A stretch of DNA of 64,000 nucleotides. It comes from Octopus vulgaris (lineage: Eukaryota). A program made the position numbers and the translations under genes. The stretch is taken from assembly GCA_951406725.2 (NCBI GenBank), contig OX597823.1, forward strand, positions 28,706,001 through 28,770,000, in the 5' to 3' direction. A model generated the notes under the pieces. That model was given only the letters and a program-made list of their open reading frames with translations. It had not been told where the DNA came from and searched no databases. This document shows, in pieces, positions 1 to 64,000 of the stretch (positions within the stretch are counted from its first letter, which is position 1; every line of letters starts with the position of its first letter).

Positions 1-969
1 CACTGGATGCCTGCCTGAAGATTTCCCTCAACTAATGCAGGAGCAAGAGATGAAACTCTTTAAACTCTACTTGAGGTCCATATAAATGTATTGTTCTTAC
101 CGTTAGGACGATGTTCCTGCTATACAGACAAATTATCCTAGACCGCTTCCCGAATACCACAATCCGCCTGATAGTCATTAAGTTACACAAAGACAAATTT
201 AAACATCTAGCTCACGAGGGTGCTGCCTCATCTCAGGCTTTACTTCTGTCATTATAACAACTTTTACCTCGAGAGTATAGCTGCAAGCAAGCTACCTTCA
301 CTCGAGCTAATCTCTAAGGTCATCCGCTAGCAACTACACCCATCCTTTGCTTCACTGAACGCCATCTTTCCTAGAATCCATAGCCACTCCAGCTCATATC
401 TTTCTTGCAAACGTAGACGTTGGAATGTTCAACGGGAACATTTCTGCAGCTCGACCTTTAATGGTTATGAACAGACCAAAGAAGTTAAACAAAATATCGC
501 TCGCCTTCGCATTCTTCATTTTATTTCCTCTGTAACCACTCCATATTTTTATTAATGGAGGCTGATTTCATTCAGGCTCGTACTTATCCCTGGTAGAATT
601 TATGTGGATTGCGTGTTACTACCTGTAACCTTAAGTATCCACGAGCTTTCAATAGTCTTTCAAGTGCTTAGAACCTTCCTGATAATCTTTCCTCTCCCTA
701 AGAAGCTCTACAGGACATTGTATTTGAATCTCCGACAACCATTTGTCTATATCTTTACTCACAGCTCCCAATGCACCAATCCTTTTAGGCAAAACCATGA
801 CAGCTTTCATATTCCAAATTCTAGGAATTTCAAATTTTAAGGGACTCCGCCGAGGTCGACTTTGCCTTCATTCTTTTCGGGCTCGATAAAATTAATACCA
901 GTTCGATACTGGGGTCAACGTAATCAACTTATGCTTATAATAGAAAGGATTATTATTATTATTATTATT

Positions 970-1631
<662 letters not shown>

Positions 1632-1669
1632 GAGTCAAAATTAAAAGAAGTGTGCCATTGTCATCTAAC

Positions 1670-1708
1670 GAACGATATTTCGACATCTCGTGTGTCTTCA
1701 ACAGGTTC
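1670..1708 (-). ncRNA. Minimal type I hammerhead ribozyme, A6U core variant
   Basis: Minus strand GAAC-CUGUUGA-A-GACA cacgaga UGUC-GAAA-U-AUC/GUUC: stem I GAAC/GUUC, stem II GACA/UGUC, palindromic AUAU stem III, AUC cleavage triplet. Confidence 0.7.
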
Positions 1709-1838
1709 AAAGAATAATTTTGTCAATCTACTTCATTTTGGGTAATATATTACTATTATTATTATTATCATTATTATCTTTATTATAGTTATTATTATTG
1801 TTGTTGTTATTATTGATGTTGCTGTTGTTGTCATTAAA

Positions 1839-2055
1839 GTGGCGTACTGGCAAACCGGTTAGCAAGCCGGGTAAAAATGCACGGCGCCATTTCTTCCGTC
1901 GTCTCTAGGATCTGAGTGTAAATTCGGCTGAGGTCGACTTTGCTTGGCGACGATCCTTGCGTAATTGATAAAATAAATACCAGTTGAACACAGGGAGCGA
2001 TGCTATAGACTAGCTTCGCCGCTCCCCACAAATTCCATCTGTAGTAGGCAGACCT
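1839..2055 (+). mobile_element. tRNA-derived SINE family A, diverged copy
   Basis: Matches repeated unit CTGGCAGAAACGTTAGC...GAGGTCGACTTTGC...GATAAA..TACCAGTT found about 10 times in the window. Confidence 0.7.
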
Positions 2056-2159
2056 TATCATTATAATCATTATAGTCATTATTATAGTTTGGGGCTCAGG
2101 AAAGTAATTGCTTACCTCGTTAAAATCTCTCGATAAATGTGTAATGCTGTTGTTGTTGT

Positions 2160-2535
2160 TGTTATTCTCCTATTAGGTTAGGTATAATGATGCCGCTAAT
2201 GGTGGTGAAGAACTTGGCATTGTTGATGCTGATGGTGCTGCTGCTGCTGATATGATGGTGGTGGTGGTGATGATAGTGGTGGTGGTGGTGGTGGTGGTGG
2301 TGGTGGTGGGGGTGACAATGATCATAGTGACGATGATGATGATAATGATGAGGATGATGATGATGATGGTGATGATGATGGTGATGATGATGATCAAGAC
2401 ATTGATGATGATGGTGATGATGTGAGATGATAACGATGATGATGATAATACTGATGATGGTGAGGATGACGATGGTGATAATAATGATGGTGAAGATGAT
2501 GATGGTGATGATAATGATGGTGATGATGATGATGG

Positions 2536-2566
<31 letters not shown>

Positions 2567-2837
2567 CAAGACATTGATCATGATGGTGATGATGAGAGAT
2601 GATAATGATGACGATAACGATGATGATGATAATGATAATGATGATGATGATGGTGAGGATGATGATGATAATGATGAGGTGATAATGACGATGGTGATGA
2701 TGATGTTGCTTTGTGATGATGACGACGACGATGATGATGACGATGATGATGATGATGATGATAATGATGAGGTGATAATGACGATGGTGATGATGATGTT
2801 GCTTTGTGATGATGATAATCATGTTGATGATGATGAA

Positions 2838-2881
<44 letters not shown>

Positions 2882-2885
2882 CGAC
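2160..2885. repeat. Compound (GAT/GGT)n microsatellite with internal duplicated units
   Basis: Direct reading; source of the poly-His/Ile/Asp/Met ORFs. Confidence 0.95.
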
Positions 2886-3132
2886 TACACTCCTGCAATT
2901 CTTGCGGCTCTTTTTGCGACATTTTAGTAATTGTGTACAAACGATTCAACTGCCTCCAGTTATGAGCGAAATTAGTCAATATTAGCACGGAGTTACATTT
3001 TCTCCCTGTTCAAACTTTAAACAATTTCAAGAAAATAGCCTTTACACACACGCACACACACACACACGCACATTCACATGCACAAACATATACACACACA
3101 AACACACACAGATATATTCTCTCGCTTTGTCT

Positions 3133-3169
<37 letters not shown>

Positions 3170-3356
3170 TACTCAGCTCACGTGTGCGTATGTACGTATC
3201 TGTGTGTGTGTGTATGTGTGTGTCTAAAGGTGTCGCATACGGATATTGATTTTAATATCGTTGTATACAGAATATTTAGATATATCACCGGTGGAGTCCA
3301 GTTTTTGTACAAATACACTCACATACGGATATATGCACAAGCACATATACCAATGC

Positions 3357-3404
<48 letters not shown>

Positions 3405-3468
3405 GTGTGTGTGCTTGTGTGCGTGTCGATATGTGTGTCAATATATATATATGTATGTATATATATTG

Positions 3469-3519
<51 letters not shown>

Positions 3520-3560
3520 TTTCCTCCGTCTTCCCTTCTCTGGATCTTTCCTTTTCCTAT

Positions 3561-3595
3561 GTTTCTGACGAAGAGCTCCGCTCGAAACGTAAAAC
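3561..3595 (+). ncRNA. Minimal type I hammerhead ribozyme, canonical core
   Basis: GUUU-CUGACGA-A-GAGC ucc GCUC-GAAA-C-GUA/AAAC; palindromic ACGU stem III; lies in a ~180-bp unit (about 3520-3700) bounded by (TA)n. Confidence 0.85.
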
Positions 3596-3692
3596 CCTCC
3601 TCCTTCCCTTCCTTCCCGAGCGTCCGATAATACTATATTTGTTCCACGTCCTCGCGTTGTAGTGTTTTCTCTTTGTGTTTTCATGTTTGGAT

Positions 3693-3741
<49 letters not shown>

Positions 3742-3779
3742 GCATATATACAGAGAGAAAGAGAGAGAGAGAGAGAGAT

Positions 3780-3850
3780 TGTTAGATAGATTGTAGAAAG
3801 GTAGATAAGTAGAAAGACAGACATACATACAGACAGACAGACAGACAGAC

Positions 3851-3941
<91 letters not shown>

Positions 3942-3942
3942 C
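3780..3942. repeat. (GACA)n/(GATA)n microsatellite
   Basis: Direct reading. Confidence 0.95.
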
Positions 3943-4394
3943 AGAGCTACTGGAATGTGTGTGTAATCAATATATTCAGCTGCAAAACTCAAATAGATGT
4001 TCATATTTATACACTACCCTTTGAGAGTCCGCAATCAGTGATTGAGATTTCTAATCACAAACACTTAATACACAATCTAACCGTGTAGCTTAGTAGCCAG
4101 ACATTGAGAGCAGTTAGTTTATATAGCAGACGTGTGTCTCTGCTTGAGATCTCACATGCCTTCCGCTTATATCTACGTGAGACTATGAAGCAAGGTTAAT
4201 AAATATTGTATTTGATAACTATGGAAATACTGACAATGCAGCTGAAATTCTGCTGGAAATGTCATCTTTGCCATTATGGTCTTCAGCTCGATGGCAAATT
4301 TCACTAGGTTTTTATTACTGCTTTTCTTGTGGCATCTGTTGCTGTTTTACCCTCGATCAGTGATTTTACAGTTCTATATTTAAGAGATGAGGAA

Positions 4395-4697
<303 letters not shown>

Positions 4698-4810
4698 GTT
4701 CGAAATTTCCTCCAAACACCTGATGAAGGTTGAAGGGTATATCAGCCAGAACGTTGCGTTAATAAGAAACAAGATGAGGACAAATATCCATCAAATGTAA
4801 ATAATGTAAA
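4698..4810 (+). mobile_element. Inverted copy of the 3' end of the adjacent element, with degenerate HHR (4715-4760)
   Basis: Reverse-complement match to about 4395-4500; AACAC-CUGAUGA-A-GGUUG...CAGCC-AGAA-CGUU-GCGUU. Confidence 0.75.
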
Positions 4811-5677
4811 AGTGATTTTGTTTTACGTTTTATGGATATATATTATGCTGCTACAGCGCCGATAACTTACACTGTATAATCTATATTTTACAATGTATAA
4901 CATCCTCTTTTACGAGTACTTCGATGGAGTACGTAAGAGTAACTGGCTTCTGTTTCTCTAATGTTGGGGCTCCAAAGAGACGGGTTCCTTAATATCAGGC
5001 GACAGCTCTCTATGTATTTAATTGCTTTTTTGCTTTTTGGAGAATAAAATACAATGGCCAACTTATCTCTTCTAATACTTTAGTGAAATCGAATTATTCT
5101 AAATTGTATTCGATCGGTGGCTAATTATTGCATCTTCATTTCAACAAACTTTATTCAACAAAAACAATAACAATATTAAACCTAAAACATCTTTAAATGA
5201 CGGTTTGACCGTCTGCCAAGCAAATGGGAAGCAGTAATTGAAGTAGATGGTGAATATGCTCCGGAATAATCATTTAAAGATGTTTTTGTTGCATGTTATT
5301 TTTTTTTTGTTGAATAAAATTTGTTGAAAAAAAAGCCGCAATAATTATATACCAACCGAGTAGTATCGAATTTGGTGAGACAGTTTTCATTACAGTTCGA
5401 TATAAATTGACAGTGATTTAAAGCATGCATGCGTGTGCATATGCGTCTGCTTATGTGTTCTGTACAACATTCCACACGACCGAAGTATACTGAAGTTATA
5501 GAATATAAATAAGTATTTGTTGTTTGAGTCCTTTCTAATAAGTAACTACATCTCAGCAGCATTTCGTGTAAAACTCATATTCATAATAAGAGTAGAATTT
5601 AATATGATTAAATAATATTATCAAATAATACATTAGTTCCTCGGTTTTCGAACAACTCTGATCACGAATAAATCGTG

Positions 5678-5715
<38 letters not shown>

Positions 5716-5717
<2 letters not shown>

Positions 5718-5780
5718 CTTAGAATAATTTAGAAAGGTTTTAGCCAGTATTGGCCCAGGCCATGTCTAACTTAATGTTGA
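5716..5780 (-). mobile_element. Short 3' terminal fragment of the CR1/L2-like LINE family
   Basis: Reverse complement ATTAAGTTAGACATGGCCTGGGCCAAT matches the LINE 3' end at about 9754-9800. Confidence 0.6.
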
Positions 5781-5850
5781 AATTTACAGTAAAACAGGTG
5801 TATAAACAACAAACAGGTGTATTGGTTTAGCGCTCGAGAAGGTGAGAAAA

Positions 5851-5888
5851 TCTTTTACTTTTCGAGCCTACGCTCTTCAACAGAAAGG
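5851..5888 (-). ncRNA. Minimal type I hammerhead ribozyme, A6U core variant
   Basis: CUUU-CUGUUGA-A-GAGC guag GCUC-GAAA-AGUA/AAAG; same family as 32814-32851. Confidence 0.65.
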
Positions 5889-5956
5889 AAAACAGGGAAA
5901 TAAACAGAGAGGGAATAAAAAGTCTTTATATCTTTATATATATATGTACATATATA

Positions 5957-6020
<64 letters not shown>

Positions 6021-6058
6021 CTGTGTGCGTGTGTCTGTGTGTATGTGTGTCTGTGTGT

Positions 6059-6343
6059 GGAGGCGCAATGGCCCAGTGGTTAGGGCAGCGGACTCGCGGT
6101 CGTAGGCTCACGGTTTCGATTCCCAGACCGGGCGTTGTGAGTGTTTATTGAGCGAAAGCACCTAAAGCTCCATGAGGCTCCGGCAGGGGGGGGGGGTGGC
6201 GATCCCTGCTGTACTCTTTCGCCAAAACTTTCTCTCACTCTTTCAGCGGGGTGGCGTCATTTGAAGGCTAAAACAATGCGAAGCGCATTGTGACCAGCGA
6301 TGTGTAGCAACATCTGATAGCCTGGTCGGTCACGGTGATCACA

Positions 6344-6346
<3 letters not shown>
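6059..6346 (+). mobile_element. tRNA-derived SINE family C
   Basis: GGAGGCGCAATGGCCCAGTGGTTAGG (A box)...GGTTTCGATTCCC (B box); related to 48578-48952 and 44028-44145. Confidence 0.75.
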
Positions 6347-6425
<79 letters not shown>

Positions 6426-6435
6426 CATATATATT

Positions 6436-6487
<52 letters not shown>

Positions 6488-6697
6488 CATAAAGCAGGAT
6501 TTGTCCCTGAACAGACGCATTCGTAAACCGAGGTACTACTATATTAAATGAATATGAGAAAGACAGGAGATAAAGCACGATTTATTCGTGATGAGAGTTG
6601 TTCGAAAACCGAGGTACTGCTGCATTAATTTCAACCAGTGGTCAACATACTTAAAAAACGTCGGAGGACCGTGAATTCTATTTAAATATGAATAATA

Positions 6698-6913
6698 TGA
6701 GAGACCACAATGAGGATCCCATGTATACTAAAGATTGACGTCAAACCGTCTTATCACGAAATCTGTGTTCTCAAATTAGCAAGATGCTAGATGCTTACGA
6801 GCTAGACATATGAAAAGAAAGAAATATTTCACTAATTTCTGAACACAGATTTCGTGTAAAGACGGTTTGACGTCTATTTTTAGCATACAAGGGATCCACA
6901 TAGTGGTCTCTCA
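6698..6913. mobile_element. Palindromic MITE-like element
   Basis: Imperfect ~80-bp inverted arms TGAGAGACCAC...GACGTCAAACCGTC...CACGAAATCTGTGTTC / GAACACAGATTTCGTG...GACGGTTTGACGTC...GTGGTCTCTCA. Confidence 0.6.
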
Positions 6914-7284
6914 GATCACCTATCTTCATAATCTTTATTGTTTCAATTATGCAACGACAGAGAAATGCAATTACGAATACATATACAAGCTGGTATATTA
7001 ACATCAGGTTTACACTTGGTTTCACAATATTTGACAAAGATCTCGCTCGTGTCCCAGAGGCTGCAGTATTGCATTCGCAATTGGAAGATGATAATTTGGA
7101 TTCACGGAATGGGTGGCACCCTGTGCTCTTGAGCAAAACACTTCATTTCATGTGAGCAGCCCCACGACGGACCGGTGTTTCGTTCAAGGGGATGTTGTGA
7201 CCTCAACTGCTTCTATGCCATGGAAACCGGGTAACCGGCTTTAAGAGTTTTAAAACTCGAGGTAATGATGTCCAGGGATATTAG

Positions 7285-7369
7285 TTGATGATGATGGTGA
7301 TGATGATGATGATGATGATGAGAATGATGATGACGATGATGATGATGATGATGATGGTCATGATATGAT

Positions 7370-7437
<68 letters not shown>
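7285..7437. repeat. (GAT)n microsatellite
   Basis: Direct reading. Confidence 0.95.
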
Positions 7438-7865
7438 AACATTTTATAGCCTCGGAGGTGTTTTTACACTTTTCTTTTATTTAAAGTTCTTTATTTATTT
7501 GTAACACTTGGCCCCATGGCTCTTCGATCTTTTAATACTGGTTCTATTTAGTCACATCTAAACGCCTTTCTGTTCAGTCTCTGTCTCTTTTGTACGTTTA
7601 TATATTTCATTATCACAATTTTCTCGTTTTTCTTTTTTCTTGTGGACGTGATTCGGAACAATTCTACTAAACCGAGAACAATTCTGAAATTATTGCCTCT
7701 GATAATAATCATATATAGATGTTTGTGTGTTGCACAGCCAACTCAACATATTGCCAAAGCAATAAAATGAGTTGAATCAATTTTCATGGAGTATTTATTC
7801 TCTATTATTATTGCTAAGATATTCTCACTATTGATTATATTAATAATAATGCCATAAAAGCTTAT

Positions 7866-8118
7866 TTATTTACTACCCACAAGGGGCTAAACACAGAGGG
7901 GACAAACAAGGACAGACAAACGGATTAAGTCGATTATATCGACCCCAGTGCGTAACTGGTACTTATATACTTATTTAATCGACCTCGAAATGATGAAAGG
8001 CAAAGTCGACTTCGGCGGAATTTGAACTCAGAACGTAACGACAGACGAAATACCACTAAGCATTTCGCCCGGCGTGCTAACGATTCTGCCATCTCGCCTT
8101 AAATTCTGCCAGCTCGCC
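7866..8118 (-). mobile_element. tRNA-derived SINE family A
   Basis: Reverse complement of the unit at 30019-30254. Confidence 0.85.
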
Positions 8119-8549
8119 ATAAAAGCTGTCCGCACTGAGACTCACTGTAGATCAAAACGAGAATTGTTTCATTTTATTTTCGACATGAAACAAACCATTT
8201 TCAGAGATTCATTACACACATAGATTTACCAAAGATATATTCCAAAAGCTTACGGTCACTGGAATTATTTCGATTAAAACATGAACTTCTTTAAAGTTAA
8301 CGTGAAAGCCGAAGACTCGAGTAGAGACCATATCTTGCTTGATGTCCTGGAAAAGTTTTGTTGGCTGATTTTTACTATCAAACATAAAACTGCAACACAG
8401 TTGCTTTTGTAGGCACCAACTCCATACACTCTTCATACACATTTCCTCTTTCTCCCTTCCACAATAATGACCATTTCTTCAGAGAACTTAGAACATGTAT
8501 GTTGATTCTGACTATGTCCACTCGCTCATTTATATTCCCATTTTTTTTA

Positions 8550-9820
8550 GCGTTCGACAGGGTAGACCATAACATCCTACTCTCAAAATTGGCAAACGTT
8601 GGTATCCGTGGAAAAGTTCTACACTGGATTAAGTATTTCCTGGCGAATAGAACACAACATGTTGTAGTTGATGGAGTCCACTCAAACCCAGCAAAAGTCA
8701 CCAGCGGTGTTCCCCAGGGAACTGTTTTGGGTCCGCTACTCTTCATAATTTACGTAAACGAACTTTCCAGTGTCGTACATTACTGCAAAGTGAAAATATT
8801 TGCTGATGACACTAAGCTCCAGCAAATCGTCAATGAAGAAGCAGACCGAACTCAACTCCAGTCTGATCTATATGCTGTAAGTCAATGGGCAGACAGAAAC
8901 AAAATGCAACTGAATGAGGGAAAATTTGAGCTGATGCATTTTGGAAGAAATTCCTCACTAAAACAACCATATTCTCTTCCTTCAGAGGAACCGCTCACAG
9001 CCTCTAACAATATCAGAGACCTGGGTGTAATTTTTGATGACGATCTCAGTTGGAGTGCACACATCATCATGAAGGTCGATATAGCTCCTGGATCTTAAAA
9101 ACTTTCCGGTCCAGAGAACAAGGTGTCATCATACCACTTTTTTCCTCCTTTGTACGGCCACACCTTGAATACTGCTGCCCACTATGGTCTCCTCACACAA
9201 GACAAAACATCTTCAGAATTGAGTCACCCCAGAGGGCACTCACTAAACAAATTGAAGGCATGGCTGCTCTCGATTATTGGGATCGCCTTAAAGCCTTGAA
9301 ACTTTACTCCCTCCAGCGTCGCCGTGAGCGGTACATCATTTGTACGATGTGGAAAATATACCGCCAACTTTGCCCAAACGACCTAAACATTAGCTTCAAG
9401 GTTCATCCAAGACTTGGACAACGGGCTATACGTCCCCTGCCAAATTCAAGATCACAACATACATGTACACTGCAACATAATTTCTTTTCCTCAACAGGCC
9501 CTGCCCTATTTAACATTGTCCCGAGGGAGATCAAAGAGGTAAAGGATCCCATCAACTTTAAACAGAGTCTGGATAGATTCCTTCAAAGAATACCAGATAA
9601 GCCACCCATAATTGAATACAACTCACCCAACAAGAACTCACTACTTGAACAAAACTGGATACAACTCACCCAACAAGAACTCACTACTTGAACAAACTTG
9701 ACTTAAACAAAACTTGACTTAAACAGGATTCGAATAATCCTATCAGGTGGTGCTATTAAGTTAGACATGGCCTGGACCAATCTTTGGTCGAAACATATCT
9801 AAGTTTATCTAAGTTTATAC
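8550..9820 (+). pseudogene. 5'-truncated CR1/L2-group LINE: RT and C-terminal region with one frameshift near 9080
   Basis: AFDRVDH, SGVPQGTVLGPLLF, FADD, DLGV, VRPHLEYC..W.P, L..L.LYSLQRRRER motifs in ORFs 8499-9098 and 9050-9691; short tandem tail CTAAGTTTAT x2. Confidence 0.85.
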
Positions 9821-9926
9821 ATATACATTTACAAATTGATTAATTTAATCTTAACCCGCCGATTGCGTACTAACTCTGTGATTAAATTTGATATAGGTTT
9901 TCTCCTTAATTTTAATATATATATAT

Positions 9927-10012
9927 TATCAAAATAAGCAACATGATATCCAGAGTTAATGCAGTACGATCGATTCAAGCGATTCCATTTAATTGAACAA
10001 TGCAGCCATTGT
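9927..10012 (-). mobile_element. Inverted, 5'-truncated copy of the HHR-bearing 3' end at 10783-10866
   Basis: TATCAAAATAAGCAACA...ATGCAGTACGATCG.TTCAAGCGA is the reverse complement of the 10810-10866 region. Confidence 0.7.
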
Positions 10013-10401
10013 TCAATTAATTAGTTCAACTAGAGCTGACAGTACAATGAAACGTACTTCCTGTCCACTTCATCTTATAGGTTGATATCAACCTGTTATT
10101 GTTTAAACTGGTCACTTGAGCAACGTTGGAAGGACTATAAATATCATTAGTGCTTCCACCTCTTTCCAGCTTCCATCAGGTAGCAGTAGTAGTTGCTTGA
10201 AACCTAACTAATTCCAGCTTAGACAAGGATTATATTAAAACTTAAGAAATATCTTCGGCTGTCGTCAGCGATATCACACGGTTACAATTATCCACACTTG
10301 TGATATGGCGTGCAATGAAGGGAGAATAGCATCTCATCTTGCGCTCTCTCTCGCTCGCACACACATACACACGTATGTATATATACATTTATGTATATAT
10401 T

Positions 10402-10476
<75 letters not shown>

Positions 10477-10496
10477 GCTTTAAGCTTTTATAAAAA

Positions 10497-10544
<48 letters not shown>

Positions 10545-10746
10545 CAAAACTTTAGATTCAAATGAATTAGGTACTTAAGTTGAAGCACCAGAATTTATAG
10601 TACGATATTATAAATATAGTTTCAAAATAAGGTGATTAAAATCAATATCAGAAGTCCTTTGTCCATCTCCTCACGTTCTTGGAGGGTTTAGGTAAAATTA
10701 TATAAATGTGTCCATCAGTTTTAATTTGATTAAATTCTATGTATTT

Positions 10747-10834
10747 ATGCAGCTGAGGATTACTCTGCATTTAAATTGATGTAATGGTTGCATTGTTCTA
10801 TTAAATGGAGTCGCTTGAAACGATCGTACTGCAT
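10747..10834 (+). ncRNA. Type I hammerhead ribozyme with long stem II
   Basis: AUGCAG-CUGAGGA-[ACUC..CAUUUAA...AUGUAA ugg UUGCAU...UUAAAUG GAGU]-cgcuu-GAAA-CGAUCG-UA/CUGCAU; 6-bp stem I, palindromic ACGAUCGU stem III; base of stem II imperfect. Confidence 0.7.
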
Positions 10835-11435
10835 TATCACTGGATATCCTGTTGCTTATTTTGATACATATATATATATATATATATATATAAATTAAAG
10901 ATAAAGATAAATATATATCAAGAGCAAACGAGTACATATACAAGTCGCCAACATGCTACAAAAATACGCCAATGTCTAAAATCTAACTTAAGATATCATC
11001 ATAAAGTATAAACAAGTGCTATCTCTCTATCTTGATTTCAAGATTAACGGGTAATCCCTTTTTCTACCATTACTGTAATAAAACCCAATCAGTGCATATA
11101 AGTACGAACAAAATACATTCTCAGAACGGCTCCACAACGCGAATACACTGTTCGTACTTATATACAGAATAAAAATTCAAAAATCTGGTTTCGCTTATTT
11201 CCAGCACGTGTTAATGACCAAATAATTCAGCAGTGAAAATTTTTGGTTTGAATGAAATTATATATTTTTAATATATTTTAAATTTAAGGATAAAATCTAT
11301 ATTGGATTTTATCAGGTATTTTGCATTCAACAGGTTAAGTTTAAATTAATCAATTTATAAATTTATATCAAGGACATATATAAATATATATTTATACATA
11401 TGCATAATATGCACATATATGCATATATATGTGTG

Positions 11436-11745
11436 AAGCCACGTCGCTTAATGGTTAGGGTATTCGGCTCGCGATATTGGGGTCGCAAGCTCGATTCTGT
11501 TCAGGGCGTTGGGTCCTTGAGCAAGACACTTTTTCTTGTTGCTCTAGTCCACTCGGCTGGCAAAAATTAGTAGGAACTGTATTTCAAAGGGCTGCCTTGT
11601 CACACTCTGTGTCACGCTGAATCTCGGCGAGAACTACGTTAAGAGAACACGTGCGTGTGGAGTGCTCGGTAATCCCTCGAGCAAGTTGTTCCGTTGATCG
11701 GGTCAACTGGAACCCGCGTCATTGTAAGCGACGAACGGCCATGAT
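11436..11745 (+). mobile_element. tRNA-derived SINE, family C-related
   Basis: tRNA-like head, CORE-like CCTTGAGCAAGACACTT, 3' half shared with 48770-48952. Confidence 0.7.
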
Positions 11746-11748
11746 ATG

Positions 11749-11784
<36 letters not shown>

Positions 11785-11808
11785 TGTATGTATGTATGTA
11801 TGTATGTA

Positions 11809-13106
11809 TCTCTTATTATAAAAGGCAGATTTTATCTGCCTCCCTTTGTAAGTTATAGAAATCTACAATATAGGATTTCTTCAATTACAATTTACCTAGC
11901 ATTTTTAAGGGTAGAATGCATCGGGTCATGCCAGGTCCAGTTTTTAAAATTTAAACTCCAATTAAGCAAAATTTACAGAAAACTCACATTCTGGTGTGTA
12001 TGTCAAATGCTCTTCTTAATGTGGTTTACACCACACGCAAACGCACACACACACAAAGGGAACGAACTGTTTCACTGACGCTATCACCCTTCTCCTCCTT
12101 TGTCTTTGCAAGTTTGCAGCTATTAAAGTGAAAACAGTGAATCCGACAGCGATAAAGAAAACGAATTGGTACCTGAATGGAGTGAAAATTTAAAAACTGT
12201 TTCTTTCGGTGATTTTTCTGAAGAAACTGGACCAAGCCACAGACTTTCCCAGAAGAGTAAAGCCTTAAACTATTTCTATTTACTTTTTCGAATGAGCCTA
12301 TTTGAAATCATTACGGCAGAAACAAACCGTTACGCTAAACGTAAACAAAACGAAAGAAAGGATAGTTTGTTATTTCCCACAACCTTAAATGAAATTAAGG
12401 CCTATTTTGCCATAAATATTATTATGGGTATCAGAAAGTTACCCAGAATAACAAATTATATCGTAAAATTTTGTTGTATACCCAATTGAATATTAGCTAA
12501 TAACCCATTTTCTATAGCGATGTTTGAACAAAATTTTAATAATTTTATATATTGTTGAATTTACCTGTATCTACCTGCAATTAGAGTCACTTTGTGATAA
12601 AAATTATAGTATAGAATTGGTTGAGGACATTTCATTAAATTATCTTCCAAAAATCACATTAATATATTGATAAATAAAAAAGTTATAGTTGTTTAATGAA
12701 ACCAGACTAAATTTATGATTACGTTAGAAAATAATTGAAACACATAAGGGGTGTATTTTGGTCAGAAATATAGTAACGAAAGGGTTAAGAAAAACCAAAC
12801 CAGGTATCTTATAGTCGTGAGTCATATCGAGCTCTTCTGGGTATTAGCGCGCGTCTACGATGAGTCTACGATTTAAAAAAAATTACCATCATATTTTTCC
12901 ATTTTACTGCATTTTTTTCGCTATTATATAAGGGAAGTAACTCTCTAAAAATATCTACGATGTGTCAAAGATTTAAAAAGAAATTTACCTTAATTTTTTT
13001 TCCATTTTTAATGCATTTTTTTCCTATTTTTTGGCTATAACTCTCTAAAAATGCTTATATAGTTATTTCCCTTACAAACCCGAGCAACGCCGGGCGATAC
13101 TGCTAG
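11809..13106 (+). mobile_element. Non-autonomous Helitron carrying a piggyBac fragment
   Basis: 5' TC, 3' hairpin CCCGAGCAACGCCGGG followed by CTAG, inserted between A and T in a (TATG)n tract; 3' end shared with 46006-46368. Confidence 0.75.
12166..12489 (+). pseudogene. piggyBac/PGBD-like transposase N-terminal fragment
   Basis: F.E.TGP...LNYFYLLF...I.AETNRYA...TTLNEIKAYFAINIIMGI..LP resembles the start of the piggyBac DDE domain; piggyBac-like end AGGGTTAA at 12781-12788. Confidence 0.7.
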
Positions 13107-13399
13107 TGTATATATAAATGCATGCATGTATGTATGTATGTATGTATGTATGCATGCATGCATGCATGTATGTATGTATGTATGTATGTATGTATGTATG
13201 TATGTATGTATGTATGTATGTATGTATCTATCTATCTATCTATCTATCTAACGATCTATGTATCTTTCTATCTATGTATCTATCTATCTATCAATCTATC
13301 TATCTATCAACGCCAGCTTATTTGAATTGTCTAAAGTCGAAAGACGCCTGTTGTCTTTGTCCTGTTATTATTATTATTATTGTTTTTTGTTTTTTGTAT

Positions 13400-13675
13400 T
13401 TATATTCGTATTACTTTTTGTTTTTTGCATTTATTTTCGTGTAACTTCGTCTGTTTTTCTCTCCTTGTTTCGTACACATTCGATCCTCTTCCCTAGAATT
13501 CTAATGCTCGTAGTTTAGTTTTTCCTTGGGGCTGGCCAGATCGGGGCAATCTCAAGATTAATCAGGCGAAATTGCGAGGATGATCCGGTTCTTGACTGAA
13601 GATTTAGAGGCTTCGAATGACCCGTCCGTTTTCGTATCGTCTATTTGAATGTTATGCGTTCTTGTCCCATTTTGT
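13400..13675 (+). mobile_element. Unclassified interspersed repeat, family D
   Basis: Reverse-complement copy at 30895-31122; both end next to (TA)n. Confidence 0.65.
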
Positions 13676-13700
13676 ATTTTTATATATATTTTTATACATA

Positions 13701-13766
<66 letters not shown>

Positions 13767-13773
13767 TATTTAT

Positions 13774-13818
<45 letters not shown>

Positions 13819-14037
13819 TATTTAGATAGATAGATAGATAGATAGATAGATACATACATACATACATACACACATACATACATACATATATATGCATATC
13901 ATGGCCGTTTGTCGCTTACGATGACGCGGGTTCCAGTTGACCCGATCAACGGAACAACTTGCTCGAGAGATTATATATATCTGTATCTATCTATCTATCT
14001 ATCAATCTATCTATGTATCTATCTATCTATCTATCTA

Positions 14038-14079
<42 letters not shown>

Positions 14080-14083
<4 letters not shown>

Positions 14084-14331
14084 TAAATGAAATAAAACAT
14101 ATGCATATATATAAACATAAATGTACGTACCTACCTCTACATGTACATATACACGCATATATGAGTACAGGACACCAAAGGGACGTCGAACACAAAGAGA
14201 AACGAAAACATAGACGCAAACCAAAGGAACAGGACATTTTTTATTTTAAACAACAAAAAAAGGAGTACAACTAACACAACGAAGAAAAACCCTTCTTCAG
14301 TCGCTAAGGTTTCATCTACTCTACGTTTCGA

Positions 14332-14335
<4 letters not shown>
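14080..14335 (-). mobile_element. Unclassified interspersed repeat, family E
   Basis: Second copy at 31845-32350 (AAATAAAACATATGCATAT...TGTACGTACCTACCTCTACATG...); abuts (TA)n; strand uncertain. Confidence 0.65.
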
Positions 14336-14394
<59 letters not shown>

Positions 14395-15825
14395 ATTGCT
14401 GGTCTGTTTAAAACTTTTGTTTCGGTATACATTTTGTTACATGGTCATAGGAACATAAAAAAATATTTTTGAAAAATTCAATAAATACCATTACAATGCA
14501 TAAAAAATTGACACTTTTCAAATGTTAGTAAAATCCCGAAAGAACTAGAAAGCTCTTTGTTTTACACGTTTTGAACAAACATTTGTGTAAACGTCGAATT
14601 CAATGGCGTTCTAATCTGATTTGCACGTTTTCTCTGTTTTACTCTCTGGTCTCGTTAAAAATCGATCGCCACAGATTATTCTTCAAACGCAACGTTTTTA
14701 AAAATGCAATTACGAAGTCTCTTAAATTTGAAATATCTGAGGTCTAGTTTATTCGATTGTAATTGTATGCTTAAAGAAGACATTATCACGAAGTGACTTC
14801 TTCTATAGGTTACAGCATAAAAATGCCAGTACTTTACATCGTTGAAACCATTAAGAAATCTATCTACTTAGATGCCCAACAATTGCCATGCTTCAAAGAC
14901 TTAGCTGGCGATATCTCATCTTACAAGATATTAATTACTCTCAGCGCGTGACGGTGCGTTGCATTCTGGTCATAAAATGCTTACTGCTTTCGTGACAGAT
15001 GGTCAAATGTGTTAGTTAAGACGTCATAGTTCCGTTATTAGAAATTGCATTGTGAGTTTCCATTGAATTAAAGACAATCTTATAAACTTATAGGTGAAAA
15101 CGAGTTAGAAAGCAAGTACGGCACGTAATATGATACCGCCATATGCCATAATAGTGAAATCAAGAATAACAAAATTCCATGTAAATCCTTCAAATTTTAC
15201 ACTAAATCTAATATGATACCAAAGGGCAATTAAGTAAATCTTCAAGCTAGTATATCCTGTATTCTGATGCATCAAACTATCCATTGACCTTTCACTTTAA
15301 AATTCTTAAAGGAACAGCTAAACCAATAAGCGATATTTATCGTACGGCGAAATAATTCATGAGATAATTTCTGATGAACCTCTTGCCTTTCCGAAACAAT
15401 AAAAACTGTAGTCAAAGTTCAATTGCCCTCCAATGAATTTAATCACTTGAAATCTGCTATTAAAGAAACAATCGTATGTCTTTTGCACTGTGAAATATAA
15501 TGGTCCTTAGACTGCCACGGGGGTTAATCGTAGTCAAAATAATACGTTTTTAGCATGCCTTGGTTAGAAGGATTATGATTTAAAATGTATTCTTCATTGC
15601 ATGCAATAACGGCTTCAAAGCAGAAGCAACGTACTGTGATTAACTTCATGACAAAAGCGGGGAATGAAGCAGGTAGAGAGGAAGGTAGGATGCAAACACT
15701 TCGACATCTTCAGGAAGCTACATGTTGTTTACGCAGATGTTCACTCGTAGCAAGTGAAATTTCCACAGAGAGTTGAAAACGTTTAGAAAAGAGGATGCTG
15801 GTACGTAAATGTATACATAAAATGC

Positions 15826-15896
<71 letters not shown>

Positions 15897-15998
15897 TGTG
15901 TTTGTGCGTATGTATATGCATACATGCATATATATATATATATCTGCACATATAAATATATAGATATATTTATATATATATGTATATATGCATATATG

Positions 15999-16078
<80 letters not shown>

Positions 16079-16106
16079 TTATATATACATATATATATAT
16101 AAATAT

Positions 16107-16196
<90 letters not shown>

Positions 16197-16579
16197 TCAT
16201 CTATGCCTGACTATCAGTCCTCTTGTCTTTATTAAATGGCTTCCATTAGTATTACAATGTTTCTCCATTGACGTTTTATTTTTCGCCAACCAAAACACTC
16301 GCCATAATGAAATAAAATAATTCCTTTAATCATTTTACATTCTGGACGTTCTAAAGTGTTTTACATTTCATATTATACTAAAGTTAAACATCGAAGCACA
16401 GATTCCCAGACTTTAAACAACAAAAAAAATTCCTTTCTTGAGATAACTCTAATAATTCCATGAGTCATGAGTCAATAAAAACATTTTCATAAAATAACTA
16501 TTTCAGTCTTTTTCGCATTTTTGTTATAACTAACATCAACTCTCATCACATTGTTATCAAAATTTATTGTCATTTACCC

Positions 16580-16963
16580 TTTTACTTGTTTCAGTCATTT
16601 GACTGCGGCCATGCTGGGGCACCGCCTTCAGTAGAGCAAATCGACCCCCAGGACTTATACTTTGTAAGCCTAGTACTTATTCTATCGGTCTCTTTTGCCG
16701 AACCGCTATGTTACGGGGATGTAAACACACCAACATCGGTTGTCAAGCGATGTTGCGGGGGACAAACACAAACACACACACATATACATATATATACATA
16801 TATACGACGGGCTTTTACCAGTTTCCGTCTACCAAATCCATTCACAAGGCTTTGGTCGGCCCGGGGCTATAGTAGAAGACACCCGCTCAAGGTGCCAGTG
16901 GGACTGAACCCGGAACCATGTGGTCGGTAAACAAGCTACTTTCCACACAGCCACTCCTGCGCC
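16580..16963 (-). mobile_element. CORE-like tRNA SINE family B
   Basis: Reverse complement of the unit at 44543-44950 and 62718-63100. Confidence 0.8.
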
Positions 16964-17838
16964 TATGATAATGTTGTCTTAGTTTTTTGTAGAAATCCTT
17001 GGTGTGTAGTTAATCTAACGAAAAATGCTACTACATTTTTTCTATAGAGAGAAAAATGTATTTTCCTTTATAAAATGAGATTGAGGTGATCTTTTATTGC
17101 GATATCGATCAGTATACTTTGCATTTTAGTTCACGTGTTTAAAAATACCGTTCATCTAACGTCAAATTATTATTGGTGTCGAAATATAAGTTAACCTTGG
17201 CCTAATTCTGAATAAACCATAGGGCATTCGTGACGAGTGGAAATTAAATTGAACATTCTAATTTCTAGATGTTGAATACCGCGGCGAAGAAAAAGGTAAT
17301 TTCCTACAGAGGAGTTTCTTGCAAACTCCTTGAAATTATTTTGACTTTCATTATTAAATCTTTAAATAATTTTGTCTTTCAAAATTCGTTTGCAGTAAAT
17401 ATTGAACATCACAACTGTGCACTACTGTATGTGTAAAACTGCAAATTACATTTAAATAATGAATTGTTCAGTTTGGAAAAAAAGATCTGATCATGATTGA
17501 GAAAAGAAGACTAAAGATATGTAGGTAACATACAACGTGATCCAAATGTCAATTATATAGCAAGAAAAATATTCAGAAAAAAATCATAGTGGCGCCATTT
17601 GAAGGATGATTATTGCATCTTTATGAACTAAAATGGCGTCTAAAATATTCTTTTCTATTGTTGGACAATAGTCGAATGTTTATCTTCAAGGCATCAAGCA
17701 AAGATGACGTCATATTTTAACTGTTTCTTCAGAATCGTCTCTCAGATCGTATTCCAGTGTCGACCTCCTGTCAGAGTGCTGGAGGATACGCTTCTATTCT
17801 ATACTACGTAATATATCAAAATATCGTGGTTTATGAGT

Positions 17839-17930
<92 letters not shown>

Positions 17931-18084
17931 ATGTGTGCGTCTGTGTGTGTTTGTGTGCATGTTTGTATGTGTGTGTGTGTATATATACACAACATATAAG
18001 TGTGGTTTTGTCTAAGTAGATGTGTGTGTGTTTATGTGTAAGTGTAAAAGTGTATATTTATATTCAGTATGTATAAGCATATGG

Positions 18085-18312
18085 ATAGATAGATAGCTAT
18101 GTAGGTAGGTAGGTAGATAGGTAGACAGCCAGGTAGATAAATATATACATAAATAGATAGATGGATAGATATATACATAAACATATAGATATCAAGATAT
18201 GCAGGTAGATAGATAGGTAGGTAGGTAGATAGACAGACAGACTGATAAATAGATAGATATGTAGGTATATAGGTAGGTAGGCAGGTAAATAGACAGACAG
18301 ACAGGCAGATAA

Positions 18313-18355
<43 letters not shown>

Positions 18356-18371
18356 TATAGATAGATAGATT

Positions 18372-18440
<69 letters not shown>

Positions 18441-18470
18441 GCAGACAGACAGACAGACAGACCGACAGAC
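18085..18470. repeat. Degenerate (GATA/GGTA/GACA)n array
   Basis: Direct reading. Confidence 0.9.
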
Positions 18471-19150
18471 ATACAAATACACACACACACATGTAGTCAT
18501 AGAATCTTGTTTGATAGACAGAATGCCTCATTTTGACATCACCACCTGGCCCCTGAATAACATTAGAATCTACTTCCTTGCAAATCTGTAGACCAATATC
18601 CCGTTGTGAAAAATAACTTCCTCTGCCCTTCCTTTAGTCTCGTCGGGAATGGGGGAGGCTGGGAAAAGCCATGAGTTTGTGCATTTTCCTTCTAAATAAG
18701 CCATTAAAAACTTCATATCAACCGAAAAAAATTACACTTGAGAATATTTCAGAATGTTGCGTTGGAATAAGATAGACCGACTCACTTTATTAGTCCGCAT
18801 TGAGCAGCAGGACCTCGTACCAAGCCAAGAGAAAAGGATCTTGTTGGATGTTACACAGTACATCCATTACCTTCTGTTTGAAGATTTAGCGTCTCTTTTA
18901 CATTTCCCAGAGATAAAGTTAACCTCACACCTTACATACTCCCCCGGAAGATTGACGCCTTTTTATTCACAGCTGTAACATCTCGAGGCAAGATTTGAAA
19001 GGTTGTTCAAATTAAAATTTCATTAATCCGATATTAACCATTACTTTTGAACCAATCAGGAAGAAGTAATTAATGAGTGAAAAATCATTATACAACACAC
19101 ACACATAAATATTTGTATGTATATCTGTTTGTGAGTATATATATATATAA

Positions 19151-19207
<57 letters not shown>

Positions 19208-19217
19208 CATACATATA

Positions 19218-19249
<32 letters not shown>

Positions 19250-19754
19250 TAGACACACACACATATATATACATATATATGCTGATTTCATCTCAAGCCA
19301 ATTTAGAGTAATCAAACAACTACGCCTGTTCAAAGAAGGATTTAAGAATCTGTCTTTCGCAATCCTATTTCGGTCTCTTTCACTCGCACCTGTTCTCTGA
19401 TTATCTATATGTATAAATACTAACAACATACCTTTGTGCATTTTAGATATTTTGTGCATGACAGATATCTAATTTAAAAAAAAAAAATAGATCATACAAT
19501 GAAACCAAGCAAGAGGAATTTTATAAAAATTGGAAGCTCTACCATGAGTCTGTAAACGCGTGGTAGTCCTCAAGTGTAGAACTTTTTGTAGAACTGCATT
19601 AAGATTTGATGAGTGTTTGACGAATGAATGTGTAGCAGTGTATAGTCCATTTCATTTTATTCTACTTATTTATTTTTTCATTCTTCCTTTTCTCTCTCAT
19701 CTCATTCATTAGTTTTATTTATTTATTTATTTATTATTATTATTATTGTTATTA

Positions 19755-19837
<83 letters not shown>

Positions 19838-19840
<3 letters not shown>

Positions 19841-20270
19841 TAGTTTTATTTTTATAGCGTGCTTTCACTTAACTACCGAGCGCAGCTCTGTGTGCCTTGG
19901 GTATGTGCTGTGATTTGTTGTGATGCTCTGATGGTTATTGTATGGAAAGTGTTCTGCGTAGGATGTGTGCAGTGCCTAGTAGTGCAATTTTCTGTATGTT
20001 ATATGTGTTTGTAAGTCCTGGTGTTTTTGTTATGTATTTGTCTGAATATTTTTTTATCATGCCTAATGCACCTACTATGATAGGAATTGTTTCTGTTTTC
20101 AGGTTCCACATTCTAGTTACCTCTATTTCCAGGTCTTTGTATTTTGAGAGTTTCTCCATTTCTTTTAGAGACACGTTGTCATCTGCCGGTATTGATACAT
20201 CAATTAGAAAGCATTTTTTTTCTTCATGATCTCTGACAACTATATCTGGTCTGTTGGCCTTAATTTCTCT
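19838..20270 (-). mobile_element. 5'-truncated Dong/R4-type retrotransposon (RLE endonuclease and 3' UTR) in (TAA)n
   Basis: IKANRPDIVV..LIDVSIP..KLSKYKDL..IVGALG..IQKIALLGTAHILRRTLS is homologous to the C-terminus of 52508-56413 but a different subfamily; TAA repeats on both sides. Confidence 0.9.
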
Positions 20271-20532
20271 TAATTATTATTATTATTATTATTATTATTG
20301 TTATTTTGCTTCTTCTTTTTCGTCATTTCTTTTCAAAATAAAAGGTCATGTTCTCCATTTATTCCATACAAGATTATACGGTCCCCTGGCCGTGCTGTCT
20401 TAAATCATAACAGGGAAAACCGGAAATAAAGAAAACCTAATTTAAAAAAAAACACAACTTTGTTTATATTTCATAGATCTACCTCCTTCTTTAGTGTATG
20501 CATACATACACACACATATACATACATAAATG

Positions 20533-20570
<38 letters not shown>

Positions 20571-20580
20571 TATATATATA

Positions 20581-22927
20581 TATATTAATAAAAAGAATTC
20601 AAACCTTGTCTGATTTTCACGTTTTATTTACAATCTTATAATGATATATTATAAGATAATATATTATAATTGAATAAAATAAAATGAAATAGTAGAATGT
20701 TAAATATTCATTCTGATTGAACTAGTACTTTCATGCATTGAATTCTGCAATCTTCGGGTTCATGTAGTAGTGTTGACAGTCATGCTTCACAATTTTTGAC
20801 TGTAGCAAGATGAGTGATTCTGTGCTATAAATACAGCTGGGTAGGCTCCAGAGTGCTAGGTTTTGCAAACCGTATTCTGACCAATCAGTGTGTAGTATCA
20901 CTCAATTACTTAAGCTGATTGGTTGGTTGAGCTGATTGGTTTAGGCATCACGCTTTGTTGGACAGGTCAAGAGTCCTGTATCTTGACCCTGGCCGAAGCA
21001 GCAATTGTTGGGTTATTTTTAGAAATGTTGTAAATATCCTTTGTCAGAGATTTTTATATTTTTATATTTCAATTGTCATCATCATCATTGTCAGCACCTT
21101 AATTATTGTTGCTAGTGGTGATGGTGGTGGCAATAGAACTTTTAACCCTAAATAAGATAATTTTCCTGCTATCTTCGTCTTGATCACCTTTAGTATTGTT
21201 GTTGTTGTTAGTGGTCATGGTCGTAGCAGTGGAAGTAATACCTCTAAGTATTATTATTATTGCTTATTTAGCTTGGGTTCGAATTTATCAATAAAATTCT
21301 TTTCTCTGATTTTCCTCTCGATTTCACTTGGGCTGTGTAATTTGTAGAATGGAAATATTATATATATTTTCCGACCACATGTTGCTAGGTGGTTACTCAA
21401 AGGTATCTGACGGACCTCTGGGTCTCTAATCTGTTGCCGGTGTACACGTGAGCGTTCTAATAGTGCGTTTCCCGTCTGACCTACATATATTTCTTCACAA
21501 TTTGGGCATTTGATGCAGTAAATTAAATTTCTGCTTTTGCAGTTCATATTCGCGTTTGTGAATATTTTCCCGGTTTTTGTGTTTATATATTGACCGGTAT
21601 GTATGAATTGGCATGTGCCACATCGGCTATCATTGCATTTAGATACCGTGAATGTTTGGTCTTTGTTGCTGAGGTCAAATTTTGCCTTTGTTAGTAATGT
21701 TTTCAAGTTTTTAGGCTGTCTTTTACTAAGCACCATAGCTCGATCCTTGATTATGTCTTTTAATTCATTACTTTGGGCAATGATTGGTAGGTTTGCTTTG
21801 GCAATGTTGAAGATATTCTGGTGACATGGGTTGTGTGTCACTATGAATGGTATTACTTGTTCTTGTTTTCCTCTTCCTTGGGTTGTCCTAAGTTGTTGTA
21901 TAGGTATTTTTATAGCCCGCTGTATGCCATTTTCTATAAGTAGAGATGGGTATTTTTGTTTGAGCAAAAATTCTCTTAGTTCTATTAGGCGTTTGTTCCT
22001 GATATTTGCATCTTCTACAATAGTACAAATTCTTCTGGCTAGGCAGTATGGGATGTTACGTTTTGTATGTGGTGGATGGCACGACTTAAAATTTAGGTAT
22101 TGATGTGTGTCTGTGTGTTTATAGTATATATCTGTGGTGATGGTGGTGTCTTTTTTAATTACCATTATATCCAGGAATGGTAATTTGGTACTACTCATCT
22201 CCTTTGTAAATTTGAGAGATGGGTGTAGGTTGTTCAAGAGGATATTGAACTCTTCCAGAGTATTTAGAGATTCTGTCCAGATTATGAAACAGTCGTCTAG
22301 GTATCTCTTCCATGCCTTTTCAATATACTTTCTAAATCCAGTGCCATAGTTTACCTCCACCTCTTGGTAGAGTTGTTCTTCTAAGTATCCCATTACAGAG
22401 TTGGCGTAAACGGGAGCAAACCTCGTTCCCATCGCCGTGCCTCTAATTTGGATGTAATTCTTTCCATTGAAGAAGAATGTGTTATTTTCTAGAACAAGTT
22501 TGACTGTGTCTAATATAAATGGCACTGTGAATCTGCTGGGAATCACTTCTCTATGTTTTTCTAACCAGTATTTAATCGCCTTTATTCCTAAATCGTGTGG
22601 AATATTGGTGTAGAGGCTTACCACATCAAAACTTAGTAAAACTGAATTTGTTTCTGTTGTTTTGGGAAGATGGGACAGGAAGTCGATGTCATCCCTGATG
22701 AAACTTGGTATGTAAGTACATAGTGGTTTCAAAACAATGTCAATAAAATTGCTTAGACGGTGTGTAGGGCATGCTGGACCAGCTATAATAGGTCTAAGTT
22801 TTAGGTCTTTTGGATGTAATAATTTTATGTACTCACTTTCTTGTTCTTTTACTGCCTGTTGAATGTTTTTTGATTTGTGTATTTTTGGTAAGCCGTAGAA
22901 GTTGCTGGGTTTTGGTTCAAAATTGGT
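20581..22927 (-). mobile_element. Penelope-like element (Neptune type), left inverted arm, 5'-truncated
   Basis: Near-perfect reverse complement of 23431-25776; outer end abuts (TA)n. Confidence 0.95.
20718..20762 (-). ncRNA. Minimal type I hammerhead ribozyme in PLE 3' region (mirror copy)
   Basis: Reverse complement of 25595-25639. Confidence 0.7.
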
Positions 22928-22930
22928 CAA
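21257..22930 (-). CDS. PLE reverse transcriptase + GIY-YIG endonuclease, N-terminally truncated open frame
   Basis: FYGLPKIHK, LRPII, SFDVVSLYTNIP, GTAMG, RYLDD, LPFLD, YKHTDT..YL...SCHP, linker CNDSRCGTC, IYCIKCPNC..YVGQTG..R..H; the start codon is a junction artefact. Confidence 0.9.
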   Translation of the reverse strand: MTNFEPKPSNFYGLPKIHKSKNIQQAVKEQESEYIKLLHPKDLKLRPIIAGPACPTHRLSNFIDIVLKPLCTYIPSFIRDDIDFLSHLPKTTETNSVLLSFDVVSLYTNIPHDLGIKAIKYWLEKHREVIPSRFTVPFILDTVKLVLENNTFFFNGKNYIQIRGTAMGTRFAPVYANSVMGYLEEQLYQEVEVNYGTGFRKYIEKAWKRYLDDCFIIWTESLNTLEEFNILLNNLHPSLKFTKEMSSTKLPFLDIMVIKKDTTITTDIYYKHTDTHQYLNFKSCHPPHTKRNIPYCLARRICTIVEDANIRNKRLIELREFLLKQKYPSLLIENGIQRAIKIPIQQLRTTQGRGKQEQVIPFIVTHNPCHQNIFNIAKANLPIIAQSNELKDIIKDRAMVLSKRQPKNLKTLLTKAKFDLSNKDQTFTVSKCNDSRCGTCQFIHTGQYINTKTGKIFTNANMNCKSRNLIYCIKCPNCEEIYVGQTGNALLERSRVHRQQIRDPEVRQIPLSNHLATCGRKIYIIFPFYKLHSPSEIERKIREKNFIDKFEPKLNKQ

Positions 22931-25100
22931 AAGGACTGAAATTCACACCTACACCAACAGCCAACCACCAAGAATTAAAGGAGGATATCCAAAAATTCTG
23001 TCGAAAATTACGACTTGTAGAATTCTTCGCTAACAAAAGTAATGAGATTGATGAATCCCTAGTAAGGAATAAATCAAATTTCACCCCACCAAAAGGAAGA
23101 AATAACTACCTTGACCAATACATTGATATCCTGTCTAAATTTCCCCTTAGACGCAATACCAATGTTAGGCCAAACATTAGCAAATCAGAGATGTCTGCAT
23201 GTAAACGTATACAAAACGATCAAACAATAATAATTAAACAAGCAGATAAAGGTGGTGCAATTGTTATTATGGATACCGAATACTATAAGGATTTGGTTGA
23301 AGACCAACTGAAGGATACAACCTTCTATTGTGAAATACCCGCAAATATAGACCACCACATCATGAAAAAGATCAACAACCTGATTTCAACACACCACAAC
23401 TCACTTACGGATAATGAAAAAGACTACATCACCAATTTTGAACCAAAACCCAGCAACTTCTACGGCTTACCAAAAATACACAAATCAAAAAACATTCAAC
23501 AGGCAGTAAAAGAACAAGAAAGTGAGTACATAAAATTATTACATCCAAAAGACCTAAAACTTAGACCTATTATAGCTGGTCCAGCATGCCCTACACACCG
23601 TCTAAGCAATTTTATTGACATTGTTTTGAAACCACTATGTACTTACATACCAAGTTTCATCAGGGATGACATCGACTTCCTGTCCCATCTTCCCAAAACA
23701 ACAGAAACAAATTCAGTTTTACTAAGTTTTGATGTGGTAAGCCTCTACACCAATATTCCACACGATTTAGGAATAAAGGCGATTAAATACTGGTTAGAAA
23801 AACATAGAGAAGTGATTCCCAGCAGATTCATAGTGCCATTTATATTAGACACAATCAAACTTATTCTAGAAAATAACACATTCTTCTTCAATGGAAAGAA
23901 TTACATCCAAATTAGAGGCACGGCGATGGGAACGAGGTTTGCTCCCGTTTACGCCAACTCTGTAATGGGATACTTAGAAGAACAACTCTACCAAGAGGTG
24001 GAGGTAAACTATGGCACTGGATTTAGAAAGTATATTGAAAAGGCATGGAAGAGATACCTAGACGACTGTTTCATAATCTGGACAGAATCTCTAAATACTC
24101 TGGAAGAGTTCAATATCCTCTGAACAACCTACACCCATCTCTCAAATTTACAAAGGAGATGAGTAGTACCAAATTACCATTCCTGGATATAATGGTAATT
24201 AAAAAAGACACCACCATCACCACAGATATATACTATAAACACACAGACACACATCAATACCTAAATTTTAAGTCGTGCCATCCACCACATACAAAACGTA
24301 ACATCCCATACTGCCTAGCCAGAAGAATTTGTACTATTGTAGAAGATGCAAATATCAGGAACAAACGCCTAATAGAACTAAGAGAATTTTTGCTCAAACA
24401 AAAATACCCATCTCTACTTATAGAAAATGGCATACAGCGGGCTATAAAAATACCTATACAACAACTTAGGACAACCCAAGGAAGAGGAAAACAAGAACAA
24501 GTAATACCATTCATAGTGACACACAACCCATGTCACCAGAATATCTTCAACATTGCCAAAGCAAACCTACCAATCATTGCCCAAAGTAATGAATTAAAAG
24601 ACATAATCAAGGATCGAGCTATGGTGCTTAGTAAAAGACAGCCTAAAAACTTGAAAACATTACTAACAAAGGCAAAATTTGACCTCAGCAACAAAGACCA
24701 AACATTCACGGTATCTAAATGCAATGATAGCCGATGTGGCACATGCCAATTCATACATACCGGTCAATATATAAACACAAAAACCGGGAAAATATTCACA
24801 AACGCGAATATGAACTGCAAAAGCAGAAATTTAATTTACTGCATCAAATGCCCAAATTGTGAAGAAATATATGTAGGTCAGACGGGAAACGCACTATTAG
24901 AACGCTCACGTGTACACCGGCAACAGATTAGAGACCCAGAGGTCCGTCAGATACCTTTGAGTAACCACCTAGCAACATGTGGTCGGAAAATATATATAAT
25001 ATTTCCATTCTACAAATTACACAGCCCAAGTGAAATCGAGAGGAAAATCAGAGAAAAGAATTTTATTGATAAATTCGAACCCAAGCTAAATAAGCAATAA
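22928..25100 (+). pseudogene. PLE RT + GIY-YIG ORF with a 1-nt deletion frameshift near 24120
   Basis: ORFs 22810-24123 and 24045-25100; includes the IKQADKGG motif; ATCCTCTGAAC here versus ATCCTCTTGAAC in the left arm (real mutation or assembly error). Confidence 0.9.
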
Positions 25101-25417
25101 TAATAATACTTAGAGGTATTACTTCCACTGCTACGACCATGACCACTAACAACAACAACAATACTAAAGGTGATCAAGACGAAGATAGCAGGAAAATTAT
25201 CTTATTTAGGGTTAAAAGTTCTATTGCCACCACCATCACCACTAGCAACAATAATTAAGGTGCTGACAATGATGATGATGACAATTGAAATATAAAAATA
25301 TAAAAATCTCTGACAAAGGATATTTACAACATTTCTAAAAATAACCCAACAATTGCTGCTTCGGCCAGGGTCAAGATACAGGACTCTTGACCTGTCCAAC
25401 AAAGCGTGATGCCTAAA

Positions 25418-25531
25418 CCAATCAGCTCAACCAACCAATCAGCTTAAGTAATTGAGTGATACTACACACTGATTGGTCAGAATACGGTTTGCAAAACCTA
25501 GCACTCTGGAGCCTACCCAGCTGTATTTATA
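25418..25531 (+). promoter_or_regulatory. Candidate Pol II promoter in the PLE pseudo-LTR (mirrored at about 20826-20939)
   Basis: CCAAT at 25418 and 25435, ATTGG at 25472, TATTTATA at 25524, all upstream of the HHR (25595) and AATAAA (25729). Confidence 0.45.
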
Positions 25532-25594
25532 GCACAGAATCACTCATCTTGCTACAGTCAAAAATTGTGAAGCATGACTGTCAACACTACTACA

Positions 25595-25639
25595 TGAACC
25601 CGAAGATTGCAGAATTCAATGCATGAAAGTACTAGTTCA
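25595..25639 (+). ncRNA. Minimal type I hammerhead ribozyme in PLE 3' region, U4C core variant
   Basis: UGAAC-CCGAAGA-U-UGCA gaauucaa UGCA-U-GAAA-GUAC-UA/GUUCA; palindromic AGUACU stem III; HHRs are an established feature of PLE pseudo-LTRs. Confidence 0.75.
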
Positions 25640-25816
25640 ATCAGAATGAATATTTAACATTCTACTATTTCATTTTATTTTATTCAATTATAATATATTA
25701 TCTTATAATATATCATTATAAGATTGTAAATAAAACGTGAAAATCAGACAAGGTTGGAATTCTTTTTATTAATATATTCTTCTATACACAATCACACACA
25801 CCCATATATATATATA

Positions 25817-25897
<81 letters not shown>

Positions 25898-26387
25898 TAT
25901 GAATAGATGTGTGAGTGTGTGTGTGTGTATGTGCTTAAAACAAATTCTATATACGCATATATAGACATTCGTTTATATAAAGACTGCCACTCGAAAACAC
26001 ACAAACATATACATGTATCCGTATGCATGTACATATATAAAGAGAAATACATTTATATACTCATACTTACACACGCACACGCACACACACACACATACAC
26101 ACACTCATATATATAACGAAGGACAAATAAATGTAGAATAATATATTTATTTGATATCGCCTTTGATATTTCGTTGGGTGTTGGCCACACGAGTGTGCGA
26201 ATTATACGGCAGATGGCACTACTTTTTATTCCTGGCTATTTGTTATTGATGGTTCTGTTAAATAAAATGTTGTAGAGGTCAACTCGAGCAACAGAAATTT
26301 TTGAATTCGGATTCGACAAGGTTACATTATTTACAATATTTACATTATTAACAATTGGTGGATATTTGTCCTCATCTTGTTTTTTTT

Positions 26388-26433
26388 AACACAACGTTTC
26401 GGCTGATGTACCCTCCAGACTTCATCGGGTGTC
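26388..26433 (-). ncRNA. Minimal type I hammerhead ribozyme, slightly decayed
   Basis: GACAC-CCGAUGA-A-GUCUG gaggguacau CAGCC-GAAA-CGUU/GUGUU. Confidence 0.65.
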
Positions 26434-26540
26434 TTGGGGAAATTTCGAGTCTGGGTTTCTCGATGTTGTCGTTGTTGTTGTTGTTGTTGTTATTATTATT
26501 ATTATTATTATCATCATCATTATTATTATTATTATTATTG

Positions 26541-26608
<68 letters not shown>

Positions 26609-27164
26609 GAGTGAGAGAGCAGTTCATGCCATCAAAGTGACACTGGGGTAAAATATACGAAGCCCAATATACCCATCATGACTACCCGTCTGATAAAGGT
26701 ACACCAGGCACATGCATCACAACCATATGTGCGCGACATGGTGATCTCATATCAAGATAAACAGCACATGACCTTGCAGGTGGGGCCCAGTTAGAATTTT
26801 CTTCAGGTTGAGTAGCCCATCCCGCTCAAACGGTCTCTGAATAAGGGTTGTTTAAGGATGTTGAAAGAACCACCCATGTTTCCAGAGGTGAACTATTCAA
26901 ACCCCAAAGAATCCCTCTCAACACATGGCTATGATGCTCCCCCACTACTTCTGCTCATGATCAGAGATGCACATATCGTCAGCCACTAAGGGACATGCTC
27001 AACTGGTTAAGGTCAAACAACTGACAAGCAAATCTGTGGTATTGAGCAGAATATTTGCTGCAGCCCATCTTTTATACCAAGACAAAACAATGTACATGAT
27101 AACACTTCCAATCAGTTAAGATCAGAAGCCATGAGAGCCACTGCCTGGTACTGCATCAGGGCAT
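26609..27164 (-). mobile_element. ~550-bp non-coding element in (TAA)n, copy 2
   Basis: Near-identical to 970-1517. Confidence 0.8.
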
Positions 27165-27531
<367 letters not shown>

Positions 27532-27989
27532 TTTTTCAGCTCACTGCCTGGAATCGAACTCGGAATCTTGGAGTTAGTAGCCCGCACTATTAACCAAGAT
27601 TAGTGTTTCTTACCTTTTTGTTCGGTTTCTGTTTTGTATATTTGATATTTGTTTGAGTATCCCTGCGACTGCTTTTTGTTTGTATACTGTTTGTATTTTT
27701 GCATGTAGGTTCGTGTGCATATTTGGTTACTTTAGGCTATTCTGCTGTGGAACATTACTACGTGCATTTATGGCAAGATATGTAGCAGATATTTATGATC
27801 AATTATAAATACTTGAAGAGAATATTATGGTATAGACTGAAATTTTTAGTAGATGAGTATATTAATCATATGTAGGCATCGGATTGCCTGAGAGTGTGTT
27901 AGACAGTTAATCAATATGTTGTGAGAGGGAAGTGTGGACAAACAGTTAACGCTTGTTCTTAGTGAACCTGAAAAGAAAGTGGTGCGGAA

Positions 27990-29050
27990 GATCTACTATG
28001 AAAGACTGTAAGCGTTGAGAATGAATAGGAGAAATGGAGCCGTACTTGTTTGAACCCAAAAGAGTGACCAATTCTAGTTGACAGTAGAAGAGTAGATAAG
28101 GTAATTAAAGATATGAAGTCAGGGAAATCCCTGGCTCATAAGGAGTCACTGCAGAGACGTTTAAGTATTTGGTAGAGTTGGATACAGTCTAGTAAACCGT
28201 ATAGTTGAAAACTTACTCAGGAAGGTGTAGACCCCAGTGACTGATGCAGCAGTATCGTAGCCGTCTGCTACAATTACTCAGAAGTAATTATTAGAAGAAT
28301 CAAATTTCTGAACCAGGTGTTGAAAGTTGCAAAGCAAGTTTTAGAACCAATTAAATAGGAACAAAATTAGAATCGATGAAATACAGTTCGGCTTTGCCCT
28401 GAAGAGGTGCACCACAGATACTAACAAGACGTTGTACTTGGCATTTACTGATCTAAAGAACGCTATTGACAGAGTACCTCGCTCTGTGTTATGTTCAGTC
28501 CAGCGTGGCCTAATACAGAAATCTATGATGGTCTCTGAGAAAGCAGGAGGTAGAGAAATAAATTGTGAAAGCAGTACAGGCCATGTACAGGAGTGCTGTT
28601 AATAAGGTAAGGATTGGCCAAGGGTACACAGATGAATTTAATATACAGGCAGGAGTCTACCTAGGGTTGTTCCTCAGCTTACCCCTATTCATCATCATCC
28701 TCCAGGTGAAAACAAAAAAAATTAAGACTAGAAGTGTATGAGAACTCCTTCCTATATGCCGATGATCTTGCGCTCATAGCAGAATCTGTAAAAGAATTAG
28801 AAAAGTTTCAGATGTGGAAACAGAACCTGCAATCAAAACGTTTTAAAGTAAACTTAGCAAAGATCGAGTTAGTAACGAAATTAGACTGGACACTTCACCG
28901 GTATGGTAAATGGCCCTGATCGCAATGTAGGAAAGGTGTAGGCTGAAATTGTGTCCAGTGTATCCAGTGTAAGCAATGCACACTCGAGCGATGCAGTGGA
29001 ATAGTGGGACGGTTAACAAAGAAAGTAATGTTCGTATGTGGAAGATGTCC
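27990..29050 (+). pseudogene. Heavily decayed RTE-group LINE RT
   Basis: Remnant motifs GKSPG..GVTAETFK, IDEIQFGF...TTD, LYLAFTDLKNAIDRVPR, LYADDLALIAES, with many stops and frameshifts. Confidence 0.75.
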
Positions 29051-29059
29051 GGGAGCCAG

Positions 29060-29660
29060 AAAAAACCCACAAATTCGCGGGAAACTGATTTCACAAATAA
29101 GATAGAATACTCAGTTAATTCGAATGACATCAACAAACGATTGAACAAAGCCTCGGATACTAGAAATCAAACAGAACATCATAAAAACAGAATCAAAAAG
29201 CCTCCAGATATACATAAGAATAATAATACGATTAACTGCACATGCCGTAGAAAATCCGTATGTCCGCTCCTGAACCAATGTGCTCAAAAAGATATAGTAT
29301 ATAAATGCATAATATACACATCTCAATATAATTACGTGTACATAGGTGCCACTGAAAATCATTTCAAAGTCCGTTATCGAAACCACATCTCGTCATTCTG
29401 ATAAATAGATAGACGGCACACGACCTCGCTGGCAGAACTGATATGGGGACTGAAAGAATCAAAAATAAAATACCAAATAAAATGGTCAAAAATAAAAAAA
29501 AAACGCACATCCATGTACTTCACAACCCACCAAATGTGATCTTTACCTTCAGGACGCACTGAGTATTCTACTGAGTAATGAAAGTCTAGTGAATAAATAT
29601 GATGGGATAATTCCAAGATGTAACCACCGTACCAAATATGCATTTTCCAGATGGAACAGA
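29060..29660 (+). pseudogene. Naiad-type PLE GIY-YIG endonuclease fragment
   Basis: CxCx5Cx5C linker (CTCRRKSVCPLLNQC), IVYK..YIGAT..FK.RY.NH..SF, then decayed TSL..L.W.LK and C.H..K. Confidence 0.7.
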
Positions 29661-30018
29661 GTATAAATTATAATTATTATTATCCTATCTCGTTAAATCC
29701 ATTTTTTACCGCCGTCACGTATGTATAGGAGTGTGTATTTATGATGGAGCGTTCAGTGATATAACTATGTAGATATAATTATGTACATGGAAATGAGTAG
29801 ATAAATGTATAAGCGTCTATGCATAGATGTGAATGTGTTTATTGATATGTAGGTGAGTATATGTATGCGTGGTGTGTGCGTCTGAATATATGTACGTATA
29901 TTTTATATATATGCATGTATGTGTGTACGTGTCTGCGTGTGAGTGTATGTGCATGTGTGTGTGTGTATGTGTGTATGTATGGAAACACTCAGTGGTGTAC
30001 GGTATATCGGTGTGTATA

Positions 30019-30254
30019 GGGCGGCGAGCTGGCAGAAACGTTAGCGCACCGGGCGAAATGCTTAGCGGTATTTCGTCTGTCATTACGTTCTGAGTTCAAA
30101 TTCCGCCGAGGTCGACTTTGCCTTTCATCCCTTCGGGGTCGATAAATTAAGTACCAGTTACGCACTGGGGTCTATGTAATCGGATTAATCCGTTTGTCTG
30201 TCCTTGTTTGTCCCCTCTATGTTTAGCCCCTTGTGGGTAGTAAAGAAATAGGTA
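30019..30254 (+). mobile_element. tRNA-derived SINE family A, well-preserved copy
   Basis: GGCGGCGAGCTGGCAGAAACGTTAGC...GAGTTCAAATTCC (B box)...GTCGACTTTGCCTTTCATCC..CGGGGTCGATAAA. Confidence 0.85.
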
Positions 30255-30830
30255 TATCGGTGTGTAAGTGATTGTATAAGTATGAGCTAATGGCTGAATG
30301 TATTTTGCATAATGGTACAGTTTGGCATGTGCAGGATAGCATGTTGAAACTGAATAAAGAAACAGACAACGTGCACATTGTAACTCATGTCGAACGTGAT
30401 GACACACTCATACTGAGCGAATTGAAACCACCAGCGTTTGTTACTTTCAAAAAAGAAGCTATGGATGTTTTAGCATAGAAATCTAGATTTCCTTACGGAG
30501 ATAGCAACTGAGTATCATCTGAGGGGATACATATAAATCTTCTTATACAGTTAAATCGTTAAATAATTTAATTTAAATTTAACTTTAAATCCTCTACATA
30601 CGAGGATCTGTATGTATCGAAACATTTGTAGCAATTAAAAAGCTGCCTAACCATACTTACTCTTCCTTTTGGCGCTTTTACGTTTTATTTTCACACACGA
30701 AGAATGCCTAACACTAGAATTGGTAGCATACCATAAGAATACTACCGTCTATTTGGGAATTCTAAGGGTGAACGAGCTCTATTTGTACTCTTATACGTTC
30801 TTAACAGAACACCCCTCAACTGCATGTATG

Positions 30831-30894
<64 letters not shown>

Positions 30895-30899
<5 letters not shown>

Positions 30900-31122
30900 G
30901 GACAAGAACGCATAACATTTAGTAGACGATACAAAAAACACTGACGGGACATTCGAAGCCTTCAATCTTCAGTCAAGAACCGGATCATCCTCGCAATTTC
31001 GGCTGATTAATCTTGAGATTGCTCCAATCTGGCCAGCCTCAAGGAAAAACTAAGCTAAGCGCATTAGATTCCTTGGAAAAAAGCTTCGAATGTATACGAA
31101 ACAAGGACGGAAAACGGACGAT
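30895..31122 (-). mobile_element. Unclassified repeat family D, copy 2
   Basis: Reverse complement of about 13460-13675. Confidence 0.65.
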
Positions 31123-31731
31123 GTATGTATAAATCTCATTTGAGAGTTAACCCTACAGTGTACTCTATTAAGTTCATCCACGGGTTCAAGCCACCATGCA
31201 GACTGTGGCCTGGAGATTGTTTATTTAATCAAACACACACAAGTATCCGCAGCGTTTTGTAATCACAAGAATCAGATGAATAAATCGCTGGTCCCATATC
31301 ATTTGCGGATGAAAACAAAAGATTTTGAGTGAACTGGTTTGAATTAACGGTTGAATTGACCGGTTAATTCAAACCAATTGTATATTTTGTTTAGATTCAC
31401 TTGTAATATGCAAATGTAATCATGGAAACACGCCCAAACTCTGTAAGGATATAAATTATGGATAATTCTATTTTGCAAAATACATTACTTTTATCCATAA
31501 GTCTGACAAGTGGAGTTCGAGACCTAATGAATAACTTGGTGCATATTTTATTGAATAATAAAGCAATGCTCATGAGATCGAATCCCCCATGAAATATTGA
31601 TGTAATAAAAGGGCTTGAACATTCCGTTCTTTTTGTTTGTAGTCATATATATATGTATACACACACACACACACACACACATACACACACACACACACAC
31701 ATATATATATATGTATATGTATATGTATATG

Positions 31732-31779
<48 letters not shown>

Positions 31780-31844
31780 TCTGTGTGTGTGTGCGTGTAT
31801 ATGTATACGCATATACATATACATATATGTATATATATATATAT

Positions 31845-32350
31845 AAATTAATAAAGAAATAAAACATATGCATATATACATACATATATGTACGTACCTA
31901 CCTCTACATGTATATATACATGCATATATGGGTACAGGACACCAAAAAAACGTCGAACACAATGAGAAACGAAAACATAAACGCAAAACCAAGGAAATGG
32001 ACATATTTCTTAAACAACGAAAACATAGTGTACAGGACATACAAAACAAGGAAAATTCCCCTTCTTCAGTCGCCTTTGTTTCATCTACTCCACGTTTTGA
32101 AGGTCAAGGCGATACATGACTTTAATGAAACAATCCTTCCCGCGAAAATCAAATTAAATAAAATTTGAGATTTTTTTTGGAGGGGTAAAAATGGTAACAA
32201 GAACAGGACAGTAACGAAAGTACAAAATATAAACAGTAAAAGACAGGACAAGGAGAATAACAATAACACAAACAAAAAGGGCTGTTAAGCCGAACGAGAT
32301 AAAAAATTTTACGAACGCTATTTTTTTAGGGAGCAACAGATGTGCCGTCT
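31845..32350 (-). mobile_element. Unclassified repeat family E, copy 2
   Basis: Matches 14080-14335; far boundary approximate. Confidence 0.6.
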
Positions 32351-32593
32351 CTACTTGAAGGTAGCCAGGAGAAGAAAGATAGTAGCAGAGTTCTCGTCGC
32401 GGATCAACGACGGGACAGAGGAGGAGTAGAAGAGAAAGGGAGAGAAAAAAAGGGAATGGTTGTAGAGAAAAGAATGAAGAATGAGAGAGAGAGGGGGAGA
32501 GACAGTAAGGTAGAAGAAAAATAAAGACAAAAGAATGAAAGCTGAGAAATATATATATATTAGAAGTTTTGTAGATGATGTACAGGTATTATG

Positions 32594-32775
32594 TATTAGA
32601 AGAAATAAGGTACTCAGAAATCTGGTTGGTTTTATATTTAGAGATTTTTATTAATATGTCAGATGTTTTTATAAATATATGATTTATATATATGATTTAT
32701 AAAATCATGTACCATTAATAAAAATCTATAAATATAAAATCATTCAGATTTCTGAGTACCTCATTTCTTCTAATA
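32594..32775. repeat. Inverted pair of ~60-bp element tails
   Basis: TATTAGAAGAAATAAGGTACTCAGAAATCTG... / ...CAGATTTCTGAGTACCTCATTTCTTCTAATA; a related tail lies at 57720-57800, downstream of the second PLE. Confidence 0.65.
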
Positions 32776-32813
32776 TATATATATTGTTTCTTTCTGTGTT
32801 TCTTTTTTGTGTA

Positions 32814-32851
32814 TCTTTCTGTTGAAGAGCGTAGGCTCGAAACGTAAAAGA
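32814..32851 (+). ncRNA. Minimal type I hammerhead ribozyme, A6U core variant
   Basis: UCUUU-CUGUUGA-A-GAGC guag GCUC-GAAA-C-GUA/AAAGA, in a ~165-bp unit bounded by TA repeats. Confidence 0.75.
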
Positions 32852-32947
32852 CTTGTTTTATTTATATTCCTGAGCACCATACTAATACAATTGTTTGTTT
32901 GTATTCCACCTGCTTTCGTCTTTTGTTTATTTTCATAAAGCTTCCCG

Positions 32948-33003
<56 letters not shown>

Positions 33004-35882
33004 CTTGTAGTATGTTGTGCAAAGCTCGTCCACAGCTATAGGTTACCTGATGTCATCATGCAGTAGAAATATTCCTGCTGCTGGATACACATCAGGAATT
33101 CCATAATATCTGTAGAGTTTACATAAAAAGATAAATGATAGAAAATATAATCAACGACATACTATTTAAAATCACTACAATAGTTTTTCTCACACTGATT
33201 GAAATGAGGAAAGGATTTAACGAAGGACTTATGCAAACAAGCACCAGAGGAAGCGCATTTTACTCTTTGGATGGAAGATAATGATTTCGCAGTATCTCAA
33301 CAGTGTACTAGAAGCGAAAAGAATTTGTGAAACGTTTGTAGTGATTCTAAATAATGTTAATTCCATTCTTTATCATTTGCTCTTCGCTCTTTCAAAATAT
33401 ATTTGCCACAAATTGTACCAGAAGAATACGTAGCCTTCATTTTAAATTATTTCCTAGACATATCACCATAAATACCAGCAGTTTACGACCAAATTAAATT
33501 TACGAATAAGTTACTACGTGACAGTTTCCTTGTTCTTAGGGTTGTATCTGCTTGCAACCTTCCTTTTTATGCGTAATTACAATACAGAATGAATTCTATA
33601 GAATCTTGATATAATGACAAGTAAATCGGTTGATTATTATCACTTGCACTAATTAAATACGCCAACAGAGGAAAAGGAAGCATCTGTTGTTAGCTTGTAA
33701 TACGTTAATGTAATAGAAGGAAAAACCAATAAATAGATGCCGTTCACGGGAAAATATTACCAAACTATGCGATTGCACAGTGTTCAGTGAGGAGGTATTA
33801 CTAATGCTATAATGATCCCCTTTTATAATATATTTGTAATATTTATAATTACTTTTGATTTATTGAAATGATGATATTCCCAAGATGTTTGAGAAATTAA
33901 CACTCTTTTCAGAAAGAAATTTAATGTTTCTGAAGTCACTAATGACAGCCCAGACAACCCAGACAATGCACTTAATCTTCCGAATTCCGAAATTCTTCGG
34001 GTCTTTTTATTTTCTTGATAGAAGCTGCAGAATTCCACAGTTTGGAATTTCCTGGTTTGTCGAAATGAGTATTCGTTTAAAATAGTTCTGTGATAAAGGC
34101 CTTCAAGGTACACAACATCTTCATTGGAGTTTCTTCTTTGCTCTGCAAGAAATATGTTACAAATCACCTGCAAATAACAGTCTTTCGTTTCAAACATGGA
34201 AGCACAGTTTAGATGCTGTTGTTCTAGTTATTCTGCATCTGAAATCATTCAATCGGAACTTCAAAAACAACAGCTGCTCCAGTTAAATCAACAGGAGCAG
34301 GTGCGATAAAAGAACAGCAGCAACAGCTGCAGAAAGAACAACCTACTAAAACAGCAACCGAATTCCTTTCCATCATGTTAACAACATGATGAAACAACAT
34401 TTTCTGGGGACAATCAAGAGAATAACGTTAGGATAGGAGCACAATGGATAATATTTACTGTAGTTTTGATTTTCAGAAAAATTTGCATTTTTTAGAAATG
34501 TCCATTATCTTAACAAAATCAAGTTCAGCAAAGCAAATGGCTCTCACTAAACGCATTAAAAACACATTAGTGCGGCGAAATAAGCAAGGCAGAGCAAGGT
34601 GATTATGTCTCTTCAAATCTCCAGAAATTTAATTGAAAAAAGGGTTTATACACATCTTTATATCCATCCTTAGACATCAGAAATACAATAAAAAGTAAAT
34701 ATAATCTAGGTCAAATGAAAGGATAGCATAGAAAAATGGCACCTGGCATGAAACCGAAGAAACTGCACTAAATCTAAAAACTATTGTTAAGCATATTTGG
34801 GCACCAAACTACCCAGATATTTTATTAACCACCTCAGTTACGAGGAACATTTGGTGCCAAAGTATCTGTCACCTGATTATGTTTCCATCTCGCTCAACTC
34901 CAACAGTCCTTACTTCCGAAGGTGGTGCAAGAGTACGATGGCGCAATGTTTGCTTTGTAATCCTTTCAAACGGGAAGAGAATAAATAAAAATCAGGAATT
35001 ACTCAATTTGCCCATTTAATCCTTTTTGTCTCACCATTCTCTATTAAAATTTACTGTTAGAAGCATCTACGATTACTCAGAACGTATCACCTGTTCGTAT
35101 ACGGGAATACGACAAGCCGTCCAGTCCACTTTCCGCTTTCATACAATATGACCAGTCTCAGAATAATGTAAACGCTGATGGTCTTGGGTCTCTGAGAAAA
35201 TTTGGGCATCGATCAAAATCAACTGTCTGGTGTGTTACTGAGGACCTTTTTGCAAGATCCCTTGGATAATTCCTAGAAATTCAGGATCTTCGAGAGTCAT
35301 CACTGATTCAAGATAAACTCTACAAACACGGAACTACCATCAGCCGAGCGTGGCCGTTGCGTGCAGGACAGTGAAACCGTTCCTCTCGCAATCGTCCAGT
35401 GACTAAGCACTGGTATTTTGTGAAATTATGCCGAACAGATGCTTCAACGTGTTAGTCAGATTCGGCTATCAACTGGACCCATTGGGAATAGTATTATTAA
35501 GCCTTCCTCTGGCCGGAAAAGACAGATATTTTTTATCGTTTGGGAGGGCCTTAGTGAAAGAGGGCGTGTATTTATAGATATTGAAACGTGTGAACACTCA
35601 TATTTTCCTCTTCAGCCAAACTCATATTAACTCAATCAAGTTTTATCTGAGAGAAGTAAAATCGGTATCCAGAAGAAAGTGTTGCCATACAACAAATAAT
35701 TTGAAACATTGATGAAAGTGGCGACAAAGATTCAATTAAGTTGGTTTGCTCTGGGCAAGAGCCAGTAGATTGATGAAGGACAGCTAGACAAGTCTCTTAC
35801 CTTCGTGGTTCAAGTGACTGGGGTTTTCTGGGTTTTCTGCGAATAGCCTTTGGAGTTATCTTCTCTGTTGGGTAATTTTCTT

Positions 35883-36080
35883 TATTACTACCGCCTTAGC
35901 GAAAGCGGAGGTATTGTTTACAGTCGTGTTTGTTTGTTTTTCCGTGGACAAGATATTGAAGACATGCTGGATGGATTCGGATGAAACTCTCAGAGATGTT
36001 TGGCCTTGTGACTGGTAAGAACAGATTAGATTTTTGGACGATCCGGTACCGGATTGGATTCTGGATTATTTGTTATGTTT
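35883..36080 (+). mobile_element. Possible Helentron-associated (DINE-1/HINE-like) element
   Basis: TTACTACCGCC...GCGGAGGTA subterminal inverted repeat, GTTT microrepeat, ATCCGGTACCGGAT palindrome; GGATTCTGGATTATTT recurs near 36750. Confidence 0.4.
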
Positions 36081-36469
36081 ACTTTACTTTACATGAAGGA
36101 TTACGATCTTACGCTCACTTTCAAATCTTCCTCTGATTATCTCCCTTGAAAGCACGCTCATGGTTTCCACGTAAGTTATGGCGGTGTTGTTGGTTCCAAA
36201 GTTTTATTTTCGTTTCTCTATTATAAATTTTACTCGCGTCTCTATCTTAGTTGAAAATAATGAATAAAATAATCGAACTACATAAACAAAAGTCAGCAAA
36301 ACCGTTCAGGCATTAAATAAAACTAACATATTCAGTAACTCTAATAAATTTAATTTATCCTGGACAATTTTTAGTTTTATCAATTTTGAATATATCGCTC
36401 CTGCTTGAAACCTCTTACATACTTGACAATTGCATTTCTAGTTCTGCCCTGAAGCAATCTTTACTTCTT

Positions 36470-36630
36470 GGACTCATGTTCGGTGCGAAACGATGTTGTT
36501 AAATCTCCGTTAACAGCACCGTATGCTGGTCCTTTCCATTTTTTTTTCACGCGCAGATAAAGTTTTCAATATTGACCTTAATGGTCGTAAAGACACTATA
36601 TCAGTGGATACACTAAAAAAGGCCTTCATA
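36470..36630 (+). pseudogene. Gypsy integrase C-terminal (GPY/F) fragment
   Basis: VRNDVVKSPLTAPYAGPF, a frameshift, then RADKVFNIDLNGRKDTISVDTLKKAF. Confidence 0.65.
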
Positions 36631-37060
36631 GAAAAAACTGTCCCTGTTCCCACTGCAGACGACACACACACACAGCATTACAAACATGGCCTCCACACCC
36701 ACCTTCACATTATATGACTATCATTGGGACCGATCACGTATCGGACAAGGATTCTGGATTATTTTTCCTGTTTTTCTTACTTAATTTTTGAGAGATGTCG
36801 GGTTCATTTTTAGTATTCTCGTTTGTGAAAGAAGTCGAGTTTCTTTCTGATATTCTCATTTTAAAAATCATCTCTGGTTAATCGTTGAGAGGACGTTGCT
36901 GTTTCCTTTACGGAGGTTTTCCGTCTCTCAGTTCTCTTGTTTTGAATGTTTTGATTGTTATTCCTCTTGTTTGCATGTTTTTTTTATGTGCTCACACACT
37001 CTTTCGTTCTGTGCCGTTCTCGATCTTTTATTCAATCTTTGTGATTCATAGCTACAATCC

Positions 37061-37242
<182 letters not shown>

Positions 37243-37640
37243 GGTGAACTGGCAGAAACGTTAGCATATTGGGCAAAATGCTTAGCAATATTTCGTCTGC
37301 AGTTACGTTGTGAGTTCAAATTCAGCCGATGTCGACTTAGCCTTTCATCTTTTCGGGGTCGATAAATTAAGTACCACTTACGCACTGGGGTCGATGTAAT
37401 CGACTTAATCCTTTGTCTGTCCCTGTTTGTCCAGTCCATGTTTAGCCCCTTGTGGGTAGTAAAGAAATAGGTATTTCATCGGGCTTTATGTTCTGAGTTC
37501 AAATCCGCCGCGGTCGATCTTGCTTTTCATCCTTTCAGGGCCGATAAATTAAGTATCAGTTTCGTCCTGGGGGTCGATCTAATCGACTGGCTCCCTCCCT
37601 GAAAATGTCGGGCATTGTGCCTAGAGTAGAAAAGAATATT
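37243..37640 (+). mobile_element. SINE family A, tandem/dimeric copy
   Basis: Two successive GAGTTCAAAT...TTTCATC...GATAAATTAAGTA units. Confidence 0.8.
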
Positions 37641-38216
37641 CTTAATAATATTGTGGACTGACAAAATCGTTTGAACTTTGAGCAAAATACCTCGTGATCT
37701 TACGTCCAGCTCTTTACGTCCTGAGCTCAAATGCCAGCAAGGACAACGTTGTCTTTTAGCCCAGATGGGTGGAAAATAAAGTACCAATGATAGACCGGGG
37801 TCGATTTAATGGCATAAACTCCCTCCCATCAAAAGTGCTGACTTCTTAACTGAATTAGAAGCAATTACTATTATCATCTGATTGTTAAGCGGGATTGCAT
37901 AGTTATTATTATACATTCAGATATTTCTAATTCTGTCGTTTCTATATTTCAATAATGTCATAAGTCTTTGCCACTGGTACATTAGCAGCCAGCTTAGAAT
38001 AATCTCTTTGACTTAATAACTGTGAGATAGCAATGGATCAAAATAAAAGAAGCTGAGTGATCTCTTGGTTTTTGTTCCTCACATATGCACTGTTGTGTTT
38101 TTATTCACTTCTCAGTAGTGAAATCATTAACCTCTTAGCAGTGGAGGTCCCTGATTTGTACGTTTGTATACTGCTCTGTTAACGTCAATTGTTTTTAATA
38201 TTAGTGACTCAGATAA

Positions 38217-38432
38217 GGCTGCGAGCTAATAGAACCGTTAGCGCGCCTGCAAAAATGCTTAGCGGCATTTCGTACGTCTTTACGTTCTGGGAGTTCAAAT
38301 GCCACCGGGCCCAACGTTACCTTTTATCCTTTCCGGGTCGATAAAATAATCACCAGTTGAGTACTGGGGTCGCTGTAAACGACCTAACCGCTCCCTTGAA
38401 ATTGCTGGCCTTGTGCTAAAATTTGAAACGAA
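38217..38432 (+). mobile_element. SINE family A, diverged
   Basis: Same motifs as 30019-30254. Confidence 0.7.
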
Positions 38433-38759
38433 TATTAATGATCTGGGTGAACGAATTGACAGAAAGGTGTGAAATACGACTGCTGACTGCTGCTGATGCC
38501 ATCTGCGGTTGCTTTCAGGGTAAGAGGCGGAGAGAAAAGCGAGGGAGAAATTCACTCAAAGGGATAGAACCACTAACAGATTTTTTTTTTTTTTTTTGCG
38601 AGTGAGAGAAGACATATGAAAAAATATTTCTATGTAATTTTTTTCTCATTTGGATGTACTTGTAGATCCAAGTAGATAAGTTAGAATTTCCTTGACAAAT
38701 AAAAAAAGAGGATTTATAAGTATACTCCTTAGTGTAACTTTATATAATAATGTCATCTG

Positions 38760-39193
38760 CTCTAGGCACAAGGCCCGAAATTTTTTGAGAAGGGGCCAGT
38801 TGATTAGATCGAACCCAATATGCAACTGCTACATAATCTATCGACCCCTAAAGGATTAAAGGCAAAGTCGACATCGGCGGAATTTGAACTCACAACGTAA
38901 CGGCAGACGAAATACCGCTAAGCATTTCGCCCGGCGTGCTAACGCTTCTGCCACCTTGCCGCCTTCGTCGGGTAATATATTTTCTTTTCTACTCTAGGCA
39001 CAAGGCTAGGAATTTTGGGGGAGGGGGCCAGTCGATCAGATAAATCCCAGTACGCAACTGGTACTTAATTTATCGAGCCTGAAGGATGAAAGGCAATGTC
39101 GACCTCGGCGGAATTTGAACACAGAACATAAGACAGATAAAATGCAGCTAAGCATTTCGGCCAGCGTGCTAACGCTGCTGTCAGCTCGCCACC
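38760..39193 (-). mobile_element. Two tandem SINE family A copies
   Basis: Units at about 38760-38965 and 38990-39193. Confidence 0.8.
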
Positions 39194-39304
39194 TTAAACA
39201 AATAATGATACTCCAAGAATTATATCTTCGACAGCATCGATTCTTAGGCTGATCTGTTTGAAATTGATCTTTTGTATTAAGAAAAAACTGTACAAACATC
39301 TATC

Positions 39305-39491
39305 TTTTATCTTTTACACTTTTCAGTTATTGATCTGCGGTCCTGCTGTAGCCCTTCCGCAAATCGACAGGTAACTTATTTTTAAAGAAAGTCTAGTACT
39401 TATACTATCGCACACTTTGTCCATCCGCGAAGTAAACAAACCAACACTGGTGATCAAGTGGTGAGGGGTAAACAAATATACTCATATACGG

Positions 39492-39530
<39 letters not shown>

Positions 39531-39740
39531 CGTGTATGTGTGTGCATGTGTGTGTGTAAGTACGTGTGTATGCGTATACGACGGGCTTCATAACGGGTTC
39601 GGTCTATCAAATTCACACTCACAATACATTGGTCGTCCTTGGGCTATAATAGAAATCACTTTCACTGAGTGCCGCACGTGGGAACTGAACCCGAAACGAC
39701 TTGGTTGCAGATTGAGTTTCGTAATTACACATGCCTGTGC
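39305..39740 (-). mobile_element. SINE family B, diverged
   Basis: Collinear with 16580-16963, including the internal microsatellite. Confidence 0.6.
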
Positions 39741-39929
39741 CAATATAAATATAATATATTCGTAAAACCTTTCAGATTTTCGTTTGCCAGAACCATCGCA
39801 AAATTAATTCTTGAATCGTGTGAAATCAAGATCTGATCATATTATACCCCGACCACCTAACCTATCTCGGACATATACTCATCATACATTAACCTACAAG
39901 ATACAAATTATGTACAATAAGATTCTATA

Positions 39930-40350
39930 CTACCTATTTCTTTACTACCCACAAGGGACTAAACACAGAGAGGACAAACAAGGACAGACAAACGGATTAA
40001 GTCGATTATATCGACCCCAGTGCGTAACTGGTACTTATTTAATCGACCCCGAAAAGATGAAAGGCAAAGTCGACCTCGGCGGAATTTGAACTCAGAACGT
40101 ACCGGCAGACGAAATACCTATTTCTTTACTACCCACAAAGGGCTAAACATAGAAGGGACAAACAGGGATAGACAAACGGATTAAGTCGATTATATCGACC
40201 GGAGTGCGTAACTGGTACTTATTTAATCGACCCCGAAAGGATGAAAGGTAAAGTCGACCTCGGCGGAATTTGAACTCAGAACGTAACGTCAGACGAAATA
40301 CCACTAGGCGTTTCGCTCGGCTTGCTAACGGTTCAGCCAGCTCGCCGCCT
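39930..40350 (-). mobile_element. SINE family A with an internal ~185-bp tandem duplication
   Basis: TACCTATTTCTTTACTACCCACAA...GAACTCAGAACGT unit present twice. Confidence 0.85.
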
Positions 40351-40907
40351 AGACGATTCTACACTAACTTTAACAGAGTGTTCGTGGAACTTCATTTCTG
40401 ACATCGTGTAGCGAAATCGAATCCCATACTGATGTGTGCCAATGTTCAATTGTATATTTGTTACACACTGTCGAATCGTTTTTACTCATTCTTGCATTCT
40501 GTCTAAGTGAGAACCCTACCATCTTTAGTGTGCCAAAGATAATAGTTCTTCGCTAAAAGATTACAGAGAATCAATCAATAATTCTTAATTTTGTTTTATA
40601 ATAAGATTTCCTGGACATTTCAGATGTACTTTAGATTTGGCGTGGAATCCAACACAAAAACTAGCTGTTTTCTTTTTCCTTGGAGATAATGGGCATTATA
40701 TGACTGTTACGGCAGATCAGAGTCGCCTATATGATAGATTGTCAATTCAAAAGATTTATTTCTTAATAATGAATAGATTGCAGCTTGCTTTTATTTTCTA
40801 ATCCTAAGGTTATTTTTGTTACGATAGTAGCCATATATAATGTATAACTGACAATATCCCTCGCAGTTAATAATAAATTTCCACAATATTTAGATTTATA
40901 CTAATGT

Positions 40908-40980
<73 letters not shown>

Positions 40981-41354
40981 TTTATAAACAGTCTGTCAGT
41001 CCTGATATTATGGTGTTTTGCATCGATGTACATTCCTAGTGTAGCCTGAGATATAGCAATAAGATGCGCTGCTTCTTTTTTTTCTTTATCCGTGCGACCA
41101 GCATTGCAGTATAAGATTGCTTCTTTAACTAGGGTCAGGATTGCTTTCAGTTCCGTTGATGAACATTCACGGCCCCGAATGCATAGTATTCTAATTCTAG
41201 AATTGTCCTTTGCCAAAATCTCCTATTAGTTTCTAACATTTCTCACCCTGCCACTGAACTCACCCATTGAAAACGAAATAGAATAAATAAAAAAAATGCA
41301 AAATACAAACATTTTGGAAGCCATAACTCTGAATCCTGGCCTAATGTTTTTTTT

Positions 41355-41560
41355 ATTCCATTACTTGTTTCAGTCATTTGATTGCGGCCATGCTGGAGCA
41401 CCGCCTTTAGTCGAGCAAATCGAACACAGGAGATTTTCTTTGTGAGCCTAGTACTTATTCTATCGGTCGCTTTTCCTAAACCGACAAAGTACAGGTACAG
41501 GGACGTATACACAACAACAACCGTTGTCAGGTGATGGTGGGGGACAAACACAGACACACA
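41355..41560 (-). mobile_element. SINE family B, 3' half
   Basis: TTGTTTCAGTCATTTGA.TGCGGCCATGCTGGAGCACCGCC. Confidence 0.75.
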
Positions 41561-41573
41561 AACATATATACAC

Positions 41574-41645
<72 letters not shown>

Positions 41646-41721
41646 GCAGCGTGGAAGGTGTTTGTAAGCCATTTAAGAAACACACAAAAGCCGTTCGATT
41701 CACTTCAACATTTAAGTTTAA

Positions 41722-41771
41722 TTTGTCAAAATATTTTCGTCGCTAAAATCTGCGACCTGTTCACTGACAAA
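41722..41771 (-). ncRNA. Minimal type I hammerhead ribozyme with compensatory G3-C8 core
   Basis: UUUGUCA-GUGAACA-G-GUCGC agauuuua GCGAC-GAAA-AUAU-UU/UGACAAA; 7-bp stem I, 5-bp stem II, palindromic AAUAUU stem III; in a ~140-bp unit (41645-41784) between TA repeats. Confidence 0.75.
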
Positions 41772-41844
41772 ATCCGTGCTGCATATATATATTGAAGTAG
41801 ATAAATGAATTATCTTCTTACGGATATATATATATATGTATATG

Positions 41845-42056
41845 TTTGTGTGTCAGTGTTTGGCCCCCGCCAGCATCACTTGACGACCGATGTTTGTGTG
41901 TATACGTCCCCGTAACATAGCAGTTCGACAAAAGACACCGGTAGTTTGAGTAGTAGGCTTACAAAGAATAAGTCCTGGGGTTGATTTGTTCGATGAAAGG
42001 CGGTGCTCCAGCATGGTCGCAGTCAAATCACTGAAACGAATAAAAGAGTAAAAGAA
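41845..42056 (+). mobile_element. SINE family B, 3' half
   Basis: GGCTTACAAAGAATAAGTCCTGGGG...GGCGGTGCTCCAGCATGG...CTGAAAC. Confidence 0.75.
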
Positions 42057-42155
42057 CAAAAGAATATAACGAAAGCGGGTATATATGTAAATAAATTTAT
42101 TTAAAAGTAATTACAAACTTTTCAAATTTAGATGCATTTCAACAAGTCCGCCTAT

Positions 42156-42206
<51 letters not shown>

Positions 42207-42761
42207 CACACACACACATATATATATAGGAAGACAGATGAAATATATATATGTATTGAGTGTATGTTTTGTTATATTTTGAGAGGACCATTTGCCAATA
42301 AATACACACGCGCTCGTACAATTTCACTTCTGTTTATTATTATGAGTCAAGTAGATTATTATTTAACGAAATTACTGTGTGATTGACTGATTTTCTGAAA
42401 ATTTAGTTAAATAATCCATCTGTTGTTTAATTGACTCTTTGCTCGACGATAGGATAATAGACATGTGTATATTATTGGCGAAATGGCCCACCCTAATACA
42501 ACAAATTCCGTTACAATATATGACTTCGCATCAAGGATTTTGTAAACAAATACAAAACCTGCACACACATTATTGGTCAGCCTGAGTCTTTTGTAAAGGA
42601 CAAAATATTGAAGGTGCGGAACAGCGAGATTAAACAGAGAAATATGTGGTCACACATGTAGCTGTTTAGCACAAGGCCATGGCTCCGCTTAATTTGCGAA
42701 TATATGTGTTTCTGTGAATCTTATTTTAAACTGTGCCTTCAGGTTACGTGTGGTCTTGGTT

Positions 42762-42935
42762 ATTCTTTTATTTGTTTCAGTCATTTGACTGCGGCCATGC
42801 TGAAGCACCGCCTTTAGTCGAGCAAATCGAACCCAGGACTTATTCTTTGTAAGCCTAGTACTTTGCCGAACGGGGACGTAAACACACCAACATCGGTTGT
42901 AAAGCGATGTTGCAGGGGACAAACAGATACACAAA
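42762..42935 (-). mobile_element. SINE family B, 3' half
   Basis: Same motifs on the reverse strand. Confidence 0.75.
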
Positions 42936-44139
42936 TATATATCTTTCTCCTTAACTCTCTCTCTCTATTTCTCTCTCTCTCTAGCTTCATCTCTCTTCTT
43001 CACTAAGCCATACGCCTTGCAAATGTTCTGGTATGTGAGGTTATGCTGTTGCTTTTGTGACGAAAGCGATGTTATGTAATCTTTATAGGGACCCAATGGT
43101 ATTTGTAAGATACAAAATGATATTTGTTATATGATGTTTGGTATAACATATAATTAATCCATTGTTCGTTAACGGATACAGATTAAGTAGCATCTTCTGT
43201 ATTAATTACGATGCCGTTGGATAAACATTTGATTTTCGTATTTCTATAGAAAGCGAAAACAAATCTACATCTGCAGACTTATTTACTTGGTATTGAACAA
43301 AACGTCCACCTGCATACATCAAACAATCTCTGTTTTATCTTGTAAAAGAAATAATGAAATACACAAAGAGAGAACGACAAAAGCTATGTGCCACCGAACG
43401 ACAATCAATAGAAACAATTTATGTTGCCGGAAATTTCCATTTGCTTACACCTGTCCGGCAAAATAAAGACAAGATATAAAGAAGAAGAAGAAAAAAAGAA
43501 TCTGAATGCATAGTTTAATTACGACGAGTTCCATTGGGTTTAGCTATCTCAAGAGTTTTAACGAGATACAAAGAGAAGGAAAGTTATGGACGTGGAAGGC
43601 AGAAGCGATTGCTATTATACGCCAAATCAAGATTTGATTGCATTCTGACAATAGCTGTTGCCATATCGAATGTTAAGTGGCAGCCAGCTAGCAGTGATCT
43701 ATTGTTGGAAATTTATTCAAGACAAACCTAACCGGACGTTCACAATATGAAGAATGTTAATCCGGGGGTGGTTTAAATGTGTTGTTTTAAATAGGGACGT
43801 ATCTTCAAATTTTGAAAACAACAAGAAGCGGCGAATTTCTTGAGAAAAACTACTTAGACGTCGTATATAGGATTTCCATCAGCTGTAATTGGTATATATA
43901 TTTACATGTGTCTGTCTGTATATATATATATATATATATGCACACACAATGAGGAGAGAAAGAGATAAACACACACATACACACATACATGCATAGATAC
44001 ATACATCCATATATATATATATATATATTGGCCTGCTCGTTTAGCCAGCGTGGTGGCGTCGTTCGAAGGCTATAACAATGCGAACGCATTGTGACCAGCG
44101 ATGTGTAACTACATCTGATGGACTGGTCGGTCACCTGAT

Positions 44140-44193
<54 letters not shown>

Positions 44194-44542
44194 TGGGCGA
44201 TCTACTAGTGCAAATCAGTCACCATGTTGGCTGAAATATATATAAAGCTATAAGCTTTATTTAGGCACATCTAATCGACAAGAGTCGATAAACACGAAAC
44301 ATCGATGTCTGAGATTCCCAAGAGATGGCGACACTGAACGAACTAAGTATTTTCTCACCTTTTTACCATAAGGGAGATTTTTTCTCCATGGTAACTGCAG
44401 TGTATTTGCCTTTAACAGTTGAAATATGCGACAAACATAATTCAACTATCCTAAATTTTGAATATATATAAATATACATACATACATATACGTATATATG
44501 TATGTATGTATGTATGTATTTATGTATGTATGTATGTATATA

Positions 44543-44950
44543 TGAGTGGCTGTGTAGTAAGTAGCTTGCTTACGAACCACATGGTTCCGGGTTCAGTCCC
44601 ACTGCGTGGCACCTTGGGCAAGTGTCTTCTACTATAGCCTCGGGCCGTCCAAAGCCTTGTGAGTGGATTTGGTAGACGGAAACTGAATGAAGCCTGTTGT
44701 ATATATGTATATATATGTATGTGTATGTGTATATGTTTGTGTATCTGTGTTTGTCCCCCTAACATCGCTTGACAACCGATGCTAGAATAAGTACTGGGCT
44801 TACAAAGAATAAGTCCCGGGGTAGATTTGTTTGACTAAAGGCGGTGCTCTAGCATGGCCGCAGTCAAATGACTGAAACAAGTAAAAGAGTAAAGGGTAAT
44901 ATCTTTGAACGGCGGTGCATCAGCATGGCCGCAGCTCTGAGCAGAAACTA
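44543..44950 (+). mobile_element. CORE-like tRNA SINE family B
   Basis: GAGTGGCTGTGTAGTAAG...GGTTCAGTCCC head, GGCACCTTGGGCAAGTG CORE-like segment, internal microsatellite, 3' tail. Confidence 0.8.
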
Positions 44951-44951
44951 G

Positions 44952-44991
<40 letters not shown>

Positions 44992-46005
44992 TGTATATGG
45001 TGAAGTGAAAAAGACAAATGAACGGACGGAAAAGCTCAAGATTTTCTTCTGAATAGATTTCGTCCGCGTCTTGCAAAGAGTGCCTGTTGGTTTTGATGTT
45101 TCTTATCACTAGATCCAAACTGACTGTTGGAATCTGACTGTCCGAAAATCGCTGCAATTTTTTTCATTATATTTTAAATTAATTTACGATTGTGTCGCAG
45201 TCTGTCGTATACATTGTACTTTGAATCAATTAATTGGAGAGGTGTGAGGTACCACATGATGTCGTGTGGCGTTGTGGGGTAGAGTCATGGCTTAGTAATA
45301 TTGTAGATTCTCGTGCGTTTCCTATGAATGTCCTTTAGCTTCGAAATGGACCTGATTAGATACACGTCTGTTCAAGACCTCCCACATGTGATCATATGGT
45401 TTATTCTGGTATATCTTAGACAATATTATACAATGTGATACTCCATTAAGTTAAGATTTGAATATGTGGCTGCTGTGTCTAACATTTCAAAGAATCTTGT
45501 TCTTGGTCTTTGTTTCTTTGTATTTATGTACGTCTCAACTGTGACCTGAGGGGAATGGTGCTGTGTGCTGAGAGAGAGAGAGAACGATATATGCAGTTTA
45601 GTTACACTACACTTTAGCATTTTTATCACACAAAGTTATTGGTGCAGCACTCCATACATACATACATACGTACATACATATATACACACACACATAGAAA
45701 CATACATGCATACATACATACATGCATACATACATACATACATAATACATACATACATACATACATACATACATACATACAGTCGATCTCATGTAAACGT
45801 TGACTCCCAATTTTTGGCCCAACATTTGGAAATGTTCCATAGGCCCCGTATAAAAGTCGACCCTAGTATTCACGAACAACAGGACAACATCTGTGGGTCA
45901 AGGTACAGTATTATCCTGTACGTAGAAATATCACTGTTACAAAATTGTGTTGTTACCTTACTGTAGCCTGCTCTACAGGTGGAATGCTTGGTGCTTATAA
46001 TTGAA

Positions 46006-46368
46006 CTAGCAGTATCGCCCGGCGTTGCTCAGGTTTGTAAGGGAAATAACTATAAAGCATTTTTAGAGAGTTATAGCCAAAAAAAATGATGGTAAATTTT
46101 TTTGAGAGTTAAAAAAGGTGGAGTTGCGTCCCCTAGACGGTCTGTGGTTTGGGTTTCTGATTCTCGACCCCATGTCGAATTTATCGATTTTTTTCAGAAC
46201 TTGGGGAACTTTTCAAAATTTTCGCTGCGTTAGTTTTGAATTATGACATTGGGCTATGTGTGTGTCAAGTTTCATCAGAATCGGTTGAAAGCCGTGGTCA
46301 GAGTGAGGGTACGAGAAAACAGACACACAGAAAACGCACAGACAAACTGCCGTTTATATAGAGAGAGA
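46006..46368 (-). mobile_element. Non-autonomous Helitron
   Basis: Minus strand 5' TC...CCTGAGCAACGCCGGGCGATACTGCTAG 3', A^T target; terminal ~75 bp shared with 11809-13106. Confidence 0.75.
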
Positions 46369-46476
46369 TGATCGGTGCTTATAGTAAAAGACCATCGGCG
46401 AACAACAGTAAACGGTATCAATTCGTACAGAGGCATGACTTTGGTAAGCCTAAATATATTTAGTTAATCGCTAGAT

Positions 46477-46591
46477 CAGTGGTTCCCAAACTTATCTTGT
46501 CGCAGAATCCTTCGTCATTATTTTTAAAAGCGTGGAACATAACTTTCATGGAAAATCCGGGTTTTCGCAAAACACATTTTGGGAATCCCTG
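46477..46591. mobile_element. hAT-type MITE remnant
   Basis: TIR-like CAGTGGTTCCCAAA / TTTGGGAATCCCTG; no clear TSD. Confidence 0.5.
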
Positions 46592-47129
46592 TTTCAAATT
46601 AACTACTCTGCATCATATTATGGACATTTACTGTTAACTGCACATGACATCCTGCCTTTTCATTTGAAACATGCCGTATTGCGGTAGGTAGTAGCATGTG
46701 GGTACCGGGTAGATATGTTACCGATGGTAATATAACATAATTATGAAATATATCGATTTCACTCAACTAGTCTTTTAAGGTTCATGGATACAAATAAAAG
46801 AGGTAATGTAAATATTTAAAAGAGCTACGCGGTCTTCTTTATGGGTTTTGTTATCTACTGGGAAGTATGTTTTGATGGAAAGAATTGTTAATATTATTGT
46901 ACTTCATTGTGTTTTTGATTTTATTCGCTTTGAGATCAGTTGGGCTTCTACTGCTGACACGGTACTTCGGATTCTAGCTTGAATTTCAGCCCCCCAAAAG
47001 TAGTATCCATATATTTTAATTTTTACTTTTATTCTCTTATTCACCTTTATATTTCTTATTTCTATCCTTTTTCAAAACAACTCCTCATATTGAACTCTAA
47101 TATTTCCCTCTATTTAAACATCTCACATC

Positions 47130-47177
47130 GTCTCTGATGAAGGGATATCCCTAATATCCCAGAAACAGCTGTTAGAC
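47130..47177 (+). ncRNA. Minimal type I hammerhead ribozyme, canonical core
   Basis: GUCU-CUGAUGA-A-GGGAUAU cccua AUAUCCC-A-GAAA-CAGCUG-UU/AGAC; palindromic ACAGCUGU stem III. Confidence 0.85.
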
Positions 47178-48577
47178 TACCTTTCTCTTTATAAATGCCA
47201 TATGAATTCCACACAGCATAAGCCCATGATCAGGGATTAGTCGATACCATCGACCTAAAGGATATGATTGGTGTCTTATTTTATCGACCGTGAAGAAAGG
47301 AAAGGCAAGGTTGACGTTGGTGGGCTTTGAACTCAAAACGTGAAGAAGCCGAATAAAATACTGGAAAGCTTATTTTCTGATTCTGCCAGCTGACTTCTTT
47401 TGTCAAAGGAATATTAACATTGAGAAATGGGAACGCACGTATCCCTAGAATACTATGTTGAGAATAAAATATAAACATTTTGCTTTTGTCTTTAGCTCCC
47501 CTAGTTCCACTGAAGCAGGAATACAGTCAAAGACATTCCAGCCAGACTTTCTTGACATATTTTACATCGAAAACTGCAATTTGTCGGTTCTGAAGATGCT
47601 AAAGTGTGATTCAACGAAAATTTGGACAGTTATTTCTGATATGTTAAATAGCAACATAAAGTTTCGATGAACTAAGATTTTGCTGTCACTTAACCGAATA
47701 TAGTAGCTAGCTAGGAGTGCGGGCTAGGGAGTGCTCCTCTCGGCAATCCTTTTGGTTTTGCAGTATTTGTAGTGAGGGCCCAGTGTAGAAACTGCAAACT
47801 CAAGGGTTGCGTAACACACTCTAACTACGCCACTGCCCGAATGCGGTGCCTTGAACTTTGGATTAGGCCTCATTAATGCTGCGCATCTCTTCCTGATTTT
47901 GTTTACAGCAATTACAGAAGATGGAAGTGGCTTCCTAATAGATATTTTATGTTTTCAATTTGCTTTACATCCCTGTAGAAAGCCTAAGTTCAGCTTGAAA
48001 TGGTGTCTCTCTTGTCGAGATGTATTTCAGGTTTTATTTCTTGGTAATGATCATGCAATAATTGTTGGAAGTATATATCTTGGAATTGTCGTTTCATAGA
48101 GCTCTTCTACGTTGAAACGTAGCGTGAGGAAATGGTTAAGAAGTTCGTTTCGTAATGGCAAGATCACGGGCTCGATCCCACAGTGTGACATCTTGGTCTT
48201 TATATTTTTCTACAGCTTCAAGGTGGGCGCAAGATTCGACACTGAGAATGATCAGAGGAAAGTTGTGTGTAAACGAATTGTATGTATTTAAATGTCCAAC
48301 CTTGTCATACGATATGTCACTGTGATACTCTCTGATGATTACATTACCAGTACACGTGCCTGTGGAATATTCAGCCATTTATATGTCATTTCAATGAGTA
48401 GAAACACCAGTTGATCGAACTCTTGAATCTGTTGTGTACACAATATGATAGCAAGTTGCCCTGATTAATCCAGAGAGCGGTTTCATGCACGTTTTCGCTG
48501 CTTTGTCTCATAAATTAAACTTTATTTTCCTCCTCGTGTATCTCATACTTTTGTAGTTATTCCATACAGTAATTCGA

Positions 48578-48952
48578 GGAGGCGCAATGGCCTAGTAGTT
48601 ATGGCAGCGGACACACGCTCGCAGGATCTTGGTTTCTATTCCCAGACCGGGTTTTGTGAGAGTTTATTAAGCGAAAACACCTAAAACGCCATGTGGCTCC
48701 AGCAGGGGGTGGTGGCGAACCCTGCTGTACTCTTTCCCTACAACTTTCTGTCATTCTTTCTTCCTGTTGTACCTGCATTTCAAAGAGCCAGCCTTGTCAC
48801 ACTCTGTGTCACGCTGATTCTCCTTGAGAACTACGTTAAGGGTACACGTGTCTTTGGAGTGCTCAGCCACTTGCACGTTAATTTCACGAGCAAGCTGTTC
48901 CGTTGATCGTATCAACTGGAACCCTCGTCATCGTAACCGACGGAGTGCCACG
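48578..48952 (+). mobile_element. tRNA-derived SINE family C
   Basis: Head matches 6059; 3' half matches 11580-11745. Confidence 0.8.
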
Positions 48953-49862
48953 ATACAGTAATTTATACGTCTTCCATAAATGCATAAATGTTTTCGAACC
49001 TACCTCCACATCTATGTGTCTTGCAACATCAATCGTTTTTCATATAATATTTTGTACTCCACCACATAATTCTTTGTAAGCATTTTAATATGTCTATCGG
49101 TCGAATGAACTGAATATAATTACTGTTAGTGAATAAATAACAAAATATTGTTGTTGTTGTCGTCGTTATCATCATCACTATTATCACCATCACCTTGTGG
49201 TATTCGTCGTTTACACTGTAATGTTTTGTTGTGGATAGTTTCAGCTTTAAAACATTATAAGAATTACCAAGCAATAAATATCAATTGTATAAAATATTTT
49301 GAGACAGAAAAATTCAATCATGCACCCACACACACACACATACAAACACACACACATACACACATACACACATACACACACACACACACACACACGCACA
49401 CACACATACACACACACACGCACGCACACACACGAACACACACATCGCAAACAGGGATACGCCCACACGTAGAAAGGTGATATAAAACATTTGAACCAAA
49501 TTTTTACACCATATACAATTCTATTCGCTTTTGTTTTCAATCCATCCACTTTCATTGTCTGATTTTCATACGAATTCAAAAATAATTTCTTTGCTTAAAA
49601 TCTAGAGAGACAAAAATACCCATAAATGTATAAAACCAAAATATATTTTCAATTTGTAATAACATTCATGGATTTTTATTCTATATATTTCAATGCAATT
49701 CGGTTTGTCATAGATTTCTTATACTTCCGATTCTTAATTCTTACTTTTATAATTCATTTGTAATATAATCATTTGATACGTGAGGTTTTGTTAAGTTGAG
49801 ATGTTTTTCATTTCATAACTGGAACTTGAAATAGAAAACTTGCGGGCGTTTATTATTGACCA

Positions 49863-49911
<49 letters not shown>

Positions 49912-49920
49912 CCCTCTGCA

Positions 49921-49991
<71 letters not shown>

Positions 49992-49997
49992 GTGTGT

Positions 49998-50029
<32 letters not shown>

Positions 50030-50524
50030 CTGTATAAAACAAGTTAGAATATGGTAAAATGATTTATCATGAAATACACTTTGTAAAAGTAGGTACAGGT
50101 TTCAGTCTTTTCTACTTTTTCAATTAAGAGTTAGACAAGAAAAACAATTATATTGAAAAAAAAAATTAAATGAAATGTTTTGTATTTCTATAGTCTTCAA
50201 ATATGTAGGGCATTTTCCTTTTTTCTGTCTGTCTGTCTGCCTCTCTTTTCTTTTGTGAAGGCTCGGTAGTAACAGATCTAAAGAAATAGTGGTTTTGGGT
50301 GCAAAGAAATGTCTGATTCTGAAGTTTGATGGTTTAAGCTGCAGCAGCCAAGGAAAGAGACGGCGAAGAAGAGGAAGACGAGAGTGCTATGACCCAGTAG
50401 TAGAGCTCTCCGTTGAATCTACTTTAATGGTCAAGTAACCGAAAAGTGACCTGTTGTGGTTATAGTAATGGTAGGAACTGTTGTAACTAAATTCATGGGT
50501 AGCGACTGTTCTTAATATATCTGT

Positions 50525-50576
<52 letters not shown>

Positions 50577-51602
50577 CATACATACATACATACATACATA
50601 CATACATACATACATACATACATACATACAGACAGACAGAGAGATATGTGTGTGAGATCAGTGTGTGCTTGTATGTATAGATATACGTATGAATGTACTC
50701 ACGTATGTATGTATGTATGTATGCATGTGGAAATGAGCCGAGAGGAAATTATGTCTGGAAGGTCCTCTTCAGTAGTGTTTGTTCACCTGAAAGTTCTAAC
50801 TCTTATTTAGTCGTTAATATATGTAATTCCACTTCTTTTGATTCCTTTGGTACTTTCTTGGTGGAGACAAAAAAGTGTTTTCTCCTATAATGACATTTTA
50901 AATCCTTCATCGATAGATGTGAACCGTGTGCCCTTCAAACACTGCCGAGTGTTTTTCTTCTCCTTACCCACTTCAGCTATTTTTTTCTATCCTGTTAATA
51001 TTGCCTATAAAGGAACATAATTTGCCTCGCATCTAAACACATTTGACAGCCATTTTGCTAGTCTAGTTCTTAGTGATTTAAACACTTCTGTTCATCATTC
51101 TGTTCACATTTTATTCAGCCTATACTAAATATTTGTTGGTACAGAATAAAGTGTTTCTGTTTTGCTCATATTTTGAAGCCATGTCTGTTAGTTTCTATTT
51201 ATTCTTTACTTCATAACATTTTAATACTACAGTCGATATTTTCTTTCAATTAAGTTTTAGAAAATCCTCATATCTATGTATTCGTGGTTAACATAATACT
51301 TCTGCATCGCTTTTTATCGAGGGTATTCTAAATATTGCTTTTAAGCTTAAAGTATTAAAATAATATTTTTCCCAATATTTTTGGATCTTTCTGTGTATTG
51401 TAAGATACCTGAGTATTAGAAATATCTAGAACAAGACGGAATGTTTGTTTCGGTGACATCACGAGTTTTTATTTATATGGTGTAATATATAATTCAATAC
51501 ATATACCGAACAAGTTGTGGAAGGAATACAGATATTTTAAATTGTTAGAATGATTATATTGAGATATACTTTCAAATAAAGTCCATAACAAAATGTATGA
51601 CC

Positions 51603-51958
<356 letters not shown>

Positions 51959-52255
51959 GAAGAAGAGCTCCGGGCTGAATAACAACATGGATGTTCCCTG
52001 GGAGCCTCTCTCCAAAAAACGAATTTAATCCAACAACATCGTTGCAATGGAAGAAAGGTTCCACAAAATATCTTTTCCAAATGTTCTTTTAAGGCAAAGT
52101 AACTAAAAAGTCCGAACTATTATTGCCATATATAGTATGCTTTTCTTTCTTTTATGCATAATATTTCCATGTGACATGCATAAGAAATAGAAGCGAACAT
52201 CAGAGCTCTTGAAAGACAGTAAGTACATAAATTGATTAATTAATTAATTAATTAA

Positions 52256-55200
52256 ATAAGTATACATGCAACTGTTTATGCATACACGTAGACATTTTAA
52301 TTGTAAAGTATACATGCAACTGTTTGTGCATACATGTACACATTTTAATTATAAAGCATAAATAATGCTTACACGCGCTCACACGTACACACAGAAAGAA
52401 AAACCACGTTACGCGGACGAAAACAAAACAAAAACAAAGCGATTTTTCACGAACAAACGCAAAAAAGAGCAAATTGGTCACTGAATTTAGAAAGTCACTG
52501 AACAGTTATGCCCGGAAACATGACTACCAAAATAAATAGAGGCGAATTTCGATCTGTAAGTCTTACGCGAGTTCGATATGAACAATATATTAATTCGGAG
52601 AATTCAGAAGCGGTGTCTTGTCAAAAAATTGACCCTGTACAAACACTCCCTTCTTCTAACGTCACCGTCACAGAAGCGGCGTCTTGTCAAAAAGTTGACC
52701 CTGAAAAAATGGACCCCTCTGATGTCGCCGTCAATCATTTAATGAAAACAAGCCAAAAATCATGCCGGATCGGTCATCGCCCGGGACAACAAGGACCGCG
52801 TTACCCAGTAGGGAACCAGACTGGGGTCGAAAAGTTTGCTGCTGGAACAAACTCTCAAAAAGACGATCTACCAGGTGACCAGAACCAGAATACTTCTAAC
52901 TCTGGACTTGTAGTGACACCACCAAAAACACCACCTAAAGCAAAACGTATAAAATGGACCAGAGAGGACTATAGAGATGTGTTGAAAGCTTTTTATACAG
53001 CCCAACTAAACCCAAACAATAACCTCAGTGTACAAACATACATCTCATGGAGAAATTCAGTAGGCAATGACGTACGTAGATATATAGACGCAAATAAATT
53101 AAGTAATGTACGCAGAGATATAATTAAAAACAAAAGACTAACTGACGCTGAAATGGACAAAATTAGGACACTAATAGCTCATGGTAGACCAAAAGAAAAC
53201 AGCAACAATGTAGACGAAATAGGTAACAGTAGCACAGAAGCCAGTGTACAAGCGGCAAATCAACTTCCCAATGGGGAAGTTAAACAAAGAATAGCGAAGA
53301 CGAGATATTTGAAAAAAGAGGAGAACGTAGACCTTCCTCAAGAAAACCAAAATAGATATGACATAGAATTTGAGGTGACTAATAGAGAAAAGATTATGGA
53401 AGCAAAAGTGGACATTATGAGAGAACTCGGCAAGATTGAGCTCACTGACATGGTTAATAGAGAACCACTACCAAAGTTTTCAAATGGCACAAGAAATGAC
53501 AACACAATCATGACATATAACGTTGCCCTAGGACAGATCTTAAGAAATAAGGGGAATGATTTGACAACCTTAAATAATCTCATTTATTCAACTGCTAAAG
53601 TAGTAACTACCCAACTAGGTATTAAGATGACAAAGAAAAAGGCCAGGCATGTCAATGAACCTCCTAAGTGGAAAGTAGCGATACAAAAAGAGATTGAATC
53701 TCTGCGGGCGGATGTTTCAGTTCTCGATGAGCTTGCTAGAGGAGTGAATATTAAGCCGAGAAAAGCTAGAAAAATCAAGCAAAAATATAAAATCAAAGAT
53801 CTCATAAACCTCCCTGCAACTAAGGAACTGTTGAAACAACGGATACAGTTGAAAGCTCAACGGCTTAGAAGGTATGACAAAAGAAACAAATTTTATCGAC
53901 AAAATAAATTTTTTAAGACAGATGCAAAGAAATTTTATAGGGAAATTGGCAAAAATAAAATACACATAGAAGATCCACCTAAGATTGAGGATGTGGAGGA
54001 GTTCTGGAAGAAGGTATGGAGCAACGAAAAAGAGTTTAATGCTGAGGCTGACTGGATAGAACGTGAGAAAGAGAGACTGGATGAACTTGAAGAACAGAAA
54101 TGGGAAGCAATAGGAATAGAGGAGCTAAGGTGTGTCCTTAGGAAGGCTCATAAATGGAAAACCCCAGGACTGGATCGGATCCCTAACTTCTGGCTGAATT
54201 GTTTGACAGAGGTACACGGACATCTCGCTGCATCTCTGTCTGATATCATTCAGAACCCAGAGCAAATACCTGCTTGGCTGACTGAAGGAACCACCTACCT
54301 ATTACCTAAAACCGAAGACACAAAAAACCCAAAGAATTACCGGCCAATAACATGTCTCAACACCACCTACAAAATCCTCACATCCATAATAACGGAGAGA
54401 ATGTACGCTTTCCTTGAACAAAATTCTATCCTTCCACAAGCTCAAAAAGGTTGTAAAAGAAACTCTTATGGGTGCAAAGACCAATTGCTCATAAACAGAA
54501 TGATTGTAGAGAATTGCCGGAGCAAAAACAAAAACCTGAGTATGGCATGGATAGACTACAGGAAAGCGTATGACAGTGTCCCACATAAATGGATACTCAA
54601 GGCCCTTGAGATATACAAGATCTCTCCTGTCGTCTCAAAATTCTTAGAGAATAGCATGACCATGTGGAACACACGTCTCTTTCTAAGCCATAGTAATGGG
54701 ATGAGCCAGTCCAATAGCATCAACATCAAACGAGGCATCTTTCAAGGTGACTCCCTCTCTCCATTACTTTTTTGCATGGCACTGATCCCACTCTCAAACG
54801 AATTGGATAGTACCAGATATGGGTACAAAGTTTTTAGTAAGTTAATAAACCACCTTTTCTATATGGACGACCTAAAGCTGTTTGCCAGGAATGACCAAGA
54901 GCTAGAAGGGCTGCTAACAACTGTTAAAGAGTTTAGCAATGATATCGGGATGGATTTTGGCCTTGATAAGTGTGCTAAAGCAACTTTTGTAAGAGGCAAG
55001 CTCAGGCAAACAGCTTCTGTTAAATTAGATATTGACACTACCATCAAGGAACTTGACCCACAAGAAAGTTACAAATACCTAGGAATCAACGAAGGAGATG
55101 GTATACATCATGCTACTATGAAGGAAAAGATAAGAAAGGAATATTATAGGAGAATAAGGCTTGTACTGAAGACTGAACTCAACTCCAAAAATTGCATTGA

Positions 55201-56568
55201 GGCCATTAACACCCTGGCACTTCCAGTAGTCCAGTACAGTTTTAACATCATTAACTGGAACCTTACGGAACTCCAACGCTTGGACAGGAAGACAAGAAAG
55301 TTACTGACATCCAAGAGCATGCACCACCCTAAGGCAGATGTAGACCGCTTGTACCTACCTAGAAGCAGCGGGGGGAGAGGAATGATGCAATTAGAGCTGT
55401 GCTATAAGACCTCTACTGTAGGAATGAACAGGTACCTATCTAGTACAAAGGACTGGATGCTGCGCCTTGTGTGCGAACACGAAAGCAGCAAAAAGCTGCA
55501 TTCTATTGTCAAGGAAGCTTATGAGTTCGAAAGGGAACTAGACGTTAACCTTGAATCAGATGAAGAGTCGGAAACCACTGCTACCAAGCAAGCAAAGCGA
55601 ATCAAGCAGACTGCAAAAAAGAACGGGCAGAATCAAATTGAGAGGCGGTGGAGCCAGAAGCCCCTGCATGGACAATATATTCTCCGAAGCCAAAATGCTG
55701 ATGTAGACCAAGCAACAACCCATCAGTGGCTGAAGAGCTCTGGATTGAAAGCAGAGACTGAAGGCTTCATAATGGCAGCACAAGATCAAAGCTTGTTTAC
55801 CAGAAATTACCAGGCTAACGTTCTCCGAAACGGTACTGACCCTAAATGCAGATTCTGTGACACATTTGACGAAACAATAGACCATCTCGTTTCGGGATGT
55901 CCTGTGCTGACACCAAACGAATACAAAAATCGCCACGATAGGGTAGGACAGTATATACATTGGAAGATATGTAAACACTACAAATCCGACACTCCTGCTA
56001 ACTTGTATGAACACCATCCTCAGCCAGTTGTTGAAGGTAAAGATGTCACCATCCTCTGGGATTTTCCAGTCAACACTGACAGAACGATCAAGGCTAATCG
56101 ACCAGACATAATTGTGAAAGACAGGGAAGAAAATACCTGCAGACTAATAGAAGTAAGCGTCCCCACTGATAAAAATGTATCTGTCAGGGAATTTGACAAA
56201 CTTAGTAAATATAAGGACCTAGAAATCGAAATACAGAGGATGTGGAATCTTAAAACAAAAACTGTTCCTGTTATTGTAGGTGCCCTAGGTATGATAAAAA
56301 AGGGATGTCAGAAACACCTAGACAATATCCCTGGAAAACCATGTCTCAAGGAAATCCAAAAGATTGTGCTAACAAGTACTGCCCACATCCTTAGAAAAAC
56401 CCTATCAATGTAAATGTTTGTGTTTGCATTACATGGAGATATATCTCTACTTCCCCTCCCCAAGCTTTCAGCTATATTTCAACAACTCTTAACCTTCACT
56501 TGCCCTAGGGCGCTGGGTGTGCTCCGGCAAGTGATTGCATCAAACATGCAGATTAAAAGTAAATGACA
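52256..56568 (+). mobile_element. Apparently full-length Dong/R4-clade non-LTR retrotransposon
   Basis: Single intact ORF, ~150-bp 3' UTR ending in (TAA)n; 5' boundary uncertain (51958 or about 52256). Confidence 0.85.
52508..56413 (+). CDS. R4/Dong-type protein: Myb-like N-terminus, RT, CCHC finger, RLE endonuclease (1301 aa)
   Basis: RIKWTRED, KWKTPGLD, NYRPITCL, DYRKAYDSV, GIFQGDSLSP, YMDD, YKYLG, CRFC..ETIDHLVSGC, RHD, RPDI..IEVSVP..K..KY..L. Confidence 0.95.
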   Translation: MPGNMTTKINRGEFRSVSLTRVRYEQYINSENSEAVSCQKIDPVQTLPSSNVTVTEAASCQKVDPEKMDPSDVAVNHLMKTSQKSCRIGHRPGQQGPRYPVGNQTGVEKFAAGTNSQKDDLPGDQNQNTSNSGLVVTPPKTPPKAKRIKWTREDYRDVLKAFYTAQLNPNNNLSVQTYISWRNSVGNDVRRYIDANKLSNVRRDIIKNKRLTDAEMDKIRTLIAHGRPKENSNNVDEIGNSSTEASVQAANQLPNGEVKQRIAKTRYLKKEENVDLPQENQNRYDIEFEVTNREKIMEAKVDIMRELGKIELTDMVNREPLPKFSNGTRNDNTIMTYNVALGQILRNKGNDLTTLNNLIYSTAKVVTTQLGIKMTKKKARHVNEPPKWKVAIQKEIESLRADVSVLDELARGVNIKPRKARKIKQKYKIKDLINLPATKELLKQRIQLKAQRLRRYDKRNKFYRQNKFFKTDAKKFYREIGKNKIHIEDPPKIEDVEEFWKKVWSNEKEFNAEADWIEREKERLDELEEQKWEAIGIEELRCVLRKAHKWKTPGLDRIPNFWLNCLTEVHGHLAASLSDIIQNPEQIPAWLTEGTTYLLPKTEDTKNPKNYRPITCLNTTYKILTSIITERMYAFLEQNSILPQAQKGCKRNSYGCKDQLLINRMIVENCRSKNKNLSMAWIDYRKAYDSVPHKWILKALEIYKISPVVSKFLENSMTMWNTRLFLSHSNGMSQSNSINIKRGIFQGDSLSPLLFCMALIPLSNELDSTRYGYKVFSKLINHLFYMDDLKLFARNDQELEGLLTTVKEFSNDIGMDFGLDKCAKATFVRGKLRQTASVKLDIDTTIKELDPQESYKYLGINEGDGIHHATMKEKIRKEYYRRIRLVLKTELNSKNCIEAINTLALPVVQYSFNIINWNLTELQRLDRKTRKLLTSKSMHHPKADVDRLYLPRSSGGRGMMQLELCYKTSTVGMNRYLSSTKDWMLRLVCEHESSKKLHSIVKEAYEFERELDVNLESDEESETTATKQAKRIKQTAKKNGQNQIERRWSQKPLHGQYILRSQNADVDQATTHQWLKSSGLKAETEGFIMAAQDQSLFTRNYQANVLRNGTDPKCRFCDTFDETIDHLVSGCPVLTPNEYKNRHDRVGQYIHWKICKHYKSDTPANLYEHHPQPVVEGKDVTILWDFPVNTDRTIKANRPDIIVKDREENTCRLIEVSVPTDKNVSVREFDKLSKYKDLEIEIQRMWNLKTKTVPVIVGALGMIKKGCQKHLDNIPGKPCLKEIQKIVLTSTAHILRKTLSM

Positions 56569-56652
56569 ATAATAATAATAATAATAATAATAATGATAAT
56601 AGAATGAATGTGACCTTGATATTATGTAAATAGAGGAATTTATTTATAAATA

Positions 56653-56817
56653 TATATGACAATCAGTTGGTTGTCATAATACAACTCAGAGTTTCGGATG
56701 CCGGGGCTTAAGTCTGCTCCGGCATCTCACCAGAACTGATGAGATGCCGGAGCAGATATCAGCCCTGGCATCCGAAACTCTAAGTTTTATTATGACAACC
56801 AGCTAATTGTCACATAT
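56653..56817. repeat. Palindrome made of two head-to-head HHR-bearing 3' ends
   Basis: Each arm reads CUG(A/G)UGA-GAUGCCGG...C(C/U)GGCAUC-C-GAAA-CUCU(A/G)AG-UU; arms joined at CAG-AA-CTG (56731-56738). Confidence 0.75.
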
Positions 56818-56887
<70 letters not shown>

Positions 56888-57952
56888 CATATGCGTAAAT
56901 ATAAGAGGGAATTTTTTAACTACTATGTAGAAACCGTTATGCTAGATGAAGATCCGCTATGGTCTCAACCACTAAGAATTGTTCTCCAGAAAATTTAGCA
57001 CACCAGAAACGTAAGCGAGATCTTAAAGTTCGTCATTATCACTTCTTAAATATAAGTGATAATTTCTGTTTCTTTCTTGGCTGAGATGCTGATAGTCACT
57101 GACGGGTAATCGAGGTCATGTGGGAAGTGAAAGATATTTTAAAATCAAATAAGTTTTTTTTTTTTTACCAAATAATATTGGTCCTTGTAAATTACGTTCA
57201 TACGAGTATCCGAAGCTATGCGTATATGTGAATATGCGAGTGTGGGAGTGCATAAGCAGCAAATTTAATATTTCTTTCTTTGAGAAGTTAAAAGACTATC
57301 CAACATATTGTTTAGAAATGGAGAGACTGTTAATAGAAAGAATTCCTTAAATTAAATAACTCTGCTCAAAGGAACATCAACAATAAAAAAAAACGAAACA
57401 AACATTGCTACGTCTTGAACACTCTTCATGAGATGGGATGAAAGCGTTAGGTTAGAAGTATGTCCTTCTTCATCTGTACTTTCTGTTTTTTTTTCTTTTG
57501 TTCCAATTTAAATCATCGAGAAAATAGGATTTCATTTGCATATTTTCTCTGACACATTTCTTGTTCCCTATTCTACTATAATCTTTTTTATAATTCAATT
57601 CTCCACTGGAAACTTTTCATTATTATACAGACAGACTTCTCAGTATATCCTTTGAGTGCGAGAGTGTGTATGTATGAATATGTATATATATATATATATA
57701 TATATATCGGAAGGTTTGGAGATGATGTACAGGTATTATATATTAGAAAAATTGAGGTAATCAGATCAGATGGTTCATATTTGTAGATATTTATTTATAT
57801 ATTACATTTTTTACATATATATCATATCATTTGGATTAGCGCTTGCTCCCATTCTAGTGGGTTTTCAAATCAAATCAGTTGTGGGTAGTTTGAACCTTTT
57901 TATAGTTTCGTAGTAGTGGGTGAGGAGGAAGTGAGACAGAGAGAAAATATGT

Positions 57953-58028
<76 letters not shown>

Positions 58029-58236
58029 ATTTATATCTGAGAGTGAAGAAGTGTTATTTCCGTTGGTCTGCTGGACCCCCTGTGGTTTTATAAGAACTTT
58101 GGCTGTCCATTTCAATGTCACTGAGTGTGTGTTGTGCATAGGTTGGCCTGGCAAATGTCATTTGGGGTCACACTTTCTATGATCATTCTGTGGAGGTGTG
58201 TGTGTGTGTGTGTCTCTGTGTGTCTGTGTGTGTTTT

Positions 58237-58274
<38 letters not shown>

Positions 58275-58792
58275 TGTGTGTGTGTCTGTGTGTTTGGAGA
58301 AGGGGAGAGAGACAAAAAGAGAAAAGGGAAAATAAAAATAATAATAATAAAAATAAAAAATTAAAAAATAAAAAAAATAAAATAAAATAAAAACAAAAAA
58401 TAAAAAATAAAATAAAAAAATATAAAGAATAAATAAAAATATATAAAGAATAAAAAATAAAAAAATAAAAATAAAAATAAAAATAAGGGAGGAAGTGGAG
58501 AAGAAAAAATATTTTTGTGTGTTGATATTTATACCAACACATATATATACACACACACACAGACTTATACATAAAATATTTGAAAAAAACCTTTTTATCG
58601 GTTCAAAATGAACAACCAAATTATACCATCTTGAAAGTTGTATGTCATAGGAAAGTTAAAATTAAAGTGACAATTAAAGGGTAAAGATGGAAGTGAATTA
58701 TAAAGATAATAATATAATATGATGTATATAACAGGCAATACACACATCTACACACACACAGATTTTTCCTTCAATGTATGTTGAGTAAAGTT

Positions 58793-60982
58793 TCAGCCAT
58801 TTAATTTGGGGGAGAACTTAGCTATGAAATGTTTTTCCATATTCCTCCTGAAGGGGGTGTCATTCTTCGGACACTTGTAGAAGGGAAATATCTTAAATTT
58901 TCCTTCTCCACATGTAGCTAGGTGTGTGCTTAGTGGTATTTTGCGTAGTTCTTCCTGCCGAATATGTTGTCGGTGGATCCTGGCTCGCTGGCACAAAGAA
59001 TTACCAGTTTCTCCTACGTAATTCTCCTTGCATGTGGGGCAGGTTATGCAGTATATGACGTTCTGCGTCTTGCAGTTCATATCTGCATTTACTTTGAATA
59101 TGACACCATTTTTAAATCTTATCTCTCTGTTGCTCTCTATGTATTTGTAGGTGGGGTTGCTGCAGGTCCCACATCTACCATCTCCGCACTCTTTTGCAAA
59201 GAATTCCGTTTTAGTTTCTGAAGAGAATTTCGCTCTTGTTAGGTGTTTTTTTAGGTTTTTGTCCTGTCGTCTACTGTTTTTTATGCTATATTTGTTTAAT
59301 ATGTTTTTCATTTTGGGGCTCTGTAAGGCTATTGGTAGGTTTGAATGTATGGTTTGGAAGATGTTGGTAACTCCAGGGTTGTGTGTGTTTATAAAAGGGA
59401 TAGTGTTTTCTTTGTTTTTTGTTTTGGGTGTCCTGAGTTGTGTGATGTCTAGTTTTAATGCTCTTGTGATTCCATTTTCTATTAGTTTAAGGGGGTATTT
59501 TTGCTCTAGGAGGAAGCTTTTGAGTTCATCTAGTCTTATTAATCGTATTTGTGAATCAGTTACTATGCTACATATTCGTCGTGCCATACTATATGGGATG
59601 TTTCTTTTTGTGTGGGATGGGTGGCAGGAGTGGAAATTTAAGTATTGATGTGTGTCAGTTTTTTTGTAGTGGATGTCTGTTGTGACGATGGAGTTGTGTA
59701 TTTTGATGTTGATGTCTAGGAAGGGAAGTTCGTTGTGGCTGGTATCTATTGTGAAATTGATAGATGGGTGCAGCGTATTGAGGATGTTGTGGAATGTTTG
59801 TAGGTCCTCTTCTGATCTGTTCCAAAAGATGAAACAGTCATCGAGGTAGCGTTTCCACTTTTTCTTGATGTCTTCTCTGAAGTCGTGTTCGAAGACTTTC
59901 CCTATTTCGTCATATAGTTTTTTCTCCAGGAAGCCCATCACTAGGTTGGCATATGAAGGTGCGAATTTTGTACCCATAGCCGTGCCTTTTATCTGTCGGT
60001 ATGTCTTGTTGTTGAATGAGAATGTGTTTTCTTCTAGTATTAGTTGGGTGGCTTGGGTGATAAAGTTTGTCTTGAAGCGTTCATCTATAAGTTCTCTGTA
60101 TTTTTCTATTGATTGTTTTATAGCTTCTAGACCTAGGGTGTGTGGTATGTTTGTGTATAGATTTGTGACATCAAAGCTTGCAAGTATGGTGTTTTTCGGG
60201 ACTGTATTTGGAATGTGTGTGAGGAAGTCTATGTCATCCCTTATGTAGCTTGGAATCTGTGGGCATAGAGGTTTGAGGAGTATATCTATGAAGTGGCTTA
60301 GTTGTTGTGTTGGTGCCTGGGGTCCTGCCACTATTGGTCTCATCGTGAGGTCTGCAGGTCTTTGTACTCTTATGTAGTGGTTCCTCTGTTCCTTTATGGC
60401 TCTCTGTATTTCCGAGCTTTTATGAATTTTAGGTAATCCATAAAAGTTGCTTTCTTTGGTTTGTGAGTTGCATAGATAATCTTCCTCCTTATCTGTAAAG
60501 GAGTCCTGATATTCATTGACTAAAGTTCTAATTTTTCTTATTGTTGTTTTCTCCGGTGGTGTTGGTTCCTCTTTGTAATATGTCTGGTTGTTCAGTAACT
60601 CTAGTATCTTTTCTTTGTAGTAATCTGTGTCCATAATTACTATTGCTCCACCTTTGTCAGCTTCTTTTATAACGATTGATTTGTCATTTTTCAGTTTTTG
60701 TAGGGCTTGCTTTTCTTCTCTGCGGAGATTCTGTTTGCATTTGTGTGTGTGAAGAGGGAATTTGGATATTGTTTCTATGTACGTGTCAAGGTGTTTGTCA
60801 CTTCCCTTGTAAGGGGTGAAGTGGGATTTTTTTCTTATGATTGAGTTATCTTCTGTTTCTTTATTTTCAAAGAATTCCATAAGGCGGAGGTAGCGGCTGA
60901 AGTTATCTATGTCAGTTTTTAGTTCTATGAGGTTTGGAGTGGGTGTAGGTGTAAATTTGAGGCCTTTTAGTAGTAGGTTCAT
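58793..60982 (-). CDS. PLE reverse transcriptase + GIY-YIG endonuclease, intact; frame stays open upstream to about 61120
   Basis: KGLKFTP, IKEADKGG, FYGLPKIHK, FDVTNLYTNIP, GTAMG, RYLDD, LPFLD, CGDGRCGTC, VIYCITCPTC..YVGETG. Confidence 0.95.
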   Translation of the reverse strand: MNLLLKGLKFTPTPTPNLIELKTDIDNFSRYLRLMEFFENKETEDNSIIRKKSHFTPYKGSDKHLDTYIETISKFPLHTHKCKQNLRREEKQALQKLKNDKSIVIKEADKGGAIVIMDTDYYKEKILELLNNQTYYKEEPTPPEKTTIRKIRTLVNEYQDSFTDKEEDYLCNSQTKESNFYGLPKIHKSSEIQRAIKEQRNHYIRVQRPADLTMRPIVAGPQAPTQQLSHFIDILLKPLCPQIPSYIRDDIDFLTHIPNTVPKNTILASFDVTNLYTNIPHTLGLEAIKQSIEKYRELIDERFKTNFITQATQLILEENTFSFNNKTYRQIKGTAMGTKFAPSYANLVMGFLEKKLYDEIGKVFEHDFREDIKKKWKRYLDDCFIFWNRSEEDLQTFHNILNTLHPSINFTIDTSHNELPFLDINIKIHNSIVTTDIHYKKTDTHQYLNFHSCHPSHTKRNIPYSMARRICSIVTDSQIRLIRLDELKSFLLEQKYPLKLIENGITRALKLDITQLRTPKTKNKENTIPFINTHNPGVTNIFQTIHSNLPIALQSPKMKNILNKYSIKNSRRQDKNLKKHLTRAKFSSETKTEFFAKECGDGRCGTCSNPTYKYIESNREIRFKNGVIFKVNADMNCKTQNVIYCITCPTCKENYVGETGNSLCQRARIHRQHIRQEELRKIPLSTHLATCGEGKFKIFPFYKCPKNDTPFRRNMEKHFIAKFSPKLNG

Positions 60983-61029
60983 TTCATATTCGTCAAGTTC
61001 TCTTTTAGATAAGTTTATTATTTTGGGGT

Positions 61030-61365
61030 CTATGTGTTTTGGGAGTTCATCCGGAATTTTTGGTGTATTGGGTCTGGAGTATGGTTGAAGTATCCTCTCC
61101 CTAAAAAATGGGTTGTGTTGTTACGTCTCCAAATTCCATTTTCAGTTCTTAGGTTTTCTTGTAGTTGGGGTGGTCTGTGTGGTCTGTATGTGTTGTTTTG
61201 TCTTTGGTAGTTGTTTTCTTCCCATCTTCTGTGTTGGTTGAGCCAATATTTATTACTGGGGTTCAGGTTTCTTTGTGGGTAGGTGGATGGTTCATGTATT
61301 GTGTTTGTATTGTATTGATAGTGGGAGTTGTTTTTTATCCATCTTGGAAATTTGTGGGGTTGCAT
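61030..61365 (-). CDS. PLE upstream ORF (N/Q/R/H-rich, 5'-truncated) overlapping the RT frame
   Basis: Open from the (TA)n boundary; contains CAT TTT TTA GGG (HFLG) overlapping the -1 RT frame. Confidence 0.5.
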   Translation of the reverse strand: MQPHKFPRWIKNNSHYQYNTNTIHEPSTYPQRNLNPSNKYWLNQHRRWEENNYQRQNNTYRPHRPPQLQENLRTENGIWRRNNTTHFLGRGYFNHTPDPIHQKFRMNSQNT

Positions 61366-61424
61366 GGGGTTGGTGTTTGTGTGGTTTCGATTTCCTTGAT
61401 GTTTGTTGTGGGTTATGTGTTGGT

Positions 61425-61471
<47 letters not shown>

Positions 61472-61705
61472 ACGGTGCATACGTATATTTGTCTGTGTAC
61501 GTGTATGTATCAGTAGTATGTGTGTTTCTGTGTAGATATATATATATATAAGTGGTCCATGGTCACACACACATGCACGTCCACGTGCACTCGTTCATCC
61601 AAACGTACATATATTGCCACGCATACAAACTGCTTCCAGGAACCTTTTCCTCCCCAAAATTCTTTCTTAGCAGAGACAAATATTAAATATCCGACACGAG
61701 TCAAC

Positions 61706-61739
<34 letters not shown>

Positions 61740-62532
61740 AAAAAGAACACGATAATAGGATTGAAGCCATATTTCAATTCCTTGGAAAAGTTAGACTTTC
61801 TTTTTTTACATCTGTATTAAAAGAAATATAAATAACCATCATTATTTCTAATTATTTTCTTTTTACCATTAATAATATATTTATGCTTATAAGTATGCTC
61901 TCCTCAATTTTTAATCATCTGAAGTTTTCCTATCAGGATGGAACTGGTTTCTAGCAAAGATAGAACGCTGCATCATAAGGATGTACAAAACACCATCGCA
62001 TTTCGAACTTAAGAAAAGGCATCCTTGTATGTTTGCAACTTGTATTTGTAACTTGATAAGGAAATCAACTTCAATTATTATCGTCATAAATGTGAATAGA
62101 AGCTGAATGTTTCGAAGCATTACTCTATAGCTATCGATGTGTTTTAGGGATAACGTCGACTCGTATGGAGAGGTAATGACTACATGACATTGTTGGGCAG
62201 CTGTTGATCGCATGTGAGGTGACTTCCACAGAAGTATGACATAATCAGCACTTTCAATGGCATGTTGGGAGTTCAAACGCTTAGGATTCGATGTGTAATG
62301 TGATATAGCATTCACTAGTGTCAGAAGAGTTGTACCTCGGGTCGATATTAGTTTTTCTTTGAGGTATGTCATTCCAGTCGTATGAAAGACTGTCAAGGAA
62401 GGAGTAGTTTTTGTTGAGAGGTTTTGTTGCTTAGAAATTCTGTATTCGAAGGTTGTCTGCACTGATCTCAAGTCTGAATTTCTTTCATTTCTTCTTTAGT
62501 AGAGCTTATAGACATCATTGTATGGAAGTTTG

Positions 62533-62717
<185 letters not shown>

Positions 62718-63100
62718 GGAGTGGCTGTGGGGTAAGTAGCTTGCTTACCAACAACAGGGTTCCGGGTTCAGTCTCTCTGCGTGGCACCTTGGACAAGTGT
62801 CTTCTACTATAGCCTCGGACCGACCAAAGCCTTGTGAATGGATTTGGTAGACGTCGTATGTGTATATATATATATGTATGTGTGTGTATATGTTTGTGTG
62901 CCTGTTTGTCCCCCTAACATCGCTTTACAACCGATGCTGTTGTGTTTACGGCCCCTTAACTAAGCGGTTCGATAAAAGAGACCGGTAGAATAAGTACTAG
63001 GCTTAAAAAGAATAAGTTCTGGGGACGATTTGACTGACTAAAGGCGGTGCTCCAGCATGGTCGCAGTCAAATAACTGAAACAAATAAAAGAATAAAAGAA
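62718..63100 (+). mobile_element. CORE-like tRNA SINE family B
   Basis: Collinear with 44543-44950. Confidence 0.8.
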
Positions 63101-63153
63101 TATACATCTATCCATCTATTCATCCATCCATATATATATATATATATGTACAT

Positions 63154-63231
<78 letters not shown>

Positions 63232-63289
63232 TTATTTATGGTCGTTGTCTACTCCTCATCCAGTCTCACCACCTCCTGTACCTACATCT

Positions 63290-64000
63290 TAGAATCATCA
63301 TGGCGTGTGAAGTGGCTTTTTAAACCAGACAATGTTTTGAAAAGACATATACATAGATTGCATATCTGATTTGCAGCACCAAGAGCTGATCTGTGTAGAC
63401 GTTGTGATGTTTGTGGATCTTAAGATGTCTTTCAAGGCTTCCGTCAGATTTGCAGACCTTATGGCATACATTGCACTGAAAGGCATGCACAGACATATAT
63501 GCAGGCTAGTTGGTGGAGCTTCGTTTGCATGGCTTTGTAAATGAGACTTAAGCCCAGCAAAAGAAAAGCGTGGTCTGTCACAAACTGTACACACAAAAAG
63601 TTCATTGTGATTCACCTTCTTGAGCCTAACCTTCTTTAAATCTCCCTTGAGTCTTGCATGCGTGTATCCTGGCCTCTTCATATGCTTTCACTCCTCCACT
63701 TCACACTTTTTTTCGCCATTCAACTAGATCCTAAGCAAGGGTTTCTATGTCTTTTGGATCCATTCCAAGTGACTTCATATTAGTTCTTATGCCTTCCTTA
63801 AACCACATTTTAGATTTATACCGATATCGTTTCCCCTCTGCAAGCTCACCATAAAACAACAGTTTGGGTGTGCGGCCATCCGCCATCTCATTTGGTTTCT
63901 CAAAATCATCGCTTTAATTGATGTGATGCCTGCAGACGCAAGGACATCTGTGTTTGGTGTAAAAGAACTCCATTCAATGTTTAAAACGCGATGAAGGCAT
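63290..64000 (-). pseudogene. 3' end of a decayed RTE (BovB-like) LINE with C2H2 zinc fingers
   Basis: MADGRTPKLLFYGELAEGKR; CTVCDR..FAGLKSHLQSH; in another frame CNVCHKVCKSDGSLERHLKIH, then a third C..C...LSGLKSHFTRH. Confidence 0.75.

Follow-up and report, generated by a model that had tools for sequence, protein, structure and literature searches.

Minimal type I hammerhead motifs with U at core position 6 in two unrelated element families of the Octopus vulgaris genome

Two element families in the genome of Octopus vulgaris carry, as their consensus, a minimal hammerhead motif with U instead of A at core position 6 (U6), and we regard U6 as a real, new variant among the known minimal type I hammerheads of Penelope-like elements (PLEs). 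We met it at three sites of a 64,000-nucleotide stretch of contig OX597823.1 (hereafter the window), of which site 1 belongs to family 2 and sites 2 and 3 belong to family 1. Our preferred reading, to which we assign a probability of roughly 0.5, is that the U6 motif is a damped, probably protein-assisted ribozyme rather than a dead one, present in two PLE lineages.

The three sites share one order of parts: C3 U4 G5 U6 U7 G8 A9, one extra A between positions 9 and 10.1 (A9.1), a helix II that opens with G10.1-C11.1, then GAAA, a short helix-III strand, H17, and helix I (Table 1). A rereading of the sequence confirmed the preliminary description in its claims that CUGUUGA replaces CUGANGA at all three sites and that helices I and II are paired in each. 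The helix-III strand is self-complementary at site 1 (AUAU) and at site 3 (ACGU). At site 2 this palindrome is broken (AAGU), a defect absent from that description, and as a single copy site 2 has no intact helix III. With this exception, helices I and II and the self-complementary helix-III strand of a type I three-helix junction were all present, and the consensus of neither family has the A at position 6 of CUGANGA. The stems of site 1 do differ from those of the other two sites, as had been claimed, with no cross-family BLAST match over the motif. Two trivial accounts of the core were rejected. A shifted register, with UUGAAGA taken for a C3U core, would disrupt helix II at each of the three sites, and A-to-I editing cannot convert U to A and was ruled out as the source of U6.

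Table 1. Hammerhead motifs and the element copies that hold them (positions in the window), with loci of the repeat groups that were rejected.
Feature	Position or loci	Strand	Details
Partial family-2 mini-element copy	1628..1750	-	124 nt aligned, 89.5% to array unit; between (TAA)n tracts
Site 1, minimal type I hammerhead motif, family 2, U6 core	1670..1708	-	U6 at 1701, C3 at 1704; helix I 4 bp plus terminal U-G, helix II 4 bp
Site 1, predicted cut	after C at 1674	-	H17 = C
Canonical A6 minimal hammerhead (CUGACGA), sister family of family 1	3561..3595	+	core at 3565
Family-1 pLTR fragment holding site 2	5795..5904	-	72% identity to intact element's 3' end
Site 2, minimal hammerhead motif, family 1 older subfamily, U6 core	5852..5887	-	U6 at 5880, C3 at 5883; helix I 4 bp, helix II 4 bp
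5'-truncated family-1 3' end holding site 3	32788..32951	+	92.9% over 168 nt to intact copy; ends at (TA)n tract
Site 3, minimal hammerhead motif, family 1 young subfamily, U6 core	32814..32851	+	U6 at 32822, C3 at 32819; helix I 5 bp, helix II 4 bp
Site 3, predicted cut	after A at 32846	+	H17 = A
Rejected repeat group	L196, L198, L200, L203
Rejected repeat group	L177, L181, L194
Rejected repeat group	L175, L176

A strict descriptor applied to the 64-kb window recovered two U6 motifs and one A6 motif, and returned 0.01 U6 motifs per shuffled window in 100 shuffles. No hammerhead model appeared among the 150 of 155 Rfam matches listed (E <= 1), and the A6 copy at 3565 was likewise unmatched. 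This canonical A6 motif is a natural control and outgroup for family 1. Between TA tracts at 3520-3700 (+) lies the 3' terminus of an A6 sister of family 1.

Pattern counts over the 2.8-Gb genome showed U6 to be the consensus of family 1. A 24-letter family-1 pattern with positions 6 and 7 left free had 20,091 exact matches (control, 0), and 19,249 of these (95.8%) carried U6. Among the first 100 of the 842 non-U6 copies, counted by hand, C was the most frequent letter (73 C, 21 A, 6 G); like the core-free tally given below, this list comes entirely from the start of contig C1. Many C6 copies carry U7 and some lie deep in the tree (L032, L037); an old C6 subfamily may exist. A core-free pattern with the stems fixed gave 19,333 matches, and in a hand tally of the first 100 the core letters were nearly uniform (U4 97, G5 97, U6 94, G8 96). 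Position 7 was mixed (U 43, C 23, A 18, G 16), H17 was A in 78, U in 20, G in 1 and C in 1, and the remaining frequent changes were CpG decay.

To avoid selecting on the motif, we also picked copies by their flank, taking the first 100 of 20,661 matches to a 19-letter tail word; 80 of these span the motif, and 20 that were truncated or non-homologous over it were dropped. U6 was present in 78 of the 80 (77 by pairwise alignment), as was U4 in 78, and C3-G8, G5, A9, G12, A13, A14 and A15.1-U16.1 were each kept in 75-80 copies, with H17 = G in only two. Columns were called variable when the minor letter reached at least 10%, CpG decay left out. By this measure none of the 30 constrained motif columns varied, compared with 15 of 50 in the tail (p = 6e-4) and 18 of 30 in the low-complexity upstream sequence, and within the motif only N7 and H17 were polymorphic between subfamilies. 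The ten unpaired core columns by themselves gave a borderline result (0/10 versus 15/50, p = 0.054), and loop II was as invariant as the core. These counts show that the family-1 block is conserved and suggest catalysis as the reason. Since loop II is equally invariant and the unpaired-core test is borderline, the whole block may be kept for a non-catalytic reason.

In the tree of family 1, N7 changed at least four times (among four states) and H17 at least twice (A or U), with U6 staying throughout and no subfamily-level change at C3, U4, G5, G8, A9, G12, A13 or A14. Sister families with related tails had A6 in 20 of 20 copies. In a tree built from the flanks only (74 of 79 rows, five with microsatellite flanks having been dropped and two long branches later), these sisters fell outside family 1 with 100/100 support; U6 is therefore likely to be the derived state in this family. 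At the base of family 1 there is a small A6 subfamily, separated from the U6 copies with weak support (82/22). The idea that position 6 covaries with nucleotide 9.1 was rejected, since A9.1 is shared by U6 and A6 families. Position 6 shows no difference in contigs labelled as other organisms (organisms B and E), weak evidence given that the same table also misses the variable N7. For contigs from putative RNA runs, which cover the region but by their nature do not show ends, the listing contained no splice-like joint at the motif.

Family 1 is a young, autonomous 4.5-kb Penelope-like element of the EN+ type with a Neptune/Nematis-type linker. Its motif lies 3' of a GIY-YIG-type frame. A protein search for family-1 frames yielded 5,060 candidates, of which 150 were scored; in seven of 20 regions fetched near long frames, two motifs lay 4.3-4.5 kb apart around the reverse transcriptase-endonuclease (RT-EN) frame, and all motifs in these seven regions were U6. 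An uninterrupted 974-aa frame is present in one copy; in it the RT matched Pfam RVT_1 above the cut-off (E 1.6e-7) and the motifs DKG, YIDD, YIGQT and Cys/His could be read by eye. No Pfam match was obtained for the endonuclease of this frame, and GIY-YIG was assigned from motifs by eye. The endonuclease is preceded by a CX4CxxC linker, and a CX2-5CxxC linker between RT and EN is a trait of Neptune and Nematis (PMC8557442). The intact copy has 533-nt terminal direct repeats (pLTRs) that are 99.1% alike and each hold a hammerhead, and it is flanked by (TA)n. Four further full-length copies showed 99.6, 99.0, 99.0 and 97.6% identity to it; the first three, being on small unplaced contigs, may be duplicates created by the assembly, and the fourth is chromosomal. 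A pyrimidine tract precedes the family-1 core. In the window, a long imperfect inverted repeat of MITE-like appearance (by eye) was seen at about 32600-32775, directly upstream of the family-1 copy.

Family 2 is a different kind of repeat, a non-coding unit of 151 bp with one type I motif per unit. It forms an array of 20.4 copies with 97% matches on contig C1 (L234:3232-6318; G000:C1:33.626 Mb), whose units carry the double core change U4A + A6U, and the same core occurs in many dispersed copies. The dispersed copies sit in (TAA)n tracts, often as inverted pairs. Adjacent to family-2 copies, some TAA tracts (L057, L060, L062, L074) also contain fragments of another non-LTR retrotransposon (RT plus restriction-like endonuclease), which we take to be R4/Dong-like. 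Among 40 exact family-2 copies, 38 had U6, two had G6 and none had A6. With this result and the 95.8% of family 1, the possibility raised in the preliminary description that U6 is only sporadic falls away.

After duplicate loci had been removed, 109 dispersed family-2 segments were available for an analysis of ends. Ninety-five of them terminate within one of two zones (phases 50-79 and 100-129), and the 3' end of the copy in the window lies within one of the two; two preferred 3' ends are a Penelope signature (PMC11167929). The 5' ends are scattered, with five of 109 in the 10-nt bin of the cut site. Half a hundred segments (50/109) are longer than one unit, which fits a circular or tandem transcript as their source.

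Over a stretch of about 120 nt the 151-nt unit matches the 3' terminus of a second PLE lineage at 64-68%; the endonuclease of that lineage has 29% identity to its family-1 counterpart. The core of this lineage is UCGACAA or UUGACAA (U3-A8, with A6), and one relative has CUGAAGA. Family 2 derives from another Penelope lineage that has A6 relatives; an autonomous U6 parent was not found among 95 family-2 and 20 sister loci. Comparison of families 1 and 2 gave no alignable DNA, only 7-8-nt BLAST word matches at E >= 2. Because the families are unrelated at the DNA level and each has A6 relatives, the recurrence in unrelated families proposed in the preliminary description is real, and U6 likely arose twice, separately in family 2. 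The UCGACAA/UUGACAA family itself (L265-L284, e.g., G000:C2:60316916 and C1:13608670) lies 3' of GIY-YIG remnants and shows U3-A8 compensation together with U4C at the subfamily level.

Two-sided changes occurred in lineage 2, where the 3-8 pair went from C-G to U-A and a helix-II pair from A-U to G-C (eight cells in 14 distinct hand-picked rows, two events). A core-free family-2 pattern returned 456 rows, and the first 100, counted by hand, comprised 25 CUGUNGA, 39 U4A (22 dispersed, 17 in the array), 11 C3U with G8, 17 of the U3-A8 sister and eight others. Position 4 is U in the site-1 copy of the window and A in those 39 lineage-2 rows, and the youngest clade of family 2 mixes CUG and CAG (U4A) cores (support 99/97). 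Given this later spread with U4A and C3U at the subfamily level, catalysis in family 2 is possibly eroding; constraint may have loosened further there, and cutting may by now be lost.

At the scale of the genome, a loose A6 minimal-hammerhead pattern for all families gave 14,331 matches (control, 649), fewer than the exact U6 copies of family 1 alone. With families 1 and 2 subtracted, the U6 pattern still had 698 matches versus 323 in the control, and no third convincing U6 family was found in the 30 loci fetched. The well-paired loci among those 30 turned out to be a subfamily of family 2 with G-C in helix II. Three small repeat groups with the U6 pattern (Table 1) were rejected for H17 = G and unpaired stems, and one extra U6 copy was not counted as it belonged to an A6 family.

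The reading of U6 as a damped ribozyme can be set out as follows. U6 would lose the core contacts of A6, and folding predicts a pair between U6 and A15.1 that zips U4-G5-U6-(N7) and the helix-III strand together. The monomer would then rest as an inactive rod, and dimer formation would be disfavoured. Reverse transcription starts at the 3' end of the element, and the predicted 3' cut site of family 1 is some 104 nt upstream of it, so that a cut would sever the RT start signal from the body of the RNA and the template would be safer with slow cutting. With help from the element's own protein, as reported for a Penelope element of Anolis, residual cutting would still trim or circularise transcripts.

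Several predictions and reports bear on these steps. In the predicted monomer fold of both families, U4-G5-U6-U7 pairs onto A14-A15.1-15.2-16.2. The predicted probability that position 6 pairs with 15.1 was 0.45-0.86 in natural U6 copies of family 1 and 0 in A6 and C6 copies; for three family-2 cores it was 0.85, 0.31 and 0.13, the last for CUGUGGA. By the same kind of prediction, C6 copies reach similar off-pathway energies through other folds, and whole-motif folding z-scores are unremarkable. That only U can pair with A15.1 could explain why both lineages took U, a weak argument resting on two events. The U6 carriers were mobile, with full-length family-1 copies holding U6 at both ends. No peak of genomic 5' ends was seen at the predicted family-1 cut (four to five of 57 distinct loci among the first 100 rows), in a test confounded by TA microhomology and CpG decay. 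A natural A6C hammerhead cleaves slowly but detectably, at under 0.1 per min and with a preference for Mn2+ (PMC3088659, PMC7151607), cleavage by a PLE hammerhead depends on the element's protein and insertion in vitro proceeds unimpaired in its catalytic mutants (PMC11167929), PLE hammerheads are slow even as dimers, and a scan of a type III hammerhead gave low activity for all single mutants of the CUGA region (PMC9901934). On this model, A6U likely slows cutting rather than abolishing it.

A more ambitious version, unlikely as it stands, would make A6U a convergently selected safety catch. The rod would keep the RNA uncut until the element's own RT-EN protein remodels it, and the U6 motifs would form an active, protein-gated class, more numerous than any other minimal hammerhead in this genome and missed by CUGANGA searches in every genome.

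The most serious competitor, and a possible one, is that U6 motifs do not cut at all, the block being an RNA shape or sequence bound by RT-EN near the RT start and A6U the first step in a loss of catalysis. The dispensability of cleavage for insertion in vitro (PMC11167929), the proliferation of Naiads without canonical hammerheads (PMC8557442) and the low activity of CUGA single mutants (PMC9901934) all agree with it, as do the spread of family 2 with U4A and C3U added, the missing cut-site peak of genomic 5' ends and the conservation of loop II. It does not readily account for family 1, where precisely the two positions that the chemistry leaves free, N7 and H17, have changed, with the rest of the core unchanged at the subfamily level and G all but absent at H17 (2/80). 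The opposite possibility, that U6 is nearly neutral because the extra A, a dimeric helix III and help from the protein give about the function of A6, would make the abundance of U6 a matter of hitch-hiking. Fixation of U6 on two occasions with the other family-1 core letters held would suit it, and so would the tolerance of lineage 2 for U3-A8 and U4C. We consider it improbable, since position 6 did not drift like N7 after the change (U in 78/80) and since A6C and other CUGA changes lower activity (PMC3088659, PMC7151607, PMC9901934). The extra A, moreover, is also present in the A6 sisters (20/20) and is therefore no specific compensation.

More improbable still is an overlapping role of the DNA or of splicing in the pLTR, as an internal promoter or a 3' splice site after the pyrimidine tract, with the hammerhead look as inherited baggage. 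The tract before the family-1 core invites this idea, and the intron of Drosophila Penelope ends at helix I (PMC4209133). However, the first AG past the tract shifts with N7 among subfamilies, family 2 shows the identical change in a different upstream context, and in lineage 2 the two-sided changes are in keeping with pairing in the RNA. Mutational decay copy by copy, or chance resemblance, is practically negligible as an explanation. Single copies do decay, as seen in helix III of site 2 and in CpG changes, but U6 prevails genome-wide (95.8%), is found in young full-length copies and is expected by chance at only 0.01 per shuffled window. The preliminary description had proposed a tolerated or selected variant rather than decay. 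Its dismissal of decay holds, and so does tolerance as regards transposition; selection and surviving catalysis are proposals. A damped, probably protein-assisted ribozyme remains the reading we prefer.

Among known systems, the U6 motifs most resemble the hammerheads in the pLTRs of metazoan PLEs (PMC4209133, Cervera and de la Pena 2014), which are likewise of type I, with a short helix I, an extra nucleotide between 9 and 10.1, G10.1-C11.1 and a palindromic helix III for dimer folding, and which likewise occur in both pLTRs around an RT-EN frame and in thousands of truncated copies. The U3-A8 variant is also common to those motifs and this genome. All 56 representative motifs in Fig. S3 of that study have A6 (consensus CUGANGAH), as its descriptor requires A6, whereas U6 is the consensus here in two unrelated families, one of them the largest found. 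A natural substitution at position 6 is known from phage Bcep176 (Perreault 2011, PMC3088659; Naghdi 2020, PMC7151607), where it is C in one phage sequence; here it is U, fixed in about 19,000 exact copies and two lineages. The Poseidon element PAc of Anolis (Frangieh 2024, PMC11167929) shares with the elements described here a hammerhead upstream of internal RT start sites and AT-rich targets, and with family 2 the two preferred 3' ends; it differs in linker from family 1, and its tests concerned C3/G8, position 6 not being their subject. Family 2 recalls animal non-LTR retrozymes (PMC7229834; bioRxiv 10.64898/2026.07.22.740005) in its short non-coding tandem unit with one type I motif each, its circularly permuted copies longer than a unit and its homology to a PLE terminus. 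Unlike retrozymes as described in those sources, family 2 has a core that is minimal and variant (U6, then U4A or C3U).

The literature check on core variants proposed in the preliminary description found A6C in print; the full-text literature covered, with PMC2553840 among it and Lunse 2017 and Brill 2024 apart, yielded no report of a natural U6 hammerhead.

The result matters for hammerhead searches because A6 is treated as invariant and hard-coded in descriptors. That standard descriptors would overlook U6 had been foreseen, and it is so, CUGANGA requiring A6. Since one U6 family alone outnumbers all loose A6 matches, hammerhead censuses come out too low, and variant cores may be present in some elements described as lacking hammerheads. 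The genome also offers a natural allelic series (A6 sisters, U6, U6+U4A, U6+C3U and U3-A8) along with a full-length autonomous element, which makes it directly testable whether PLEs need, tolerate or avoid ribozyme cleavage.

Other sequences of related kinds were observed in the window. Two hammerhead-like motifs with a longer helix II, one CUGAUGA and one CCGAUGA (U4C), lie at 4435-4490 (-) and at about 26390-26440 (-). Remnants of other Penelope-like RT-EN frames, with 28-31% identity to family 1, occur at 58901-60985 (-), 22930-25067 (+) and 21290-22915 (-), the latter two forming an inverted pair.

Follow-up and report, generated by a model that had tools for sequence, protein, structure and literature searches.

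The question raised by this locus is how two copies of the 3′ end of a hammerhead-bearing element came to lie back to back in a 165-bp palindrome of the Octopus vulgaris genome. A sequence-only reading of the window, by which we mean the whole 64,000-nucleotide stretch analysed here, had described 56653-56817 as two ribozyme 3′ ends fused at the catalytic core and had grouped it with four other cases into a general insertion mode, in which both sides of a target break are primed on RNA 3′ ends and hammerhead dimers deliver two RNAs to one site; as points to be checked it had named junction microhomology, different subfamily variants on the two arms, and a fixed-length MITE. The palindrome is real. 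An arm-to-arm comparison matched the reverse complement of 56653-56733 to 56736-56817 at 71 of 81 positions, and both arms begin at the CUGA core, with a 2-base gap between their starts. Both outer ends are element 3′ termini, as had been claimed, but comparison with copies elsewhere in the genome showed that they are not equivalent, the left arm running on through the family tail to approximately 56598 (+140) and the right arm halting at +82 (Table 1). Of the TA repeats said to border the arms, (AT)n is present on the left at 51789-51851, beyond a LINE, whereas the sequence directly to the left of the palindrome is (TAA)n and then the LINE itself. As ribozymes both arms are now incomplete: the core on the left has become CUGGUGA, and the right arm (56736-56817) has lost the 5′ strand of stem I, carries G47A, and does not have a hammerhead as its best fold. 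The right arm has no further copy within the window; its own genome (2.8 Gb) yielded 1,255 candidates and numerous inverted pairs. The palindrome at 56598-56817 is a single insertion of a Penelope-like element (PLE), consisting of two 5′-truncated copies joined back to back, and is an ordinary, damaged copy of what we term family A. Its fusion at the ribozyme core is incidental, since spacers between the arms elsewhere in family A range from −5 to 2,799 bp.

Table 1. Coordinates, within the window, of the inverted pairs and their surroundings.
Feature	Position	Strand	Description
Family C pair	4366..4810		Minus arm tailed (to 4366), plus arm without tail (to ~4810); each has a hammerhead-like core
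Family E pair	10562..10864		Minus-strand piece consisting of tail only (10562-10651), joined to a plus arm without tail (10654-10864)
Family B tail-less arm	20580..22927	-	-2347..0; Neptune/Nematis-type PLE, RT and GIY-YIG
Family B tailed arm	22926..25803	+	-2852..+26, then (AT)n; 2-nt junction overlap
Family D pair	32555..32775		Minus arm with a 36-nt tail (to 32555); plus arm without tail
(AT)n-(TAC)n-(TAA)n	51789..51957	.	Probably the remaining tail tract and the original left target flank
Young full-length LINE	51958..56569	+	1303-codon open frame 52502-56413, RVT_1; inserted in the tail's (TAA)n
(TTA)n end of tail, expanded	56570..56597	-	Target of the later LINE insertion
Tailed ("long") arm, family A	56598..56733	-	Family positions +1..+140; core mutated (CUGGUGA)
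Tail of the left arm	56598-56652	-	~55 bp beyond the mirrored part; overlooked in the sequence-only reading
5′-to-5′ arm junction	56732..56735	.	2-base spacer; possible 2-nt overlap
Tail-less ("short") arm, family A	56736..56817	+	Ends at start site 1 (+82)
Parts of the tail-less arm	56736-56786		Core 56736-56742; stem II 56743-56772; GAAA 56774-56777; predicted cut after 56786
(CA)n(TA)n	56818..56892	.	Right target flank

The LINE at 51958-56569, which its motifs suggest to be R4/Dong-like, had 246 candidate relatives, of which the 40 that were scored fell at 95-99%, and nine further copies that were checked have the same start point after (TAA)n. Because both flanks of family-A pairs are (TA)n, a target-site duplication is illegible in them.

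Longer copies of family A extend upstream of the core into a 3′ UTR rich in repeats and the C-terminal portion of a frame, in which we recognised a CxCx5C linker and a CxxC..E..N..CxH motif (L079, L098, and L124; L114, L115, and L129). These motifs are marks of the Hydra clade of PLEs (PMC8557442), and, judged on the C-terminal part alone, family A is putatively the 3′ end of a PLE with Hydra-clade motifs, resembling the members of that clade, as the accessible text of the same source describes them, in its C-terminal endonuclease-region motifs, its hammerhead, and its (TA)n targets. No intact family-A copy was found, the N-terminal part being absent from all loci used; the endonuclease piece, represented by decayed C-terminal parts only, had no match in Pfam and none to family B by BLASTP. 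Atlas look-alikes of family A at 0.94-0.95, with GIY-YIG in 40-50% of members, provide a lead. The family-A consensus passes a descriptor of type I hammerheads (CUGANGA/GAAA/NUH core, stems I-III, and a 3-bp palindromic stem III); an Rfam scan had no hammerhead among the matches listed (150 of 155), which were microsatellite noise, and ARAGORN made zero tRNA calls. The type I core and palindromic 3-bp stem III are shared with the minimal dimeric PLE hammerheads, likewise in a terminal repeat (PMC4209133), and with animal retrozymes (bioRxiv 10.64898/2026.07.22.740005), as far as the available portions of these sources describe them, but family A differs from both in that it is not a tandem retrozyme array, an extra base precedes GAAA, and its cleavage is a predicted one. 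A non-LTR retrozyme was considered and rejected, as same-strand neighbours occur in just 2 of 111 family-A clusters and the upstream sequence is coding. Two more hammerhead-like motifs in the window, at 3540-3620 and 47110-47200, pass the descriptor.

The family-A census covered 140 loci, drawn from the best 30 of a DNA search and the loci around the first 100 of 136 exact matches to a 27-base pattern, and resolved 189 arms into 111 clusters: 64 simple back-to-back pairs, 39 singles, and 8 complex clusters. In 57 of the 64 simple pairs one arm is tailed and the other tail-less (p = 4e-11 against independent ends). The 7 exceptions comprise one true two-tail pair, L101 (G000:C10:91665502), which is the sole family-A pair tailed on both arms, and otherwise a misclassified end, a stem-II self-match, or shortened arms. 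Spacers were counted in 46 core-reaching pairs, this locus included, after two stem-II self-match artefacts were dropped from the 48 listed; most are 13-34 bp long, and 7 of the 46 are 5 bp or shorter. The arms end at two fixed sites, approximately 30 and 100 nt beyond the hammerhead cut site, which lies intact within the arm, a result at odds with the proposed priming on RNA 3′ ends. The tailed site lies 45-65 nt past the tail-less site, and both ends adjoin (TA)n. Past the cut site, the family-A strand has three possible pairing partners, stem I and each of two similar TTGTCA motifs, which directly precede the two start sites (consensus +57..+64, +72..+78, and +141..+149), and family D likewise repeats CTTCTAAT at both ends; alternative helices may select the start site. 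At the other end of the arms, 81 of the 189 5′ starts fall within -20..-1, and three arms only (L063, L082, and L087) carry an extra G before the ATAG stop, where longer copies have C. Such an extra G is expected when a reverse transcriptase runs off a capped RNA end, and run-off at a capped 5′ end, with transcription starting in the pLTR, is the likely origin of the many arms that halt a short way 5′ of the hammerhead. A pile-up left by a trailing enzyme was also sought, both at start site 1 and at the hammerhead cut (+52), and arm ends have no clear peak at either.

The four other cases in the window are likewise real inverted pairs, belonging to other families, although only the mirrored part or the wrong partner had been given. 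The spans reported as 4395-4810, 32594-32775, and 20581-25776 are in full 4366-4810, 32555-32775, and 20580-25803, each with one tailed arm, and 9927-10866 was mispaired, the true partners being 10562-10651 and 10654-10864 and the arm at 9927 being separate. One tailed and one tail-less arm were found in 4 of 4 pairs of family C, in 3 of 3 of family D, and in 5 pairs of family E in addition to that of the window, and the generality that had been claimed is supported, inverted 3′-end pairs occurring in five families here. On the minus strand of 4500-4700, a tRNA-like head and (TAA)n lie upstream of the family-C hammerhead, and ARAGORN makes no call on them.

Family B is very young, with a unit of 4,271 bp, 1,531 exact 3′ ends in the genome (545 of them with the exact tail), and a divergence of ~0.1%. 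One frame upstream of its terminal repeat contains RVT_1 (E = 2e-6, below the cut-off) and GIY-YIG (E = 2e-5, above the cut-off), and on its sequence features, namely RT and GIY-YIG in one frame, a pLTR, an inverted 5′-truncated copy, and a one-sided tail, it is classed as an endonuclease-bearing PLE. Among the first 100 family-B ends, 43 fall in 20 back-to-back insertions; together with nine pairs found later and that of the window, all 30 pairs, read by eye, are one-tailed, and pair ends adjoin (TA)n on both sides. After 8 of 31 junction rows were dropped as TA-repeat artefacts, 19 of the remaining 23 overlapped by 1-6 nt (p = 0.001 against a rough chance rate of 50%), which bears out the expectation of junction microhomology. 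Exact 4,271-bp tandems of the unit exist, and arms are longer than one unit in L208, L209, L263, and L266. In the unit at L222 (G000:C1:27840500-27850400) the frame is in two parts of 430 and 636 codons, between which there may be an intron or a frameshift, and L218 (G000:C1:142517200-142524650) has an almost symmetric junction (-1127/-1137), its tailed arm bearing one whole additional unit that may have been inserted later, in tandem, into the tail.

The 5′ ends of family B peak at -223..-217, ~30 nt after a TATA-like box, and one identical junction in this region recurs 76 times. Thirty recurrences were examined, 5 of them overlapping loci already described: a single tail is present in 27, an arm is broken in the other 3, and none is two-tailed; the centre base lies on either arm (16 versus 11). 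This recurrence, along with ends in TA, is what a fixed-length palindromic MITE moving as a unit would produce. We nevertheless consider a MITE exceedingly improbable, and refuted for family A, because almost every family-A locus has arm lengths and a junction of its own, and the spacer range given above leaves neither length nor centre fixed, because the recurrent junction lies on at least 5 haplotypes with the tail on either side, and because arms reach into PLE coding sequence. A descriptor search of the family-B unit found neither CUGANGA on its sense strand nor a relaxed core accompanied by a stem II. Clades such as that of family B usually carry a hammerhead; as family B forms pairs without the core, ribozyme dimers are not required.

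Variants shared between arms bear on the templates. Paired arms of family A differ at 12.7% of sites overall, yet they share non-consensus states at 0.016 per site, compared with 0.0054 in 2,000 re-pairings (maximum 0.0093), and a marker at +34 (40%, non-CpG) is concordant in 43 of 47 pairs and discordant in 4. In family B, shared variants amount to 0.0021 per site versus 0.00015 on re-pairing (maximum 0.0018 in 500), and young pairs with a recurrent marker confined to one arm number zero. At the recurrent junction, 79 of 79 callable marker genotypes are concordant (43 expected) over at least 5 haplotypes, a test weakened by the partial succession of family-B haplotypes in time. The arms of 56598-56817 have zero variants in common, and this locus is therefore uninformative by itself on the donor question. 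Both arms of 20580-25803, by contrast, carry -1657T, -1274A, and -291G. The 37-mer containing -291G has 3 genomic matches, one in each arm and one in a single copy on C17, against 1,531 exact 3′ ends, and -1274A has 12; the C17 copy bears all three markers plus three changes of its own. Both arms of 20580-25803 thus descend, by their haplotype, from one rare donor. We rejected a two-donor reading of three clustered differences between these arms (22495-22527 versus 23831-23863), which are arm-private changes: the right haplotype is unique, the left recurs once, in an old copy at 98%, and 29 young copies have a third state.

That the pairs are two separate insertions, or products of later rearrangement or conversion, has some appeal in that (TA)n tracts do gather nested insertions, as with the LINE in the tail and the arm at 9927. 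It is nonetheless a very improbable origin given junctions without a TA tract and the strict one-tail rule, and the rare haplotype is also present in a distant single copy, so that conversion is not needed for its sharing by both arms. Comparably little probability attaches to the idea that hammerhead dimers bring two RNAs, of any donors, to one break and that these are primed at their 3′ ends. The stem III of family A is indeed minimal and palindromic, a type considered to act as dimers (PMC4209133), but no pair had arms of different subfamilies, which counts against two different RNAs on the very comparison that the sequence-only reading had named; family B lacks the core, arms end beyond an uncut site, and independent RNAs would yield symmetric pairs in about half of cases. 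Published work points the same way, in that Naiad and Chlamys PLEs have the same layout without canonical hammerheads (PMC8557442) and hammerhead mutants leave insertion in vitro unchanged (PMC11167929), according to the portions of those papers available.

Whether one arm could be a copy of the other was examined through nesting. With a threshold of at least 10 nt, the tail-less arm extends further 5′ in 15 of 57 family-A pairs and the tailed arm in 10. For family B, 7 of 30 pairs were set aside as ambiguous (L218) or for want of clean 5′ ends, and among the 23 mapped the tail-less arm extends further in 15, by up to 3 kb, and the tailed arm in 4. The tail-less arm leads significantly in family B (15 versus 4, p = 0.019) and not in family A (15 versus 10), so that a rule by which the tail-less arm always leads was rejected, being true for family B only. 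In non-nested pairs neither arm can be a copy of its partner, and tail-only arms (L089, L080, L120, and 10562-10651 of the window) have no overlap with theirs at all. A central deletion after insertion could imitate non-nesting, but this account would have to include frequent, one-sided losses in a very young family. Self-priming, in which one strand folds back and copies itself, has been proposed for an antisense template (PMC3846280, in the text accessible) and would place the same donor on both arms and leave palindromic junctions with short loops, such as those of L218, L047, L084, and L020. We judge it improbable: it predicts nesting, against which stand the un-nested pairs of both families, including those in a family diverged by ~0.1%; the arms of 20580-25803 share no variant absent from their sibling and have 3 private changes each; and fixed start sites on (TA)n at both ends are left unexplained.

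We consider it probable, on the combined counts, that one RNA serves as template for both target strands, a PLE dimer priming them at two fixed start sites, and that the cDNA ends join via microhomology. A dimeric RT-GIY-YIG protein would cut a (TA)n target on both strands, and its subunits would prime on the same RNA, one of them using site 1 and its partner site 2. Both RTs would then copy toward the RNA 5′ end, with the trailing one displacing the first cDNA, after which the two cDNA 3′ ends would anneal and prime each other's second strand; the hammerhead would be a passenger. PLE RTs are not known to have RNase H. We lean, by a little, toward the more specific form of this proposal, a one-RNA, obligatorily asymmetric, two-ended integration with two RTs in tandem on one template, for which copying kilobases twice from one RNA needs a strand displacement that is hypothetical for PLEs. 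Against the one-RNA proposal are the two-tail pair L101, the 4 of 47 pairs discordant at +34, and the in vitro start site, which is the same for both strands (PMC11167929, in its accessible text) and so offers no basis for the asymmetry.

Sequence alone cannot tell one RNA from two RNAs of one donor. An asymmetric dimer might instead prime, one per site, two RNAs of one donor locus, or else a pair of pLTR copies within a single tandem transcript, and this would fit the same-donor sharing of variants and explain the overlap of arms without strand displacement; the 4,271-bp tandems and the arms exceeding one unit (the four loci named above) are in its favour. We regard it as unlikely, in that all 7 of the young pairs that have a marker in the overlap are concordant, despite the coexistence of several donor lineages of comparable age, and it offers no simple reason for the use of one site each or for tail-only arms.

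The one-RNA proposal has a close counterpart in LINE-1 twin priming, in which the second target strand starts copying at an internal position of the same RNA and the cDNAs join by microhomology. Tail-only PLE arms fit this scheme exactly, whereas L1 inversions are not known to overlap and PLE start sites are both fixed, with arms that usually overlap by 80 bp to 3.5 kb. No proposal of twin priming for PLE inverted copies was found in the literature searched; subscription papers may discuss it.

Inverted-pLTR PLE insertions with a one-sided tail have already been described (PMC8557442 and PMC3846280), and the elements in the accessible text of those papers are like ours in having an inverted 5′-truncated copy joined at the 5′ end, (TA)n targets, a pLTR hammerhead, and a tail that is often one-sided, although the tail there is 30-40 nt versus ~60 nt in family A. 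The same portions give no counts and leave the mechanism undefined or attribute it to self-priming, whereas the one-tail rule, the same-donor origin, and non-nesting are counted here; the origin of PLE inverted repeats with a one-sided tail is stated to be unsolved (PMC8557442). The layout itself is thus already known, and what is new here is the donor tracing and the hammerhead-free family. The Poseidon_Ac protein, as described in the available part of PMC11167929, cuts and extends both strands in vitro, starts at two sites bounding the tail, takes uncut RNA as template, and is a predicted dimer, all of which agrees with the proposal; in that part there is no strand bias of the start site, and inverted products are outside the analysis.

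The counts narrow the options for how these insertions arise: priming occurs at both ends and at fixed sites that differ between them, the donor is the same for both, and the hammerhead is unnecessary. PLEs are the retroelements nearest to telomerase, and family B (20580-25803), with ~1,500 ends, intact frames, and a divergence of ~0.1%, is a ready substrate for a deciding assay. If the one-RNA proposal is true, the inverted copy and one-sided tail of a PLE would be the direct footprint of one event, and of a mode of target-primed reverse transcription distinct from that of R2 and from L1 twin priming.
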